Shown: positions 1 through 64,000 of the stretch, piece after piece
How the letters are laid out: every line of letters starts with the position of its first letter
How positions within the stretch are numbered: the first letter of the stretch is position 1
Source of the DNA: a bacterium
GTDB taxonomy: Bacteria > Patescibacteriota > Minisyncoccia > Phycocordibacterales > Zambryskibacteraceae
Assembly: GCA_030649135.1 (NCBI GenBank)
Contig: JAUSGI010000004.1
Span: 1-64,000 of the forward strand
Direction: 5' to 3'
DNA length: 64,000 nucleotides
The notes under the pieces: generated by a model
Databases searched by the model: none
What the model was told of the DNA's origin: nothing
What the model saw: only the letters and a program-made list of their open reading frames with translations
Position numbers and translations under genes: made by a program

Positions 1-378
1 CGAGCCGAAGAATTCTCTGTGCGGGGCAAAGGAGAGAAGGTCCGAGTAGTTTTTCTTTCTTCAGAAGCAAAAAGTGCCATCAAAAAATATCTTGAAAAAC
101 GGAAAGATATAGATAACGACTCAATGTTCCCAGTAACCGCCCGTTCCATCCAAAGAATCATTAAACACTATGCTATTAAGGCCGGTATTTCCAAGAAAGT
201 GACACCGCACGTAGTGCGCCACATGTTTGCCACCGACCTCTTAAGTAATGGTGCCGACCTTCGCAGTGTCCAAATGCTTCTTGGTCACGCTAATATCGCC
301 ACCACCCAAATCTATACTCACGTTACCGACAAAGCTCTTAGGGAAACCCACAAAAAGTTTCATTCGAGAAGGAAATAA
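1..378 (+). CDS. Tyrosine recombinase (XerC/XerD/phage-integrase family), C-terminal part; gene starts upstream of the window
   Basis: Frame continues from base 1 (…EFSVRGKGEKVRVVFLS…). C-terminal catalytic region LLGHANIATTQIYTHV with the conserved Tyr is typical of tyrosine recombinases. Confidence 0.8.
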   Translation, partial: RAEEFSVRGKGEKVRVVFLSSEAKSAIKKYLEKRKDIDNDSMFPVTARSIQRIIKHYAIKAGISKKVTPHVVRHMFATDLLSNGADLRSVQMLLGHANIATTQIYTHVTDKALRETHKKFHSRRK

Positions 379-443
379 TTTATTACTTGTATTTTTGGTC
401 CCGTCTTGGTATAAAGACCACGGACGCTTTAAAAGAGAGTGAA

Positions 444-743
444 ATGTCTCAAGATGAAATGTCGGAAGATGCGATCGAAGACGACGATTTCGATCAAGAT
501 AACCCAAAGAATTTGTGCTGGGCTATCATGGTGAACCCCGTGAAGCGAAGTTGGTACATCTGCTCGATCGAGAAAGGCGCAGAAGTTGGAGAGCGCCCCG
601 ATTTGTGCGGATACGACGAGAATGACATTGTTGGGGCTTTCTTCGATCAAGAGACCGATGCTTTTCTCGTGGCTCTTATTGAGCTTGGTGGTGATTCCGT
701 CGAGTTGGGAGGTAAGATTGAGTCGGTACTCAGTTTCGTTTAG
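444..743 (+). CDS. Hypothetical acidic protein (Asp/Glu-rich)
   Basis: ORF with an AGAGAGTGA SD-like sequence before ATG 444 (the longer 387 start is less likely). No recognizable domain. Lies between the recombinase and the Doc toxin. Confidence 0.4.
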   Translation: MSQDEMSEDAIEDDDFDQDNPKNLCWAIMVNPVKRSWYICSIEKGAEVGERPDLCGYDENDIVGAFFDQETDAFLVALIELGGDSVELGGKIESVLSFV

Positions 744-773
744 GTAATAATAAGTTGAATATGCTATAATGCA

Positions 774-968
774 TTGCAAATGATGACATTTATTACAAAT
801 TTGTTTAAAAAACAGGACAAATCGGTAGATATTAAAAGAGTTGCGGAAGAGCAACTCCAGGAGAATGTGCAAGTAATTAAATCACTACGCGACTATGATG
901 AAGGAAAAAAAGATATTTCAACCACTAACATCGAAAAACGTATGCCAAATATACGAGTTACTCGTTAA
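774..968 (+). CDS. Possible small antitoxin partner of the downstream Doc toxin (speculative)
   Basis: 64-aa ORF immediately upstream of, and overlapping, the Doc-family gene in another frame, the usual position of Phd-type antitoxins. No sequence motif was recognized. Confidence 0.25.
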   Translation: MQMMTFITNLFKKQDKSVDIKRVAEEQLQENVQVIKSLRDYDEGKKDISTTNIEKRMPNIRVTR

Positions 969-1311
969 ACACGAACTCGTTTCTTTTACCATTACCCCTG
1001 ATGGTATATCTAAAGTTGAGGCTCTTGTTGCTAACATAACAAATGCATACTTTGGCGAAGAGATTTATAAATCAACAGAAGAAAAAGTTGTTGCTTATTT
1101 GTACTTCCTAATTAAAGATCACCCGTTCATTGACGGAAATAAAAGAACGGCTTGTCTCACTTTCGAGGTTGCCTGCGCTGTGAACGATTTGTCACCAAAC
1201 TATAAAGGATTAGGGCTGGATTCTTTAGCAGTATTTATTGAAAAGATCCAAGAACCAAATCACCATGAAACGATTAAATCTCTTGTTAGAATACTTTTTC
1301 ATATTACATAG
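895..1311 (+). CDS. Doc/Fic-family toxin (death-on-curing type)
   Basis: Motif HPFIDGNKRTA matches the Fic/Doc core HxFx(D/E)GN(K/G)R. At about 138 aa it is Doc-sized. Confidence 0.7.
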   Translation: MMKEKKIFQPLTSKNVCQIYELLVKHELVSFTITPDGISKVEALVANITNAYFGEEIYKSTEEKVVAYLYFLIKDHPFIDGNKRTACLTFEVACAVNDLSPNYKGLGLDSLAVFIEKIQEPNHHETIKSLVRILFHIT

Positions 1312-1367
1312 TTGACAAAACTTGGGGCAGTTTGATACACTAGTGAAGCAACAAGTTTGATTGAGGT

Positions 1368-1389
1368 GGGTTCGCCGGAAGGCGAACCC
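1368..1389 (+). terminator. Perfect 9-bp stem hairpin (gggttcgcc-ggaa-ggcgaaccc) just upstream of nusA
   Basis: Inverted repeat seen directly. Followed by atttcgtaaaaaa, so the T-tract is weak; it could be a terminator or attenuator of the Doc gene. Confidence 0.4.
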
Positions 1390-1409
1390 ATTTCGTAAAA
1401 AATACAAAT

Positions 1410-2579
1410 ATGTTTGATTTAAAAGTTATCAATTCGGTGCTCGGCGAACTGGAAGAAGTGCGCGGTATTCCGCGCGCCTCAATTATTGAAGCGATAGAAG
1501 CGGCGCTCGCCACTGCTTATAAAAAGGAATACGGTAAAAAGGGCCAAATTATTCGCACCACCTTTGATTCCAATACTGGTGAGACTCATTTTTTCCAAGT
1601 GAAGATTGTGGTGGATGACTCGCGTGTAATTTTCGATGATGAAGAAGAACCCAAGGAGGGTCCCGCCTCCGCCGAGGCTACGGCGGGCAAGGATGAGCGC
1701 GTGGTTTACAATTCCGAGCACCATATTCTCTTGGAAGATGCCCGTAAAATTAAGAAAGATGCCCAACTGGACGAAGAAATCATCTTTCCTGTCGAGTCGA
1801 AGGGTGACTACGGTCGCATTGCCGCTCAGACCGCCAAACAAGTCATCATGCAGAAAATTCGTGAGGCGGAGAAGATTCATCTTGTTTCCGAGTTCGGCAA
1901 ACGCGAAGGTGAAATTGTATCGGGTACCGTGCAGAGGATGGAGAGGGGTAATGTATTTGTTGACCTCGGTAAAGCACCCGGACTTTTGCCTTATGAGGAG
2001 CAGATTCCCGGTGAGCATTTCAGTCAAGGAGAGCGGGTGCGCGCTTATCTCTACCGAGTGGAAGAAAGTCCAAGAGGAGTGTTCTTGCGTCTCTCGCGTT
2101 CACACCCCAAGTTTCTGGAAAAGCTTTTTGAATCAGAAACCCCCGAGTTGGCGAATGGCGCGGTAGTTATCAAAGCGATTGCTCGGGAAGCTGGCTATCG
2201 TTCCAAAATCGCCGCGGTAGCTCTCGACAACCACATCGACCCGGTAGGAGCGCTTGTGGGTCAGCGAGGAGTGCGAGTTTCTACTGTCATGTCTGAATTG
2301 CGCGGAGAAAAAATTGATATTATCGAGTGGTCCGCCGAGCCTAAGAAATTTATCGAAGAGGCTCTCTCACCGGCCAAGATTCTTAATATTGAAATTAATG
2401 ATGAAGAAAAAACCGCGACCGTAATGGTTTCCGAAGACCAGCAGTCACTCGCCATAGGCAAAGGCGGGCAAAATGTACGTTTGGCGGCCAAACTTACCGG
2501 TTGGAGAATAGATATCCAGTCTGCCAAGGGTGTGGAGCTTGCAGTTGCCGACGTTCCGGAAGATAATAAAGCAGTATGA
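1410..2579 (+). CDS. nusA: Transcription termination/antitermination factor NusA
   Basis: N-terminal MFDLKVINSVLGELEEVRGIPRASIIEAIEAAL, an S1-like region and tandem KH regions; typical NusA architecture. Confidence 0.95.
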   Translation: MFDLKVINSVLGELEEVRGIPRASIIEAIEAALATAYKKEYGKKGQIIRTTFDSNTGETHFFQVKIVVDDSRVIFDDEEEPKEGPASAEATAGKDERVVYNSEHHILLEDARKIKKDAQLDEEIIFPVESKGDYGRIAAQTAKQVIMQKIREAEKIHLVSEFGKREGEIVSGTVQRMERGNVFVDLGKAPGLLPYEEQIPGEHFSQGERVRAYLYRVEESPRGVFLRLSRSHPKFLEKLFESETPELANGAVVIKAIAREAGYRSKIAAVALDNHIDPVGALVGQRGVRVSTVMSELRGEKIDIIEWSAEPKKFIEEALSPAKILNIEINDEEKTATVMVSEDQQSLAIGKGGQNVRLAAKLTGWRIDIQSAKGVELAVADVPEDNKAV

Positions 2580-3103
2580 ATCTCTGGCACGACATAGAAC
2601 CTGGCACTAAAGAAGCGATGAACGTCATCGTGGAAATTAATAAGGGTTCGAAGAACAAATACGAAATAGACAAAAAGACTGGCCTGATTGCTCTCGACCG
2701 GGTCTCTTACACTACGCAAGATTTTCCTTTCGACTACGGCTTTGTGCCGCGCTCACTTTGGCATGACAAAGACGCTTTGGATGTTGTGCTTTTAACCACC
2801 CATCCCCTATTGCCCGGAATTCTCGTGCGGGCACGTCCGATTGCTCTTTTGAACATGATAGATGGGGGCGAGGGCGATGACAAAATTATTGCGGTGCCTA
2901 TTGATGACCCGCGTTTCGATAAAATCCAGGACCTCGGCGATATCAACCCGCACACACTCAAAGAAATCGAGCACTTTTACTCTACCTATAAAAAACTGCA
3001 AAATAAGGAAGTGGAAGTGAAGGGTTTTAAGGGGAGACAGGACGCCCAGGCCGCATTTGAGGAAGGACTCAAGTTATACACAAAACAATTTGAGACTAAA
3101 TAA
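2576..3103 (+). CDS. ppa: Inorganic pyrophosphatase (family I)
   Basis: MNLWHDIEPG…NVIVEINKGSKNKYEIDKKTG…DVVLL, characteristic of soluble PPase. Its ATGA start overlaps the nusA stop. Confidence 0.9.
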   Translation: MNLWHDIEPGTKEAMNVIVEINKGSKNKYEIDKKTGLIALDRVSYTTQDFPFDYGFVPRSLWHDKDALDVVLLTTHPLLPGILVRARPIALLNMIDGGEGDDKIIAVPIDDPRFDKIQDLGDINPHTLKEIEHFYSTYKKLQNKEVEVKGFKGRQDAQAAFEEGLKLYTKQFETK

Positions 3104-3112
3104 AAGAGGTTT

Positions 3113-3134
3113 GCCTACCTACCGATAGGCAGGT
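3113..3134. repeat. GC-rich palindromic motif, family A (gcctacct…aggcagg), copy 1
   Basis: gcctacctaccgataggcaggt. Related copies at 11422-11440 and 44728-44747. Confidence 0.5.
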
Positions 3135-3179
3135 TATAATGGGGGTATTATTACTAACGTTGGATTAAGACTATTAAGC

Positions 3180-3908
3180 ATGAAGAAACAATATTTTTCT
3201 GTCCTTATTTGCTTGGCGCTTGTGTTGGGAGCATTTTCTCCGGTATTGGCAGAAACAGCAACAGGGACAAAGGGCAATATCAACTCAACAACTAGGGCAA
3301 ACTACGAAGCCCAGAGAGTAAAGATGGAAGCTCAACGCGCGAAAATGAGGGCCGAGGCGGAAACTAGAAAGGCGGACGCAGAGTCCAAGGGCGATGAAGT
3401 TCGGGCTAGGCGCGAAGCCAAGAGCCTCGAACTTGAAACCAGAAGGGCGGAGATGGATACTAAACGGGAAGCCAAAAGAGTGGAGGCCGAAGCCAAAAGA
3501 GTTGAAGCCCAGAGCAAGCGGGTGGCGTTCCAAGAGGAAGCCGCTAAGCGCCAAGTGGAAAATGTCACCAAAGTCATTTTGGCCACCATCGGACGTCTCG
3601 AGACAAACATTATCGTACGAGTGGAATCTAGAATTGCCAAGGTTAAGGCTCGAGGAGGTGTTACTACCGAAAGCGAGGGGTTTATAGCCGCAGCCAAGGT
3701 GAACCTTGCTAATGCCAAGGCAGTCGTGGCTACTTTTGCCGGTATTGATCTCTCAAGTGAGAAGGCTCGCGAAAACTTCGAGAAAATCCGTACCGCGGCC
3801 AAAGAAGCACGAGAACATATTCGGGCTGCCCATCAAAATTTGATGATGGCGGTGCGGTCGCTTGGTTCGGTTGAAGTGAAAATAGAAACTGATGACTCGG
3901 TGGAATAG
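3180..3908 (+). CDS. Secreted coiled-coil protein (signal peptide; EAKRVEA repeats)
   Basis: N-terminal hydrophobic signal MKKQYFSVLICLALVLGAFSPVLA, then Ala/Lys/Glu/Arg heptad-like repeats. No catalytic motif. Confidence 0.6.
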   Translation: MKKQYFSVLICLALVLGAFSPVLAETATGTKGNINSTTRANYEAQRVKMEAQRAKMRAEAETRKADAESKGDEVRARREAKSLELETRRAEMDTKREAKRVEAEAKRVEAQSKRVAFQEEAAKRQVENVTKVILATIGRLETNIIVRVESRIAKVKARGGVTTESEGFIAAAKVNLANAKAVVATFAGIDLSSEKARENFEKIRTAAKEAREHIRAAHQNLMMAVRSLGSVEVKIETDDSVE

Positions 3909-3932
3909 TAATTATTCTTAACTAATATTGAA

Positions 3933-4190
3933 ATGGACGGAGAACAAAACAATGTAAATGTGGGCGCGGGAGAAGGTGGAGGCTCGAGCGGTCCTATCAT
4001 CGGGGCCATAGTTATTCTAGCTATTGTAGTACTTGGCGGTTTCTACTTCTGGAATCAGCGCGGTGGTAAGGAAATCACAAACGACACTACCAATACCCAG
4101 ACCGGAGCGGATGACGCCGCCGCTGCTATTGAAGCAGACCTTGATACGGTAGACATTGAAAATCTTGACGCGGAATTGAACGCCTCATAA
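3933..4190 (+). CDS. Small membrane protein (single TM helix, acidic tail)
   Basis: Gly-rich N-terminus, TM segment IIGAIVILAIVVLGGFYFW, then an Asp/Ala-rich tail. Confidence 0.4.
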   Translation: MDGEQNNVNVGAGEGGGSSGPIIGAIVILAIVVLGGFYFWNQRGGKEITNDTTNTQTGADDAAAAIEADLDTVDIENLDAELNAS

Positions 4191-4210
4191 GTTGGGGTTT
4201 CCGTGGACAT

Positions 4211-4249
4211 AACAAAGAGCCCGATAGTTGCGCTATCGGGCTCTTTGTT
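4211..4249 (+). terminator. Perfect 17-bp stem hairpin (aacaaagagcccgatag-ttgcg-ctatcgggctctttgtt) between the small ORF and clpP
   Basis: Inverted repeat seen directly. No clear U-tract follows; it may be a terminator, an RNA processing site or a regulatory element. Confidence 0.5.
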
Positions 4250-4263
4250 ATACGCTACTCGCC

Positions 4264-4839
4264 ATGGGTTATTTAATTCCAACAGTAATAGAAAAAAGCC
4301 AGTTCGGAGAGCGGGCATATGATATTTACTCGCGCCTTTTGCGTGAAAGAATAGTTTTTCTAGCTGGACCTATCAACGATGAGGTGGCCAACATTGTTAT
4401 TGCCCAACTTCTTTTTCTCCAGTCTGAAGACCCGAAGAAGGACATTTCCCTTTATGTTAATTCTCCCGGAGGTGCTGTCACGGCAGGGCTCGCCATCATT
4501 GATTGCATGAATCATATCAAGCCGAATGTTTCCACTGTTTGTTTAGGACTAGCTGCTTCGATGGGCGCTTGGATTCTTTCTTCCGGGCAAAAGGGTAAAC
4601 GTTTTGCCCTTCCCAATGCAGAAATCATGATCCACCAACCGCTTGGAGGAGTCGAAGGTCAGGCTGCCGATATCGAAATAGCCGCCAAACGCATTATTAA
4701 AAATCGTCAGACGATGAATGAGATTATGGCAAAAAATACTGGTCAGCCATTGGCTAAGGTTGCAAAAGACGTCGACAGGGACTTTTTTATGGACCCTGAA
4801 GAGGCCCAAAAATACGGCATCATAGACAAGATTCTATAA
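4264..4839 (+). CDS. clpP: ATP-dependent Clp protease proteolytic subunit ClpP
   Basis: [15 protein letters not shown]…VNSPGGAV…GLAASMGA…MIHQPLGG, the ClpP Ser/His region. Start at ATG 4264 is preferred over the 4228 ORF start, which runs through the hairpin. Confidence 0.95.
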
Positions 4840-4937
4840 CTGTAGTAGACTTCGGGTGTTCACTTAAAAAATTAATTAAAAAGTTTCGTTTCCCTCCTGC
4901 TTTTACGGTTACGACAGTCTGATTCCCCTCTACGTCT

Positions 4938-6467
4938 ATGTCTCTTAAATTAGCGCTACTTTTAGCATTGCTCGCCGCATCGGCCGGTATCGGCTTCGGT
5001 TATTTGTTGCGCCTCTTAATTTCCCTTGGCAAGAAGGGTTCGATGGAGCTCGACATCAAGCAGATGGAGCTTTCCGCCAAAGAGGAGGCGCAGAGGGTTA
5101 TCTCGGAAGCGGAAACTCAAGCGGCAGAAATTATCCAAAAAACTCAAAAAGAATTTAAAGAACGTGAAGAACGGGTTAAAAAAACCGAAGACCGTCTGGT
5201 GACCAAAGAAGAATTTCTCGACAAACGTCAGCTCGATTTGGATAAGGAGGTGGAGCATGTCAGACAAAAAGTGACGGAAACAGCCTCTCTCCGGGAGGAA
5301 GCGGAGACACTGGTCGAAGCTCGCCAGACGGAGCTTTCTAAGGTAGCCGGGCTGTCTCATGGCGAAGCTAAAAATGAACTCTTGAGAGTCGTAGAAAAGG
5401 ATGCCGAGGAAGATATTCTCATCCGTATGCAAAAACTTGAAATTGAAAGTGGAGAACGTCTCGAAGCGCGCGCCAAGGAAATTCTCTCCACTACGATTCA
5501 GAGATTGGCGGTCTCGACTGCTAGTGCCATGATGGGTACGACGGTTTCTCTGCCGTCGGACGAATTGAAAGGCAAAATTATCGGCAAAGAGGGTAGGAAT
5601 ATTAAAGCATTTGAACGCGCTACCGGGGTGGAGGTGATAGTGGATGATACCCCCAATTCCATTACCCTGTCCTCTTTCGACCCTGTACGCAGGGCAGTAG
5701 CAAAATTGGCGCTGGATAACCTGATTCTCGATGGGCGTATTCAGCCGGCCAAGATTGAAGAATTTGTGGAGCAGGCCACAGCTGAAACAAATAAAATTAT
5801 CAAAGAGAAGGGCGAGCAGGCGGCCATTGAATGCGGAGTCTACAATCTTGATTCGAAACTAGTCTCTCTTTTGGGCCGTCTGTATTTTCGTTCCAGTTAT
5901 GGCCAGAACGTGCTTGACCACTCCATAGAGATGAGCCACTTGGCGGGGATGATTGCCACCGAAGTCGGGGCGGATGTAGCGACGGCGAAAGCCGGAGCTC
6001 TTTTGCACGATATCGGCAAGGCTCTTGACCATGAGGTTTCCGGCACACACGTCGACATAGGCAAGAGGATTTTGGCCAAGTTCAATATCCCCGAGGCCGT
6101 CATTCAAGCAATGCAGTCGCATCACGAGGAGTATCCATACGAAACTATTGAGTCCGTTATAGTTCAGACGGCGGATGCTATTTCTGGAGGAAGACCGGGG
6201 GCCCGCCGAGACACTGCCGAGCGTTATCTTAAGCGTCTTGGAGACCTAGAGGCTATTGCCCTCTCCTTTGATGGGGTGGAGAAGGCTTACGCTCTGGCCG
6301 CCGGCCGTGAAGTTCGTGTTTTCGTACTGCCTGACAAAATTTCTGACCTGGAGGCCAAACAAATGGCTAGAGATATCGCTCTACGTATCGAAAGTGAACT
6401 TAAATATCCCGGTGAGATTAAGGTTAATGTCATCCGCGAGGCCCGTTCTATAGAATTTGCCCGCTAG
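4938..6467 (+). CDS. rny: Ribonuclease Y
   Basis: N-terminal TM helix, coiled coil, KH domain (GKIIGKEGRNIKAFERATGVEVIVDD) and HD domain (HSIEMSHLAGMIA…LLHDIGKA). Confidence 0.95.
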   Translation: MSLKLALLLALLAASAGIGFGYLLRLLISLGKKGSMELDIKQMELSAKEEAQRVISEAETQAAEIIQKTQKEFKEREERVKKTEDRLVTKEEFLDKRQLDLDKEVEHVRQKVTETASLREEAETLVEARQTELSKVAGLSHGEAKNELLRVVEKDAEEDILIRMQKLEIESGERLEARAKEILSTTIQRLAVSTASAMMGTTVSLPSDELKGKIIGKEGRNIKAFERATGVEVIVDDTPNSITLSSFDPVRRAVAKLALDNLILDGRIQPAKIEEFVEQATAETNKIIKEKGEQAAIECGVYNLDSKLVSLLGRLYFRSSYGQNVLDHSIEMSHLAGMIATEVGADVATAKAGALLHDIGKALDHEVSGTHVDIGKRILAKFNIPEAVIQAMQSHHEEYPYETIESVIVQTADAISGGRPGARRDTAERYLKRLGDLEAIALSFDGVEKAYALAAGREVRVFVLPDKISDLEAKQMARDIALRIESELKYPGEIKVNVIREARSIEFAR

Positions 6468-6578
6468 CTTGCCCCGACTTGGCGTGGGTTGCTTAAAAAA
6501 CGGCTTAGTATATAATCAAAAGCGAGTTCACAGGTGTTCAAAGCTAGGATTTATCAAATAAAAAATAACAGTAGACAA

Positions 6579-6851
6579 ATGAATAAGGTAGATATTGCAA
6601 ACGCAGTGCACGGTAAGCTCAATGGTACGAAAGTGCAGGCAGAAGAGGTTGTTGATATTGTCATTGATTCCATCGTCTCTACTCTCAAGAAAGGAGGCGA
6701 AGTTTCAATTGCTGGTCTAGGCATCTTCTCAACCAAGGTGCGCGCAGCGCGCCAAGCTAGGAACCCTCGTACCGGTCAAGCTATCTCAGTGCCATCAATG
6801 CGAGTACCTAAGTTTCGCCCAGCTAAGGCCTTGAAGGAAGCAGTTAAGTAG
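6579..6851 (+). CDS. hup: DNA-binding protein HU
   Basis: MNKVDIANAV…GEVSIAGLGIFSTKVRAARQARNPRTGQAISVPS, the HU/IHF fold signature. Start at the internal Met 6579. Confidence 0.9.
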   Translation: MNKVDIANAVHGKLNGTKVQAEEVVDIVIDSIVSTLKKGGEVSIAGLGIFSTKVRAARQARNPRTGQAISVPSMRVPKFRPAKALKEAVK

Positions 6852-6873
6852 ATTTCGTTAAATTTCCCACAAA

Positions 6874-6902
6874 CAAAAAATCCGCTTCGGCGGGTTTTTT
6901 GT
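6874..6902 (+). terminator. Rho-independent terminator after hup
   Basis: aaaaaatccgc-ttcg-gcgggtttttt: GC stem plus T-tract. Confidence 0.8.
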
Positions 6903-7161
6903 TTGAAATAATATAAAAGAAAGCCGCCCCCTCGTTACGAAACGAAAGTTTGGCTTTCGTCTCGCCCGAGTGGGGCGGTTATGGGCGAAGCATTGCGCTT
7001 CGCCCAGCTTTTTAACGTGGTTCACCCCACGGAGCTGTGGTCTCGTTCGCATGTTATTCAGGAATGGCTAGTTCCCTACTCCTACATGCGAATCCCCACT
7101 CACGTTTCACCTAACGGGTTTTATTGTCTAGGAGTTGTCCTTCTCCCTGAGAGTTACGAGC

Positions 7162-7563
7162 TCAGACTCGTCTAGCGGCAGCGTAGAACTTCTCTGTCTC
7201 TAGAACAGCTTGTGGCCTCTGCATTCTGCTCCAACAACCGTCGCAACCGCAGGTGGCAGCGTGCAGAATGTTGTTCACTAGATGCGGTGAACACTCGGCG
7301 AAGTAGCAGACAACTTCACATTCTTCCTGCTCTTCGTCCCAGCGGATGAATCCCGGTGGAATTTCTCGCCATCCCCGCTGCGCTTTCAGCAGTGACTCGA
7401 GACTGGCGCCTGCCTCTATCGCCGTGCGTAAGGCTTTGAGTGACAGCCGACTACGACGTTCCACCACGACATTAATGCAATGGCGATCGAAGAGGATAAG
7501 AGCGTTTCTCCTTGCGTCCGCGCACCACTTCCTCGAACGATTTTCCCTAAGTGGATTCGGCAT
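7162..7563 (-). CDS. GC-rich Cys-rich protein, HNH-like Zn-finger nuclease-like (tentative)
   Basis: Cys pairs (WCADARRN…DRHC; CEVVCYFAEC; CGCDGC) flank HLVNNILH (H-x3-N-x4-H), reminiscent of HNH. SD GGGGGTGAAAGG before ATG 7563. Much GC-richer than neighbours (by eye). Confidence 0.35.
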   Translation of the reverse strand: MPNPLRENRSRKWCADARRNALILFDRHCINVVVERRSRLSLKALRTAIEAGASLESLLKAQRGWREIPPGFIRWDEEQEECEVVCYFAECSPHLVNNILHAATCGCDGCWSRMQRPQAVLETEKFYAAARRV

Positions 7564-7898
7564 CCTTTCACCCCCTCTTATTCTCACTAGCCAAGTGAGA
7601 TTGATTTTAAAGAACAGAGCGAACTATATTCGCTCTTCTGAAAATCCAATTGACATTAGAATTTCGGAAGAGCGAGCGAACGGTGTTTTGTCCGTTCGCT
7701 CGTTGAGCTGTTTTTACGCGCAAGGAGGGGCCAAAAGGCTCGTGCCATAACCCCATCCAGAGGATCACCGACGTATCAGTGTCGTAGTGGGATTTTCACT
7801 TGCGCAACCCCGGGCAAGGGATACTTCGCCTTTCTGCCCGATCAATTAAGCGGGATCCAGATAACCACCCCCTTCAGCGTGATGGTTTGTGTTGCCAA

Positions 7899-8192
7899 TT
7901 ACGTCTTGCTTCTCGTGATGACGGCGGTCGGGAAGTTCATCTTTACTGAGAATGCTTCGCCCTCAAGCGCGATACGATTCAGGGTCCTGGTGAGCTTCAT
8001 GTGCCACGTCAGATCAGATTCACCGGTCGCTGTTTCTAGCTCGATCTGCACCGCAGGACATCCGCACCGGAGAAAGTTAACTGCCATCTCACGGTGTGCA
8101 ACGGTATTCGTTGAGATAACCGGAACTTCACCCTCACGAATCGTCACCACATCAACTGACTGCGTGATGAACACTGCGCTTGAGATACTCAT
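7899..8192 (-). CDS. GC-rich hypothetical protein (97 aa)
   Basis: ORF with SD AAAGGGAGGGG before ATG 8192 and a consensus promoter upstream. No recognized domain. Confidence 0.4.
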   Translation of the reverse strand: MSISSAVFITQSVDVVTIREGEVPVISTNTVAHREMAVNFLRCGCPAVQIELETATGESDLTWHMKLTRTLNRIALEGEAFSVKMNFPTAVITRSKT

Positions 8193-8267
8193 TCCGCCCC
8201 TCCCTTTGTTGTTGGCTGAAAGAACATGAGCGAACCATTTCGCCCACCAAAACTTTCATCTGTAACC

Positions 8268-8296
8268 ATTATACGCTAATTTTTATAATATGTCAA
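8268..8296 (-). promoter_or_regulatory. Consensus sigma70-type promoter (TTGACA-17-TATAAT) on the minus strand, driving the 7899-8192 ORF
   Basis: Minus-strand reading TTGACAtattataaaaattagcgTATAAT; both hexamers perfect, spacer 17. Confidence 0.6.
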
Positions 8297-8396
8297 TATT
8301 TAGGTCAAATATTTCTATAGGTACTCAAAATATTGCTTATTTACTTGATTAATGTATGATAAAAATGTTGACCTTTAGGCCGACATATTTAACAAA

Positions 8397-9137
8397 ATGA
8401 CCTCAACAGACCTACAAAACATTGGATTAGATGGAAAAGAGTCTACGGCGTATTTGGCCCTTCTTGAGCTTGGCGAAGCCACTATGGGCGGGCTCGTGAA
8501 GAAGTCCGGCCTGAAGCGCACCACCCTCTACGACACCATCGAGTCGCTTAAAGGCAAGGGACTAGTCAGTACAGCCAAAAGGCAGAAGAAAATCATCTAT
8601 ATAGCTGAGGATCCTAGGAAGATCCTGGAACAACTGGATGAAAAGAAATCAGCAGTAGAGAAAATGCTTCCCGAACTACTCTCTATTACCAATACTCTGA
8701 AACAAAAGCCGCGCATTAGATATTTTGAAGGCCTAGAAGGCATTAAAGAAGTGTATCGAGATACGTTGCGCTATCCAGATCAAAAAGTTCAGGCCTGGGT
8801 TTCTGAAGAAATGGTTCTCGAGTTTGATAAAAAGTTCATGGACGAATACCCGAAGAAGCGCACGGAGAAAAAAATATGGGCAGAGGTAATTGCGCCTGAT
8901 CTGCCGGAAATTCAGCGTTATAAAGGGCTCGATACAGCCTCACTCCGTACTACGCGACTCATTGATCCGGAGCGGTTCCCGCTTGCAGTCGAAATTAGCC
9001 TATATGGACCAGATCGCATCGGCATCATGTCGTTCCAAGACCAGCTAGGACTTATTATCGAAAGTGGTCCCATGGCCCGTACCTTAAAAAGTATCTTCGC
9101 TCTTCAATGGGAATCACTCGAAGATACTAAAGGATAA
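8397..9137 (+). CDS. TrmB-family transcriptional regulator (N-terminal wHTH)
   Basis: N-terminus LGLDGKESTAYLALLELGEATMGGLVKKSGLKRTTLYDTIESLKGKGLV matches the TrmB HTH. Confidence 0.75.
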   Translation: MTSTDLQNIGLDGKESTAYLALLELGEATMGGLVKKSGLKRTTLYDTIESLKGKGLVSTAKRQKKIIYIAEDPRKILEQLDEKKSAVEKMLPELLSITNTLKQKPRIRYFEGLEGIKEVYRDTLRYPDQKVQAWVSEEMVLEFDKKFMDEYPKKRTEKKIWAEVIAPDLPEIQRYKGLDTASLRTTRLIDPERFPLAVEISLYGPDRIGIMSFQDQLGLIIESGPMARTLKSIFALQWESLEDTKG

Positions 9138-9202
9138 AAACCATCCATAAACTTATTCACTTCCCTCTACACTTATAATCCGCTATAGCGTACTATAGAT
9201 GT

Positions 9203-9769
9203 ATGGGGAGGCTCGAAGAAGAAAATAGGAAGAGAGTGAGACGAGGAGAGATTCAGAAGTTAATTTTGAATTCAGTAAAAATTGCAGGAGTTTTAAGCAT
9301 TGGACTAGTTGCTCCTCAAGTGATTGGAGCTATGGGGAAGCTTGGGCTTATCACAAATAAGCGTCAGGATGAGATTGTGCGATCTTCCGCGAGCAAATTA
9401 GTGAAGAAAGGTTTGCTTAAGTATGAAAACAATAGATACAAGCTTACAGTAGATGGAGAAAAACAGTTAAGGCGATGGGAGCTACAGGACTATAAGCTTA
9501 CTCAACCAAAGAAATGGGATAAAAAGTGGCGGGTCATCATTTTCGATATTCCAGAGAAAAAGAAGAAAATCAGACATCAAATCCGTTATCTATTTACTAC
9601 TGCGGGGCTGTCTCGCCTGCAAGATAGTGTTTGGGTTTTTCCATATGACTGCGAAGATCTTATTGGTCTATTGAAAACAGATTTTGGTATTGGAAAAGAT
9701 CTTCTGTATTTGATTGTAGATGAGATAGAAAATGATAAACATCTACGCGAAGAATTCGGTCTTCTCTAG
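9203..9769 (+). CDS. PaaX-like transcriptional regulator (wHTH plus PaaX-C-like domain)
   Basis: W-rich C-terminal motif WDKKWRVIIFDIPEKKKKIRHQIRYLFTTAGLSRLQDSVWVFP resembles the PaaX C-terminal domain; N-terminal KKGLLKYENNRYKLTVDGEKQL is wHTH-like. Confidence 0.5.
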   Translation: MGRLEEENRKRVRRGEIQKLILNSVKIAGVLSIGLVAPQVIGAMGKLGLITNKRQDEIVRSSASKLVKKGLLKYENNRYKLTVDGEKQLRRWELQDYKLTQPKKWDKKWRVIIFDIPEKKKKIRHQIRYLFTTAGLSRLQDSVWVFPYDCEDLIGLLKTDFGIGKDLLYLIVDEIENDKHLREEFGLL

Positions 9770-9857
9770 TCACATCTATATTTTACTATAGAAAACTATC
9801 GATGTGAGAATTAAGTTCAGAATGATACTGAAATTATGCTGGAAATGGGGCGGGAAA

Positions 9858-11333
9858 CTATTGGACTTTGTATTCCTCTCGGATTTTTTCTATTTCTTTT
9901 TCTTCGTCACTTTGATTCTTGGCACGGGCCACTTTGCCAAGTCCGGCTAACTCTTCTGATTTGAGAGCATGTAACTCCCCCACTCTGCCTTCCATGTGCT
10001 CTGGGCTGTTAAGTTTGGGGTTCTCAAGCACTTCAGAGAGGAGAATTTCCAAGATGAAACCGATATGTGGGCCCGGGCCGGCTTTGGTTAGTCTCATGAT
10101 ATCGGCGCCGTTTATGCCAAGTTGTTTAACGGAGATTGGATCACGCAGGACTTCTTCAATCATTGATTTATATTTACGCAGACGGAAAGGGGTTTCTTTG
10201 GGTCGGCCGGTGCCGATGCGGTCGCAGACCCGCAGGTCCACCAAGTCCCAAATCAAGTCAGTGCCGACATTTCTAACAATCCTCCGCACGGCGCTTAATG
10301 TGATTTTTTCGGTGTCGGAGAAGAACATGTGCCATCGCACGAGCTTCACTGCTTTCTCCACAATTTCTTTAGGGAAATGCAGGTCTGTCAAAATTGTTCT
10401 GGAAAGCCGTGCTCCAACAACCTCGTGGTTATAGAAAGTCCATTGGTTCTTAAGACGCTTTCTTGTATGGGGTTTAGCAACATCATGGGCGAAGGCGGCA
10501 AGTCGCACGTGGAGGGGAAAGTCTTTCTTAGCGGCGTGATTTAGAGTGCGGAGGAGGTGTTCCCAGACGGTGTAGGCATGAGCCTGATTTTGTTCCATAC
10601 CTATCCCCTTTTCAAACTCCGGTGAAATAAAATTCAGGAGCCCGAGGCGACTAGCCAAATCTAAAGCGAGCGCGGGTGTCTCCGACATGATAATTTTTGT
10701 AAACTCATCACGTATTCGTTCGCGGGAGATGTGTTCCAGAAGTTCGGCGTGCGTCGTTATCGCGATTTGCGTATCATGTTCTATGGCAAAGTTTAATTCA
10801 CTAGCCAAACGCAATGCCCGAAACATGCGCAGGGCATCTTCACCAAATCTTTCGTCCGGTCTGCCCACGGTGCGAATCATTTTTTTTTCAATATCTTCCA
10901 GGCCTCCAAATGGGTCAAGTAAATCTTCGGTTAGAATATTGTAAGCAAGGGCGTTCATAGTGAAGTCTCGGCGCGCCAAGTCATCTTCTATGGTTTTACC
11001 CCACTCCACTTTATCCGGTCGGCGGAAGTCAGAATATCCCGACTCGATCCGGTACGGAGTAATCTCCACGACCTTGAGAGTTTTGTCACTCGTATCTTCG
11101 TTGACTACTCCAACTGTGCCGTACTCGTTTTCATAAAATGTTTTTGGGAAGATTTTTATTATTTCCTCTGGTTTGGCATTCGTCGCGATGTCCCAGTCTT
11201 TGGGAGCTCTGCCTATGACCAAGTCTCGTACGCATCCGCCAACGAGAAAACTTTCAAATCCGGCATCGGTAAGTATGCGTGAAATGTTTTTCACTTCTTC
11301 AGGAATCTCGAATTTGTATTTTGCGTCTTTCAT
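9858..11333 (-). CDS. cca: CCA-adding tRNA nucleotidyltransferase with HD domain
   Basis: GGCVRDLVIGRAPKDWDIATNA (Pol-beta nucleotidyltransferase head), a poly(A)-polymerase-like body and a C-terminal HD region (HD…H…D). Confidence 0.9.
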   Translation of the reverse strand: MKDAKYKFEIPEEVKNISRILTDAGFESFLVGGCVRDLVIGRAPKDWDIATNAKPEEIIKIFPKTFYENEYGTVGVVNEDTSDKTLKVVEITPYRIESGYSDFRRPDKVEWGKTIEDDLARRDFTMNALAYNILTEDLLDPFGGLEDIEKKMIRTVGRPDERFGEDALRMFRALRLASELNFAIEHDTQIAITTHAELLEHISRERIRDEFTKIIMSETPALALDLASRLGLLNFISPEFEKGIGMEQNQAHAYTVWEHLLRTLNHAAKKDFPLHVRLAAFAHDVAKPHTRKRLKNQWTFYNHEVVGARLSRTILTDLHFPKEIVEKAVKLVRWHMFFSDTEKITLSAVRRIVRNVGTDLIWDLVDLRVCDRIGTGRPKETPFRLRKYKSMIEEVLRDPISVKQLGINGADIMRLTKAGPGPHIGFILEILLSEVLENPKLNSPEHMEGRVGELHALKSEELAGLGKVARAKNQSDEEKEIEKIREEYKVQ

Positions 11334-11352
11334 ATTAGTGTCCAGCGCTTTG

Positions 11353-11423
11353 TGCCCCCAGCAGGAATCGAACCCACATCACCTGTTCCGAAGACAGGTA
11401 CTTTATCCGTTAAGCTATAGGGG
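11353..11423 (-). tRNA. tRNA-Arg (anticodon TCG)
   Basis: Minus-strand cloverleaf GCCCCTATAGCTTAACGGATAAAGTACCTGTCTTCGGAACAGG…GGTTCGATTCCTGCTGGGGGCA; anticodon loop CTTCGGA. Confidence 0.8.
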
Positions 11424-11440
11424 CCTACCTGCGCAGGCAG
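11422..11440. repeat. GC-rich palindromic motif, family A, copy 2 (abuts the 5' end of tRNA-Arg)
   Basis: gcctacctgcgcaggcagg. Its reverse complement matches 19 of 20 bases with the 44728 copy. Confidence 0.5.
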
Positions 11441-11505
11441 GCAACATCGATATCGTACCTCAAAACTCGATTTTTTTCCTTTAGTACGCTATTATCTTTT
11501 CACTC

Positions 11506-11576
11506 GCGGCTATGGTTTAGTGGTAGAACACGTCCTTGCCAAGGACGAGATTCGGGTTCGATTCCCGGTAGCCGCA
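11506..11576 (+). tRNA. tRNA-Gly (anticodon GCC)
   Basis: GCGGCTATGGTTTAGTGGTAGAACACGTCCTTGCCAAGGACG…GGTTCGATTCCCGGTAGCCGCA; anticodon loop TTGCCAA. Confidence 0.85.
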
Positions 11577-11577
11577 C

Positions 11578-11648
11578 CGGGCTGTAGTACAGCGGTAGTA
11601 TACACGCTTCGGGAGTGTGAGACCCGAGTTCGATTCTCGGCAGCCCGA
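11578..11648 (+). tRNA. tRNA-Pro (anticodon CGG)
   Basis: CGGGCTGTAGTACAGCGGTAGTATACACGCTTCGGGAGTGTG…CCGAGTTCGATTCTCGGCAGCCCGA. Perfect 7-bp acceptor with C1:G72 and A73, which are Pro identity elements; loop TTCGGGA. Confidence 0.8.
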
Positions 11649-11675
11649 TGCCAAGTTTTATTAAGCACATATAGA

Positions 11676-11746
11676 CGGGCCGTCGTATACCGGTAGTATT
11701 TGCGCTTTGGGAGCGTAAGGACTGGGTTCGATTCCCAGCGGCCCGA
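11676..11746 (+). tRNA. tRNA-Pro (anticodon TGG)
   Basis: CGGGCCGTCGTATACCGGTAGTATTTGCGCTTTGGGAGCGTA…CTGGGTTCGATTCCCAGCGGCCCGA; C1:G72; loop TTTGGGA. Confidence 0.8.
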
Positions 11747-11766
11747 TAAGATACAATTAAATATGC

Positions 11767-11837
11767 CGGGCTGTGGTATAACGGTATTACTCATGGCTGG
11801 GGGTCATGCAACCCGGGTTCAACTCCCGGCAGCCCGA
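11767..11837 (+). tRNA. tRNA-Pro (anticodon GGG)
   Basis: CGGGCTGTGGTATAACGGTATTACTCATGGCTGGGGGTCATG…CCGGGTTCAACTCCCGGCAGCCCGA; C1:G72; loop CTGGGGG. Confidence 0.8.
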
Positions 11838-11846
11838 AAGAATAAT

Positions 11847-11917
11847 GCGGGATTAGTTTAATGGTAGAACAATAGATTTCCAATCTGTTGGTGGGAGTTC
11901 GATTCCCCCATCCCGCA
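11847..11917 (+). tRNA. tRNA-Gly (anticodon TCC)
   Basis: GCGGGATTAGTTTAATGGTAGAACAATAGATTTCCAATCTGT…GGGAGTTCGATTCCCCCATCCCGCA; loop TTTCCAA. Confidence 0.85.
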
Positions 11918-11921
11918 CAAA

Positions 11922-11957
11922 ATCAAAATGCTCTGGCTTGTGCTATGGCATTTTGAT
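11922..11957 (+). other. Perfect 10-bp stem hairpin immediately 3' of tRNA-Gly(TCC)
   Basis: atcaaaatgc-[16 nt]-gcattttgat. Confidence 0.5.
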
Positions 11958-12075
11958 TTATGAGGGGGAATCGAACAGGAAGGGGGTCGGGGAAACTCTA
12001 GTTTCCTCGTGGAGGAAGGCAGGGCGAAGCCCGTCGGAAAACCGTGGGTTTCCGAGGAGTGAGATAGCGAAGCGT

Positions 12076-12089
12076 CCCCCATCCCGCAC
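12076..12089 (+). repeat. Direct repeat of the tRNA-Gly(TCC) 3' end (cccccatcccgcac), second copy
   Basis: Identical 14-15-mer at 11905-11918 (inside the tRNA) and again at 12076-12089, about 160 bp apart. Confidence 0.6.
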
Positions 12090-12096
12090 CGTAGGT

Positions 12097-12534
12097 CTAA
12101 ATAATCACATTGTCGATTAGCTCTACCCTGGCCTTTCGGGTTTGGTGGTCCATTTTGACAGTTACCAGATCTAACTGCCAATCAAGCTCGAGGTTCTTTT
12201 CTAATAAGTATGTTTGAATTGCTCTAGATAATCGTTTAAGTTTCCATGGGTGCATATTGTCTTCAGGTCTGTAGTCAGACGTTCCACGCCCGCCATCGCT
12301 ACGCTCAGGCGTTAGCGGGCGGGCATGTGTGACAGGTTCATCTAAAGTTACACGAGAAACTGATTTGACCTCCACAAAATGGATGACGTTAGATTTTCTA
12401 GCCACAATATCGATTTCTCCCCACTTTCTAAGATAATTTCTTTCTATAATTTCAAATCCCCTCTTCTCTAAAAAACCACAGGCTATATTCTCTCCGATGT
12501 CTCCAAGCCTTCTTTTTTCCGTTCTATTGTCCAT
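12097..12534 (-). CDS. YraN/UPF0102-family endonuclease-like protein with C-terminal extension
   Basis: GDIGENIACGFLEKRGFEIIERNYLRKWGEIDIVARKSNVIHFVEVKS matches the UPF0102 (YraN) PD-(D/E)xK-like core. Confidence 0.7.
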   Translation of the reverse strand: MDNRTEKRRLGDIGENIACGFLEKRGFEIIERNYLRKWGEIDIVARKSNVIHFVEVKSVSRVTLDEPVTHARPLTPERSDGGRGTSDYRPEDNMHPWKLKRLSRAIQTYLLEKNLELDWQLDLVTVKMDHQTRKARVELIDNVII

Positions 12535-13109
12535 AAAGTTTCATATGAAACTCTTATTTTAAGAAAAGGGCTATAATTAAGGACATATTGGTGTGCTGTC
12601 GCTTAAATATATGTCTTTTACTCCCCATATTCCACATAATTATCCACAGTTTCGCTAATTTATGGTCTAATTCTCCTTTAAATAAAGAGCTTTTTACGTT
12701 ATAAGATTAAGGACAAAATAAGTACAGCCCCTCGACTTTGCTCGGGGTAAACAAAAACCCGCCGGCAGGCAATCTGCTAGCGGGGTGATCCCGCTAAAGC
12801 GAGATCGGGTCGCCTCAGCTCTTACGAGCTTCGGCGGACCAAGGAAGATTATCCCAGAACGAGAATAGGGCCCAGAAGATGCACGTAACCAAAAAATAAA
12901 AAAGTTGAGGGTTCGTCATCCCTGCCCAAACTCCCAAACCAGAATAAACTTCCGGTAACTGGAATGGCCTTCCAAGAACACATGCCTGGATTCCAATCTC
13001 GATTAGAGAACCGATAATATCCACCAAGCGCCTGACGACATTCTATCTTATAAAGGACAAATTTGTAAGCACAAAGTTGTGGATAACTTTTGTCCTTTAT
13101 AATATGGCT

Positions 13110-13880
13110 TTATTTAAGCGTTAATTTGATAGGGCAGTGGTCTGAACCTAAAATATTGTCAAGTATTTCTGTAGACTTTATTTTCCCTAACATTTCCGGA
13201 GAGGAGAAAAAATAATCTATTCTCCATCCAATGTTTCTCTCTCTGGCAAAACTTTTCATATCCCAATAGGTATAAGCCCCGGCTTTATCAGGATAAAAGT
13301 GGCGGAAGACATCTGTCCAACCATTGGCAATGAGTTTGTTCATCCACGCCCTTTCTATGGGTAGGAAACCAACATGGGTCTCATTTTCCTTTGGTCTGGC
13401 CAGGTCTATTGGCTCGTGAGCGACGTTAATATCACCACACAGGATAATATTCGGTTGTTTCTTGTGTAACTTATTTATGAATTCTAGGAAATAGTCATAG
13501 AAATCTAACTTGTACCGTAGCCTCTCTGGAGCCCCTCCGCCGTTAGGGAAGTAGACGTTGATAAGAGTAAAATCCTTATATTCAGCCATAATTAGCCGGC
13601 CTTCCTTATCCATTTCTTCAATTCCTATGTCACGTGAAACATACAAAGGTTTAACCTTTGTATAGATGGCTACACCGCTGTAGCCTTTCTTAATGGTAGG
13701 GAAGTGGAAGTAAGAGTGGTACCCGTCTGGGTCTTTCAGCTCCGGTGGCAGTTGCTCGGGTAGTGTTTTAGTCTCCTGTATGCATAAAATATCTGGTTTC
13801 ATATGGAACACTTCAGCAATGTTTCCCTTGCGGTGCACCGCCCTAAGCCCATTGACGTTCCAGGAGATGATAGTTCGCAT
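13110..13880 (-). CDS. xth: Exodeoxyribonuclease III (AP endonuclease)
   Basis: MRTIISWNVNGLRA…PDILCIQETK…; EEP-family ExoIII pattern over the full length. Confidence 0.9.
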   Translation of the reverse strand: MRTIISWNVNGLRAVHRKGNIAEVFHMKPDILCIQETKTLPEQLPPELKDPDGYHSYFHFPTIKKGYSGVAIYTKVKPLYVSRDIGIEEMDKEGRLIMAEYKDFTLINVYFPNGGGAPERLRYKLDFYDYFLEFINKLHKKQPNIILCGDINVAHEPIDLARPKENETHVGFLPIERAWMNKLIANGWTDVFRHFYPDKAGAYTYWDMKSFARERNIGWRIDYFFSSPEMLGKIKSTEILDNILGSDHCPIKLTLK

Positions 13881-13914
13881 ATCTATTTAATAAGTAATGT
13901 TGCCACGCACAGGT

Positions 13915-14436
13915 TTACCCACAGCTGAGGCCAATCTTGAGTTCTTCGTCATGAGAAAGAAACATAAAATGGATACGGTATGTTTTTCCCGTAGCTGCCG
14001 ACGTTTTTTGCTTGTCTTTTAGTCCTACGTGGAAGTGGTCATATGGCGGAACACTGTTGATGAAGCCAAAAAATGATGAGGCAAGACCCCAACCCGGGAA
14101 CTCTTTTCCTACCATGCGAAGCCCAATTTTCGATTCCGGAATTTCATACTCGACTGAAACAATTCTGTACCCATATACACCGTAAATTGGACCACTATTT
14201 TTGACCGCTTCCGGCATTGCGTAATGATGCATTTCGCCAATTGGTTGGCCGTTTTCATCACGCGCCACTTCTGCTTCGGGATGAACGTGTGCCACATGAA
14301 TCACGCCTTCGGGTAGATCCTCCAGAGTTAATGTGCGTACTGTGGGTTTTTGCTTGATTGAAATAAATACCATGACCACGAGTAAAGCGAGAAAAACCAT
14401 GCCAATCACAAGGACTAATTTACGGGAGATAAACAT
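13915..14436 (-). CDS. Hypothetical membrane-anchored protein
   Basis: N-terminal TM helix; no recognizable motif. Confidence 0.45.
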   Translation of the reverse strand: MFISRKLVLVIGMVFLALLVVMVFISIKQKPTVRTLTLEDLPEGVIHVAHVHPEAEVARDENGQPIGEMHHYAMPEAVKNSGPIYGVYGYRIVSVEYEIPESKIGLRMVGKEFPGWGLASSFFGFINSVPPYDHFHVGLKDKQKTSAATGKTYRIHFMFLSHDEELKIGLSCG

Positions 14437-14440
14437 ACTT

Positions 14441-16087
14441 TTATTTTTCTTGCTTGCGCTTCAGACAGTATATCTCATTTGCAAATGTTGGTACAAAAAA
14501 GTTTTTTGTTATTGGATTGTAGGCACTTTTTGCAGTAATTCGTTCCGTGGCCTGGAAAAAAGCAGTATTTTTGCCAGTTTCTGCTTCAACCTCGTAGAAT
14601 CGCCCGTCGTTAGAGCCAATATAAATTTTCTCATCGACTAGTAGGGGAGAACTAAAAATTCTTCCTTTCGTTTCAAATTTCCACAATAAATTGCCCGTTT
14701 CTATCCCAAAGCAGTACAGATGTTTATCGAGAGAAGCGATGTAAAGTCGTCCGTCATAAATGAGTGGTGTCGAGTAGAGTGATTCGCCCACCTCAATTTT
14801 GTGGAGCAATCTGCCAGTCGCCATCTCGAGAACATAAGCGTGTCCATTGGAAGAGCAAAATGTCACAGCCTGTTCTTCTTTGTCGAAGGCAAATGATGCC
14901 CGAACTTCCCCTTCAATCTTGAGTTCCCATAACAATTTTCCGGTGTGTACGTTAAAAGCATATACAACTGAGTGATCTGTACTGGCCAAGACCACTCTGC
15001 GCCGGCTTGAGAATGCTGGGGAAGAGGAGATTCGTCCTTCCGCAAGGTATTCCCATCTTTTTTCTCCTGTCGCAGCATCAAGTGCGACTAGCCCACCCCG
15101 TTTTTTCCAAAGGCCGAATTCAAGCCCCACAAAAATTAGGCCAACGTCTTGTGCGATGACCGGAGAAGAGTTTATCCAATCAGCCTCCATAAAAACCCAC
15201 TTTTTCTTTCCGGTATTGGTATCCAATGCATAAAAATTACCGTCATAAGCGCCGAAATAAATTATATCTTTGTAAAGTGCCGGTGAGGAAAAAATCATTT
15301 TCTTGCCTCGCCCCAGAATGCTATATTGCCAGGCAATAGACCCATCACTTTGATTTAATGCCCAGAAGGTACCGTTATCAGCACCGAAATAGACTTTTTG
15401 ATCAGCTATAACTGGGGCTGACTTGGGAATAACATGGAAGTAATTTGGATTCTCACTCTTAAAGCACCACTCAGCACGAAATAGCATTGGTACAGGCGCC
15501 TCTTTTTTGTTAGGCAGATTGGCAACCCCAAGTGCTTCCGCGAAGTCGTCAAGAGTAAACAGGGAAACAATCCTAATGCCTCTGTCATGAAAATATTTGT
15601 AATACTCTGGGCTACGAAAACGCAGAATGGCAAATATCGCATCCACTTTTTTGCCAAGCGATTCTAGTATTTCTACCTGTCTAATGAAACTCTGTCCGGT
15701 ATTTAGTATGTCGTCAACTAAAATTATCCTTTTTTCATTCACTTCCCCCTCAATCATGCGGAGTAGTCCATCTTTTTTGCGCGATTTACGGATAAAAAAA
15801 CCGTCAGTGTCTTGCTCTCGTTCGCTCAAGCTCATGATCATGCCGGTGACTAGAGGAATAGCCGCAACCTCAATCCCGCCGATTTGAAGACCGGAGGTGT
15901 CCGGAAATTCTTTTAGAAAAAGTTCAGTAACAGCGCGAATTACCCGCGGTTTCAGAAGAATTTTTCTGAAGTCGAAAATCCAATTAGATTGGTTGCCACC
16001 AGGAGAGACAAAGTTCTCCTTGCCTCTTGGTATAAAGACTTTCTGCGAAATGACTTCCTTCAAATATGTGCGTGGATCCTGGGTCAC
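14441..16087 (-). CDS. Fusion protein: N-terminal type I phosphoribosyltransferase (OPRT-like) domain plus C-terminal PQQ-like beta-propeller repeats
   Basis: PRPP-binding loop RIILVDDILNTGQS in the first roughly 190 aa, followed by repeated YxGxxDGxxYALDxxTGKxxW PQQ/BamB-like blades. Confidence 0.65.
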   Translation of the reverse strand: MTQDPRTYLKEVISQKVFIPRGKENFVSPGGNQSNWIFDFRKILLKPRVIRAVTELFLKEFPDTSGLQIGGIEVAAIPLVTGMIMSLSEREQDTDGFFIRKSRKKDGLLRMIEGEVNEKRIILVDDILNTGQSFIRQVEILESLGKKVDAIFAILRFRSPEYYKYFHDRGIRIVSLFTLDDFAEALGVANLPNKKEAPVPMLFRAEWCFKSENPNYFHVIPKSAPVIADQKVYFGADNGTFWALNQSDGSIAWQYSILGRGKKMIFSSPALYKDIIYFGAYDGNFYALDTNTGKKKWVFMEADWINSSPVIAQDVGLIFVGLEFGLWKKRGGLVALDAATGEKRWEYLAEGRISSSPAFSSRRRVVLASTDHSVVYAFNVHTGKLLWELKIEGEVRASFAFDKEEQAVTFCSSNGHAYVLEMATGRLLHKIEVGESLYSTPLIYDGRLYIASLDKHLYCFGIETGNLLWKFETKGRIFSSPLLVDEKIYIGSNDGRFYEVEAETGKNTAFFQATERITAKSAYNPITKNFFVPTFANEIYCLKRKQEK

Positions 16088-16139
16088 AGTGTTTGGCCAT
16101 GATTATACCTCATGCCCCGTGATATGATGAGTTTCTGCA

Positions 16140-18083
16140 ATGTTAGGGGGATTTTTTAAAAAATTTACCGAGCAAGCCGATGATTTTTACCACAGTCACC
16201 AGATTGAAGAGTTCTTTGCATGGCTTCATTCCAGCGTACCGCCCAAAGATCAAGAACTAGTATTTTTAAACTTACCACTACAAGAGGAGCTTCTTGATAG
16301 CCGGACCCGCCAAAGGGGGCGTCGTGACAGCGGTTCTATTCTAGCCTTCGTGTTTTGTGAGCCTGGACAACTAGATTCCTCCCTGAAAAAACTTGATCGG
16401 CCTCAAGATAAAGTGCAATGGTATCTGGTTTTTTATGCAGCCGGTATAGAAATATGGGAAAACCCGTCGCGCCACTCCAAAGCACTGCCTATTCGTCTAG
16501 GAGTTGGTAAAGAAGAGAAAAGTAAACTCCTCTCCTTTTCCAGAAAATGTATGGAGGATTTTTTTAAGGAGCCGACCATTCATATTCTCCATAACACGAA
16601 TGGAGAGGATTTAATGGAAGGGGATAGGGTTAGTGTAGACGTGGCGTTATGGATAAACGGGAGCCTTCGCGGGTCTATCATTGTCGAAAATCAGTCTCTT
16701 TACGAAGCAATTAAGCGGGCAAGTTTGGGAGCGTTGCGTGATAACAGAATGAAGCCGGTTGAAGAGCATGAATTGGCTCAAGCACTGATAGAAATTACCG
16801 TTTTTTCAAATTTAAGATTGCCTCTGAGAAAAGCGGATATTACTGATTTCAATATTGATGGACGAAGAGGTTATTATGTCGCTAATGAAGGAAAGAGGGG
16901 GTGGTACCTTCCAGCAGTATTCAACTGCGTAAAATTCAAAGGCATGGCGCATATGCGCGAAAGCCTTATACGGGAGAAGGCAAAAATTTCTCGCGACATG
17001 ATGGATAAGGTACAACTCTATGCTTTTATGGTCGAGGGATTTATTGAAGGAAGAGGAGGTCGTGTGTTGCTTCTTGAGGGGACCGTTGCTTTTGAGGAGG
17101 TGGCTGTTGAAGATTCCTGGTCATCATTCATTGAAGAAGCTCATGTTAGAGGAGATTTGGCAGCCGAATGGGTTATGACGATGCAGGATAAGGACGGGTT
17201 TATGCCGCTTTATGCTGACCCACTCTGCTCTTCTTTTGGCAGAATAGACTGGGCGCGACTGGCCTGTACTACTCACGCTCTTTCATGTTATGGCCAAGTA
17301 ACTCGAAGTGAGCCGTTTCAGAAAGGAGCACGGAATACACTTAGCTATCTTTCACGCCACCTCCTAGAAGTTAGCACTATTGCTGTGAACGTGCGCATTC
17401 CGGCATTGGTGTATTTGGCGCGCGCAGCCATGGTCCTGAAAGAGGAAACTGTGCTCTCAGACATTATGACGCAAATACCGCTTTATTGGCGAAGTCTAAA
17501 TTATCAGCCAATCTTGGCGGCCAATATGGCCACACTCTTCGCTCTGCAGGCAATAAGGAGCAACGGGGCTTTTTTAGCAGAAAGTATAGAGCTTGCTGAA
17601 CAGGTGTTTGCTGATTTTAAGATCAAATATGATGCCGCCCAGCGTATTCAACTTGCCGAGTATCCCGAACTTGCCCATGCCCTCGATCTACTTCACCAGA
17701 TAACAGGAAAAGATGTTTATGCAAAAAAGGCCCAGCAAGTAAAAGAATGGCTTATTGAGCAACAGTTCGAAAATGGTGCGTTTCCATCATATACCAACTC
17801 ATGGTGTGCTTATACCCGTGGTACAGGAAAGATTTTTGAAGCTCTGACAGGGATTCCCGCTTCATACGAAAAAGCTGTCAAAAGCTCGTTTTACTGGCTC
17901 GTACGAATGCAATATGGGGAACATAACATGTATTTTGTGCCTCTAGCGTTTAGGAACAGGGTAGATGGGGGTCTGCGTCATGATCATGCCAATTCTGAAG
18001 CTTGGATTGACGCCGCAGCTCATTTTTTGCTCGGCATCTCGAGAATAATTTCGAGAAAACATGACCCGGAGATACATTCATAG
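16140..18083 (+). CDS. AMMECR1-domain protein with C-terminal alpha/alpha-toroid (prenyltransferase/terpene-cyclase-like) repeats
   Basis: VDVALWINGSLRGSIIVENQSLYEAIKRASLGALRDNRMKP…LIEITVFSNLRL is AMMECR1-like. The C-terminal half has QW-like repeats (QQFENGAFPSY…). Confidence 0.55.
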   Translation: MLGGFFKKFTEQADDFYHSHQIEEFFAWLHSSVPPKDQELVFLNLPLQEELLDSRTRQRGRRDSGSILAFVFCEPGQLDSSLKKLDRPQDKVQWYLVFYAAGIEIWENPSRHSKALPIRLGVGKEEKSKLLSFSRKCMEDFFKEPTIHILHNTNGEDLMEGDRVSVDVALWINGSLRGSIIVENQSLYEAIKRASLGALRDNRMKPVEEHELAQALIEITVFSNLRLPLRKADITDFNIDGRRGYYVANEGKRGWYLPAVFNCVKFKGMAHMRESLIREKAKISRDMMDKVQLYAFMVEGFIEGRGGRVLLLEGTVAFEEVAVEDSWSSFIEEAHVRGDLAAEWVMTMQDKDGFMPLYADPLCSSFGRIDWARLACTTHALSCYGQVTRSEPFQKGARNTLSYLSRHLLEVSTIAVNVRIPALVYLARAAMVLKEETVLSDIMTQIPLYWRSLNYQPILAANMATLFALQAIRSNGAFLAESIELAEQVFADFKIKYDAAQRIQLAEYPELAHALDLLHQITGKDVYAKKAQQVKEWLIEQQFENGAFPSYTNSWCAYTRGTGKIFEALTGIPASYEKAVKSSFYWLVRMQYGEHNMYFVPLAFRNRVDGGLRHDHANSEAWIDAAAHFLLGISRIISRKHDPEIHS

Positions 18084-18165
18084 CGCTTCTTCTGTCTTGG
18101 TAACATTTTGATCTGTGGATAAAAAACTTGCATATCAATAATGAATTGTCTGATATACTTAAGGT

Positions 18166-18408
18166 ATGACTATTAAGGTAAAGAAGGTCACTAAATATTC
18201 GAGATATTTTTTACTTCTTGCCGTCGCATCGCTTGCCTCGTTGGTATTAGCAGAAAGAAGTGGGGGCAGTCTTTCTGATACCTCACAAGGTGGGGTAATC
18301 CCTATTGTACACGCTGACGCTCCTGGTGGTGATAGTGGTGATAGTGGTGACGGTGACGCTGGTAGTGGTGGTGGTAGTGATTGTGGTAGTGCCGGTGACT
18401 GCTTATAA
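18166..18408 (+). CDS. Small secreted Gly/Asp/Ser-rich protein encoded by a short tandem repeat
   Basis: Signal-like N-terminus, then GGDSGDSGDGDAGSGGGSDCGSAGDC encoded by the ggtgatagt/ggtggtagt repeats. Confidence 0.4.
   Translation: MTIKVKKVTKYSRYFLLLAVASLASLVLAERSGGSLSDTSQGGVIPIVHADAPGGDSGDSGDGDAGSGGGSDCGSAGDCL
18325..18392 (+). repeat. Coding microsatellite (ggtgatagtggtgatagtggtgacggtgac… 9-mer-like tandem repeats)
   Basis: Seen directly. It produces the spurious poly-Val ORF in the other frame (18305 start). Confidence 0.7.
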
Positions 18409-18442
18409 GTGTCGGAGACCCCCCTTTAATTTTATCGATACC

Positions 18443-19537
18443 ATGGAAGAGAAAAATAGCGTCATAAAACCCACCATTGTTATATTTGCGGTAATAGTTA
18501 TCATCGCCATCATCCCATTTGTTTATTGGTATTCCCGAAAATCAGCAGAGCCCCAGAAATCGTTTTATACGCAACTGCTTGAAAAAAACAATGAATTTGC
18601 ATATGCCGAAGGACTTTTGAAGTCAAATAGATATGATGAGGCGGCAAGCTACTTTAGGCTTGCTCTTGAGCAAGCAGAGGGATATAAGGAAGAAGGTCAG
18701 TTGAAATACATGATTGCCACATCGGATGGTGAGGGTAGCAATCCAATTAATGGTATTGTCTTGCTCAAGGAAGTTGTAGCAAATAAAAATTATACACCGA
18801 TGATACGGGCGTATGCGGTGCAGTACATCGGGCATCTTCTTTATTCATACAACACATCAGAAATAAAAAACGAAGTGTTTAAGGACGAACCTTATAAAAG
18901 CTTTCTAGTCGAAGGAGATTATTCTCTTGCGCTTCGTAAGTTGTTTGAATACGCTTCCTCCTTTTACCCTCTTGGTATTCCTGAATTGAGAATTGCCAAG
19001 TGGTATTCAGCCGAAGTGCTGAAATTAACCCAAGGTGGAGTTAACGATGAGGCAACAGAGAGTGAAATAGAAAAAATGAAGTTTATTATCAGACAAAAGT
19101 TGTTAAATGTCGATAAATATCTTCTCGATATTGCAAAAGATGAGCAGGCCAGACATTACGGAGCAGAGGTGCTATATAGAAAGGGAGCGGTGCTGGGGGA
19201 GCTTTATCTCGCGGACGATACCAGTTTTGGTGACCCGGAAGAGACATTCAAAAAGGCTTTAGAATTTTCAGCAATCAGAACGGGGCAAGAATCCTCAGCG
19301 AGGTATTATTATGCAGTTTTCCTTGCAAAAATGTATGGTGAAAAAAGAGCTAATGACATACAAAAATTACTCAATGACTTTTATGCCGGTGACGAGTTCA
19401 GTAGGACTAATACCGTTAAGTCCATTAAAAACGAAAAGAACAACTCATTAGGTCTGAAAAGTGATATTCTTCTTCTCGCGGAAATCGATAGTAATTTTGC
19501 AACATTTCTCAAGACTCTTGGTTGGGTGATTAAATAA
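18443..19537 (+). CDS. Membrane-anchored hypothetical protein (helical, TPR-like)
   Basis: Start at ATG 18443 (MEEKNSVIKPTIVIFAVIVIIAIIPFVYWY, a TM helix); the remainder is helical and repeat-like. The 18305 start is an artefact of the microsatellite. Confidence 0.5.
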   Translation: MEEKNSVIKPTIVIFAVIVIIAIIPFVYWYSRKSAEPQKSFYTQLLEKNNEFAYAEGLLKSNRYDEAASYFRLALEQAEGYKEEGQLKYMIATSDGEGSNPINGIVLLKEVVANKNYTPMIRAYAVQYIGHLLYSYNTSEIKNEVFKDEPYKSFLVEGDYSLALRKLFEYASSFYPLGIPELRIAKWYSAEVLKLTQGGVNDEATESEIEKMKFIIRQKLLNVDKYLLDIAKDEQARHYGAEVLYRKGAVLGELYLADDTSFGDPEETFKKALEFSAIRTGQESSARYYYAVFLAKMYGEKRANDIQKLLNDFYAGDEFSRTNTVKSIKNEKNNSLGLKSDILLLAEIDSNFATFLKTLGWVIK

Positions 19538-19569
19538 ATTTTTATCTCATAACAAAGGGAGTCCGTAAT

Positions 19570-20004
19570 ATGAAACGATACGAAAAGATAATACTGGTTA
19601 TACTTGCCGTTATCGCTACAGTACTAGCAATCTACCTTACCCCACTTAAGAACCTCAACCTCATAGAACCAAGGATTAATACTATTGACCCTAAAACTTT
19701 CTATGATGCCTATGTAAAGAATCCAGATGCGTATGTGTTCATTGATGTCCGCCCGGATAGTAGTTATCAGAGCATTCACGCTCCCGGGTCGATCAATGTT
19801 CCCTTGCACACACTTTATGACGAACGACGTGTACTGCCGAAACGCGGCAAAACAATAGTGCTTATCTGTAGTGGCAACCGTGCTTCTAGAGTTGGTTACG
19901 GATATCTCGAACACTACGGCTTTCTAAATTTGATGCAAATTGAAGGTGGAATAGAAAACTGGCAGCTAGAAGGATTGCCCGTTGAAACCAGAGGCATATT
20001 ATGA
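19570..20004 (+). CDS. Rhodanese-domain sulfurtransferase (membrane-anchored)
   Basis: N-terminal TM helix; rhodanese fold with active-site loop LICSGNRAS (catalytic Cys). Confidence 0.8.
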   Translation: MKRYEKIILVILAVIATVLAIYLTPLKNLNLIEPRINTIDPKTFYDAYVKNPDAYVFIDVRPDSSYQSIHAPGSINVPLHTLYDERRVLPKRGKTIVLICSGNRASRVGYGYLEHYGFLNLMQIEGGIENWQLEGLPVETRGIL

Positions 20005-20678
20005 AAGTTAGGGGAGTTCAGGTGATCGTCGCTATCTTGGTGCTTGTTGGCATTTATATTGCCGTACTGTTCTTTTCGCAAAATGACCAAACTACAGGAG
20101 GTGCTGCTTATCGACAGCCAGAATTAAAATTATCGTTTCGAGAAAACGAGCGTCTCTTGGGTACGGCTACTGCGTCGGTTAAAATAGTTGAATATGCTGA
20201 AGTGGAATGCATTTATTGTAAACGTCTCCACTCGGTGCTTCTGCGCGTCATTGGTGAGAGCGAGGGTAAAGTAGCGCTAGTATACCGGCACTTTCCCCTC
20301 CCGATCCATCCAAAATCTTTTACCGAAGCCATAGCCCTAGAATGTGCCGCTGAAGCAGGCGGCGACTCCACTTTTTTTAGGTACCTCGAGGCCCTTTATG
20401 AAGCCACCCCGTCCAATAATAAAATAGATCTGGCGATACTGCCAGAGCTTGCTCGAACTATCGGTATTTCTAAAGAGATATTTAATAAGTGTTTGGCGGG
20501 TGATCGTCACAAGATGCGCGTGCGTGACGATATGGAATCTGGTTTCGCGCTTGATGTTGATTCTGTGCCACAGCTTTTTGTTATTGCGCCCAATGGTAAG
20601 GTATTTGTATTTAGGAATTCGCCGAGCTATGCCGTACTCAACGCCACTATTATTGCGGCACTCGGGTTAACAAATTAA
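20001..20678 (+). CDS. DsbA-like thiol:disulfide oxidoreductase (thioredoxin fold, CxxC)
   Basis: N-terminal TM/signal segment; active site CIYC in a thioredoxin-like context (…EYAEVECIYCKRLH…). Confidence 0.75.
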   Translation: MKVRGVQVIVAILVLVGIYIAVLFFSQNDQTTGGAAYRQPELKLSFRENERLLGTATASVKIVEYAEVECIYCKRLHSVLLRVIGESEGKVALVYRHFPLPIHPKSFTEAIALECAAEAGGDSTFFRYLEALYEATPSNNKIDLAILPELARTIGISKEIFNKCLAGDRHKMRVRDDMESGFALDVDSVPQLFVIAPNGKVFVFRNSPSYAVLNATIIAALGLTN

Positions 20679-20688
20679 GAGAAGTACC

Positions 20689-21210
20689 ATGGGGTTAATT
20701 ATTATTTTCAAAAGACTCAACTATATTTTTCTAGTTGTATTGACTGCGCTTTTGGTTTTTTTAGCACTGACATTTTCTGCCAATATAGGTATTGTGGGCA
20801 GTGTTGTTTTCGCTGGTGCTCTTCCTGCCTCGACTAAAATAAACATTCTCTTGAATATCCCATACGGATATATTTCTGAATTTTCATCACAATCTCTCGT
20901 CGCAATATTATTTTCTTTGCTTTTCGGTGTTAACCTCGCTGGGTTCGTCTATTATGTGCGGCTCTACAGAGCAACTGCCATCTCTGCCGTTGCTGCGCTA
21001 GGTAGCGGAAGTATTATAAGTGCGATTGTTGGCGTTGGTTGTATTTCGTGTGGTTCGCTTGTCGCCGCCTTTCTCGCTTCGCTATTTGGCGCCTCAAGTC
21101 TGTCGATCATTCTTCCGTTTGGGGGTACTGAATTTAGTCTCGTCAGTATCCTGCTCCTGCTTATATCGATAATGCTCTTGAATCAGAAAATAAAACAAGC
21201 GTATCTATAA
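20689..21210 (+). CDS. Polytopic membrane protein with intramembrane CxxC (CISC)
   Basis: Four or five predicted TM helices; the only two Cys form CISC inside a helix. Adjacent to DsbA. Confidence 0.45.
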   Translation: MGLIIIFKRLNYIFLVVLTALLVFLALTFSANIGIVGSVVFAGALPASTKINILLNIPYGYISEFSSQSLVAILFSLLFGVNLAGFVYYVRLYRATAISAVAALGSGSIISAIVGVGCISCGSLVAAFLASLFGASSLSIILPFGGTEFSLVSILLLLISIMLLNQKIKQAYL

Positions 21211-21219
21211 AAAATAAGC

Positions 21220-21250
21220 GGGACGTGGAGGTTGTGACCCTCCACGTCCC
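21220..21250. terminator. Perfect 12-bp stem hairpin (gggacgtggagg-ttgtga-ccctccacgtccc), a bidirectional terminator candidate between convergent genes
   Basis: Seen directly; a second hairpin gcggttc-tgg-gaaccgc lies at 21254-21270. Confidence 0.6.
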
Positions 21251-21274
21251 GTTGCGGTTCTGGGAACCGCGAGA

Positions 21275-21835
21275 CTAACGAACCTTCTCGAGCGTACCGA
21301 CCCAGGAGAGGCCCGGGCCAGTGACCGTTGCGTGTAGTCGTCCGTCTTGCTTGATGGAGAGCAAGTAGACGTTACCTTTGGAGTCGGTAACGACTATCTT
21401 CTCACCATCAGCCCGTACCTTGGCCTCACGGCGGCCCGACCAGGTCCTGCCATAGTTCTGGTCACGTCCGCCGACATAGCGGCCGATACCACTAGACACC
21501 ATGGTGGTCGCCAGAGGCGAGATCCTCTCGAACGCGAGTACCTGATGGGCCATCAGGACGTTTGCCGATCCGCCACGAAATTCGCCGACCCAGACACCAG
21601 AGAGCCCGGCAACTTCCGTCGGGACACTAGGGTCCGGCGGGGTGATGTTGATGTCCGGGAGCACGGGCACATCCGGGACATGCTTCCGTATGACTTCCGT
21701 AAGCGATGTCGTCTCCATGCTGGGAGACGCAGCCTGCGCCACCTGGTTTCCGTCGGCCTGCTGGGCCGACGCCGGCACGTTGATGCTGGTGATGAAAAGA
21801 GCGATTACCACTGCGATCAGTGAAAAAGTCTTCAC
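21275..21835 (-). CDS. GC-rich secreted hypothetical protein
   Basis: GTG start at 21835, preceded by GGAGG with a 5-nt spacer; signal peptide KTFSLIAVVIALFITSINVPASA. The region is markedly GC-richer than its flanks (by eye). Confidence 0.5.
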   Translation of the reverse strand: MKTFSLIAVVIALFITSINVPASAQQADGNQVAQAASPSMETTSLTEVIRKHVPDVPVLPDINITPPDPSVPTEVAGLSGVWVGEFRGGSANVLMAHQVLAFERISPLATTMVSSGIGRYVGGRDQNYGRTWSGRREAKVRADGEKIVVTDSKGNVYLLSIKQDGRLHATVTGPGLSWVGTLEKVR

Positions 21836-21997
21836 GATGACCTCCTGTGTGTTTAGGGTGAGCTGCTTGATGGGGATTGTCTGTGCGTAGTATACCATAT
21901 ACTACCTACAAATACAACGACCTGGGTGCGTGCCCATAATATGGCCAATTAGCCTGACTTTTCAATTTTTGAATAAAGTAGTGAAAAAGCATATCAT

Positions 21998-22813
21998 GTG
22001 GATATCATGAAACGGTGGCAGAATTTTTTATTAGTGATTATCGTAGTCGTATTTATTTCCGTCTATACAAGTAGAGATTCTCTTGCGCTACTTGTTTGGC
22101 AGGAGTATCACTTGCCCCAAATGGCAGTTCTGCTTGACGGCAATAATGCAGAGTTAGCGATGTCTATGGGGGGCTACTATTTTAATAGCGTAAATGGAGG
22201 CGGGGAATATAATGTCGAGGTTGCCGAAAAAGCTTACGAAAAAGCAGTTTCGATAAATCCAGGAATTTTGTGGGGGCACTATCAGTTGGCACGGATTCAT
22301 TTTGTGAAAGGTGATTTCGCCGGCGCACTTGAAGAAATAAATAAAGAACTTGAAGCCAACCCAGAGAATCTTCGTTCGCTTTACATACGCGGACTTATCT
22401 ATGGCTATCGGAATGAAGTAGGGGATTTGGAAAAAGCTGAGGCCGACTTTCGCCGGTTCACGGAGTGGGCTCCTTCTGAATGGGCTGGATACAATGATTT
22501 GGCCTGGGTTCTCTTAAAGGAGGGGAAATATGCAGATACAGAAATTGAACTAAAAAGGGCGTTTGAGAATATATCAGAGGGAAATATGAACCCGTGGCTC
22601 TGGAATGCTCGAGGAGTGGCAGAGTTAAATCTTAGAAAATATTCTCGTGCCACTAATTCTTTTAAAAGAGCCAAAGAGTTGGCAGAGAAATTGACTCTGG
22701 AAGATTGGCGGCGTTCTTATCCGGGCAATAATCCTGCCACAAGTGGCGAAGGGTTCTCGGCTTTTCGAAGAGCTATTGACGAGAATCTTCGTCGCGCCGA
22801 GAGTAAAAGATAG
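21998..22813 (+). CDS. Membrane-anchored TPR-repeat protein
   Basis: N-terminal TM helix, then TPR-like helical pairs (…AYEKAVSINPG…YQLARIHFVKGDFAGALEEINKELEANPEN…). Confidence 0.6.
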   Translation: MDIMKRWQNFLLVIIVVVFISVYTSRDSLALLVWQEYHLPQMAVLLDGNNAELAMSMGGYYFNSVNGGGEYNVEVAEKAYEKAVSINPGILWGHYQLARIHFVKGDFAGALEEINKELEANPENLRSLYIRGLIYGYRNEVGDLEKAEADFRRFTEWAPSEWAGYNDLAWVLLKEGKYADTEIELKRAFENISEGNMNPWLWNARGVAELNLRKYSRATNSFKRAKELAEKLTLEDWRRSYPGNNPATSGEGFSAFRRAIDENLRRAESKR

Positions 22814-22865
22814 CTGTGGATAACGGTTGGGGGCTCTCAGCGGGTATTTTGCTATACTTTAACTA

Positions 22866-24605
22866 GTGGTAAACACACTTTTGTCTAAGAAGAAAATTCT
22901 TCCCGTAGCTATACTTTTGGGCGGTTTGTTAATCGCTTTGGGTGTTTTTATATCGGCTAATTTTGCTTCAGCTCAATCTTATAATGTTTCGCAATGGACT
23001 GAAGAAACCGGGGCCGGGATCTCTACACCCGCCTGTAGCTCCGCGGCTCCTTCGGTAACCTGTGTAGGCAACAAGCCGAAGGTGACCCTCTCCTGGGCCT
23101 ATGATACTCGTATTCCAAGCAAGCATGGGGAATGCGTCAAGGCAGCATACTCTATTTGGTCACCGGGTATTGATGATACCTTAATAGAATGGGGTGATAA
23201 CAAAAATTGTACTGATGAAAAGAGTCTTGTTAATCTTGCGAACAATACACCCTACTCCTACAAAATTTATTGGGTAACGGTGACTGATATTGTTACCAGT
23301 GATGAGTTAGTGCGCTCATTCACCACACCGAATTGCACAGTGGATCCTCCGGCAACGCCAAACCTTAGTGTCGTCGCGAGCTGTTCTGCTGCCAACGTGC
23401 CGCAGGCGACGCTCTCATGGACTGTTTCTTCTGTAACGGGAATCAGTAATTACCACATTGAACGTTGCAGGGGAGTAAGTTGCACAGCATTTTTACAAAT
23501 TAACACCTCTACTACCTCTCCTTATACAAGCCCCGTCCTCGCGACGAGTACTACCTATCGTTATCGAGTTCGCTCCCACAGTCACACCAATACATTTTTT
23601 AGTCCGTACTCAAACGTTGTGACCGTGACAATGCCGGCAAGCTGTGTCCTTTCCCCTGACCTTACTGCAGGAGCCACTACAGCAATGCCATCACCCAGTA
23701 TTCCTGGGGAGAGCGTCTCATTTTCATCAAGTGTTTCCAACATTGGCACCGATGTTGCTTTAAACTTCCACAACATCTTCCAAGTCTCCAACAGCAGTAT
23801 GACCTCGACAATTGTAAGGGTGGACACGGGAATAGTTCCTTCACTTGCCGTAGGTTCCAGCACCAATATCTCCGGTTCTCACGCCTTTGTTTCTTCCGGC
23901 ACCTATAATGTTCGCGCTTGTGCCAATATGTTGACCTCTGGGAATATGAATATTGACATCGATGGCGAATCAGACGTGACCAACAATTGTGGTTTATGGA
24001 CGATAGTGGAAGTTTCATCGTTCGACTACAGTCTGTCCAATTCCGGCACATCGAATGTGACCAAGGCGAGTGGTAATGCTTTCACTACTAATACTATTAC
24101 CAAAACGTTACTTTCTGTGTCGACACAATCAGTAACTCTTGACGTGTCAGGTGAGCCATCTGGTGTAACACATTCCATTTCCAACCAGGGGTGCTCTCCC
24201 ACATGCACTTCGGTCATCACTTTCACCGTTCCCCCGAGTACTCCCAATGGTACTTACCTCATCAGGGTTACCGGTTCTCCTCTCAACAAACAGACGAGCT
24301 TCAACTTGGTTGTCTCGGGTAACCCCATGAGCGTCTCATGCTCATCTTCTCCGAAGACGGCGTTAGTTGGCGAACTTGTCACTTGGACAGCGAGTGTCTC
24401 CGGAGGCACTCCGCCACTATCATATTCGTGGAGCGGCACTAATATCCCAACTAGTCCGGCTCCCACTACCAACCCATTCAGTATTCGCTACAGTACCATT
24501 GGACCGAAAACTGCCACCATTACGGTTACTGACACGAATTCCGTACAAGCCTCATGCCCGTCTACCATTCAAATTAACTTTAACCCCCTGTTTGAGGAAT
24601 TTTAA
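22866..24605 (+). CDS. Large secreted surface protein with CARDB-like and PKD-like domains (paralog 1)
   Basis: Signal or TM N-terminus; PDLTAG…SNIGT (CARDB-like); C-terminal LVTWTASVSGGTPPLSYSWSGTN (PKD-like). Thr/Ser-rich. Confidence 0.7.
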   Translation: MVNTLLSKKKILPVAILLGGLLIALGVFISANFASAQSYNVSQWTEETGAGISTPACSSAAPSVTCVGNKPKVTLSWAYDTRIPSKHGECVKAAYSIWSPGIDDTLIEWGDNKNCTDEKSLVNLANNTPYSYKIYWVTVTDIVTSDELVRSFTTPNCTVDPPATPNLSVVASCSAANVPQATLSWTVSSVTGISNYHIERCRGVSCTAFLQINTSTTSPYTSPVLATSTTYRYRVRSHSHTNTFFSPYSNVVTVTMPASCVLSPDLTAGATTAMPSPSIPGESVSFSSSVSNIGTDVALNFHNIFQVSNSSMTSTIVRVDTGIVPSLAVGSSTNISGSHAFVSSGTYNVRACANMLTSGNMNIDIDGESDVTNNCGLWTIVEVSSFDYSLSNSGTSNVTKASGNAFTTNTITKTLLSVSTQSVTLDVSGEPSGVTHSISNQGCSPTCTSVITFTVPPSTPNGTYLIRVTGSPLNKQTSFNLVVSGNPMSVSCSSSPKTALVGELVTWTASVSGGTPPLSYSWSGTNIPTSPAPTTNPFSIRYSTIGPKTATITVTDTNSVQASCPSTIQINFNPLFEEF

Positions 24606-24615
24606 TTTCTCGGTA
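24036..24615 (+). repeat. Roughly 580-bp near-identical repeat, copy 1 (3' end of paralog 1)
   Basis: Almost base-for-base identical to 26451-27030, about 95 percent or more by eye, including the stop codon and first bases downstream. Confidence 0.85.
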
Positions 24616-24683
24616 CCACGGTAATTTTGCCAGCTTACTCGCATTGTGAAGTGGAAGAGTTCGGCATATACTAAAGTGTAGTA

Positions 24684-27020
24684 ATGACCTTCAAGCACGC
24701 GTCAATCCAACCTAATGTCTTACTTGCACTAATTTTTGCAGTAAGTTTTTTATTTGTATCTACCCCCACTGCCATCGCAGTTGATACCTGTAATGTCTCA
24801 CCACAAACTGCTGTTATCGGTGAATTAGTCACCTGGTCAGTCAGTGGTGTGCGGGGCCCTTTTTTGAGCGCAACTTACGAGTGGTCCGGGACTGATGGCC
24901 TTTCTGGCTCAACTCGGCTTGTACAGAAGTCGTACTCAAGCGCTGGAACGAAAAATGGATATGTGGAGTCCAGGACTCGGGGCATAGGGGAGGAAAGTTG
25001 CAGTATGACTGTGCTACCCGCTCCACTGCTTGTTGTTTCCTGTAGCGTTTCTCCGACGTCTGCCAGTCTTAATCAACCTGTCACGTGGTCTGCGACAGCT
25101 TCGGGAGGAGATTTGTTGGCGACGTCTCAGACTAGAAACTTTGGTAATCAGCCGTTGACAACCACGGTCTTTGACTTTAGTGGCCTTGTCGGCAGTGCGT
25201 CCGTGGATTCTTTTTATGTGTCATATGACTGGCAGTGGGAAGACGGGGGAAATGATGGTGTTGCTAAGGGAAACAGGAAAGTAAATGTTGGTCAGACTGG
25301 TCTTATCTTCTCGGCCTTGAAGGATGATGACAGTCACGGTGTGCCTGGCCCGAATTGTCTGGGCTATACTGGAAACTCTGACGCCTATGATTACTGCATG
25401 TCGATTCACAGTTCAAGCTGGAATAACGCTGCGAAGAAGCTCACCGTGCAATGGGAGGGTGTCACGGATAGAGATATCAACACTGTCACCAGATTTAATG
25501 TCACTGCCAAAGCCCCAGCCGAACATATTTTCTCGTGGTCAGGAACCAACGGCCTCTCCGGAACAACTGCCTCAGTTTCAAAATCATATTCCACTACTGG
25601 GGTAAAAACTGGGAACGTGACCGTCACATCTGGAAGTCAGTCGGTCACAGGAGTCTGTGATAATTCGGTGTCTGTGCTAGGCCCTCTTCCCGACCTTACC
25701 GCCGGCCCCGTTTTCCCTACTTCAGCGACAGCAGGTACCGCAAAGATATTTACCTCAACGATCAGTAATAAGGGTTCTCTAAGTACTGGTATCTCGTTTA
25801 ATAATTTCATGCAAGTGGCGACTGCTCCCAATGGTAGTGGGATTGTCAGTGATACTTCTTTCGTCGGTATGGCCGCTCTGGCCGCCGGTAGTGCCAATAC
25901 ATTTAGTAAATCGCATACTTTTGTTTCAGCCGGTATCTACTCACTTCGTGTGTGCGCTGACAAGAGTTCAGCTACAAACGCCGGTGTGATTAATGAGGGG
26001 ACAAACGAAGGGAACAACTGTGGCGCGTGGACAACAGTGACCGTATCGAATCTTCCCGACCTTACCGCCGGCCCCGTTTCTCCTAACTCGGCAACAGTAA
26101 GTATCGCAACCACTCTGTCCGCACCGGTCTCAAATATCGGAACGGGTTCGACCAGAGTGGGCTTTACCAGTCTCTTCCAGAAAGCCACGAGTAACACTGG
26201 TGCAAATGCTGCAGATATAGGTACTTTCACCAGGTCAAGTGCGTTTCTCGCAGGCGGTTCAATGACGGCTTCTCTTTCCTACACCTTCCCAAGTGCTGAT
26301 GGGGGCACGACCCGTTATATTCGTGTGTGTGCTGACAAGAGCTCTGCTACAAACGTTGGTGTGATTACGGAGTCGAACGAAAACAATAACTGTGGTGATT
26401 GGACTGATGTATCTGTGCTGGTGCCGCCATCGGCGTTCAACTACAATCTTTCCAATTCCGGCAACTCCAATGTGACCAAGGCGAGTGGTAATGCCTTTAC
26501 CACCAATACTATTACCAAAACGTTACTTTCCGTGTCGACACAATCAGTAACTCTTGACGTGTCAGGTGAGCCATCTGGTGTAACACATTCCATTTCCAAC
26601 CAGGGGTGCTCCCCCAGGTGTACCTCGGTTATCACTTTCACCGTTCCCCCGAGTACTCCCAATGGTACTTACCTCATCAGGGTTACCGGTTCTCCTCTCA
26701 ATAAACAGACGAGCTTCAACTTAGTTGTCTCGGGTAACCCCATGAGTGTCTCATGCTCATCTTCTCCTAGAACAGCATTAGTTGGCGAGCTTGTCACTTG
26801 GACGGCGAGTGTGACTGGAGGTACCCCACCTCTCGCATATTTATGGAGCGGCACCAACATCCCAACCAGTCCGGCTCCCACCACCAATCCGTTTAGTATC
26901 CGCTATAGCACTATCGGACCGAAAACTGCCACCATTACGGTTACTGACACGAATTCCGTACGAGCCTCATGCCCGTCTACCATTCAAATTAACTTTAACC
27001 CCCTGTTTGAGGAATTTTAG
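24684..27020 (+). CDS. Large secreted surface protein with PKD-like and tandem CARDB-like domains (paralog 2)
   Basis: N-terminal PKD-like motif (VTWSVSGVRGPFLSATYEWSGTDG). Two tandem CARDB-like modules (LPDLTAGPV…VCADKSSATN[AV]GVI…NNCG[AD]WT), then the shared C-terminal module. Confidence 0.7.
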   Translation: MTFKHASIQPNVLLALIFAVSFLFVSTPTAIAVDTCNVSPQTAVIGELVTWSVSGVRGPFLSATYEWSGTDGLSGSTRLVQKSYSSAGTKNGYVESRTRGIGEESCSMTVLPAPLLVVSCSVSPTSASLNQPVTWSATASGGDLLATSQTRNFGNQPLTTTVFDFSGLVGSASVDSFYVSYDWQWEDGGNDGVAKGNRKVNVGQTGLIFSALKDDDSHGVPGPNCLGYTGNSDAYDYCMSIHSSSWNNAAKKLTVQWEGVTDRDINTVTRFNVTAKAPAEHIFSWSGTNGLSGTTASVSKSYSTTGVKTGNVTVTSGSQSVTGVCDNSVSVLGPLPDLTAGPVFPTSATAGTAKIFTSTISNKGSLSTGISFNNFMQVATAPNGSGIVSDTSFVGMAALAAGSANTFSKSHTFVSAGIYSLRVCADKSSATNAGVINEGTNEGNNCGAWTTVTVSNLPDLTAGPVSPNSATVSIATTLSAPVSNIGTGSTRVGFTSLFQKATSNTGANAADIGTFTRSSAFLAGGSMTASLSYTFPSADGGTTRYIRVCADKSSATNVGVITESNENNNCGDWTDVSVLVPPSAFNYNLSNSGNSNVTKASGNAFTTNTITKTLLSVSTQSVTLDVSGEPSGVTHSISNQGCSPRCTSVITFTVPPSTPNGTYLIRVTGSPLNKQTSFNLVVSGNPMSVSCSSSPRTALVGELVTWTASVTGGTPPLAYLWSGTNIPTSPAPTTNPFSIRYSTIGPKTATITVTDTNSVRASCPSTIQINFNPLFEEF

Positions 27021-27030
27021 TTTCTTGGTA
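26451..27030 (+). repeat. Roughly 580-bp near-identical repeat, copy 2 (3' end of paralog 2)
   Basis: See copy 1. Confidence 0.85.
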
Positions 27031-27087
27031 TCGCCTTAATGTTTGCAAGTTCACTTGTACTGTTTTGCATGATAAAATGGTTCAATT

Positions 27088-27109
27088 CACCCCGCCATGG
27101 CGGCGGGGC
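27088..27109 (+). repeat. GC-rich palindromic motif, family B (caccccgccatggcgg[cg]gggc), copy 1
   Basis: Related copies at 48743-48767 and 57957-57998, each just after a plus-strand stop codon. Confidence 0.5.
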
Positions 27110-27130
27110 AAGCAATAAATAAAGTGAATT

Positions 27131-28885
27131 ATGCATATTGACGAAAATAAGCTTGAGAGTTTTATGATGGACTCGGGTCTGGTCTCTAAGAAGGAGATTG
27201 AGCTCGCTAAAAGTGAAATTAAGGGCAAAGATACGAGTATCGGAGAAGCGTTGGTGAACAAGGGCGCTTTAACCGAAGATGATTTGCGCCGAATGCAGGC
27301 CTATATTCTCGGTATCCCTTTCGTTGACCTGAAGAATCAGAAACTCGATTTCTCCGTGCTCTCTCTTATTCCCGAGCCCATTGCGAGAAATCACAACATT
27401 ATTGCTTTCAGAAAGATTGAGGACAGTCTGGAAGTAGCCATGCTTGATACCGAAGACCTGACGGCCATCGATTTTGTTAAAAAGAAAGTGGGGCTTAAAA
27501 TCTTGCCTCGTCTGACGGATGACGAATCTATGAAGTGGGCATTACTTTCTTACCAGAAGACGCTTAAAGCGGAATTCGGGGACATCATTCAGAAAGAAGC
27601 CAACTCGCTTAGAGCCATGAGCGACAAAATTGGCGGAGAGGATATCACTGAAGGGGACCTAAAAAAACTGGCCGAGGATATACCGGTGGTACGCATTGTC
27701 GACACGCTCTTGAAACACGCTATCATTCAAGATGCTTCCGATATTCATATTGAACCGGAGGAGGATAAGGTGTTGGTGCGCTATCGCATAGACGGCATCT
27801 TGCGCGACGCCATGATTTTGCCGAAGAATACCGCCTCCGGCATCACCGCTCGTATCAAGGTGTTATCCAGTCTAAAGCTCGACGAGAAGCGGGTGCCGCA
27901 GGATGGCCGTTTTAAGATTGATGCCGGAGGCGAGAAGGTTTCTTTCAGAGTTTCCACTCTACCGGTTTATTATGGCGAGAAGACGGTCATGCGTCTTTTG
28001 CGCGAGAGCGTTTCCGGTTTTACTTTAGAGAGTCTCGGGTTTCATGGGCACGGTCTCGATAGTTTGCATAAATCGCTCAAGGCGACTACCGGCATGATTC
28101 TTGCCACCGGTCCGACCGGCTCCGGCAAAACTACTACTCTCTACACCATGCTCGATATTGTTAATACTCCAAACGTTAACATCTCCACCATCGAAGACCC
28201 TGTCGAATATCAGATGATGCGCATCAACCAGACTCAAGTACGTCCGGAAATTGGTCTCACCTTTGCCAACGGCCTGCGCACTCTGGTGCGCCAGGACCCG
28301 GACATTATCATGGTCGGAGAAATCCGCGACAACGAGACGGCGGCGCTGGCTATCAACGCATCACTCACCGGTCACTTGGTGCTCTCGACTCTCCACACCA
28401 ATTCCGCAGCAGGTGCTATCCCGAGGCTCTTAGACATGAAAGTTGAACCATTTCTCCTAGTTTCTACTTTGAATATTGTGATTGCTCAACGTTTGGTCAG
28501 AAAGCTTTCGGCCTCGAAGACCAAGTATTTTCTAAACAAGGGGGAACTAGCCTCGCTTGGCAATGTTATCTCACTTGAGAGAATGCTCGGTCTCCTTAGG
28601 GCCGAGAAGATTATCGGTGAGAAAGACGGTTTCGATAAAATTCCGTTTTGGAAGCCGACTCCCGGCAAAGACAGCGAAGACGGTTATTCAAGTCGTATCG
28701 GTATTCACGAAGTGCTCACGGTGACGCCGACTGTGAAAAACTTGATTATGAAAGGGGCGACGGCAGGGGAGATAGAGGAGCGGGCGACATCGGAGGGCAT
28801 GATGACGATGATTGAAGACGGCATTTTCAAAGCGGCGCAAGGTATTACCACTATAGAAGAGGTCTTAAGAGTGGTGTCGGAATAA
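27131..28885 (+). CDS. pilB: Type IV pilus assembly ATPase PilB / GspE family
   Basis: Walker A GPTGSGKTTTLYTML, Asp box, His box and a GspE N-terminal domain. Confidence 0.9.
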   Translation: MHIDENKLESFMMDSGLVSKKEIELAKSEIKGKDTSIGEALVNKGALTEDDLRRMQAYILGIPFVDLKNQKLDFSVLSLIPEPIARNHNIIAFRKIEDSLEVAMLDTEDLTAIDFVKKKVGLKILPRLTDDESMKWALLSYQKTLKAEFGDIIQKEANSLRAMSDKIGGEDITEGDLKKLAEDIPVVRIVDTLLKHAIIQDASDIHIEPEEDKVLVRYRIDGILRDAMILPKNTASGITARIKVLSSLKLDEKRVPQDGRFKIDAGGEKVSFRVSTLPVYYGEKTVMRLLRESVSGFTLESLGFHGHGLDSLHKSLKATTGMILATGPTGSGKTTTLYTMLDIVNTPNVNISTIEDPVEYQMMRINQTQVRPEIGLTFANGLRTLVRQDPDIIMVGEIRDNETAALAINASLTGHLVLSTLHTNSAAGAIPRLLDMKVEPFLLVSTLNIVIAQRLVRKLSASKTKYFLNKGELASLGNVISLERMLGLLRAEKIIGEKDGFDKIPFWKPTPGKDSEDGYSSRIGIHEVLTVTPTVKNLIMKGATAGEIEERATSEGMMTMIEDGIFKAAQGITTIEEVLRVVSE

Positions 28886-28917
28886 TTTAAAATTTTCAAT
28901 TAATTTTTACTTAAATA

Positions 28918-29298
28918 ATGACCCAAATTGACAGAAAATACGATTTAGAAGAAAGGACAGCATTGTTCGGAGAATCAGTAATAAAATTATGCAGAAATAT
29001 TAAGCAAGATAATGTCATATATCCGATTGTCGGACAGCTTATCCGATCCTCGACCAGTATCGGCGCTAATTATATGGAAGCTAACGGAGCTAGTTCTAAA
29101 AAAGATTTTGTCAGTAAAATTTTCATTTGTAAAAAAGAGTCCCAAGAAACAAAGCACTGGCTAAGAATGCTTAATTCTTGTGGAATAGAATCAATTTCTC
29201 TTAATTTGTCTCCAATGCAGAAAGAATGTCAGGAATTAATTTTTATTTTTACAAAAATTGCCAGCTCGTCTCGTGCCAATCAGCAACTCACCAACTAA
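28918..29298 (+). CDS. Four-helix-bundle protein of the 23S rRNA intervening-sequence (IVS) protein family
   Basis: GQLIRSSTSIGANYMEANGASSKKDFVSKIFICKKESQETKHWLRM matches the IVS-protein core (…IPANIAEG.GR.S.KEF..FL.IA.GS..E…HL). Confidence 0.7.
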   Translation: MTQIDRKYDLEERTALFGESVIKLCRNIKQDNVIYPIVGQLIRSSTSIGANYMEANGASSKKDFVSKIFICKKESQETKHWLRMLNSCGIESISLNLSPMQKECQELIFIFTKIASSSRANQQLTN

Positions 29299-29373
29299 CC
29301 TCTTTTTTATTGTATAATTAATTCATTGAGAATTTAATGGAAATTGAAAATTCTAAATTGAAAATTACTCCCC

Positions 29374-30585
29374 ATGTCTCTCTACAAATATAAAGCCAAG
29401 GATAAGGAAGGTCAGGTATACGAACGTACGCTCGAGGTCAAAAATCGCTCCGACTTGTATGGTGTGATTCGCGAGGAAGGCGGTAGTGTGGTTTCTATTC
29501 AAGAGCTCAAAAGTTTTACTCCCTTGATTTCTCTCGGCAATATATTGGGCGGCGTCAAAACTCATCAAAAAATTACTTTTGCCAAAAACCTTGGTCTGAT
29601 GATGACCGCCGGTTTGCCGGTAACCCGCGCTCTCTCCGTGATGAGCAAACAATCGAAAAGTAAACCATTCAAAAAGTTACTCTCTGACCTCGAAGAAGAT
29701 GTTAGCCACGGCAAAACTCTTTCTGAATCGTTGGGTAAACGGCCCAAAGTGTTTTCCGCGCTTTTTATTTCTATGGTTAAGGCCGGCGAAGAATCGGGTT
29801 CCGTCTCGGCCTCACTTGGCATTGTCGCAAACCAGATGGAGAAGTCTTACCTCTTGGCGAAGAAGGTGCGTGGCGCGCTTATTTATCCGGCAGTGATTAT
29901 CTCGGTCATGATTATCCTTGCCATTCTCCTGCTCATTTTCATGGTGCCTACTTTGACCGCCACTTTTGAGGGCATTGGGGTCAAGTTGCCTTTGTCCACA
30001 CGGGTGCTCATCGCTGTTAGCGGTTTTCTGGTGGACTATACGCTTCCCGTGGTTGCCGGACTTATCGCGCTTTTGGTTTCTTCCGTTCTATTCATACGCA
30101 GTGGTATTGGTCGGAATCTGACGGACATAATTTCCCTGCGTATCCCGGTCATTGGCGAGTTGGTCAAGGAAGTCCAAGTGGCTCGTACCGCACGCACACT
30201 CTCCTCGCTCCTCTCCGCAGGTGTGCAGATTGTGGTGGCGCTTGAGGTGACTAGCGAAGTTTTACAAAACCATCTCTACCGAAGCGCGATCGAGCGCGCA
30301 CGTGATGCTATCCAGAAGGGGGAGCCGATGTCGGCGGTCTTTGTTGAATATGAGCGTCTCTACCCGCTTTTTGTTGGCGAGATGGTGGCTGTGGGCGAAG
30401 AGACCGGTAAAATCGCGGAAATGCTCATGGGCGTCGCAAACTATTACGAGGAAGAGGTGGACCAGAAGACCAAAGACCTCTCGACCATTATTGAACCGAT
30501 ATTGATGATTATCATCGGTATTGGAGTGGGCATCTTCGCCATTTCGATGCTTGCACCGACTTATTCTCTGGTGGATTACATTTAA
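29374..30585 (+). CDS. pilC: Type IV pilus inner-membrane platform protein PilC / GspF family
   Basis: Two GspF repeats and three TM segments; typical PilC length and motifs. Confidence 0.9.
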   Translation: MSLYKYKAKDKEGQVYERTLEVKNRSDLYGVIREEGGSVVSIQELKSFTPLISLGNILGGVKTHQKITFAKNLGLMMTAGLPVTRALSVMSKQSKSKPFKKLLSDLEEDVSHGKTLSESLGKRPKVFSALFISMVKAGEESGSVSASLGIVANQMEKSYLLAKKVRGALIYPAVIISVMIILAILLLIFMVPTLTATFEGIGVKLPLSTRVLIAVSGFLVDYTLPVVAGLIALLVSSVLFIRSGIGRNLTDIISLRIPVIGELVKEVQVARTARTLSSLLSAGVQIVVALEVTSEVLQNHLYRSAIERARDAIQKGEPMSAVFVEYERLYPLFVGEMVAVGEETGKIAEMLMGVANYYEEEVDQKTKDLSTIIEPILMIIIGIGVGIFAISMLAPTYSLVDYI

Positions 30586-30590
30586 TCTTT

Positions 30591-31049
30591 ATGAAAGACA
30601 AAGGATTTAGCATGCTCGAAATCCTTTTGGTCCTTTTTATACTATCGCTCGTGGTTGCCATGGTCGCTTTCTCATTTTCTAAATTTAATTCTTCCAAAGC
30701 GCTCAACCAGAGCGCCTCTTTAGTCGTCGCCATTTTGGATGAGGCGCGGTCTCTCACGCTTTCTTCGGTTGATGCTTCCGGGTATGGTGTTAATTTCCAA
30801 GAATCGCAAGTGGTGTTGTTTAAGGGCGTCACTTATTCACCGTCTGACCCATCAAATGTAGTTACCGATATTAACGCCCTGGTAAATCTTCGCAACATTG
30901 TTCTCTCCGGCGGGGGTACAAGCGTAGTTTTTAAACGTCTGACCGGTAACACGGACGAGGCGGGTACGGTGGAAGTGTTTCTCAAAGCTACGCCAGAAAT
31001 TTTTCGTACCGTCAGTATCAGCAATACGGGAGTGGCGGCATCGAACTGA
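30591..31049 (+). CDS. Prepilin-type N-terminal cleavage/methylation domain protein (pilin or pseudopilin)
   Basis: KGFSMLEILLVLFILSLVVAMV: G|F(S/T)LxE class III signal. Confidence 0.75.
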   Translation: MKDKGFSMLEILLVLFILSLVVAMVAFSFSKFNSSKALNQSASLVVAILDEARSLTLSSVDASGYGVNFQESQVVLFKGVTYSPSDPSNVVTDINALVNLRNIVLSGGGTSVVFKRLTGNTDEAGTVEVFLKATPEIFRTVSISNTGVAASN

Positions 31050-31058
31050 CATCTATTT

Positions 31059-31550
31059 ATGAAAAATCCCCAAAAACATTTGAATCGCGGCCTAACTTTG
31101 GTGGAGGTGTTGATTGCCACTTCTATTATCCTGATTTTCCTCATGGCATTGCTCGGTGCCCATAATCTTTACCTCAAAACCGCCTTGGCGAACGGTGAAG
31201 TGGTCAAGGGGGCTTATCTGGCCGAGGAAGGCGCGGAAGTCGTCCGATTTCTGAGAGATTCTTCTTGGGATACCAATATTGCGTCACTTTCTCTAGACAC
31301 GGATTACTATCTGGTTTGGTCAGGGGGAGCCTGGCAGGTCACTACCGCCGAGACTCTCATAGATTCTGTCTTCGAGAGAACAATAACTCTTTCCGCGGTT
31401 TATCGTGACGCTTCCGCTGACATTGTTTCGTCAGGCGGGACGCTTGACCCGGACACTTTGATGGTAGTCTCGAGCGTGTCTTGGCCCAAAAATGGGATAA
31501 CCACCACCAAATCGATTTCGACTTATATCACTAATATCTTTGATGACTGA
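31059..31550 (+). CDS. Prepilin-type N-terminal domain protein (minor pilin)
   Basis: NRGLTLVEVLIATSIILIFLMALLG prepilin motif. Confidence 0.7.
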   Translation: MKNPQKHLNRGLTLVEVLIATSIILIFLMALLGAHNLYLKTALANGEVVKGAYLAEEGAEVVRFLRDSSWDTNIASLSLDTDYYLVWSGGAWQVTTAETLIDSVFERTITLSAVYRDASADIVSSGGTLDPDTLMVVSSVSWPKNGITTTKSISTYITNIFDD

Positions 31551-32058
31551 CATGCCGTACTCCTTCTATCGTCGCGGATTTTCTTTGGTGGAGATGCTTA
31601 TTTATATTTCTATTCTGGTTCTCATGCTTGCCGTTATCATGAACGTGATCGTTTCCATGACTGGCGCAGAGCGGGTGATTAAAGCTTTAAGAAATATAGA
31701 AAATTCCGCTACAGTAGGTCTGGAGCGTGTGGTGAGAGAAACACGGCAGGCCGAGAACATCAATGTCGCTTCGAGTATTCTCGGTTCAGATCCTGGCACG
31801 CTCGTGCTCAATGGCACTGATGCTCTCGGTAATCCGCGGGTTGTAGAGTTTTATCTCTCCTCGGGTAAACTTTTACTGAAGGAAAATGGAGTAGAAGTCG
31901 GGGCCCTGACTCAGGAGGATGCCCAGGTCAGCGGTTTGATTTTTTACCTGTTTTCCGCATCGGATGTCGAAGGTGTCAGAACCGAAATGACGATTGAAAG
32001 TGGTACCAGCACTTATTATCGTTCCGAAAAGTTTTATGCCTCGGCGCTTTTACGTTAG
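31540..32058 (+). CDS. Prepilin-type N-terminal domain protein (minor pilin)
   Basis: RRGFSLVEMLIYISILVLMLAVIMNV prepilin motif. Confidence 0.7.
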   Translation: MMTDMPYSFYRRGFSLVEMLIYISILVLMLAVIMNVIVSMTGAERVIKALRNIENSATVGLERVVRETRQAENINVASSILGSDPGTLVLNGTDALGNPRVVEFYLSSGKLLLKENGVEVGALTQEDAQVSGLIFYLFSASDVEGVRTEMTIESGTSTYYRSEKFYASALLR

Positions 32059-32060
32059 CT

Positions 32061-33380
32061 ATGAGAAATCAAACGCCCATTGCTCTAAATCGCGGACAAG
32101 CCCCTCGACTGGACTCGGGGCAAGCCATGATGATGGCCACCTTATTTTTCTTGGTGGTTTCTGTCACGATGATTTTCGGTTTGGTGGGTCCGGTATTAAG
32201 ACAACAAAAAATCTCTTCCAATTTGGTTTTATCGCGCCAAAGTTATTTTCTCGCGGAAGCCGGTCTCGAAGACGTGGTCTATAGATTGAGCACCGGTCAA
32301 CCGGTCTCCAGTACCGAGGTCCTGAACCTATCAGGTAGTACGGCCACGATAGTAACCACTGATACTCTGGAGGGCAAGCAGGTGATTGCCACGGCTGATG
32401 TTCAGAGCGTAGTGCGCAAAGTGGAGACTAACCTAACCTTGGGGGACGGGGCGGCTTTCTACTATGGTGTTCAGACCGGACAGGGAGGTTTTATTATCGG
32501 CAACGCGACGGTAAATGGCAGTGTTTATTCCAATGGCGCTATTACCGGCGCCAACGGGGCAAAAATTACCGGCTCGGCCGTCTCCGCGGAATCTTCCGGG
32601 TTAATTGATAACATTGATGTCGGTCAAGACGGAGTGGGTGAAGCTTGGTCGCATACCGTAAAAGATTCAATAATTGCCGGGGCTCTGTATTGCCAAGTCG
32701 GACAAAGTAACGACAAATCTTGCGACACGACTCGGCCCGATGCGCCGATGATTGATTTTCCAATTACTGACGCGCAAATGGCGGAGTGGAAAGCAGACGC
32801 TCTCCTCGGGGGCACCATCGGTTCCTATAATCCCAGCGTAGATGCCTCTTTGGGACCCAAGAAAATCAGTGGCAACATGACTTTGGATGATGTCAATCTC
32901 GATCTCACGATTAACGGAGTCGTTCACGTTACGGGTGATGTTGATTTAAGCAATAACCAAGGGTCGGTGCGTTGCGCCTCTGCTTTTACTTCTAATTCCT
33001 GCATGATTATTGCCGATGGGTCTATTCATATCAAAAATAACATCACTTTTGCCGGGTCCGGTCAGGCGGGGAGCTTCCTTCTCCTCGCTTCTACCTTGGA
33101 CTGTGACGGCACAGAGACACAGAGTCCGACTTCCGGCAAACTGTGCGGACATCACAATAGCGCGATTGATTTGCATAATAACAGCATCGGTTCCATTATC
33201 TACGCATCTCACGGTAAGTTGTATTTGCATCCGGGTGTCAATATCACCGGAGCGACGGCCTACCGGACGGAGCTTGAAAACAATGCGGTGGTAAATTACA
33301 ATCAAGGCCTAATTAACGCTGTTTTCTCCAGCGGTCCAAGTGGCGGTTATGAGATTCAGAATTGGAAAGAAATAGAGTAG
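32061..33380 (+). CDS. Large PilX-like minor pilin / putative pilus tip protein with beta-helix-like Gly/Asn repeats
   Basis: PilX-N-like hydrophobic N-terminus (GQAMMMATLFFLVVSVTMIFGLV), then repetitive NGSVYSNGAITGANGAKITGSAV segments. Confidence 0.5.
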   Translation: MRNQTPIALNRGQAPRLDSGQAMMMATLFFLVVSVTMIFGLVGPVLRQQKISSNLVLSRQSYFLAEAGLEDVVYRLSTGQPVSSTEVLNLSGSTATIVTTDTLEGKQVIATADVQSVVRKVETNLTLGDGAAFYYGVQTGQGGFIIGNATVNGSVYSNGAITGANGAKITGSAVSAESSGLIDNIDVGQDGVGEAWSHTVKDSIIAGALYCQVGQSNDKSCDTTRPDAPMIDFPITDAQMAEWKADALLGGTIGSYNPSVDASLGPKKISGNMTLDDVNLDLTINGVVHVTGDVDLSNNQGSVRCASAFTSNSCMIIADGSIHIKNNITFAGSGQAGSFLLLASTLDCDGTETQSPTSGKLCGHHNSAIDLHNNSIGSIIYASHGKLYLHPGVNITGATAYRTELENNAVVNYNQGLINAVFSSGPSGGYEIQNWKEIE

Positions 33381-33392
33381 TATGAGAGTGTC

Positions 33393-34157
33393 ATGGCTAA
33401 GCCTATTCTAGTCGCGAATTGGAAAAATCATCCCGGCTCGCTCTCCGAAGCCGGGGTTCTACTGAAACAGCTTTCGGGAAGTGCGCGTCTCTACCAGAAG
33501 TTGTCTCTCTTTATTGCTCCGCCCTTACCGTACCTGGAGTCTGTGTCTCTTCGTACCGGAAATTTTGCCCACTTGGCCTTGCAAGACTTTCCCGCTTCAT
33601 CGGATGGGACGCACACCGGGATGGTTACGCCGGATATTTTAAAAAGTTTCGGAGTTAAACTTGCTATTATCGGCCATAGTGAACGGCGGGCGCTAGGCGA
33701 GACGAATGACTCGGTTGCCCAGAAAGTCAAAGCCGCTCTACGCTCCGGCATCTTATCTCTGGTCTGTGTTGGTGAGTTGTCTCGAGACCAGGATGGTGAA
33801 CACTTCGAATTCCTGCGTGAACAAATTAAACTCTCGCTTGCCGGTTTGAATCGGAAAACGGATATTTCTAAATTAGCGCTTGCTTACGAACCGGTTTGGG
33901 CCATAGGCAAGCGCGCGGATGATGCAATCACGCCTGCCGACCTGTCGCAGTCCGTCATTTTTATCAAAAAGGTTCTCGTCGATATGTTCGGTCGCACTAT
34001 CGCTGAGCGCATTCCTATTCTTTATGGTGGCGCCGTTGAGCCAGTCGATGCGACTGCTCTTTTTGGCGGAACAGGCATCAAAGGCTTTTTGGTCGGACAT
34101 GCCTCTCTTAACGCCAAAAGTTTCAAGACTATCGCCGAATCACTTATTCGAAAATGA
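33393..34157 (+). CDS. tpiA: Triosephosphate isomerase
   Basis: VANWKNH…, IIGHSERR, catalytic E in AYEPVWAIG, and GG…V TIM motifs. Confidence 0.9.
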   Translation: MAKPILVANWKNHPGSLSEAGVLLKQLSGSARLYQKLSLFIAPPLPYLESVSLRTGNFAHLALQDFPASSDGTHTGMVTPDILKSFGVKLAIIGHSERRALGETNDSVAQKVKAALRSGILSLVCVGELSRDQDGEHFEFLREQIKLSLAGLNRKTDISKLALAYEPVWAIGKRADDAITPADLSQSVIFIKKVLVDMFGRTIAERIPILYGGAVEPVDATALFGGTGIKGFLVGHASLNAKSFKTIAESLIRK

Positions 34158-35155
34158 ACCCCAAATCAATTACTGAAGCAGGAGATTTGAAAGGCAAGAG
34201 AGTGCTCGTTAGAGTAGATTGGAATGTGCCGATAGAGGATGGCAAAGTGATTGATGATTTTCGTATCAAAAAATCTTTACCGACCCTCGAATATTTGAAA
34301 AACGCCGGGGCAAAGGTGACAATTATTACTCACTTGGAACCGAAAGGCACTTCGGTTGAATTTCTCAAGATGTATGTACCGGAAGGCATGGAGCTTCTCG
34401 AAAACTTACGAGATAATCTGGGGGAAGAAAGCAATTCGGAGGCATTCGCCAAAGAATTGGCATCTGGAGCCGATATTTATGTGAACGAAGCTTTCTCGGT
34501 AGCGCATCGCAGACATGCTTCGATAGTAGGAGTGCCCTCGCTTCTGCCGAGTTTCATTGGCCTGCAATTCGCTCTCGAAATCAAAGAACTTTCTAAAGCC
34601 TTCTACCCTAAGAAGCCGTTCCTCTTCATTCTTGGAGGCGCCAAATTTGATACCAAACTGCCACTTCTGAAAAAATTTATCCATATTGCCGACTATATTT
34701 TTGTCGGGGGCGCTTTAGCCAATAATTTTTTCAAAGAGCAGGGTATGGATGTTGACGGTTCGCTAGTGAAAGAAGGAAACTTTGGGCTTAAAGAACTTTT
34801 GAAGACCGGTAAAATTATTTTGCCGGAGGACACTATCGTAAAAGACGGCAAAATTCTTGATGCCGGTCCTAAGGCTATGGAGAACTTGAAGCCCATAATT
34901 TCTGCTTCGAAGCTGGTGTTGTGGAACGGTCCTTTGGGAGGTTACGAGCATGGTTACAATGTGGCCACACTTGCTTTGGCCCAAATGATTTCTGAGTTTG
35001 CAAGTGAGTCTATCATAGGAGGAGGGGATACGATTGCGGCCATAAGGGAATTAAATCTTTTTGACAAATTTTCTTTTGTTTCGACAGGCGGCGGCGCGAT
35101 GCTTGATTTCCTGGCCACCGGTACTTTGCCCGGCATTGAGGCTATGAAACAATAG
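34154..35155 (+). CDS. pgk: Phosphoglycerate kinase (short form)
   Basis: LKGKRVLVRVDWNVPIEDGKVIDDFRIKKSLPT N-terminus; VNEAFSVAHRRHASIVG; C-terminal GGGDTIAAI…STGGGAMLDFLATGTLPGIEAM. Shorter than typical PGK (about 400 aa), but both termini are canonical. Confidence 0.85.
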   Translation: MNPKSITEAGDLKGKRVLVRVDWNVPIEDGKVIDDFRIKKSLPTLEYLKNAGAKVTIITHLEPKGTSVEFLKMYVPEGMELLENLRDNLGEESNSEAFAKELASGADIYVNEAFSVAHRRHASIVGVPSLLPSFIGLQFALEIKELSKAFYPKKPFLFILGGAKFDTKLPLLKKFIHIADYIFVGGALANNFFKEQGMDVDGSLVKEGNFGLKELLKTGKIILPEDTIVKDGKILDAGPKAMENLKPIISASKLVLWNGPLGGYEHGYNVATLALAQMISEFASESIIGGGDTIAAIRELNLFDKFSFVSTGGGAMLDFLATGTLPGIEAMKQ

Positions 35156-35513
35156 CTTGACGGATTTTCTCGGAGTTAGCTACAAAATCTTTTGCGTTGC
35201 CTGAAACACTAGGGTCCGGAAAGACCCAAATGTGCGCGTGCTCCACTTCGTCGCCGATTATTTTGGAAAGTATAAAATCTGTGCCAAACGCCTTTTGTTG
35301 AGCTAGGGCAATCTTCTTTACAACTTCGAAATACTCGCCCGCATTAGGCACATCCCAAACCCATCTGTGGTGTTTTTTAGTAACCACTTGAGTGTGTCCG
35401 GGAGACTGCGGGTTAATGTCGAGGAATGCCAGAAAATTTTCGTCCTCGTAGACCTTATGTGAAGGAATTTCGCCACTGACAATTTTACAAAATACGCAGT
35501 TCGTGTCCGCCAT
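35142..35513 (-). CDS. HIT-family (histidine triad) hydrolase
   Basis: CVFCKIVSGEIPSHKVYEDENFLAFLDINPQSPGHTQVV… and the His triad (EHAHIWVF). Confidence 0.85.
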   Translation of the reverse strand: MADTNCVFCKIVSGEIPSHKVYEDENFLAFLDINPQSPGHTQVVTKKHHRWVWDVPNAGEYFEVVKKIALAQQKAFGTDFILSKIIGDEVEHAHIWVFPDPSVSGNAKDFVANSEKIRQAIVS

Positions 35514-35518
35514 TTTAT

Positions 35519-36430
35519 TTAGTAAGTATAATCATCTGCCAATCGGCCTAGTTGGTCGAACAATTCTATAGTCTCATACTTTTGGGCCCACATTTCCCAG
35601 CCCTTGCCGAGAAATATTCGCCATGTCCGGCCGAAAAAATTCGAGTCGGTGGAATGATTGGCAATACAAGCACTATAATTGAAATGGCTTTTGATAAAGG
35701 CGACACAAGAACCGGAAAATAATTTACCATCCACGCAGTTGTAGCAAATATCTCCTTCCGCGTTGCGGGTATTGAATTCTGGCGTACGGCAAGGTGATAG
35801 CCTTTCTATAAATTCTCGACACTCGTTTTCAAGCGCGTTGACTCCGGGTTCATTGGCCGGTACGGGGCAATTGCGTGTGAGCGCCGGGGTAAATGTGTAT
35901 TCGGACAAGTCTTCCAAGAAGCCCGAACAAATATTTTCTTTGAAGCTGACAATTTTGTATGGTGACTGCGGTCCGGCCGAGCCGGTAGTGACGACGGCTG
36001 TCTCACCGCTTTGGAGTACTGCGTTCTGTAAGATATTGGAACCGGTTGGTGAGACATAGAGCGCTGCCTGACCGATAACCGCGGTGTCCGCCGGGAAATA
36101 TCGAAGCACACCACCGGAATTGTAGGCGCGCTTATCTTTACCGTTTTTCAGTTGCCAGCCGGTAATGTTGACCGGCTCTCTGTCCCTGTTGTCTATGGTA
36201 ATGTACTCCTCGTATGGTTGATAAGCATAGGACGCGTTGCCGGCGCCAAGAGAAACATTTCGTACTTGGGACGAGCCCAGTGTAGTCGTATTAGCGCCGA
36301 TACTGGTATTACCGGAAGGACTGGATGGATTGGCCGTGAGGTTGGGCGCTCCCTTGGGTGTCACTAATATGATGACAATGAGTACGGCCAAAATCACGAT
36401 GCCTTCCGCGGTGCCGTTGCCGTCTTTCAT
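35519..36430 (-). CDS. Membrane-anchored surface protein with lamin-tail-like (LTD) domain and Cys-rich C-terminus
   Basis: N-terminal TM; EYITIDNRDREPVNITGWQLKNGKDKRAY…FPADTAVIG resembles LTD; many Cys in the last third. Confidence 0.5.
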   Translation of the reverse strand: MKDGNGTAEGIVILAVLIVIILVTPKGAPNLTANPSSPSGNTSIGANTTTLGSSQVRNVSLGAGNASYAYQPYEEYITIDNRDREPVNITGWQLKNGKDKRAYNSGGVLRYFPADTAVIGQAALYVSPTGSNILQNAVLQSGETAVVTTGSAGPQSPYKIVSFKENICSGFLEDLSEYTFTPALTRNCPVPANEPGVNALENECREFIERLSPCRTPEFNTRNAEGDICYNCVDGKLFSGSCVAFIKSHFNYSACIANHSTDSNFFGRTWRIFLGKGWEMWAQKYETIELFDQLGRLADDYTY

Positions 36431-36464
36431 AAGTCTATCTTAATACGCGTGCTAGAATAGTCCA

Positions 36465-38099
36465 ATGCAGCATTTCCCTGAATTATTTGAGACCCTGCTT
36501 AAACAGCGAGGCATCCTACCGGAGGAACAAGAAGATTTTTTGAGTCCTGACTATGAGAAGCTTTATGACCCCTTACTTCTGCCGGATATGCTCAAAGCTC
36601 GTGACAGAGTAATTAAAGCTATTAAGAACAATGAGCATATTGTCATCTTCTCCGACTATGACTGTGACGGCTTGCCGGGCGCGGTGGTATTCTCTGATTT
36701 TTTTGTGAGGATGAATTATGAAAACGTATCATTCTATATTCCACACAGGCATGATGAAGGCTTCGGTCTCAATCTCGGCGCGATAGAAGAAATCGCCGCC
36801 CGTGGCGCCGGACTCATGATTACTATCGATTGCGGTATCGCCAATACGGCGGAAGTGGCGTTCGCCAACGATAAGGGTATTGATGTTATCATCACCGACC
36901 ATCACAAACCGAACCCGACTCTGCCGGCGGCTTATGCTGTCGTCAATCAGAATAGGGAAGATTCAGATTATCCGTTCAAAGGACTCTGCGGCGCAGCCGT
37001 GGCGTTCAAGTTGGTGCAGGCTATAACCGCCCACGAAACTTTCGGCGTGAAGCCGGGTATGGAAAAGTGGTCTCTTGATATGGTGGCCATCGCCACACTC
37101 TCGGATATGGTACCGCTGACGGGTGAGAACAGAATTCTCGCAAGCTTTGGACTTAGTGTCTTGCGCAAATCTCCGCGACCCGGTCTGGCGGCACTTTTCA
37201 AAAGAATGAATCTCGACCAGAGAACTGTTTCGGAGGACGATGTTACATTCATGATTACCCCGCGCATTAATGCCGCCTCGCGCATGGGTATGCCGGAGGA
37301 TGCCTTCAAACTCTTGAAGACCAAAGACCACGAAGAAGCCGAGAGACTGGCTCTTCACCTAGAGAAAATCAACAATGAACGCAAAGGGGTGGTAGCAAGC
37401 GTTGTAAAAGAAGCTAAGTCACATTTAGCAAAACGCGAAGTGATTACCGATGTGATTGTGATCGGTAATCCGGATTGGCGTCCCGCGCTTCTGGGTTTGG
37501 TAGCAAATTCTTTGGTTGAGGAATATGAGAGGCCGGCATTTGTCTGGGGTCGAAGCGGTGACGGAACACTTAAAGGTTCGTGCCGTTCGTACAATGGCCA
37601 TGACCTGTTTGCTCTGATGAGTGTTACTGGTGATGCATTCGTGGAGTTTGGCGGACATGCCGGAGCTGGCGGCTTTTCTGTCACCCTCGAGAGTCTCACT
37701 ACGCTTGAAGAGAGGCTGTCCCAAGCTCTACCCGATTTGGGGGCCGGACTCACAGAGGCAGATGTGCCCGCTCTCCATATAAAATTGGACGATATCGGGG
37801 ACCACCTCTGGAGTCTCGTCTCACGATTTGCGCCGTTCGGCATGGGAAACGAGAAACCTGTTTTTAAAATTCCGCAAGCGGAAATCAAATCGGTAAAAAG
37901 ATTTGGCAAGGAGAATAATCATCTGGAACTTATGTTTAACGGCGGAGTCAAGGCTATTTCTTTTTTCTCCGACCCTGCTTCATACTCCGTCCTCCTTACT
38001 CCCGGCACTCGTATTTCTCTGCTTGCCAATCTAGAAAAATCTTTTTTCCGTAATCGTCCCGAATTGCGCTTGAGGATTGTTGATATCGTAGAATCATGA
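36465..38099 (+). CDS. recJ: Single-stranded-DNA-specific exonuclease RecJ (DHH/DHHA1)
   Basis: DHH motifs (IFSDYDCDGL, ITDHH) and a DHHA1 region (…GGHAGAGG). Confidence 0.9.
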   Translation: MQHFPELFETLLKQRGILPEEQEDFLSPDYEKLYDPLLLPDMLKARDRVIKAIKNNEHIVIFSDYDCDGLPGAVVFSDFFVRMNYENVSFYIPHRHDEGFGLNLGAIEEIAARGAGLMITIDCGIANTAEVAFANDKGIDVIITDHHKPNPTLPAAYAVVNQNREDSDYPFKGLCGAAVAFKLVQAITAHETFGVKPGMEKWSLDMVAIATLSDMVPLTGENRILASFGLSVLRKSPRPGLAALFKRMNLDQRTVSEDDVTFMITPRINAASRMGMPEDAFKLLKTKDHEEAERLALHLEKINNERKGVVASVVKEAKSHLAKREVITDVIVIGNPDWRPALLGLVANSLVEEYERPAFVWGRSGDGTLKGSCRSYNGHDLFALMSVTGDAFVEFGGHAGAGGFSVTLESLTTLEERLSQALPDLGAGLTEADVPALHIKLDDIGDHLWSLVSRFAPFGMGNEKPVFKIPQAEIKSVKRFGKENNHLELMFNGGVKAISFFSDPASYSVLLTPGTRISLLANLEKSFFRNRPELRLRIVDIVES

Positions 38100-38554
38100 C
38101 TATTATTTACACAGATGGGGCGTCGAGGGGAAACCCTGGACCGGGGGGGTGGGGGGCAATAATTTCGAACGACAATTCCGTGGTAGAAATTGGCGGAAGG
38201 GAAGAGCATACGACAAATAACCGCATGGAACTTACGGCGGCAATCAAAGCTCTAGAATCGACACCGGATAAAGAAGTTACCGTTTACGCGGATTCGGAAT
38301 ATGTGACGAAGGGCATGACCGAATGGATCAAGAGATGGCAACAGAAAGGCTGGAGGACGGCAGGTAAGAAGCCGGTACTCAGCCAAGATTTATGGCAGAA
38401 ACTCCTCGAGCTTACGGAGGGAAGACGAGTGGAGTGGAAATATGTGGCAGGACATGCCGGTGTGCCTCTCAATGAGCGCGCGGACGAGATAGCTACCACT
38501 TTTGCCGATAATCTTCTACCCAAACTTTATAATGGACCAAGAGGTAAGTACTAA
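38096..38554 (+). CDS. rnhA: Ribonuclease HI
   Basis: IYTDGASRGNPGPGGWGAII…TNNRMELTAAIKALE…; DEDD catalytic residues in RNase H order. Confidence 0.9.
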   Translation: MTIIYTDGASRGNPGPGGWGAIISNDNSVVEIGGREEHTTNNRMELTAAIKALESTPDKEVTVYADSEYVTKGMTEWIKRWQQKGWRTAGKKPVLSQDLWQKLLELTEGRRVEWKYVAGHAGVPLNERADEIATTFADNLLPKLYNGPRGKY

Positions 38555-39983
38555 AAGTATTTTCGTATTTATATTTGGTTCTATCTTCGGTATTCTGATT
38601 TCTTCTTTTGTTTTTATTGCTCCGCTGGTGGGCGTTTTGTTTATCATTATCGGTTCGGCCTTACTTAATGTGGAGAAACTTTGGAATAAAATAATAAATA
38701 AAGAAGTTTTATTTCTCTCTCTTGCGTTTCTATCGTTCGGCCTCGGTGTCCTGCGTTATTCGATTAAAGATTTTCACGAGCCGCTCGTTCCAACTTTCCA
38801 AGGCGTTGTTATAAGCGAGCCGGAACAGGGAGAAAATACTACTCGTTTTGTCTTGCGGACAGACAATGGCGAAAAAGTTTTAGTGAGTACGGATTTGTAT
38901 AGTGCTGTGCAGTATGGAGATGATGTTAAGGCCGCAGGTAAGCTGGAAAAGCCGGGTATTATTGATAATGATACCGGCCGGCCGTTTAATTATGCCGAGT
39001 ATCTTTCGAAAGACGATATTTATTACACTCTAAGTTTTGCGAAAGTCGAAATTTTGTCACACGACCACGGCAATCCCGCGAAGAGCATTCTCTTGAAGAT
39101 AAAAAGGAGTTTCGTAGCCAAAACCAAAGAAATTCTGGCCGAGCCATATGCTAGCCTGCTTTCTGGTCTCATTGTTTCAGGCAAGGAAGCGATGCCGAAA
39201 AATATTCTCGAAGAGTTTCGTCGGGCCGGCATCATACATATCGTGGTACTCTCCGGCTATAACATCACTATCATTGCGGAGTTTGTGAGAACGGTGTTTA
39301 GAAGCGCAGGGTTCTCTATCGTAGGAATTATTCTCTTTGTCATTATGACGGGAGCGCAAGCCACGGTTGTGCGCGCGGCACTTATGGTACTTGCGGTGAT
39401 TCTCGCTAAGGTTTTTCATAGAAAGTTTTCGGCTCCCAGAGCGCTTCTCGTTGCGGCCTTCTTAATGCTTCTCCAGAATCCGAAAATTCTTGTCTTTGAC
39501 CCGTCTTTTCAACTTTCGTTTCTTGCGACTCTCGGCTTAATTTATGTTGTGCCTATAGTCGACCGGTATTTAAAATGGATACCGGGGAAGTGGGGTCTGC
39601 GGGTGGCCATTGCCACTACCTTAGCTACCCAAGTGACCGTTCTGCCCTTCCTCATCTATTCTATGGGTAATGTTTCTTTAGTGTCGCTTCCTGCCAATAT
39701 TATGATTTTGCTCATCATACCCGCCACCATGCTTGCGGGCTTTGTCGCAACACTTGTTGCATACGTAAGTTCTGTCTTAGCCTTACCATTTTCTTACATA
39801 GCCCATCTTCTTTTGGCTTGGATTCTCGGTGTTTCTCACTATCTCGGTAGTTTTTCTTTCGCTTCTATTGCTGTTCCACCTGTGCCCTGGTGGTTAGTGG
39901 TTTTGATTTACCTTGCGATAGTTATTTTTATACAGCGTTGGAAACCTAACGGAGTGGCATATGATACTGTAAACAAGATATGA
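38502..39983 (+). CDS. comEC: ComEC/Rec2-family competence protein, N-terminal part (DUF4131 plus competence domain; lacks the MBL domain)
   Basis: Polytopic membrane protein with a ComEC core region; it ends without the metallo-beta-lactamase domain. The start may be internal (MDQEVSTKS…), because the 5' end overlaps rnhA. Confidence 0.7.
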   Translation: MPIIFYPNFIMDQEVSTKSIFVFIFGSIFGILISSFVFIAPLVGVLFIIIGSALLNVEKLWNKIINKEVLFLSLAFLSFGLGVLRYSIKDFHEPLVPTFQGVVISEPEQGENTTRFVLRTDNGEKVLVSTDLYSAVQYGDDVKAAGKLEKPGIIDNDTGRPFNYAEYLSKDDIYYTLSFAKVEILSHDHGNPAKSILLKIKRSFVAKTKEILAEPYASLLSGLIVSGKEAMPKNILEEFRRAGIIHIVVLSGYNITIIAEFVRTVFRSAGFSIVGIILFVIMTGAQATVVRAALMVLAVILAKVFHRKFSAPRALLVAAFLMLLQNPKILVFDPSFQLSFLATLGLIYVVPIVDRYLKWIPGKWGLRVAIATTLATQVTVLPFLIYSMGNVSLVSLPANIMILLIIPATMLAGFVATLVAYVSSVLALPFSYIAHLLLAWILGVSHYLGSFSFASIAVPPVPWWLVVLIYLAIVIFIQRWKPNGVAYDTVNKI

Positions 39984-40639
39984 CTTACTATGATACTCGA
40001 GAACAAATCACTAGGGGGCTTCCTCTGGAGGAAATTAAGAAAATTAATATCATCGAAACTAATGAGCCATTGGTTGAAATTATTGAGAATGATAGAATCA
40101 AGCTTTTAAGTGATCATAAATATTTGTCTCCCAATTTACGTAAAAGTGCCAGAGATATTTTATATATAGCAGCTGGCAATTTGCCACCAGACAATAAATT
40201 ACTCATTGTTACGGCGTATCGGTCTATTCAGATGCAAAAAGAATTGTATAACTCTAGATTAAAGCAACTTGCGATGAAACACCCATTCAAAATGGTATTT
40301 GATTACAAAGGATGGAAGAAAACAGTTGGCCTCTATACATCTCCACCAGGGGGATCATCTCACCAGTCTGGGGGGGCTCTGGATTTAACAGTAATCGATG
40401 CGGAAGGCGATAGACTAGATATGGGAACGGAACTAACCGATTTTGGAGTGAAGGTTCATACTGAAAATAATTTGATTACAGATGAGCAGAGAAAAAATAG
40501 GAAGATATTGTATGACGCAATGACGAAAGCTGGCTTTGTAAACTATCCGCTCGAGTGGTGGCACTATTCTTATGGGGACAGAATGTGGGCTGCTTATAGC
40601 AGGAGAGAAGAATGTTTTTACGGACCCATTCCTGACTAG
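39980..40639 (+). CDS. ddpX: D-alanyl-D-alanine dipeptidase (VanX/DdpX, M15D)
   Basis: SSHQSGGALDL (SxHxxGxAxD) and EWWHYSYGD motifs. Confidence 0.75.
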   Translation: MTYYDTREQITRGLPLEEIKKINIIETNEPLVEIIENDRIKLLSDHKYLSPNLRKSARDILYIAAGNLPPDNKLLIVTAYRSIQMQKELYNSRLKQLAMKHPFKMVFDYKGWKKTVGLYTSPPGGSSHQSGGALDLTVIDAEGDRLDMGTELTDFGVKVHTENNLITDEQRKNRKILYDAMTKAGFVNYPLEWWHYSYGDRMWAAYSRREECFYGPIPD

Positions 40640-40734
40640 CAGTTTTAAAATTCTTCTCCACCCCAGTAGTAGAGCAAAGCTCACTACGGGGCAGGCATTC
40701 TGCCAATTGAGATTTCCCCCAAAAGCTTTGATGC

Positions 40735-41508
40735 TCACCCTTCGATGCAAGCAAGTATTCTGCTTATATGCTCTTTAGAAATTCTAGTTTTAAAATATTC
40801 CTTAGTCAGAGTCTTAGGATAATGATCGATGGGCTCCGACGCAATATGTAACTCATGAAGATTTTTGATGAACACTTCTACTACGTGGTCAAAGTTGATC
40901 GTTGTATCCGCAAAATTGCCAATGAGAAAATGTGGTAGAAGATGAAATTTTGGCCTTTTTCTATAATTTAGTAAGGTGGCAGCAACCGAAAAGAAAGTTT
41001 TAGGGTCAATGTGTTCAATGATAATATTTACGCGTTCGGCAGGATAATCCGACTGCCTTTGGAGGTATTCATTAAACCATTTGGATTTCCAGATGTAGTC
41101 TTCCGCTCCAAGTACATGAATAAGCTTCATTAAGCCAATGATTAGGGCGTACTTCCTTTGTTTCCAGAATGGGATACTTAAACACTCGGTATTTATGAAA
41201 GGCTCCATTGCCAGTATGGCTTTACAGTTTTTGCCTAGCTTTGCCTTGTTCACTACCAGAAAGCCAAAGGAAATGCCTCCAACCACGTATTTATCGGAGT
41301 TTAAATCAGCTATTTTCTGGTCAAGGTAATTCGCAAATTTTTCTACAGTTATAGGCCACTTTAATGGGGGAATATCCCTATGAAACCCAGGCAGGTCGAC
41401 GAAATGGACAGTAAAGTAGTCAGAAAGAAATTCAGTTAGCCCATGCAGTAACACGCTGTTTGTTGGAAAAGAGTGTACAAGGAGCAAGTCCGGTTTTGGG
41501 GAATACAT
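40735..41508 (-). CDS. Alpha/beta-hydrolase-fold protein (esterase-like)
   Basis: HGLTEF…VHFVDLPGFHRD… and GGISFG (nucleophile elbow GxSxG). Confidence 0.5.
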   Translation of the reverse strand: MYSPKPDLLLVHSFPTNSVLLHGLTEFLSDYFTVHFVDLPGFHRDIPPLKWPITVEKFANYLDQKIADLNSDKYVVGGISFGFLVVNKAKLGKNCKAILAMEPFINTECLSIPFWKQRKYALIIGLMKLIHVLGAEDYIWKSKWFNEYLQRQSDYPAERVNIIIEHIDPKTFFSVAATLLNYRKRPKFHLLPHFLIGNFADTTINFDHVVEVFIKNLHELHIASEPIDHYPKTLTKEYFKTRISKEHISRILACIEG

Positions 41509-41524
41509 TGGGAATTTTCAGTTA

Positions 41525-42121
41525 TTATTTTGCATCTAAAAAATTTTGTTCGACGTTACCCCAGTTCAGGTTCTCGAAGAAGGCTTCAATGTATTTCTTT
41601 TTTTCCGCGGGAGTGTAGTCGATAAAATATGCATGTTCCCACATGTCGAGCACCAGAATCGGTGCAGGGCCAACGAGTTGACCCAGATGATGTTCGTCCA
41701 CCCAAGCGTTTAGAAGTCTTTTAGTATGAGGGTCGTAATAAAGGATGGCCCAGCCGATACCGCGGGTGAGCGCAATGGATTTGAATCTATTTAACCACTT
41801 ATCGAAGTCGCCCCATTCTTCCTCGACTGCTTTTTTGAGAGAACTTTCTACGGTAAGTGCGGTCGAACCATTCTCAAAATGCGCGAAATAGTATTCGTGA
41901 TTCCTCATGCCATCGAATTCGAAAGCGAATCGGCGTTGGATTTCCCCGAGAGCGTAAGCGTTAGCTTCGGCATTTTCCGCATACTCATCTATTTTCGTCA
42001 GGATAGTGTTGGTGTTTTTCACATAACCCGAATAGAGGCCGAGATGTATCTCAATCGCTTTCTCGCTAATGCCATTGAGTTTGGGAATATTAAACTTCTT
42101 TTCTTCAAATAATTTGGTCAT
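41525..42121 (-). CDS. sodA: Fe/Mn superoxide dismutase
   Basis: H…H N-terminal ligands and DMWEHAYF C-terminal signature. Confidence 0.9.
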   Translation of the reverse strand: MTKLFEEKKFNIPKLNGISEKAIEIHLGLYSGYVKNTNTILTKIDEYAENAEANAYALGEIQRRFAFEFDGMRNHEYYFAHFENGSTALTVESSLKKAVEEEWGDFDKWLNRFKSIALTRGIGWAILYYDPHTKRLLNAWVDEHHLGQLVGPAPILVLDMWEHAYFIDYTPAEKKKYIEAFFENLNWGNVEQNFLDAK

Positions 42122-42144
42122 AGTGCCTAGATTATACTATAGGT

Positions 42145-43002
42145 ATGGATTTCCTGAAAAAGTATTCCCAAGAAGCAGTTTTGGCGGTACTTGTTCTCTC
42201 GAATATCTTTGTATGGTTTGCGGTCTACCAAAGACAGCCGAGTAATATTCTTAGCGTCTATTTCCTCGACATTGGCCAGGGTGATGCTATTTTTATCGAC
42301 TCACCCGCGCATGGTCGTCTGCTTCTTGATGGCGGTAAGAACAGGTCAGTATTGACGGAACTAGGCAAAATTTTGCCTTTTGCCGACAAGCGTATAGATG
42401 TGATGATTGAATCTCATCCCGACGCTGACCACATTGGCGGTCTGCCGGAAGTAGTTTCGAGATACGATGTCGGAATGTTTCTTGAACCCGGGGTGGAATC
42501 TGATAATAGTATTGATGACGAACTTCACAGGCGAGTAGATGAGAAAAATATTCCGAAAATACTTGCGAGAAGGGGAATGGTGGTGAACTTTGGTGACGGT
42601 GCGAAGCTCCAGATACTTTTTCCTAATCAAGGTGTTTCTAATTGGGAGACAAATAGAGCCTCTATTGTGGCAAAATTGGTGTACGGAAACAAATCTTTCT
42701 TGCTGACAGGAGATTCGCCCATAGCGATTGAAAATGTTTTAATTAATCTTGACCAAAAAATCTTAGATTCTGATGTTTTGAAAGCCGGTCATCACGGTTC
42801 ACGCACCTCTACCTCTCTAGTTTATGCTCAAGCTGTATCGCCAGAATATGCCGTCATTTCTGCCGGCAAAGATAATACTTATGGTCATCCGCACAAAGAA
42901 GTGCTCGATATTTTACAAAAAGTCGGCGCGAAGGTGGTTAGTACCGCCTCCTCCGGCACCATCAAATTTGAAACGGACGGAAAAAATTTAAAATCTAAAT
43001 GA
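42145..43002 (+). CDS. MBL-fold metallo-hydrolase, ComEC C-terminal-domain-like (stand-alone)
   Basis: YFLDIGQGDAIFI…IESHPDADHIGG…KAGHHGSRTS, as in the ComEC lactamase_B domain; N-terminal TM helix. Confidence 0.75.
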   Translation: MDFLKKYSQEAVLAVLVLSNIFVWFAVYQRQPSNILSVYFLDIGQGDAIFIDSPAHGRLLLDGGKNRSVLTELGKILPFADKRIDVMIESHPDADHIGGLPEVVSRYDVGMFLEPGVESDNSIDDELHRRVDEKNIPKILARRGMVVNFGDGAKLQILFPNQGVSNWETNRASIVAKLVYGNKSFLLTGDSPIAIENVLINLDQKILDSDVLKAGHHGSRTSTSLVYAQAVSPEYAVISAGKDNTYGHPHKEVLDILQKVGAKVVSTASSGTIKFETDGKNLKSK

Positions 43003-43043
43003 AGAGGGCGTCACCGTGTGACCGGCGACGCCCTTGTGTCGGA

Positions 43044-44504
43044 CTAGAGTCCGAGTTTCTGCTTCCATCGTTCCGCAACAGCCCTCGCTTTCTTGGGGGC
43101 GATGCCGATATAGAGTGATGGATTCGAGATGACGCTTCGCTGGCGTGGCGTCATCTTCTCGAGGTAGTCCGCCAACTCCGCATCACCCATGACCACCTCC
43201 TCGAGTGGTCGCGATTCGCGTCTAGCTTGGCGCGCCAGGATTCGCACCTTCTCGTGGGCATGAGAATGTCCCAGCGCGGAGAGAATGAGCTGTAACGGCT
43301 CGGCGGCAGTCCCTCCCTTCGTCATGTTGAGATTTCTCTGAAGGTTTTCATGGTTCACCGTGAGTTTATTCATCACTCTCGTCAGGCGTTTAGCCATGGA
43401 AAAGACGTAGGCCACAACCTCGCCATAAGTTCGGGCCGAGGCGGAGTTCGTGAGGTCGCGTTGGTGTTCGCTGATCTGATCAAGGAACACAGTAATGATG
43501 CGCGGCATGACGACCTTCCAGAGACTCTTGGCGTTCTCAAAGTTGATGGGGTTCATCTTCTGCGGCATAGTCGAGGAGCCGACCTGGTCCTCTTCGACTG
43601 GTTCTCCTACCTCAGCGATTTCTGTGCGCTGGAGATGGCGCATATCGTCGGCGAGATTGGCCAGTATGCCGGCAGTAATGGTGACTTCACAGAGAAGACG
43701 CGTCATCGCTTCGGGCGGTACAATCTGGGTTGAGTATTCGGCCGGGATGAGTCCCATCTCGGCAAGTACTTCAGCTTCGAAGACCTCTGGGTCGTCGAAG
43801 AAGAGCGAAGAAGCGTTGTATGCTCCGACTGCTCCCGAGAACTTCCCGGGGAGTTTATCAGCACGAAGCTTCAGCTCTTCGATTGAACCGCCGATGCGAC
43901 TGACGTACTCGGCGATTGCGAAGCCGAACGAGGTCGGGACCGCATGCTGACCATGGGTTCTTCCGGCTTGGGGTGTCTCGGCTTCGTTGTCGGCGAGTGT
44001 GATAAGGACTTTTTCCAACTCGATGAGCGCTGGGATGACCACAATTTCGACAACGTGCTTGTAGCGTGCAGCGTTGGCCGATTCGATGATATCGAATGAT
44101 GTTGCCGATAGATGGACAAACGGTTTCGCGCGATCGCTCAGTCTCGTCTGGATGCGATTCACGAGAGCTCGGATGTCATGCCCGATTCGACCTTCCTCAT
44201 CGTACACTTCTTCGGTCACGACTTCGCCACAGGCCGCCACGATTTCACGCAAAGTGTCTTCGGAGCAAACTCCCCGGCGCTCTAATACGGTTGCAAGTGC
44301 TCGCTCCACACGGAGCTTGTAACGGGTGAACCCGTTCTCGGAGAGATACTTCGCTACTTCGGCATCCCAGTATCGATAATCGATCGGTGAAAGGCTGTCG
44401 AACACATCACGCATTCTCATATCATCCTCCTGTAAAGGTGCGATTCTCGAAACAAAAACTTCGTGTTCCTCGCTAAACCTATCAGTTTCCACCCATCTTT
44501 TCAA
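43044..44504 (-). CDS. purB: Adenylosuccinate lyase (class II fumarate-lyase family); GC-rich gene
   Basis: SPIDYRY…; GRTHGQHAVPTSFG; family signature GSSTMPQKMNP. The real start may be the internal Met near 44420. GC is clearly higher than flanking genes (by eye). Confidence 0.75.
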   Translation of the reverse strand: MKRWVETDRFSEEHEVFVSRIAPLQEDDMRMRDVFDSLSPIDYRYWDAEVAKYLSENGFTRYKLRVERALATVLERRGVCSEDTLREIVAACGEVVTEEVYDEEGRIGHDIRALVNRIQTRLSDRAKPFVHLSATSFDIIESANAARYKHVVEIVVIPALIELEKVLITLADNEAETPQAGRTHGQHAVPTSFGFAIAEYVSRIGGSIEELKLRADKLPGKFSGAVGAYNASSLFFDDPEVFEAEVLAEMGLIPAEYSTQIVPPEAMTRLLCEVTITAGILANLADDMRHLQRTEIAEVGEPVEEDQVGSSTMPQKMNPINFENAKSLWKVVMPRIITVFLDQISEHQRDLTNSASARTYGEVVAYVFSMAKRLTRVMNKLTVNHENLQRNLNMTKGGTAAEPLQLILSALGHSHAHEKVRILARQARRESRPLEEVVMGDAELADYLEKMTPRQRSVISNPSLYIGIAPKKARAVAERWKQKLGL

Positions 44505-44688
44505 TCAGCAGTCCGAGTTGCTCATGTATGACTTTTGCTTCGGCAAGGGTCACATTATTTTCCGTATTGGACGTGGGTCCTGATATAAAAATTGAGACTC
44601 CTTTGATACCTTCTATGTCTTTCGCACTTACTTGGACATCAATTGCGTTCCCAAGTTCGTTTATAAATTTTTTCTCGTATTTCTGCAT
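44482..44688 (-). CDS. Small hypothetical protein (68 aa)
   Basis: AT-rich ORF upstream of purB; no motif. It overlaps the longest purB start. Confidence 0.25.
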   Translation of the reverse strand: MQKYEKKFINELGNAIDVQVSAKDIEGIKGVSIFISGPTSNTENNVTLAEAKVIHEQLGLLIEKMGGN

Positions 44689-44727
44689 ATTTTTTAATTG
44701 AATATTTATTTGTTATCCATCTGGCCT

Positions 44728-44747
44728 GCCTGCGCAGGTAGGGGTGA
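44728..44747. repeat. GC-rich palindromic motif, family A, copy 3
   Basis: gcctgcctgcgcaggtaggg. Confidence 0.5.
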
Positions 44748-44760
44748 TGTTTGAGTCAGT

Positions 44761-45558
44761 CTAAGTAGTTATAGGAAAGATTGCGGAGGGTCCTTCTGTA
44801 AAATCCTGAACTAAACTTCGACTACCAGCTATGAGGTCTGTGTTTCTATAATCATAGGAAGTGCTTCCTATATTAATTACCGTTCCCCCTGCTTCAGAAA
44901 CCAATAGAGAACCTGGAGCAAAGTCATAATCTTTGCCGAATGGGTCAAAACATATCCTTCCTTCTATCTTGCCAGTGGCAACCAGAACAAACTCGTAACC
45001 AGCGCTTATAGTTTGAAGCAAAAGAGATTTCGCCCGTATCTTATTTCGAATCTCCACATTTGCTGGCTTGGCTTGGTTGGTTTCGAGCGCCACAATCGAC
45101 TGATTGGTTGGGCGATCACTGACACTAATCCTTTTTCCATCCTCAAATGCCCCTTTGCCTTTTTCTGCGTGATACATAATATCATTTCTGAAATCATAGA
45201 TTGCAGAAAAGATAACCTGACCATCTTCAACCAAGGCAACCATAGTTGTACAAAACGGTATACCTCGTACAAAGTGCATAGTTCCATCTATCGGATCTAC
45301 AAGCCATAATTTCTTACCATCCCGACTACCTCCAAATTCTTCGCCCACAAATTCTATTGTCGGATCAATTTTCTTGAATTCAGCTCTAAGATACTGCTCT
45401 ACTTCATGATCCAGTTTCGTGACCACATTATGGGGAGACTCATCTTTTTGGCTTACGATTTCTACTTTGCCGTAAAAGGGTAAAGTGATGCTTCTCGTGG
45501 AGCGAATAATTGATAAAGCTTCTTCGGTAACGGTTTTCATATCTTGAGAATACCACAA
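44761..45558 (-). CDS. Inositol-monophosphatase-family protein (SuhB/CysQ-like)
   Basis: WLVDPIDGT…; E…DP.DGT…; C-terminal (W/F)D.AAG motifs. Confidence 0.85.
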   Translation of the reverse strand: MWYSQDMKTVTEEALSIIRSTRSITLPFYGKVEIVSQKDESPHNVVTKLDHEVEQYLRAEFKKIDPTIEFVGEEFGGSRDGKKLWLVDPIDGTMHFVRGIPFCTTMVALVEDGQVIFSAIYDFRNDIMYHAEKGKGAFEDGKRISVSDRPTNQSIVALETNQAKPANVEIRNKIRAKSLLLQTISAGYEFVLVATGKIEGRICFDPFGKDYDFAPGSLLVSEAGGTVINIGSTSYDYRNTDLIAGSRSLVQDFTEGPSAIFPITT

Positions 45559-45583
45559 GCTGGCTGTCTGGCACGATACAGAC

Positions 45584-45856
45584 CTATTTTAAGGAAATAA
45601 TTTGGAGGCCTTTTTCGTCAATATCTTTGCGAGGATAGAATACAGTTAAGTCATCAATCTTCTTTCTGTCGACATAACTAACCTGTTTCTCCAACTCTCG
45701 ACCGGTATAATTCTTAGCCACTGGGTCCCATTCTTTAAGAACCAAAGTGTCTCCTTCAGCAATGTCAAAATCATTTAAGCGTAATTCAAATGTCTTCTTG
45801 CCATCAAGAATGGCTTGGAAAGATTCCGGCCAAATTTTCTTTTCTACTTTTCTCAT
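45584..45856 (-). CDS. DUF3850 (ASCH-like) domain protein
   Basis: KIWPESFQAILDGKKTFELRLNDFDIAEGDTLVLKEWD matches the DUF3850 consensus. Confidence 0.65.
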   Translation of the reverse strand: MRKVEKKIWPESFQAILDGKKTFELRLNDFDIAEGDTLVLKEWDPVAKNYTGRELEKQVSYVDRKKIDDLTVFYPRKDIDEKGLQIISLK

Positions 45857-45897
45857 AATCTAATTTTATACTACCTGCACAACGTGTTTCATGGATT

Positions 45898-46848
45898 CTA
45901 CTTTTTTGTTCTGGCACGAGCCCCAGCAGAGCTTTTTGGCTGGACAACTGTTTTTTTGGGACCGGCGTCTTCCTTGGTAGAACCAAGTTTTTTGGGAGCA
46001 ATTACATCTATGTAATGTGAGCTGGCATCATCATCTTTTTTATTAACAATATGTATAAGTTTTTTTAGTTCCGTTAAATATTCATCAGAATTTTTAGAAT
46101 CTTCAATTTTAAGTCCCATATCTTTGCAGGCATCTCTGTCGTAACAGTGTCCATGAGAGAAAGTGTTTCTCGCAAGGTCTCTGGATATGTCTCTTGCCAC
46201 ATTCTTGTCATAGCCAGCCAATTCTAATAGCTCATCAGCATAGAATTGTGCCTCCCACACTATTGTTTCCATCTCTCTGTAATGTACTATGTCTATTTTT
46301 TCTACCATTTGTTTCCATGGTATAGGCATTTCGTCAGGTGTCATTTTCTTAAACTTGCGTTCGATGTCATTGACCTTTTCTATAATTCCATAGCTAGAAA
46401 CCCATTCTCCTCTGTATCGTATCTGAGGGTCAATGGGGGTTAGGTATCCAAGATCGCCAAGAGTGATATTGTTACCCGCAAGTGACATTAATGTGGCTCC
46501 GCTCGCTGCCTCATAAGGAACAAAAACATGCAAAAAATCAAATCTCTTCCTAAGAAATCTGGCTATATTATAGGCGGAAGAAAGACTACCACCAGGGGAA
46601 TGAAGAAGTAAAAATGCTTTTTTTACGTTCTGGCAGTTTTTATCCACTTCCTCCTCGAGTTTATATACATCATTGGTGGATATTGAGACTGAACTGTAAC
46701 TTGCAGGATTGATTCTTATTAATTTATCTGAGGCAATAAAAGTAATAACGGCAACTGCGTTTCTGTCTGCTATCTTTTGCAACGGCTCCAGTTCTTCTTC
46801 AGTAAACATAATCGAGTACATCCTTTCATAAAGGCAACTAATATTCAA
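45898..46848 (-). CDS. S49-family ClpP-like serine peptidase (SDH-type)
   Basis: LLLHSPGGSLSSAYNIARFLRKRFDFLHVFVPYEAASGATLMSLAGNNI matches the serine-dehydrogenase-proteinase / S49 core; basic C-terminal tail. Confidence 0.55.
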   Translation of the reverse strand: MNISCLYERMYSIMFTEEELEPLQKIADRNAVAVITFIASDKLIRINPASYSSVSISTNDVYKLEEEVDKNCQNVKKAFLLLHSPGGSLSSAYNIARFLRKRFDFLHVFVPYEAASGATLMSLAGNNITLGDLGYLTPIDPQIRYRGEWVSSYGIIEKVNDIERKFKKMTPDEMPIPWKQMVEKIDIVHYREMETIVWEAQFYADELLELAGYDKNVARDISRDLARNTFSHGHCYDRDACKDMGLKIEDSKNSDEYLTELKKLIHIVNKKDDDASSHYIDVIAPKKLGSTKEDAGPKKTVVQPKSSAGARARTKK

Positions 46849-46920
46849 CTCTCTCTAATTCTAAGTGCACCTAATTGACGCGTTATTGGCAGGGAGGCTC
46901 TAAAACAAGACTCTCAAAAC

Positions 46921-47163
46921 TTAAATCACCCCGGCTTTTTTGAGGACGGAGTGGGCGCCGCGTTTGTTAATGGTCTTGATGGCTCTGGTGGAGAGAATGA
47001 GAGTAATAGTCTTCTTCAGTTCCGGCACGTAAATGCGCTTTTTCTGGAGATTGGGGTACTTACGAACAGACCCGGTGGGGTTAAATTGGGTGGCACGGGT
47101 GCGGTTGGAATATCCGCCTCCCATCCTCGAACCCTTGCTGTTTATTGGACAAATTCTCGGCAT
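46921..47163 (-). CDS. rpmB: Ribosomal protein L28
   Basis: MPRICPINSKGSRMGGGYS…N-terminal L28 pattern and size. Confidence 0.8.
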   Translation of the reverse strand: MPRICPINSKGSRMGGGYSNRTRATQFNPTGSVRKYPNLQKKRIYVPELKKTITLILSTRAIKTINKRGAHSVLKKAGVI

Positions 47164-47195
47164 AATCGAGTTAATTTACATGATATAATCGGCAA

Positions 47196-47804
47196 ATGCA
47201 AGTCGATTTTATCTTCCAAATCGCCATTCTCATCATGTCGGTGGTCATTCACGAAGTCTCTCACGGTTATGTCGCAAGCTATCTGGGGGACCAGACTGCC
47301 CGATATCAAGGTCGTCTGACCCTCAACCCCATCAAGCACCTCGATATGACTGGTTCAATATTGGTGCCAGCCCTTTCCTACTTTCTGGGTGGTTTCATTT
47401 TCGGTTGGGCCAAGCCCGTGCCATATAATCCCTACAACCTAAGGCCGGGACGCTGGTCGGAGGCGGCCGTGGCGGCCGCCGGTCCGGTCTCCAATCTTCT
47501 CCTGGCACTTATTTTCGGCCTGCTTCTACGCGTTGGTATTTCCGACGACCCTGCTTTTGTCAAAATCACGGCGATGATTGTCTTTATCAATATTCTGCTC
47601 GCCATCTTTAATCTGGTGCCCATCCCACCTCTTGATGGCTCTAAACTGCTTTTTGCCGTTTTTCCTAATAAACTCTTCCAAATCAGAGGATTCTTTGAGA
47701 GATACGGTCTCGTCCTTATCCTTTTCTTCATCTTCTTCCTCTGGCAGTTTATTTCCCCGGTCATTGTCCTACTCTTTCGCCTGATTACCGGTATTGCAAT
47801 TTAG
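47196..47804 (+). CDS. Site-2-protease-family (M50) membrane metalloprotease
   Basis: HEVSHG (HExxH) in TM1 and [10 protein letters not shown] (LDG motif). Confidence 0.75.
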
Positions 47805-47851
47805 GCTACTGTTTAGTAGAGTTACGGTCTCCCGCTGGGAGCATTTTTGTA

Positions 47852-48265
47852 ATGAGCACCATCAATCAACTCATCAAGCGCAAAAGGAAAAAGATTGCCC
47901 GCAAAACCAAGGCAATTGCTTTGACGCGTGGCTTTAATACCATCAAGAACCGCCCTGTTTTCTACAAATCTCCCTTCAAGCGGGGAGTGGCTACTAAAGT
48001 AACAACCAAGACTCCCAAGAAACCAAACTCCGCCATCAGAAAGATTGCCAGAGTCCGTCTGACCAATGGTATGGAGGTCACCGCCTATATCCCCGGCATC
48101 GGGCACAATTTACAGGAGCACTCGGTGGTTGTGATTCGCGGCGGGCGCGTTAAGGATGTGGGTCTGCGTTACACTATTGTGCGCGGGGTGCTTGACGCCA
48201 CTGGAGTTGAGAACAGGAAGCAGACCCGAAGTCAGTACGGAGTCAAAAAACCTAAAAATAAATGA
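47852..48265 (+). CDS. rpsL: Ribosomal protein S12
   Basis: [14 protein letters not shown]…[10 protein letters not shown]…; full-length S12. Confidence 0.95.
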
Positions 48266-48732
48266 GACGCAAACTTAAAGCCAAGCCCAAGATAAATCCC
48301 GATTTCGTTTATGATTCGGAGAAAGTCACGAAGTTTATTAACTACTGCATGGAACGCGGCAAGAAGACTACCGCCCGCAAAATTGTCTACCAATCTTTTG
48401 ATGTAATAAAAGAGAAGACCAAGAACCCGAACCCCTTGGAAGTCTTTGAGTCAGCGCTCAAAAATACCGGTCCGACCATGGAAGTACGCTCAAGACGTGT
48501 CGGCGGAGCCAACTATCAGATTCCCCGCGAAGTACGTCCGGAACGCCGCCAATTTCTCTCGATGATGTGGATTATCGATGCCGCTCGCCACAAGAAAGGT
48601 AAACCCATGCATGAAAAATTAGCCGAAGAAATTATTGCCGCTTCCAATAATGAAGGTGACGCAGTCCGCAAGCGCGAGAATACTCACAAAATGGCGGAAG
48701 CCAACAAGGCCTTCGCCCACTTCGCGTGGTGA
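48262..48732 (+). CDS. rpsG: Ribosomal protein S7
   Basis: …[14 protein letters not shown]…[16 protein letters not shown]…; full-length S7. Confidence 0.95.
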
Positions 48733-48742
48733 GGGTCTGAAA

Positions 48743-48767
48743 GACCCCACCCCGCCATGGCGGGGTC
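48743..48767 (+). repeat. GC-rich palindromic motif, family B, copy 2 (gacccc-accccgccatggcgggg-tc), terminator-like after rpsG
   Basis: Nested palindrome followed by a gattttat T-rich stretch. Confidence 0.55.
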
Positions 48768-48807
48768 TAAGATTTTATAATTCATTTCATTCATAATAAA
48801 ATCTAAG

Positions 48808-50976
48808 ATGGAACGAGACTATCCTTTAGAACGCGTCAGAAATTTTGGAATAATTGCGCATATTGACGCTGGTAAGACCACCACTTCCGAACGAGTACTT
48901 TTTTATACCGGTTCACAGCACGATATTGGCGAAGTGCATGAGGGAGATACCACTACCGACTGGATGGAACAAGAACGCGAACGCGGTATCACTATCACTG
49001 CCGCTGCCATTACCTGTTTCTGGGCGCCGACTTATCTAACCGAAGCTGAAAGACTGAAAAAAGAAAATAAGTTTCGTTTCAATATTATCGATACCCCCGG
49101 CCACATCGACTTTACCGTGGAAGTGAAGCGCTCGCTTAGGGTGCTTGACGGCGCGGTGGTCGTTTTCGACGGGGTGGCCGGTGTGGAACCGCAGTCCGAG
49201 ACCAACTGGCGTTATGCCGAAGAAGCTCTGGTACCTCGTATTTGCTTCGTCAATAAACTGGACCGCACCGGCGCATCCTTCGAGCGCTCATACAAATCAA
49301 TTCTTGACCGGCTTTCCAAAAAAGCGGTGCGCATGCAGATTCCGATAGGGGAAGAAGCCAAACACGAGGGTGTAATAGATTTGCTCAAAATGAAAGCTTA
49401 TTATTTCGAAGGTAATATGGGCAACTTGGTGATTGAGAAAGAAATTCCGGAAAATCTGCGTGCCGATGCGGAAAAGTATCGTGCCGAATTGGTGGAAAAG
49501 GTGGCGGAGAGTGATGAAGTGCTTATGAACATGTATCTCGAAGGCAAAGAGAAAGAGATTAGTCTTGATGCTCTTAAAGCGACCCTTCGTAAAGCGGTTA
49601 TCGCCAATAAAATTTTCCCGGTCTTTGCCGGCTCGGCTCTCAAGAATAAAGGCGTCCAGCTTGTACTTGATTCGGTGGTAGATTTCCTGCCTTCTCCTCT
49701 CGACATTCCTAGCATTCGCGGTATTGACCCTCGCACCGGAGAGGAAGTAGAGCGCCATGCATCGGATAGTGAACCATTCTCGGCCTTGGCATTCAAACTC
49801 CAGTCCGACCCGTTCGTTGGTCAACTGACTTTCTTCCGCGTCTATTCCGGCACGATTGAATCCGGCACTTATTTGCATAATTCAACCACTGGCGAGAACG
49901 AGCGACTCGGCCGCATCGTACGTCTGCAGGCTAATCAGCGGGAGGAGGTTAAAAAAGTTTTTGCCGGAGAAATTGCCGCCGCTGTTGGTCTAAAGAATGC
50001 CAAGACTTCGCATACTTTCTCAGACGAAGCTCACCCCATTATTCTCGGAGAGATTTCATTCCCGGAACCGGTCATCTCTCTGCGCATCGAACCGAAGACT
50101 AAGGCTGACCAAGAGAAAATGGGTATGGCTCTCAAGCGATTATCCGATGAGGACCCGACTTTCAAAATTAAATCGGACCAGGAGACCGGCGAGACGGTCA
50201 TCATGGGTATGGGCGAACTTCATCTCGAAATTATTGTGGACCGTATGAAGCGGGAATTTTCCGTTGAAGCTAATGTTGGCAAACCACAAGTGGCGTACAA
50301 AGAGACCATTACAGGCGAAGCGGAGGTGGAAAATAAATATATCAAGCAAACCGGAGGTAAGGGTCAGTACGGACACGTCAAAATTAAGATTAAGCCTCTG
50401 CCTAAATATGACCCTGAAGAAAAAGTGCCGAAGAATGCTTCTCGCGAGCCCGGATTCGAATTTATTAATGCTATTAAAGGAGGTGTCATCCCGCAGGAAT
50501 TTATTCCAGCTGTGGAGAAAGGTATTAGAGAAGCTATGGACAGAGGTATCGTGGCTGGCTATAAGATGACGGATATTTCGGCCGAACTTAATTACGGTTC
50601 TTACCACGACGTTGACTCTTCAGAAATTGCCTACAAAATTGCGGCCTCGCAGGCTTTCCAAGAAGCGGCAAGGAAAGCCAAACCGGTGCTCCTCGAACCT
50701 ATTATGAAAGTAGAAGTAGTAATGCCGGAGAAGTTTATGGGCGATATCACCGGTAATCTCTCTGGCAAGCGGGCCCAAATCGAAGCTATGGAAGATAGGG
50801 GAGAACTCAAAGTAGTCCGGGCCAAAGTGCCTCTCTCCGAAATGTTCGGTTATGTCACCTCGCTTCGCTCTATGACCGAAGGCCGCGGTTCCTCGACTAT
50901 GGAATTCGACCACTATGCCATCGTGCCGACAAACGTTGCTCTAACTATCATCGAAGCGAGAACAGGCGGGAAATAG
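48808..50976 (+). CDS. fusA: Elongation factor G
   Basis: GIIAHIDAGKTTTSERVLFYTG… G domain and all five EF-G domains. Confidence 0.97.
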   Translation: MERDYPLERVRNFGIIAHIDAGKTTTSERVLFYTGSQHDIGEVHEGDTTTDWMEQERERGITITAAAITCFWAPTYLTEAERLKKENKFRFNIIDTPGHIDFTVEVKRSLRVLDGAVVVFDGVAGVEPQSETNWRYAEEALVPRICFVNKLDRTGASFERSYKSILDRLSKKAVRMQIPIGEEAKHEGVIDLLKMKAYYFEGNMGNLVIEKEIPENLRADAEKYRAELVEKVAESDEVLMNMYLEGKEKEISLDALKATLRKAVIANKIFPVFAGSALKNKGVQLVLDSVVDFLPSPLDIPSIRGIDPRTGEEVERHASDSEPFSALAFKLQSDPFVGQLTFFRVYSGTIESGTYLHNSTTGENERLGRIVRLQANQREEVKKVFAGEIAAAVGLKNAKTSHTFSDEAHPIILGEISFPEPVISLRIEPKTKADQEKMGMALKRLSDEDPTFKIKSDQETGETVIMGMGELHLEIIVDRMKREFSVEANVGKPQVAYKETITGEAEVENKYIKQTGGKGQYGHVKIKIKPLPKYDPEEKVPKNASREPGFEFINAIKGGVIPQEFIPAVEKGIREAMDRGIVAGYKMTDISAELNYGSYHDVDSSEIAYKIAASQAFQEAARKAKPVLLEPIMKVEVVMPEKFMGDITGNLSGKRAQIEAMEDRGELKVVRAKVPLSEMFGYVTSLRSMTEGRGSSTMEFDHYAIVPTNVALTIIEARTGGK

Positions 50977-51070
50977 CTTTTAATACGGAAAATTTGACAT
51001 TGTGATTAGTTTGTGACAGAGTGAAAGTAGACGTACGGCCCTGCGGGCCAAATTCAAGGAGGACACTATC

Positions 51071-51337
51071 ATGTTGCGTTGGGGTGCTATGCTCTTCATC
51101 GGCGTGCTGATCTTTCTGTGCGGGGTGTTTGTGTCAGACAGGTGGGTGGTCGTCGGTAAGGCAGAGGCCATATCATCCGGCCGTCCACACTGTCAGGCGT
51201 ACATGGACCACGCCGTTCGGGCGGTCCAGGAAAGTGAGCATCAGTATGGAGCGCCGAACTACGCGAAAGCAGTAGCATCGACGGCCTGGAGTGCCATCTA
51301 CCGTAACTGCATGGGGGGGGCCCTACTAGTCCGGTAA
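51071..51337 (+). CDS. GC-rich small membrane protein (cassette between fusA and tuf)
   Basis: SD CAAGGAGG before the ATG; TM helix MLFIGVLIFLCGVFV; a terminator follows. GC is much higher than in fusA or tuf (by eye). Confidence 0.45.
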   Translation: MLRWGAMLFIGVLIFLCGVFVSDRWVVVGKAEAISSGRPHCQAYMDHAVRAVQESEHQYGAPNYAKAVASTAWSAIYRNCMGGALLVR

Positions 51338-51375
51338 GGGACTTCCAATGCGCTAATCTTTTTTCATGTTCGCCG

Positions 51376-51409
51376 CCGGTCTGCTTACCCAGACCGGCTT
51401 TATTATTTC
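51376..51409 (+). terminator. Intrinsic terminator (ccggtctg-cttaccc-agaccgg plus ctttattatttc)
   Basis: Stem plus T-tract after the 51071 ORF. Confidence 0.65.
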
Positions 51410-51442
51410 TTACTTTGAAGATTGCACATTCAGAATTTTCGG

Positions 51443-51471
51443 TTGACGAATTTTATATTAAGTCTTATAAT
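51443..51471 (+). promoter_or_regulatory. Consensus sigma70-type promoter TTGACG-17-TATAAT for the 51522 ORF
   Basis: TTGACGaattttatattaagtctTATAAT. Confidence 0.6.
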
Positions 51472-51521
51472 ATAGGAAGGAACGAACACGAGTTAACCCT
51501 CTATCCATAAAGGGGGAAGAG

Positions 51522-51803
51522 ATGAAAAAGGTTATCGTCCTCTTACTGCTTCTCGGCACCGATTACTGGATTGACCAAGACAACCGAATCATCTTCGGCA
51601 GGACGCCGAAGATCGTGAACGAGATTTGCTTCATGAGGGGAGGGGCGTTTTTCGGAAAAAACGGCAGAAGGCTCGTCTGGGCCGACGGCTGTCATGACCC
51701 GTGGGACGATGTAATGATTCTCCCGCTCGAGGCCCGGAGCCCCGAGCACTACATTCACAGGCACGAACTCAAGCACCGTCTCGACGGTGCTTGGCATGAC
51801 TGA
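51522..51803 (+). CDS. GC-rich small secreted protein (second cassette between fusA and tuf)
   Basis: SD AAAGGGGGAAG before the ATG; signal peptide MKKVIVLLLLLG; a terminator follows. Confidence 0.45.
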   Translation: MKKVIVLLLLLGTDYWIDQDNRIIFGRTPKIVNEICFMRGGAFFGKNGRRLVWADGCHDPWDDVMILPLEARSPEHYIHRHELKHRLDGAWHD

Positions 51804-51820
51804 CAATGAGGGAGCTGGAC

Positions 51821-51850
51821 CCCCGGCACGCACGCGTGCCGGGGTTTTCG
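51821..51850 (+). terminator. Intrinsic terminator (ccccggcacgc…gcgtgccgggg plus ttttcg)
   Basis: GC stem plus a short T-tract after the 51522 ORF. Confidence 0.55.
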
Positions 51851-51991
51851 CTGGATTGACTATTTCTGCCCTTTTGTATACCATAGCCCTTACGCGTTAA
51901 CGTTTGTTGGTACTTTGATATTTTCTTCATAGACCATATAGCGGTTTAGTGCGTTAAAACATTAATATCTATTCAATAATAATTTACTAAT

Positions 51992-53185
51992 ATGGCAGCA
52001 GAATTTGATCGCTCCAAACCGCACATCAACGTAGGCACCATCGGCCACGTTGACCACGGCAAGACCACTCTTACCGCGGCTATTCTTAATGTGCTTCACC
52101 GCGCAGGCAAGAATGCCACGATTAAGAGCGTTGACCAAATCGATAACTCTCCGGAAGAAAAAGCTCGGGGCATTACCATCGCCCTTTCCCACTCGGAATA
52201 CGAGACCGACTTGCGCCACTACGCACACGTTGATGCTCCCGGCCACGCGGACTACATAAAGAACATGATTACCGGTGCCGCCCAAATGGACGGAGCTATT
52301 CTCGTGGTTGCCGCTACCGATGGTGTGATGCCTCAGACTCGCGAACACATTCTGCTTGCCAAACAGGTTGGAGTGCCGAAGATTGTAGTTTTCCTCAACA
52401 AGTGCGACATGGTTCCCGACAAGGAACTCATTGCTCTAGTCGAAGAAGAAGTTCGCGACCTCTTGAAGAAATATGACTATGACGGTGCCAATGCGCCGAT
52501 TATCCAAGGTTCGGCCCTTAAAGCTCTGGAAGCCACCGGTATTGACGACGAATGGTCAAAGAAAATCTTGGAACTTACAGATGCTCTCGACACCTATTTC
52601 CCAATTCCGGTGCGCGAAACCGACAAGCCATTCCTCATGCCTATTGAAGACATCTTCTCCATTGAAGGCCGCGGCACGGTTGTGACCGGTCGTATCGAGC
52701 GAGGCAAGGTGAAAGTGGGTGAAGAAGTCGAAATTGTGGGTATCAAGGATACTGCCAAAACTACGGTGACGGGTATCGAGATGTTTAACAAGTCTCTCCA
52801 AGAGGGTCTGGCTGGAGATAATGCCGGCGTTCTCTTGCGAGGTGTGAAGAAGGAAGATTTGCACCGAGGACAAGTCTTGTCCAAACCTGGTTCCGTTACC
52901 CCTCATACCAACTTTACTGCCGAGGTCTACATTCTGAAAAAGGAAGAAGGTGGTCGACACACGCCATTCTTTACCGGCTACAAACCGCAGTTCTACATTC
53001 GTACTACTGACGTAACCGGAGAAGTTACTTTGGCTGAAGGTGTAGAGATGGTTATGCCCGGAGATACCGCCACCTTTACGGTTAAGCTGGTTGCGCCTGT
53101 CGCTCTCGAAAATGAACAGCGCTTTGCCATCCGCGAAGGTGGTAAGACTGTCGGAGCCGGCGTGGTTACCAAAGTCATCGCGTAA
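51992..53185 (+). CDS. tuf: Elongation factor Tu
   Basis: [14 protein letters not shown]…[20 protein letters not shown]…NKCD…; full-length EF-Tu. Confidence 0.97.
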
Positions 53186-53190
53186 ATTAC

Positions 53191-53583
53191 GTGCCCAAAA
53201 AAGTACCTCTAAAACCAAAAAGGGTTCTTAAACCTAAAGTTCCTAAGGCTCCCAAAGTTCCCAAAGCGGAAGAAGTAACCTCGCGTCTGCGTATCCGAGT
53301 GATGGCTTATGAGTCCAAGCTTTTGGACCTCTCGGTCAAACAAATCATAGACACAGCACTCCGTTATGACGCCAAGGTGCAAGGTCCGATTCCTCTGCCA
53401 ACGGGAATCAAGAAATACACGGTTAATCGTGCCGCATTTATCTACAAAAATGCGCGTGAGCAGTTCGAGATGCGGATTCACAAGCGGTTAATCGATATTC
53501 TGAATCCCACTCCCAAGATTATCGAGTCGCTCACCAACTTGAGTTTGCCGAGTGGGGTCAACATTGATGTCAAGCTCATATGA
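53191..53583 (+). CDS. rpsJ: Ribosomal protein S10 with Lys/Pro-rich N-terminal extension
   Basis: …RLRIRVMAYESKLLDLSVKQIIDTA… S10 core preceded by a KPKxPK-rich tail. Confidence 0.9.
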   Translation: MPKKVPLKPKRVLKPKVPKAPKVPKAEEVTSRLRIRVMAYESKLLDLSVKQIIDTALRYDAKVQGPIPLPTGIKKYTVNRAAFIYKNAREQFEMRIHKRLIDILNPTPKIIESLTNLSLPSGVNIDVKLI

Positions 53584-54053
53584 AAAAGCTTATTGCCAAG
53601 AAGGTAAATATGACCCAAATTTTCGGCGAAACCGGGGAGGTTTACCCTGTGACTGTGGTCATGCCAGTAGAAAAAGGTCAGACCTTAAGTACTGATTCCC
53701 AAGGTCTGACCTTGGATACTGGCGACGATTTCCAGGAGGGTGAAATGGTCAATGTCTCCGGTACATCGAAAGGCAAGGGTTTCCAGGGAGTAGTTAAGAG
53801 GCACAAGTTTGAAGGCGGCCGCCGCTCGCACGGACAGAAACATTCCGAGCGTGAAGCGGGTTCCATCGGCGGCGGCGGCCGCGCGGGAGGCCGGGTCATC
53901 AAGGGTATGCGCATGGCTGGTCGGATGGGCAACGAGCGAGTGACGGTCAAGAACCTGAAAATTATCAAGATTCTTCCCGAAACACGAGAAATCTTCATTC
54001 AGGGAGCCATTCCCGGCCGACGAGGCAGTACGGTTGAGATTAAAGCCAGATAA
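53580..54053 (+). CDS. rplC: Ribosomal protein L3 (short form)
   Basis: GKGFQGVVKRHKFEGG…SHG…GSIGGGG…GRVIKGMRMAGRMGNERVTVKNLKII. Confidence 0.85.
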   Translation: MKKLIAKKVNMTQIFGETGEVYPVTVVMPVEKGQTLSTDSQGLTLDTGDDFQEGEMVNVSGTSKGKGFQGVVKRHKFEGGRRSHGQKHSEREAGSIGGGGRAGGRVIKGMRMAGRMGNERVTVKNLKIIKILPETREIFIQGAIPGRRGSTVEIKAR

Positions 54054-54057
54054 AATT

Positions 54058-54705
54058 ATGGACGCAACAGTCTATAGCATCGATGGCAAGAAGTCCGGTA
54101 CGGTATCCCTGCCGGAGAACGTCTTCGGTATTCATTGGAACGCTGACTTGGTCAAACAAGTGGCAGATTCACTGCTTTCAGCAAAGCGTAAAAATGTTGC
54201 CCACACCAAGGACCGAAGCGAGGTGCGGGGTGGAGGCAAGAAGCCGTGGAAACAGAAAGGTACCGGTCGCGCGCGGCACGGTTCCATCCGTTCTCCCATC
54301 TGGGTGGGTGGCGGTGTGACCGGTGGCCCGAGAAATGAAAAAAATTTCGAGCGTAAGGTTTCAAAGAAAATGAGGACCAAGGCACTCTACACCATTCTCT
54401 CCCGCAAATGGCATGATGGCGAAATACTTTTTGTTGATTCGGTGGCGCTTGCCGAGCCCAAGACGAGAGTGGCCGTGAAGGCCCTCCAGTCTCTCTCTGG
54501 CATCAAGGGGTTTGAAAGTATTTTTTCGAAGAGAAACAACGCAACAGTTATCGCTCTGTCGGGTAAAAATAAGGAAACCGAACGCGCCTTCGATAATCTC
54601 GGTAATATTGAAGTGGTCGAAGCAAGAAACTTAAACCCTCTCTTGCTGCTTGAGCACAAATATTTAATAATCGAGAATCCCAAATTGATTTATGGCAAAT
54701 CTTAA
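54058..54705 (+). CDS. rplD: Ribosomal protein L4
   Basis: …RGGGKKPWKQKGTGRARHGSIRSPIWVGGGV…; start at the internal Met after the L3 stop. Confidence 0.9.
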   Translation: MDATVYSIDGKKSGTVSLPENVFGIHWNADLVKQVADSLLSAKRKNVAHTKDRSEVRGGGKKPWKQKGTGRARHGSIRSPIWVGGGVTGGPRNEKNFERKVSKKMRTKALYTILSRKWHDGEILFVDSVALAEPKTRVAVKALQSLSGIKGFESIFSKRNNATVIALSGKNKETERAFDNLGNIEVVEARNLNPLLLLEHKYLIIENPKLIYGKS

Positions 54706-54985
54706 TTTAAAGCCGAATAATGTTCTCTTGCGCCCTCGTATTACCGAGAAGGCCGCTTTGGGAGCCGACAAGTCCAATGTCTATGTTTTTGAGGTGACAA
54801 CGGACGCCACCAAAAAGTCCATCAGCGCTTCCGTTCGCGATGCTTACGGAGTGACGCCCAAACAGGTGCATGTTGCCGCCATTCCTTCCAAACGAGTTTT
54901 TGTCCGGGGCAAAAGAGGGGTAAAGGGTGGAGGCAAGAAAGCGTATGTCTATCTGAAGAAGGGGGATAAAATCGAACTAATATAA
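54692..54985 (+). CDS. rplW: Ribosomal protein L23
   Basis: …LLRPRITEKA…NVYVFEV… L23 pattern. Confidence 0.9.
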   Translation: MANLNLKPNNVLLRPRITEKAALGADKSNVYVFEVTTDATKKSISASVRDAYGVTPKQVHVAAIPSKRVFVRGKRGVKGGGKKAYVYLKKGDKIELI

Positions 54986-55824
54986 TGAAAAAGTACCGAC
55001 CAACAACAGATTCCCGTCGCCATATGTCTGGCATAGACTTCCGCAAGATTCTTACTTCAGATAAACCTGAAAAGTCTCTGACTAGTGGCTTCAGGCGTGG
55101 TACCGGTCGGAATAATCGTGGTCGTATTACCACTCGGCATAAAGGCGGGGGTCATAAACGTCTTTTTCGGGAGGTTGATTTTTCCTACGATAAGTATGAC
55201 GTACCCTTTACCATAAAGACCATCGAATATGATCCCAATCGTTCCGGTTTTATCGGGCTCGCGGTCTACCGAGACGGGGAGAAGAGATATGTGCTTTTGC
55301 ACAATAGCGCGCGAGTCGGGCAAACTTTTGTGGTTTCCGAGAATGCTCCACAAGTGCCTGGTAATCGTTTGCCTCTCGGCAATATCTCTGTCGGCACTTT
55401 TGTTTATAACGTTGAACTTAAACACAAGGGTGGCGCGAAAATTGCCCGCTCTGGAGGTGATTATGTAGAAATATTGGCTAAGGAGGGGGGCTTTGTTGAT
55501 TTGAAAATGCCTTCAAGCGAGGTGCGTAAAGTGCCTATTAACGCCTGGGCCTCTATCGGGGAAGTTTCTAATAATGAAAATCGTTTGGTAACCATCGGCA
55601 AGGCCGGTCGTTCACGTTGGCTTGGTATCCGCCCACACGTCCGCGGTACCGCTATGAATCCGGTAGACCATCCGCACGGAGGTGGAGAAGGCCGTTCCGG
55701 CCGAGGTCGCAGGCGTGCTATTTCTTACTACGGTAAACCGACTGGCAAGGGTCAGAAATCTCGCCGAACCAAAAAATATTCAAACAAGTTTATGGTCAGT
55801 CGCCGAAAAGTAGGGAAGAGGTAG
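54985..55824 (+). CDS. rplB: Ribosomal protein L2
   Basis: …GRNNRGRITTRHKGGGHKR…GNISVGTFVYNVEL…HGGGEGR…. Confidence 0.95.
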   Translation: MKKYRPTTDSRRHMSGIDFRKILTSDKPEKSLTSGFRRGTGRNNRGRITTRHKGGGHKRLFREVDFSYDKYDVPFTIKTIEYDPNRSGFIGLAVYRDGEKRYVLLHNSARVGQTFVVSENAPQVPGNRLPLGNISVGTFVYNVELKHKGGAKIARSGGDYVEILAKEGGFVDLKMPSSEVRKVPINAWASIGEVSNNENRLVTIGKAGRSRWLGIRPHVRGTAMNPVDHPHGGGEGRSGRGRRRAISYYGKPTGKGQKSRRTKKYSNKFMVSRRKVGKR

Positions 55825-55830
55825 GTAATG

Positions 55831-55859
55831 TTGACGCCAGCTTCTCGTTAGTGTATAAT
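55831..55859 (+). promoter_or_regulatory. Consensus sigma70-type promoter TTGACG-17-TATAAT for the 55897 ORF
   Basis: TTGACGccagcttctcgttagtgTATAAT immediately after the rplB stop. Confidence 0.6.
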
Positions 55860-55896
55860 GTAGGTAGGAGTACCAAGAATTACCAGGAGGGGGGAC

Positions 55897-56322
55897 ATGA
55901 CAGTTGCGGGAACGTTGTTTAACAAGTTGTTGAGGGTGTGCGGCAAGCGGGTGGTCGACTCCGCTAGCAACAGGAAGGAGTTCGTCGACAACGGCACCTT
56001 GTTTCCGGTGCCCAACATCGGCCAGGAGATGTACCTATTCCCGGTCACTCGCCGTCTCACCGGTGATGAGGCAGAGGACGCCTATGCATCTTTTGGCCTC
56101 GAAGCTGCCGGGTGGGAGGAGCTCGCTCTGGCCAATGACGCCAACCCTGCCATGGCGTCAGAGAGACCCAACGCCACTCAATGGCGGGATCGGGGGCGGT
56201 GGTGCTACATCACCTTCTCCGAGCCTGGGGAGAACTATCTCCTTCGGGCGGGGAAGGTCGATAGGTGGGACCCCGGGTGGTGGCTCGCAGGTCGTCCCAT
56301 CAAGTGGGACGAGTACCGGTAA
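55897..56322 (+). CDS. GC-rich hypothetical protein (Trp-rich; cassette between rplB and rplJ)
   Basis: SD AGGAGGGGGG before the ATG; a strong terminator follows. No recognized domain. Confidence 0.45.
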   Translation: MTVAGTLFNKLLRVCGKRVVDSASNRKEFVDNGTLFPVPNIGQEMYLFPVTRRLTGDEAEDAYASFGLEAAGWEELALANDANPAMASERPNATQWRDRGRWCYITFSEPGENYLLRAGKVDRWDPGWWLAGRPIKWDEYR

Positions 56323-56332
56323 TTCGGGGTCT

Positions 56333-56370
56333 GGGCGTTCGGACAGTCGTCCGAACGCCCTTTTCGTTTG
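56333..56370 (+). terminator. Strong intrinsic terminator (gggcgttcggac-agtc-gtccgaacgccc plus ttttcgtttg)
   Basis: Perfect 12-bp stem plus T-tract. Confidence 0.8.
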
Positions 56371-56479
56371 TATACTTGCATTAAATTTTTATTCCTGTAA
56401 GGTATTTCTCCATAAGGTCAAAGACAGTAGGCATCCATAAGCCCTACCGAGACTAAACCACTCTGGCCTTATTAAATTA

Positions 56480-56968
56480 ATGGCCATTTCGAAAGCCAAA
56501 AAGGGAGAAGTGCTCACGAAGCTTAAGGCGGCCTTCAAAAGTGCCAAGTCTTTGGTGTTCATTAACTTTAAGGGCTTGAATGTGGCCAATGCCACTCAAA
56601 TGCGCCGTGCTCTCAAAAGTGAAGGTATTTCTTACACGGTTGCCAAAAAGACTCTAACCAACTTAGCGCTTGAGGGAGAGAAGTTTCAGGGCACAGCACC
56701 AGTGCTCGAAGGTGAGTTAGCTCTTGCGTGGGGAGAAGACTTGGTGGCTCCGGCTCGCGGAGTTTATGGTTTCCAGAAAAAGTTTCCGGAGAGTCTCAAG
56801 ATTATGGGTGGAGTCTTCGAAGGTCGTTTTATGACGGCAGTCGAAATGGAGGAGATTGCCCAGATTCCTACGCTCGAGGTGCTTCGCGGCAAGTTCGTCA
56901 ATATTATTAATTCCCCGATACAGCGCTTTGTGATTGGGCTTAATGAAATTAGTAAGATTAAGAGTTAA
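56480..56968 (+). CDS. rplJ: Ribosomal protein L10
   Basis: MAISKAKKGEVLTKLKAAFKSAKSLVFINFKGLNVANATQMRRALKSEG… L10 pattern. Confidence 0.9.
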   Translation: MAISKAKKGEVLTKLKAAFKSAKSLVFINFKGLNVANATQMRRALKSEGISYTVAKKTLTNLALEGEKFQGTAPVLEGELALAWGEDLVAPARGVYGFQKKFPESLKIMGGVFEGRFMTAVEMEEIAQIPTLEVLRGKFVNIINSPIQRFVIGLNEISKIKS

Positions 56969-56972
56969 AAAC

Positions 56973-57386
56973 ATGGAAGATACACAAAATACAAATACCG
57001 AAATAGTTAAGGAAGTTCCTACAAAGTTCAAAAAGATTGTTGAAGAAGTTGAGACCATGTCGGTACTTGAACTCAATGAACTGGTGAAAGTTTTCGAAAA
57101 CAAGTTCGGAGTTTCTGCTACAGCTGTAGCCGCGCCCGCCTCCGCGCAAGGCTCCGGCGAGGCAATAGAAGAGAAATTGACAGCAAGCGTGGAGCTCACT
57201 AATAGCGGTGCCAACAAAATCGCCATCATCAAGGTGGTCAAAGAAGTGCTCGGCCTCGGTCTCAAAGAAGCTAAGGACCTCGTCGATGCTGCTCCCTCGA
57301 TGCTTAAAGCAGACATGAAGAAAGAAGAGGCAGAAGCGCTCAAAAAGCAGATAGAAGACGCTGGTGGTAAAGTGACGCTCAAGTAG
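56973..57386 (+). CDS. rplL: Ribosomal protein L7/L12
   Basis: …MSVLELNELVKVFENKFGVSA…AKDLVDAAP…EAEALKKQIEDAGGKVTLK; start at the internal Met 56973. Confidence 0.9.
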   Translation: MEDTQNTNTEIVKEVPTKFKKIVEEVETMSVLELNELVKVFENKFGVSATAVAAPASAQGSGEAIEEKLTASVELTNSGANKIAIIKVVKEVLGLGLKEAKDLVDAAPSMLKADMKKEEAEALKKQIEDAGGKVTLK

Positions 57387-57398
57387 TAGAATGGGCGC

Positions 57399-57956
57399 AT
57401 GAAATCCGTTTCCCACATCTTCGGCGGAGAGGCCAAAGTAAAGATTATGCGCCTGTTTATCTTTAACCCAGGTCTCACTTTTACTTCCGCTGAAGTGGCC
57501 CACCGTGCCAAAGAGAGACCTCATACGGCCCGCAAGGAACTTAGAATTCTCGCCAAGGCGGGTCTCATCAAGCGACGCACGAAGGGCTTTGCTCTCAACT
57601 CTTCCTACCTGTATCTTCCCGCGATTGAAAATTTTCTGATAGATGCCACGCCCATCACGGAGAAAGAGATAATCCAGAAAGTTTCTCGCGCCGGCAACAT
57701 CAGACTTGTCTTAATTTCCGGTGTCTTTCTACATGACCGTGATTCTCGTGTGGACATCCTCGTCGTGGGGGACCATCTCAAAGGAGCCAAACTCTTGTCG
57801 GCTATATCATCGATTGAAGCTCTCTTGGGCAAGGAGTTGCGTTATGCCGCTTTCGAGACCGCCGATTTCCGATATCGTCTGGGTATCTACGACAAGCTTA
57901 TTAGAGATATTCTGGACTACCAGCACGAGAAGATTCTTAATAAATTGGGTATTTAA
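57399..57956 (+). CDS. Hypothetical protein with N-terminal wHTH-like region (putative regulator)
   Basis: MRLFIFNPGLTFTSAEVAHRAKERPHTARKELRILAKAGLIKRR is wHTH-like; the C-terminal domain is unrecognized. Confidence 0.4.
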   Translation: MKSVSHIFGGEAKVKIMRLFIFNPGLTFTSAEVAHRAKERPHTARKELRILAKAGLIKRRTKGFALNSSYLYLPAIENFLIDATPITEKEIIQKVSRAGNIRLVLISGVFLHDRDSRVDILVVGDHLKGAKLLSAISSIEALLGKELRYAAFETADFRYRLGIYDKLIRDILDYQHEKILNKLGI

Positions 57957-57998
57957 CCCCGCTTCACCCCGCCTTGGCGGGGCAAGCGGCGGGGCAGG
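57957..57998 (+). repeat. GC-rich palindromic motif, family B, copy 3 (ccccgcttcaccccgccttggcggggcaagcggcggggcagg)
   Basis: Directly after the stop codon at 57956. Confidence 0.5.
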
Positions 57999-58116
57999 AT
58001 TATCCACACCCCAATAAACCTCGTATTTTATAGGTGTATAATGAATCGCGTACCCCTTTTAGAGTGGTCACAATTAGAAGCTAAGTGCATTTGCACAGAC
58101 ATCGAGCTAAGAATAT

Positions 58117-58815
58117 ATGTTATTAAACACATGGGGAGAAGTGCTAACCCTTTCCTTCCAGAATCTTTGGGTAGGAGTGGTTAACTTTGTCCCGAACCTT
58201 GTTATTGCTATCGTCATCCTTATCCTAGGATGGTTAGTTGGCGCGCTTATCGGCCGAGCAATTTGGCAAGTGTTCAAGTCTCTGAAAGTTGATGACGCTC
58301 TTCGCCAGGCGGGATTCGACTCTTTTGTGCGTCGTGGAGGTATTGACCTTGATTCCGGCGCGTTTGTTGGTGGTTTGGTGAAGTGGTTTGTGATAGTGAT
58401 GTTTTTAGTGGCAGCTCTGGATGTTTTAGGCCTTTCACAAGTCAACTTCTTCCTCCAAGACGTAGTACTTGGCTATTTGCCTCGTGTACTCGCTGCGGCT
58501 TTGGTTCTCTTGGTGGCTGGCGTTATCGGTGATGTCACCGGACGTGTGGTTGTCACAGCAGCTCGGACGGCAGGTATTGATTCAGCACATTTTGTGGGTG
58601 CTGTGGCCAAGTGGGCCATCTGGATTTTCGCCATTCTCGTAGCTCTTTCCCAACTGGGTATTGCTGCGGCGTTTAGTCAGACTCTCTTCACAGGCATTGT
58701 CATCGCGGTCTCTCTCGCCCTCGGTCTCTCCTTCGGTCTCGGCGGACAGGAAGCGGCATCTCGCTTCCTCGAAAAGCTTCGCGGAGAAATGAGTGGTAAA
58801 AACCACAACGGTTAA
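58117..58815 (+). CDS. Polytopic membrane protein with conserved TM-helix repeats
   Basis: Repeated hydrophobic segments with a recurring …VV.FLVAALDVLGL… pattern. Confidence 0.5.
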   Translation: MLLNTWGEVLTLSFQNLWVGVVNFVPNLVIAIVILILGWLVGALIGRAIWQVFKSLKVDDALRQAGFDSFVRRGGIDLDSGAFVGGLVKWFVIVMFLVAALDVLGLSQVNFFLQDVVLGYLPRVLAAALVLLVAGVIGDVTGRVVVTAARTAGIDSAHFVGAVAKWAIWIFAILVALSQLGIAAAFSQTLFTGIVIAVSLALGLSFGLGGQEAASRFLEKLRGEMSGKNHNG

Positions 58816-58861
58816 CCTCGAGGTATTACTTAGCTAGATAATACCCGGATAATCTGTAGGG

Positions 58862-58890
58862 AAGAGCCCGTTTTCGGGCTCTTTTCTGTT
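58862..58890 (+). terminator. Intrinsic terminator (aagagcccg-tttt-cgggctctt plus ttctgtt)
   Basis: Stem plus T-tract after the membrane-protein gene. Confidence 0.7.
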
Positions 58891-58893
58891 CTA

Positions 58894-58922
58894 TTGACTT
58901 TTAAACCTCATTGTGATATGAT
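58894..58922 (+). promoter_or_regulatory. Sigma70-type promoter TTGACT-17-TATGAT for the 58997 ORF
   Basis: TTGACTtttaaacctcattgtgaTATGAT. Confidence 0.55.
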
Positions 58923-58996
58923 TAGGGCAGGATGGGCATTGGCCCATAAGACGATCTTCGTTTACTACCTTCAAGGCTACACCTTAGGAGAGTGTC

Positions 58997-59506
58997 ATGA
59001 GCGTAGTGGAGAAAGCCGAACTCTCGCCAATCCTGGGTAGCGTACCGGTCGTGATGTTTTTCTTCAACGTCACCGACAAGAGGCTCGTGCCTTGGTGGGC
59101 GAAGACCGTGTCGGGCCTCGAGCAGAAGCCGGCCACCGAAGGTCAGCCCTCCGGTGTCGAGTTGATCAGGGGCAAGCACGTGAATCTCTATTCCGTTCTC
59201 GACGAGATCGGAGAGCAGGGATTCATTCCGGTCCGGCTCCTCGTCATCGAGAGGGGTCAAGGTAGGGTTCGTATGGCCCTGGTGTGCGTTCACTCGGATC
59301 ACCTGAAAGAGGGCGATCGACGGATGCCCCGGAGAGAGGAAGCTGATGTACGGGGGCTTCTCAAGAAGCTCTGGGACGTTCGGGTTCATCGTAACCCGGG
59401 CGAGCACGGAGGGAACTTCATCATCGGGTGTGCCTACCCGGCGATGGGGAATTCCAGGGGCAAGCTGCTCGTCGCCGACGGGCAGTTCCGGTTGGAGACG
59501 AAGTAG
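58997..59506 (+). CDS. GC-rich hypothetical protein (cassette upstream of rpsS)
   Basis: SD TAGGAGAG before the ATG; a terminator follows. No recognized domain. Confidence 0.45.
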   Translation: MSVVEKAELSPILGSVPVVMFFFNVTDKRLVPWWAKTVSGLEQKPATEGQPSGVELIRGKHVNLYSVLDEIGEQGFIPVRLLVIERGQGRVRMALVCVHSDHLKEGDRRMPRREEADVRGLLKKLWDVRVHRNPGEHGGNFIIGCAYPAMGNSRGKLLVADGQFRLETK

Positions 59507-59517
59507 CTGTGAGGTCT

Positions 59518-59560
59518 GGACCGGGGGCGCAACGCGCGCTCCCGGTCCTTTACTTTTTAC
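59518..59560 (+). terminator. Intrinsic terminator (ggaccggg…cccggtcc plus tttactttttac)
   Basis: GC stem plus T-tract. Confidence 0.65.
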
Positions 59561-59613
59561 GTTGATTTATATACTATATCCCGCATAGCTCGCTCGAGCT
59601 TTTTCATTTAATA

Positions 59614-59955
59614 ATGACCAGGTCATCTAAAAAAGGTCCATACGTCGACCCTCGAGTACTCAAGAAGTTAGAGGGCAAAAGCCCCACGACCGCTGGGGTT
59701 ATAAAGACGTGGTCGAGGGCCTGCCAAATTGCTCCGGAGATGGTTGGTTTTACCTTCGGGGTTCATAATGGTAAGGACCACGTAGCGGTGTTTGTCAGCG
59801 AAGACATGGTCGGACATCGCCTTGGCGAGTTTTCGCTAACGCGCAAATTTACAAGACACGGCGGTAGAATGCAGAAGGACCTTGAACAGAAGCAAAAGGA
59901 GTCCGAAATTGCTGCCGCTAAGGCAGTCAAGGGTGCGGCGGAATCAAAGAAGTAG
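59614..59955 (+). CDS. rpsS: Ribosomal protein S19 (with C-terminal extension)
   Basis: …[13 protein letters not shown]…[44 protein letters not shown]…. Confidence 0.9.
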
Positions 59956-59980
59956 ATTCAAGATTTAGAATTTAAGATTT

Positions 59981-60316
59981 ATGAATGAAGCAACAGCACA
60001 ACTTAATAACTACCGACAATCTCCACGCAAGGTGCGTTTAGTGGTGGATACTCTGCGTGGCAAAAAAATAGAGGAAGCAATTACTCTACTCTCGTTTATC
60101 CCAAGGCGTTCCGCCCTGCCACTTCAGAAACTTTTGACCTCGGCTTTGGCAAATGCCAAAGACCTTGCTTTGCCTACGGAAGATTTAATTGTCAAAGAGA
60201 TTAGAGTTGATGCCGGTGGCACCCTTTACCGCCGCCGCCCGCGTTCGAAAGGTATGGCCAACCCGATTCGTAAAAGGACGTCGCGTATTCGCGTAACGCT
60301 TGCTCCCAAGAAATAA
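59981..60316 (+). CDS. rplV: Ribosomal protein L22
   Basis: …YRQSPRKVRLVVDTLRGKKIEEAITLLSF…ANAKDLA…. Confidence 0.9.
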   Translation: MNEATAQLNNYRQSPRKVRLVVDTLRGKKIEEAITLLSFIPRRSALPLQKLLTSALANAKDLALPTEDLIVKEIRVDAGGTLYRRRPRSKGMANPIRKRTSRIRVTLAPKK

Positions 60317-60317
60317 T

Positions 60318-60974
60318 ATGACACACACAGTACATCCATATTCACATCGTCTTGGTATCCTGCGGGATTGGAAATCGCGTTGGTTTGCGCCGAAGGGTAA
60401 ATACAAATACATTTTGCGTGGTGATATTTTGATTAGGCAATATTTGGAGAAGAAACTTAAAGGATTTTTCGTGGCCGATGTTGAAATAGAGAGAAGTGAG
60501 AAGTCCTTGCGCATTATTGTCAGCTCCTCTCGTCCGGGCATGATTATCGGCCGTCAAGGTGACGGCGCGGAATTGCTTCGTAAAGAAATTAAGTCATTCC
60601 TTTTGAAACATAAATTACTTGAGGAAAAAGTGGACGTCAGGCTCGACATCAAAGAAATTAAATCGGCCGAGACCAATGCCGCCATCGTGTCGCAGATGAT
60701 AGTCGAGGGATTGGAGAAACGTTTGCCGTTCAGAAGGGTGATGAAGCAGATGCTTGAGAAGGTCATGGCTAATCGCGACGTGCTCGGGGTGCGAATCTTT
60801 CTGGCTGGCCGCTTGGGTGGTGCCACTATGAGCCGCACGGAAGACCGCAAGCTCGGCCGTATTCCTTTGCAGACTCTGCGCGCTGATGTTGACTACGCTC
60901 TTACCAAAGCAGTAATGCCCTACGGCACTATTGGGGTCAAGGTTTGGATATATAAAGGCGATATATTTAAATAA
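60318..60974 (+). CDS. rpsC: Ribosomal protein S3
   Basis: MTHTVHPYSHRLGILRDWKSRWFA… plus a KH domain (…RPGMIIGRQG…). Confidence 0.9.
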   Translation: MTHTVHPYSHRLGILRDWKSRWFAPKGKYKYILRGDILIRQYLEKKLKGFFVADVEIERSEKSLRIIVSSSRPGMIIGRQGDGAELLRKEIKSFLLKHKLLEEKVDVRLDIKEIKSAETNAAIVSQMIVEGLEKRLPFRRVMKQMLEKVMANRDVLGVRIFLAGRLGGATMSRTEDRKLGRIPLQTLRADVDYALTKAVMPYGTIGVKVWIYKGDIFK

Positions 60975-60975
60975 C

Positions 60976-61392
60976 ATGCTCTTTCCCAAAAAAGTTAAAC
61001 ATCGAAAGTGGCACACCATGCGAAGGAATCCATCGAGGGTCTCCGTGGCCACTCGTGGACTCTCGGTAGCGTTCGGCTCGTATGGATTGAAGGCACTCGG
61101 CTCCGCTCGTATCCGCTCCAATCAAATTGAATCTTCGAGGAAAGTCTTATCTCGCTCTGTAGGTAAGACCGGTCGCTTCTGGATTCGAATTTTCCCGGAC
61201 ATGCCTTATACCACCAAGCCTGCGGAAGTGAAGCTCGGTAAGGGCAAGGGAGATTTGGCAGGTTATGCGGCGCCGGTTCTCCCCGGTAGAATCATTTTTG
61301 AGGTAGACGGTATCAGCGAGGTAGATGCCCGGGAAGCGCTTCGTAAAGCGGGTACTAAACTACCGGTCAAGACTAAAGTAGTAGCCAGATAG
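60976..61392 (+). CDS. rplP: Ribosomal protein L16
   Basis: MLFPKKVKHRKWH…GRFWIRIFPD…. Confidence 0.9.
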   Translation: MLFPKKVKHRKWHTMRRNPSRVSVATRGLSVAFGSYGLKALGSARIRSNQIESSRKVLSRSVGKTGRFWIRIFPDMPYTTKPAEVKLGKGKGDLAGYAAPVLPGRIIFEVDGISEVDAREALRKAGTKLPVKTKVVAR

Positions 61393-61416
61393 TTCGACAA
61401 GCTCACCATAAATAAT

Positions 61417-61599
61417 ATGAAGAAAACTATCTACATCGGCAAATCAAAACAGGATTTGGTAAAAGCCCTCGGAGAGAGGCGAGAAATTTTGCGTAAACTA
61501 AGATTCGGAGCTTCCGGTTCCAAGACCCGCAATGTGAAAGAAGGTATGGTTATCAGAAAAGATATTGCCCGTATCATGACTGAACTTAATAAAGCGTAA
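61417..61599 (+). CDS. rpmC: Ribosomal protein L29
   Basis: …KSKQDLVKALGERREILRKLRF…. Confidence 0.85.
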   Translation: MKKTIYIGKSKQDLVKALGERREILRKLRFGASGSKTRNVKEGMVIRKDIARIMTELNKA

Positions 61600-61600
61600 T

Positions 61601-61849
61601 ATGGAAACTGACAAAACAAAAAAGCCCCAAATTTTTTCCGGCACGGTAGTCTCGGATAAAATGAAAGACACTATCGTGGTCTCGGTCGAGCGCTATGAAA
61701 AACATCCCCGATATTCCAAATTCATCAGGCGACGTAAGAAATTCAAGGTGCATGACGCTGGTAATACCGCCAAGGTGGGTGATAAAGTACAAATCATCGC
61801 TACTAGGCCGATATCGAAGGATAAAAGTTTCAAATTGTTAACTTCCTAA
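61601..61849 (+). CDS. rpsQ: Ribosomal protein S17
   Basis: …FSGTVVSDKMKDTIVVSVERYEKHPRYSKFIRRRKKFKVHD…. Confidence 0.9.
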   Translation: METDKTKKPQIFSGTVVSDKMKDTIVVSVERYEKHPRYSKFIRRRKKFKVHDAGNTAKVGDKVQIIATRPISKDKSFKLLTS

Positions 61850-61852
61850 GCC

Positions 61853-62224
61853 ATGATTCAACCACAATCCATTGTGCAAATAGCAGACAATTCCGGGGCA
61901 AAACTCGGTCGCGTTTTCAAGGTGCTTGGAAGCTCAAAAAAACGCTACGCTTCCATCGGAGAGCTGGTGGTGCTCTCGGTTCAAAAGGCCGAACCCAGGA
62001 AGCTGGTAAAGAAAAAGGATATTCTTTACGGGATAGTGGTGAGACAAAGGGCGCCTTTCCGACGCAAGGATGGTACGTATGTACGTTTTGACGAAAATGC
62101 CGTGGTTATCCTGGATAGTACCAAAAAGGAGCCAATGGCGGGCCGAGTTTTCGGCCCGGTACCCAGAGAAATTGGCGAAATGGGATTCCAGAAAATTATT
62201 TCTTTAGCGCCGGAAGTAGTTTAA
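61853..62224 (+). CDS. rplN: Ribosomal protein L14
   Basis: [17 protein letters not shown]…; full-length L14. Confidence 0.95.
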
Positions 62225-62229
62225 ATATC

Positions 62230-62454
62230 ATGCATGTAAAAAAGGGAGACAACGTAATAGTTTTAACGGGAAAAGATAAAGGTAAGATTGGTAAAATCTT
62301 GCGCGCCTTTCCAAAACAAGACCAAGTGCTGGTGGAAGGGGTGAATACCAAAAAGGTTCACGAACGGCCGAAAAAGAGTGGCGCCAAAGGTACCATTATC
62401 GAAAAGAATTTTCCCATTCACGTCTCTAATGTAAAAATCCATGGAAAATCTTAG
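62230..62454 (+). CDS. rplX: Ribosomal protein L24
   Basis: [24 protein letters not shown]… KOW motif. Confidence 0.9.
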
Positions 62455-62953
62455 AGAAAAATCAAAAACGATTCCGGGTTATAAAAACCCCATGCAGGCG
62501 CCACGAGTTTTGAAGGTGGTGGTCTCTTCCGGAGTCGGTTCATTTAAAGACAAGAACAAATTTAAAGTAGTGGAAGACCGTCTGGCGCGTATTACCGGAC
62601 AGAAAGCAGCCCCACGAGGAGCTAAAATTTCGATCGCTACTTTCAAATCTCGACAAGGAGACATTGTGGGCTACCAAGTAACTTTGCGTGGCAAGCGTAT
62701 GTACGATTTTTTGGACAGATTAGTACATCTTGCCCTTCCGCGCACCAAAGACTTCCGTGGTATTTCCCCGAACGCTGTTGATGAGATGGGCAATTATACT
62801 TTGGGTATCAAAGAACACAACATTTTTCCCGAAACTTCCGACGAAGAGCTTAAAGACGTCTTCGGTCTCGCTGTGACCATCGTCACTACCGCCAAGTCCA
62901 AAGAAGAAGTGCTCGCTTTCCTTGCCCATCTCGGTTTCCCGTTCAAGAAGTAG
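62441..62953 (+). CDS. rplE: Ribosomal protein L5
   Basis: …[15 protein letters not shown]…; full-length L5. Confidence 0.95.
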
Positions 62954-62991
62954 AAGTTATCTACATTATATAAAATAGAAAAATCCCCGCG

Positions 62992-63019
62992 CACAGTGCT
63001 CTGTGCGCGGGGGTCTGAA
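62992..63019. terminator. Perfect 12-bp stem hairpin (ccccgcgcacag-tgct-ctgtgcgcgggg). The T-tract is on the minus strand, so it terminates the 63034-63630 gene and is possibly bidirectional after rplE.
   Basis: Seen directly; minus strand continues …GGGGATTTTTCTATTTT. Confidence 0.75.
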
Positions 63020-63033
63020 ATTGTGACGGATAG

Positions 63034-63630
63034 CTATGAGTCCGACAGGATGCGAACATCCGCTTCTGCCGTCGGGCCCTTTTGTGTCAGGAAAGCGATG
63101 GCGCGGGCGAGTAACGCCGGGCTGTCCCGGAACATGGATAGTCCCATGTTGCAGAGCTTGCAGAGCAATGCCATTCTTCTCGCGCCGTAGTGCGCCGCCC
63201 CATAGAGCGAAAGTGGCAATGCCTGCCCAATCTCATCGCATGAGGTTTCGGGCTGGCTGCAGATCGCGCACCGACCACCCTGCTTCTTGAAGAGTTCATT
63301 GTAGTGACCGTTCATTTTCACGGCAGGGTGCGGATGGGTCTGCGCAAGTGGCGGAGCTGCTGATATGACAGCAGGCAATCCCGTGCTCACACCATCGTGG
63401 AGCTTGCAGTTTTGTCTGGTCCTGATGCTACCCCCATATGGGTATGTCCCAAACTCCTCGATTGGCCTGTTTTCTCCGCACTCCTTGCAAGGTCTTGTTT
63501 CCATACCAACCTGCTTTCCTTCCTGAACGTGAAGGTTGCAATCTCGCTGTGCACGACCTCCCGCACCAAGCTTGAAACTGTCCAATGGCCTCATTTTCTC
63601 GCACTTAATGCAGTATCTTTTCCCTCCCAT
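63034..63630 (-). CDS. GC-rich endonuclease VII-like (phage recombination endonuclease family) Zn-finger protein with degenerate catalytic motif
   Basis: C-terminal QGGRCAICSQPE…MALLCKLCNMGLSMFRDSPALLARAIAFL aligns with the Endo VII core QGGxCAICGxxE…GLLCxxCNxGLGxFxDDPxLLxxAIxYL. Two N-terminal Cx2C…CxLH repeats. The expected HVDHDH box is replaced by LSLYGAAHYG. SD AAGGGAG before the ATG. Confidence 0.6.
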   Translation of the reverse strand: MGGKRYCIKCEKMRPLDSFKLGAGGRAQRDCNLHVQEGKQVGMETRPCKECGENRPIEEFGTYPYGGSIRTRQNCKLHDGVSTGLPAVISAAPPLAQTHPHPAVKMNGHYNELFKKQGGRCAICSQPETSCDEIGQALPLSLYGAAHYGARRMALLCKLCNMGLSMFRDSPALLARAIAFLTQKGPTAEADVRILSDS

Positions 63631-63795
63631 GCCATGCTCCCTTCTTTAGGGACGGCAACCAATATGGTCGTCTGAACTTGAGTCTGGCGCGAATCCTACA
63701 TTGTGTCCACGGGTATGGCAAGTCTAAGGTTTGACAATACCCCTTTCAGTTGATAAGCTGAAACGCGAGCTTTTCGAAGCTTTTTTAGTTTAATT

Positions 63796-63981
63796 ATGGC
63801 CAAAACGTCAGTTATTGCTCGGTCGAAAAAGAAGCCCAAGTTCTCCACTAGGGCGACTTCACGCTGTTTCCGTTGCGGCAGGGGCCGCGGTTACATGCGC
63901 GACTTCGACCTTTGTCGTATCTGCTTTCGGGAGCTTGCCAATGAAGGTAAGATTCCGGGTGTAAAAAAGTCTTCTTGGTAA
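63796..63981 (+). CDS. rpsN: Ribosomal protein S14 type Z (Zn-binding)
   Basis: …[26 protein letters not shown]… with C4 zinc ribbon; 61 aa. Confidence 0.9.
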
Positions 63982-64000
63982 TTTCATATGGATACGATTT

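What the first reader, a model, noticed from the sequence alone, without database searches (positions are those of the whole stretch)
62990..63760. Endonuclease VII-like gene with a mutated catalytic box, antisense between rplE and rpsN
Normally rpsN (S14) directly follows rplE. Here a minus-strand GC-rich gene is wedged between them. It is bounded on one side by a perfect 12-bp hairpin whose T-tract is on the minus strand. On the other side lies a minus-strand TTGCCA-17-TAGGAT promoter-like sequence plus an AAGGGAG SD. The protein aligns with the T4 gp49 / actinophage Endo VII core (QGGxCAIC … LLCxxCNxGL…F.D.P.LL..AI) and has two duplicated N-terminal Cx2C…CxLH zinc-ribbon modules. The His/Asp-rich HVDHDH box expected between the zinc knuckles reads LSLYGAAHYGARR. 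It may therefore be a catalytically dead DNA-junction binder or a divergent active site.
Basis: partly seen in the sequence, partly recalled or inferred. Interest (0 to 1): 0.7.

Follow-up and report, generated by a model that had tools for sequence, protein, structure and literature searches.

The report
Nuclease-dead Endo VII-like gene cassette
A small stand-alone gene, wedged backwards between two ribosomal-protein genes of an uncultured groundwater (CPR/Parcubacteria-type) bacterium, encodes a zinc-finger protein descended from phage-type Endonuclease VII/HNH DNA cutters; it has lost the residues needed to cut DNA but is still kept by selection, so it most likely now only binds DNA.

Summary

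Against 135 canonical relatives, residues that are ~99% conserved are replaced in all 13 family members: Asp->Tyr143, His->Gly144, one inserted residue, the VRG Arg lost, Tyr->Phe180. The four Zn cysteines, His147 and Asn161 remain. Published mutants at the Asp/His positions are inactive but still bind DNA.

The gene is not decaying: dN/dS is 0.08 against its ortholog. The dyad-less proteins form one clade; one has an HTH instead of zinc ribbons, and two sit on phage-like contigs.

The gene is accessory. It is absent from almost all close relatives, 5-9 GC points above its surroundings, and found at five or more different loci. The rplE-rpsN junction is itself an insertion hotspot.

Best reading: a nuclease-dead homing-endonuclease-type protein kept as a DNA binder. 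It is a new variant of a known kind, of moderate interest.

The parts
62441..62953 (+). rplE (ribosomal protein uL5), left flank of the insertion
   Evidence: 170-aa ORF; Ribosomal_L5 domains in the ortholog in L001; 80 relatives at 62-92% identity.
62975..63012 (-). Intrinsic terminator of the inserted gene: 12-bp GC-rich stem, 4-nt loop, then ATTTTTCTAT on the minus strand. There is no T-run on the plus strand.
   Evidence: Terminator scan and sequence. An analogous hairpin plus T-run follows every family member in other contexts, but the sequences are unrelated.
63034..63630 (-). Endo VII-like gene, 198 aa, lacking the catalytic dyad (annotated in NCBI as the 156-aa MDO8589807.1)
63079..63312 (-). 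C-terminal Endonuclease_7 / His-Me finger domain (residues 107-184). Zn ligands C121, C124, C157 and C160 are retained.
63169..63213 (-). Variant catalytic box LSLYGAAHYGARRMA (residues 140-154) in place of L(S/A)VDHDH.TG.VRG
   Evidence: Column table: D (0.99) -> Y143; H (0.99) -> G144; inserted A146; H (0.99) kept as H147; R (0.99) -> M153. Y143, G144 and H147 are invariant in 13 of 13 family members.
63313..63396 (-). Pro/Ala-rich linker (residues 79-106), predicted disordered
   Evidence: pLDDT below 50 for residues 81-106. It has the highest dN/dS of the three regions, 0.134, and varies in length among homologs.
63397..63498 (-). Zinc-ribbon module 2 (residues 45-78; C48, C51, C75, H78)
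   Evidence: C48, C51, P56, F60 and C75 are invariant. The fourth ligand alternates between His and Cys among homologs. The module matches module 1.
63529..63621 (-). Zinc-ribbon module 1 (residues 4-34; C7, C10, C31, H34)
   Evidence: Internal repeat score 54 against shuffles of 20 +/- 4. Present in P0002-P0006; a third copy occurs in P0003.
63637..63643 (-). Shine-Dalgarno AAGGGAG, 6 nt upstream of the ATG
   Evidence: Sequence; conserved as AAAGGAG in L001.
63693..63721 (-). Promoter-like TTGCCA-17-TAGGAT for the inserted gene, back-to-back with the rpsN promoter-like site (9 bp between the two -35 hexamers)
   Evidence: Scan. Hexamers and spacing are conserved in L001 while the spacer has diverged.
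63731..63786 (+). rpsN promoter-like TTGACA-17-(TG)A-TAAGCT, followed by a small leader hairpin AGCTT-TTCG-AAGCT and a T-run. This is native to the junction, not part of the insert.
   Evidence: The same TTGAAT-17-TGnTAAGCT plus hairpin plus T-run lies before rpsN in the empty junctions of relatives L012, L014, L019, L026, L032, L049 and L088. Coordinates. No Rfam family matches.
63796..63981 (+). rpsN (zinc-binding, 61-aa uS14), right flank
   Evidence: ORF; 98-100% identical in close relatives.

Best explanation
The gene is a self-contained accessory cassette (own promoter, SD and terminator). It encodes a descendant of the zinc-ribbon + Endo VII-motif ('DHHRN') endonucleases that are common in phages and bacteria. 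In this clade the His-Me finger has lost its metal-binding Asp, its general-base His and the active-site Arg, but keeps its structural zinc site and its fold. It can therefore no longer cleave DNA by the family's mechanism.

The protein is nevertheless kept under strong purifying selection. It most likely works as a DNA-binding protein. The two basic zinc ribbons (replaced by an HTH in one relative) would supply sequence recognition. The dead Endo VII domain would supply extra DNA contacts or self-association. The outcome would be occupation of a site on DNA, such as repression, autoregulation or protection of a target site.

The gene reached this locus by insertion in the common ancestor of this genome and L001. 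It landed at a transcription-unit boundary, between the rplE stop codon and the rpsN promoter, that tolerates insertions in this lineage. It is transcribed divergently from rpsN and terminates at its own hairpin facing rplE.

Shown: homology, residue losses, fold, selection, patchy distribution, varied contexts, and conserved expression signals. Inferred: loss of nuclease activity, DNA binding, and the biological role.
For: Family membership by sequence:
- Pfam Endonuclease_7 above its gathering score.
- PHROG Endo VII 1.4e-15.
- A profile of the family retrieves 48,376 relatives.

Fold:
- The domain model has beta-beta-alpha topology.
- T4 Endo VII is the top Foldseek hit.

Loss of catalytic residues:
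- Canonical D/H/H/R/N are each 0.99 conserved in 135 domains.
- Here they read Y143/G144/H147/M153/N161.
- Y143, G144 and H147 are invariant in 13 of 13 family members.
- In the wider clade H147 is kept in only 4 of 12 members and N161 in only 5 of 12.

Experimental precedent:
- T4 Endo VII D40N/A, H41T, H43T and N62D, and F-CphI D101N and H102T, are inactive but still bind DNA.
- H41 and R54 were conserved in all 313 sequences studied (PMC6083498).
- His-Me fingers with decayed active sites retain DNA binding, e.g. Smad MH1 (PMC5714182).

The gene is functional:
- dN/dS is 0.080 overall, 0.083 in the Endo VII domain and 0.039 in the zinc ribbons.
- Promoter hexamers and SD are conserved in L001.

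One clade:
- The 25 dyad-less domains are monophyletic; 22 of 25 remain together after masking diagnostic columns.

Modular DNA binder:
- P0016 has HTH_23 and HTH_8 in place of the zinc ribbons.
- Ribbon copy number varies from 1 to 3.
- Zinc ribbon 1 has pI 9.6.

Accessory and mobile:
- 12 homologs among 5.8 billion clusters, and 1 of 185,579 species genomes.
- Contexts include rplE/rpsN, infA/rpmJ, next to dCTP deaminase (DCD)/dUTPase genes, next to a LemA gene, and next to an EPSP-synthase-family gene.
- Wider-clade members lie on phage-like contigs.
- Gene GC is 5-9 points above the surrounding locus.
- The window and L001 are sisters in the rplE tree, with empty junctions in neighbouring branches.
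Against: - No biochemical test was possible, so inactivity is inferred from residue identity.
- His147, Asn161, Glu128 and the clade-specific Asp132/Glu133 are well conserved in the narrow family and could in principle form a substitute metal site. I could not measure distances because model coordinates are not exposed.
- The structure models are only moderate (pLDDT 66, pTM 0.36 and 0.53), and the Foldseek E-values are not significant.
- F-CphI R110 mutants lose DNA binding. The loss of this Arg here may mean the dead domain does not contact DNA at all.
- No DNA target, operator or partner gene was identified.
- dS between the window and L001 is near saturation (1.6), so the dN/dS value is approximate.
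Confidence: 0.6

Rival explanations
1. The protein is an active nuclease with a rewired active site. The clade replaced the canonical Asp-His dyad with other residues, such as His147 as general base and Asp132/Glu133 plus Asn161 as metal ligands, or Tyr143 as a nucleophile. It would still act as a free-standing homing or nicking endonuclease, which would explain its spread to different intergenic sites.
For: - Within the narrow family, E128, E133, Y143, H147 (all 13 of 13), D132 and N161 (0.92) are as conserved as the zinc ligands.
- The D(E)xG motif is clade-specific; canonical relatives mostly have a gap or R/N there.
- The gene occurs at several different junctions, as free-standing homing endonuclease genes do.
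- Endo VII-motif homing endonucleases exist, e.g. F-CphI.
Against: - In the wider monophyletic clade the candidate substitutes are not conserved: H147 4 of 12, N161 5 of 12, E133 7 of 12, and Tyr143 is Phe in 3 of 12.
- In T4 Endo VII, H43 cannot substitute for H41, because the H41T mutant is dead.
- The general-base His was invariant in all 313 sequences of the family survey.
- Copies at different loci share no flanking homology or target motif.
- Window and L001 divergence fits vertical inheritance after one insertion.
- The junction also takes up many unrelated genes, so no dedicated nuclease is needed to explain the location.
Confidence: 0.15
2. The gene is a selfish remnant with no function for the cell. 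It would be an inactivated homing-endonuclease gene stranded after invasion and on its way to being lost, as in the classic homing cycle of invasion, degeneration and loss.
For: - Patchy distribution, atypical GC and loss of catalytic residues.
- High turnover of content at this junction.
Against: - dN/dS is 0.08 against an ortholog with dS above 1, and the ratio is low in every domain.
- There are no frameshifts or stops in any of the 13 members.
- The variant box itself is invariant, not randomly decayed.
- Promoter, SD and terminator are maintained.
- The dyad-less clade has diversified widely, down to 45% identity and with new N-terminal domains.
Confidence: 0.07
3. The protein has a translation-linked role: a zinc-dependent regulator or accessory factor for neighbouring zinc-ribbon ribosomal-protein genes (rpsN here, rpmJ in the infA context), or a ribosome-associated zinc-ribbon protein.
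For: - Two independent insertion sites lie immediately upstream of zinc-binding r-protein genes: rpsN in the window and L001, and rpmJ in L002-L006 and L010. A third copy is two genes from rplY.
- Its promoter-like site is back-to-back with the rpsN promoter-like site, 9 bp apart, a layout typical of divergently transcribed regulators.
Against: - Other copies sit next to unrelated genes: a LemA gene, an EPSP-synthase-family gene and dCTP deaminase (DCD)/dUTPase genes.
- Most relatives manage without it.
- The rplE-rpsN junction accumulates many unrelated inserts, so proximity is explained by permissiveness.
- The L28/L24e similarity is generic to treble-clef zinc ribbons and ranks below all HNH hits.
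Confidence: 0.08

Closest known systems
F-CphI / 'DHHRN' family of Endo VII-motif homing endonucleases (cyanophage S-PM2 ORF177; PMC6083498)
   Same: The Endo VII motif lies at the C-terminus behind an N-terminal DNA-recognition region. The gene is small, free-standing and sits between conserved genes. It shares the CX2C...CX2C structural zinc site and Pfam Endonuclease_7 homology.
   Different: Three of the five name-giving residues (D, first H, R) are replaced in every member of the clade. No intron association, no identified target site, and cellular (CPR) rather than phage hosts for the narrow family.
Phage T4 endonuclease VII (gp49), Holliday-junction resolvase (PDB 1en7, 1e7l, 2qnc)
   Different: D40, H41 and R54 have no equivalents. 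The motif is C-terminal, not N-terminal. The T4 C-terminal helical dimerisation and junction-binding domain is absent, because the protein ends about 37 residues after the CN motif. N-terminal zinc ribbons are added. There is thus no basis for resolvase function or junction specificity.
Canonical zinc-ribbon + Endo VII proteins of bacteria and phages (e.g. P0020, P0045; 'endonuclease VII' of T7-like phages; zinc-ribbon HNH enzymes, PMC3592412)
   Same: The domain order and the CxxC..(K/R)P...F......C..C ribbon modules are the same. Identity is 33-44%, and the motifs QGG.CAIC..PET, LLC..CN.GL..F.D.P.LL.AI are shared.
   Different: These relatives all keep VDH(D/C/N)H.TG.VRG and the Tyr of AI.YL (0.99 each). 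The window clade does not.
Catalytically inactive His-Me finger domains recruited for binding (Smad MH1; Enpp nuclease-like domain; PMC5714182)
   Same: The evolutionary route is the same: a His-Me finger that lost the catalytic His but kept the fold and, for MH1, zinc-stabilised DNA binding.
   Different: These are unrelated eukaryotic families in other His-Me groups. That survey reports no inactive members in its Endonuclease_7 group.

Membership tests
Pfam PF02945 Endonuclease_7 (sequence family) | HMM score above the curated gathering threshold | tested here: met
   33.1 bits against a cutoff of 23.6, residues 109-182 matching profile positions 14-81 of 82. Nine of ten wider-clade members also pass.
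His-Me finger / HNH fold | Beta-hairpin followed by an alpha-helix (beta-beta-alpha-Me), stabilised here by a CX2C...CX2C zinc site | tested here: met
DHHRN / Endo VII-motif endonucleases (PMC6083498) | Metal-binding Asp (T4 D40) | tested here: not met
   Tyr143 in 13 of 13 family members, against Asp in 0.99 of 135 canonical domains.
DHHRN / Endo VII-motif endonucleases (PMC6083498) | General-base His (T4 H41), invariant in all 313 surveyed sequences | tested here: not met
   Gly144 in 13 of 13, against His in 0.99 of canonical domains.
DHHRN / Endo VII-motif endonucleases (PMC6083498) | Second His (T4 H43) | tested here: met
   His147 is invariant in the narrow family, displaced by a one-residue insertion. 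It is kept in only 4 of 12 wider-clade members.
DHHRN / Endo VII-motif endonucleases (PMC6083498) | Active-site Arg (T4 R54; F-CphI R110) | tested here: not met
   Met153 here, and variable across the family (H, Q, Y, N, K). Arg in 0.99 of canonical domains.
DHHRN / Endo VII-motif endonucleases (PMC6083498) | Metal-binding Asn after the second CX2C (T4 N62) | tested here: met
   Asn161 in 0.92 of the narrow family (Ser in P0012), but in only 5 of 12 wider-clade members.
DHHRN / Endo VII-motif endonucleases (PMC6083498) | Mg2+-dependent DNA cleavage | not testable with these tools
   Requires purified protein.
T4-type Holliday-junction resolvase (Endo VII resolvase clade) | N-terminal Endo VII motif followed by a C-terminal helical dimerisation/junction-binding domain, with alignment over the whole length of gp49 | tested here: not met
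   The motif is C-terminal and the protein ends at residue 198. MAFFT aligns only the core of T4 gp49; about 90 C-terminal gp49 residues are unmatched. tblastn of gp49 against the window gives E 0.64.
Free-standing homing endonuclease gene | Presence/absence polymorphism at the same conserved site across lineages, with spread independent of host phylogeny | tested here: inconclusive
   Presence/absence polymorphism is seen. However, the two occupied rplE-rpsN sites are sister lineages, consistent with vertical descent after one insertion. Other copies are at different loci with no shared flanks.
IS200/IS605-type transposon cargo | Linked Y1 transposase and conserved subterminal hairpin ends around the gene | tested here: not met
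   A Y1_Tnp gene adjoins the gene only in L006. There it was inserted between infA and an existing copy, with the infA 3' end duplicated. No Y1 gene is present near the window copy, and the ends are not conserved.

The most novel reading that the evidence does not exclude
The clade is not dead but has re-invented catalysis on the Endo VII scaffold. It would use the clade-specific acidic pair Asp132/Glu133 with His147 and Asn161, or the invariant Tyr143 as a nucleophile. That would make it a new active-site class of His-Me finger nuclease, acting as a free-standing homing or nicking enzyme that targets the conserved translation-gene cluster of CPR bacteria.
Probability: 0.12. Interest if true: 0.75.

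Novelty: new variant of a known kind. Interest (0 to 1): 0.42.

Why it matters
The clade is a natural, selected example of an Endo VII/HNH nuclease converted into a non-cutting protein inside the Endonuclease_7 family. Neither survey I read reports this: H41 and R54 were invariant in all 313 sequences of one (PMC6083498), and the other lists no inactive members in its Endonuclease_7 group (PMC5714182).

Practically, automatic annotation as 'endonuclease' is misleading for these genes. The clade also offers a ready-made DNA-binding scaffold without cleavage activity.

For CPR/Patescibacteria biology, the work shows that junctions inside the ribosomal-protein cluster, especially rplE-rpsN, are active landing sites for small accessory genes. 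That matters for the use of these syntenic blocks in phylogenomics and binning, and for understanding gene flow in very small genomes.

It does not open a long-standing question, and the role of the protein remains inferred.

Tried and rejected
- Direct PDB sequence search gave only a marginal Hpy99I hit (E 0.27) over the C-terminal helix.
- PADLOC defence models and NCBIfam gave no meaningful match, so there is no evidence for a defence-system role.
- Rfam found no known RNA element in 62300-64000.
- Transposon cargo was rejected. The Y1 transposase neighbour in L006 is a later, independent insertion, and gene flanks are not conserved between contexts.
- Prophage or phage residence of the window copy was rejected. 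Its neighbours are core ribosomal genes, IMG/VR holds no narrow-family member (66 canonical boxes among the matches), and GenBank phages match at 30% identity or less.
- An active paralog as heterodimer partner was not found within the 64-kb window. The rest of the genome is unseen.
- The species-genome scan returned a single locus identical to P0004. It used narrow peptide patterns, so rarity may be somewhat overstated.
- I could not measure distances among D132, E133, H147 and N161 because model coordinates are not exposed.
Full report
**1. What is in the sequence**

Between rplE (62441..62953, +) and rpsN (63796..63981, +) lies an 842-bp spacer. It holds one long ORF on the minus strand, 63034..63630, of 198 aa.

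- AAGGGAG lies 6 nt before the ATG.
- A TTGCCA-17-TAGGAT promoter-like site is at 63721..63693.
- A perfect 12-bp GC-rich hairpin at 63012..62985 is followed by a T-run on the minus strand only.

The promoter match alone is not above chance (2 found, 1.2 +/- 1.2 expected). In the ortholog L001, however, both hexamers, their 17-nt spacing and the SD are kept while the spacer sequence has diverged.

The gene is 55.4% GC (GC3 61.8%), against 46.8% for the window.

NCBI already holds this gene as MDO8589807.1, 'endonuclease domain-containing protein', but starts it at Met43. The longer form is supported by the SD, by conservation of the first zinc-ribbon module in homologs, and by dN/dS of 0.039 over residues 1-78.

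**2. What the protein is**

Its architecture has three parts:
- Two zinc-ribbon modules (residues 4-34 and 45-78; Cx2C...Cx2H). They are a real internal duplication, with alignment score 54 against 20 +/- 4 for shuffles.
- A Pro/Ala-rich linker predicted to be disordered.
- A C-terminal Endonuclease_7 domain.

Homology to Endo VII is significant. Pfam gives 33.1 bits against a cutoff of 23.6, and PHROG Endo VII families match at 1.4e-15 and 1.6e-13.

A profile of the family searched against 1.84 billion representatives finds 48,376 relatives. Only six score at or below 1e-30, so this is a narrow clade inside a huge zinc-ribbon + Endo VII superfamily.

**3. The catalytic box**

I aligned the core of 135 canonical domains, 13 narrow-family members and 12 wider dyad-less relatives.

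| T4 Endo VII position | Canonical (n = 135) | Narrow family (n = 13) | Wider clade (n = 12) |
|---|---|---|---|
| D40 | Asp 0.99 | Tyr143, 13 of 13 | Tyr 9, Phe 3 |
| H41 | His 0.99 | Gly144, 13 of 13 | variable |
| (insertion) | gap 1.00 | Ala146, 0.85 | mostly gap |
| H43 | His 0.99 | His147, 13 of 13 | His 4 of 12 |
| R54 (the Arg of VRG) | Arg 0.99 | Met153 here; variable | mostly Lys or Arg |
| N62 | Asn 0.99 | Asn161, 0.92 | Asn 5 of 12 |
| Gly of GLG | Gly 0.93 | Ser165, 0.85 | mixed |
| Tyr of AI.YL | Tyr 0.99 | Phe180, 0.92 | Phe 6, Leu 6 |

The four zinc-binding Cys are kept everywhere. A clade-specific PE.xxD(E)xG motif appears upstream of the box.

These positions are the name-giving residues of the 'DHHRN' family (PMC6083498). 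That paper reports the following:
- H41 and R54 are invariant in all 313 sequences it surveyed.
- T4 Endo VII D40N/A, H41T, H43T and N62D are inactive but still bind DNA.
- F-CphI D101N and H102T are likewise inactive but still bind DNA.
- F-CphI R110A/T loses DNA binding.

By the family's known mechanism this protein cannot cleave DNA.

**4. A selected state, not decay**

- All 13 members carry the same LSLYGAAH(Y/F) box.
- Against the L001 ortholog (75-78% amino-acid identity), dN/dS is 0.080 overall: 0.083 in the Endo VII domain, 0.039 in the zinc ribbons and 0.134 in the linker. For comparison, rplE gives 0.028. dS is near saturation, so the values are approximate.
- The 25 dyad-less domains form one clade in an NJ tree, and 22 of 25 stay together when the diagnostic columns are masked. 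This fits a single ancestral loss followed by diversification. Two caveats apply: the alignment is short with no bootstraps, and the sample is biased toward hits of the family profile.
- Within that clade, P0016 replaces the zinc ribbons with HTH_23/HTH_8 domains, and ribbon copy number varies from 1 to 3. This is the modular 'DNA-recognition module + Endo VII domain' design of homing-type endonucleases, and it points to DNA as the ligand.
- Two wider-clade members lie on phage-like contigs. One sits among many small same-strand ORFs with a UvsW-like helicase and a DnaB gene. The other is next to dCMP deaminase and methyltransferase genes.

**5. Genomic behaviour**

The family is rare. There are 12 homolog clusters among 5.8 billion, one locus among 185,579 species genomes, though the search patterns were narrow, and no narrow-family member in IMG/VR.

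Copies occur in at least five contexts:
- Antisense after rplE, in the window and L001.
- Co-directional between infA and rpmJ/rpsM in Parcubacteria-labelled MAGs (a Saccharibacteria-labelled MAG for L010), in L002-L006 and L010.
- Next to dCTP deaminase (DCD)/dUTPase genes, near rplY.
- Next to a LemA gene.
- Next to an EPSP-synthase-family gene.

Each copy has its own hairpin-plus-T terminator, but flanks are not homologous between contexts. It is therefore a bare gene cassette, not a transposon with defined ends. In L006 a Y1 transposase gene adjoins it, but that gene was inserted later between infA and an existing copy, duplicating the infA 3' end.

In an rplE tree the window and L001 are sisters, and neighbouring branches have empty junctions or different inserts. 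This indicates one insertion in their common ancestor.

**6. The junction is a hotspot**

Of 55 relatives in which both rplE and rpsN were found, the spacing breaks down as follows:

| rplE-rpsN spacing | Number of loci |
|---|---|
| 24-105 bp | 22 |
| 149-382 bp | 13 |
| 0.5-2.2 kb | 20 |

The large gaps hold unrelated cargo:
- Y1/IS200-like transposase genes.
- A toxin-antitoxin-like pair of ORFs.
- A small zinc-ribbon ORF.
- 188-191-aa ORFs shared by two loci.
- ORFs that look like membrane proteins.
- A possible methyltransferase.

These labels are my reading of the translations; the gap ORFs were not scanned against Pfam.

Empty junctions share a TTGAAT-17-TGnTAAGCT promoter-like element and a small hairpin with a T-run directly before rpsN. 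The window keeps this at 63731..63786. The junction is therefore a transcription-unit boundary, which explains why it tolerates insertions, even antisense ones. The inserted gene's promoter-like site lies back-to-back with the rpsN one, with 9 bp between the two -35 hexamers.

**7. Interpretation**

Best explanation (confidence about 0.6): a nuclease-dead descendant of a homing-type zinc-ribbon/Endo VII endonuclease, kept as a DNA-binding protein. It was acquired horizontally, probably from phage-borne relatives, and sits at a permissive operon boundary. Precedent exists for His-Me fingers that lost catalysis but kept DNA binding, such as Smad MH1 (PMC5714182).

Rivals:
- A rewired active site using D132/E133/H147/N161 or Tyr143 (0.15). 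This is disfavoured because those residues are not conserved across the wider clade.
- A decaying selfish remnant (0.07). This is contradicted by the purifying selection.
- A translation-linked regulator of neighbouring zinc-ribbon r-protein genes (0.08). It is suggested by adjacency to rpsN and rpmJ and by the divergent promoter layout, but other contexts do not fit.

'Holliday-junction binder' is not supported. The T4-type C-terminal dimerisation domain is absent, and the domain order matches the endonuclease clade, not the resolvase clade, of PMC6083498.

**8. Novelty and score**

The gene sequence is in public databases under a generic and truncated annotation. A selected, monophyletic Endo VII clade lacking the catalytic dyad is not described in the two family surveys I read, and nothing relevant surfaced in full-text searches.

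It is a new variant of a known kind. Interest is moderate (0.42). It is a clean case of nuclease-to-binder conversion, and a useful caution for annotation. A side result on ribosomal-cluster insertion hotspots in CPR bacteria adds some value. The function remains inferred, and no long-standing question is opened.

Noticed in passing
window 62954..63795, and loci L011-L090 (rplE-rpsN junctions): The rplE-rpsN junction is an insertion hotspot in this CPR lineage. Of 55 relatives, 20 carry 0.5-2.2 kb of unrelated cargo there. By my reading of the translations (not Pfam-scanned), this includes Y1/IS200-like transposase genes in L016, L024 and L045; a toxin-antitoxin-like pair plus a small zinc-ribbon ORF in L017 and L045; similar 188-191-aa ORFs in L054 and L081; and membrane-protein-like ORFs in L022 and L028. 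Occupied and empty states are interleaved on the rplE tree.
   Followed up: partly
window 63731..63786; L012, L014, L019, L026, L032, L049, L088 just upstream of rpsN: A conserved promoter-like element, TTGAAT/TTGACA-17-TGnTAAGCT, is followed by a short hairpin and a T-run immediately before the rpsN start codon. It looks like an internal promoter plus a leader or attenuator for the rpsN-rpsH-rplF unit. No Rfam family matches it.
   Followed up: partly
L018 3504..3886 and L011 923..1429: The inserts after rplE in these relatives are bounded by a direct duplication of the last ~40 nt of rplE (...CTCGG(T/C)TT(T/C)CCGTTTAAGAAATA(G/A) appears twice). This suggests site-specific integration into the 3' end of rplE that regenerates the gene end, as integrative elements do at tRNA genes.
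   Followed up: no
L006 1608..2321: A 237-aa Y1 (IS200-like) transposase gene lies between infA and the Endo VII-like gene. Its 3' end repeats the infA 3' end (...ATCACGA(A/G)(G/A)CGACTTTAG), the same 'duplicated gene end' signature. What appear to be similar Y1 genes occupy the rplE-rpsN junction in L016, L024 and L045; I did not align them with the L006 gene.
   Followed up: partly
L001 2610..3485: In the closest relative, a prephenate dehydratase (PDT) gene sits inside the ribosomal cluster between the Endo VII-like gene and rpsN, together with ~500 bp of extra sequence. A metabolic gene in this position is unusual.
   Followed up: no
window 63034..63630 (-), NCBI MDO8589807.1: The public annotation starts the gene at Met43 (156 aa) and so omits the first zinc-ribbon module. 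The 198-aa form has the SD and is conserved in homologs.
   Followed up: yes
L091 1..8459: A Hainich groundwater contig has a phage-like replication module: a UvsW-like helicase, a reprolysin-like metalloprotease, many small same-strand ORFs, and a DnaB gene. It carries a dyad-less Endo VII-like gene (P0110), so it may be a phage reservoir of the nuclease-dead clade.
   Followed up: no
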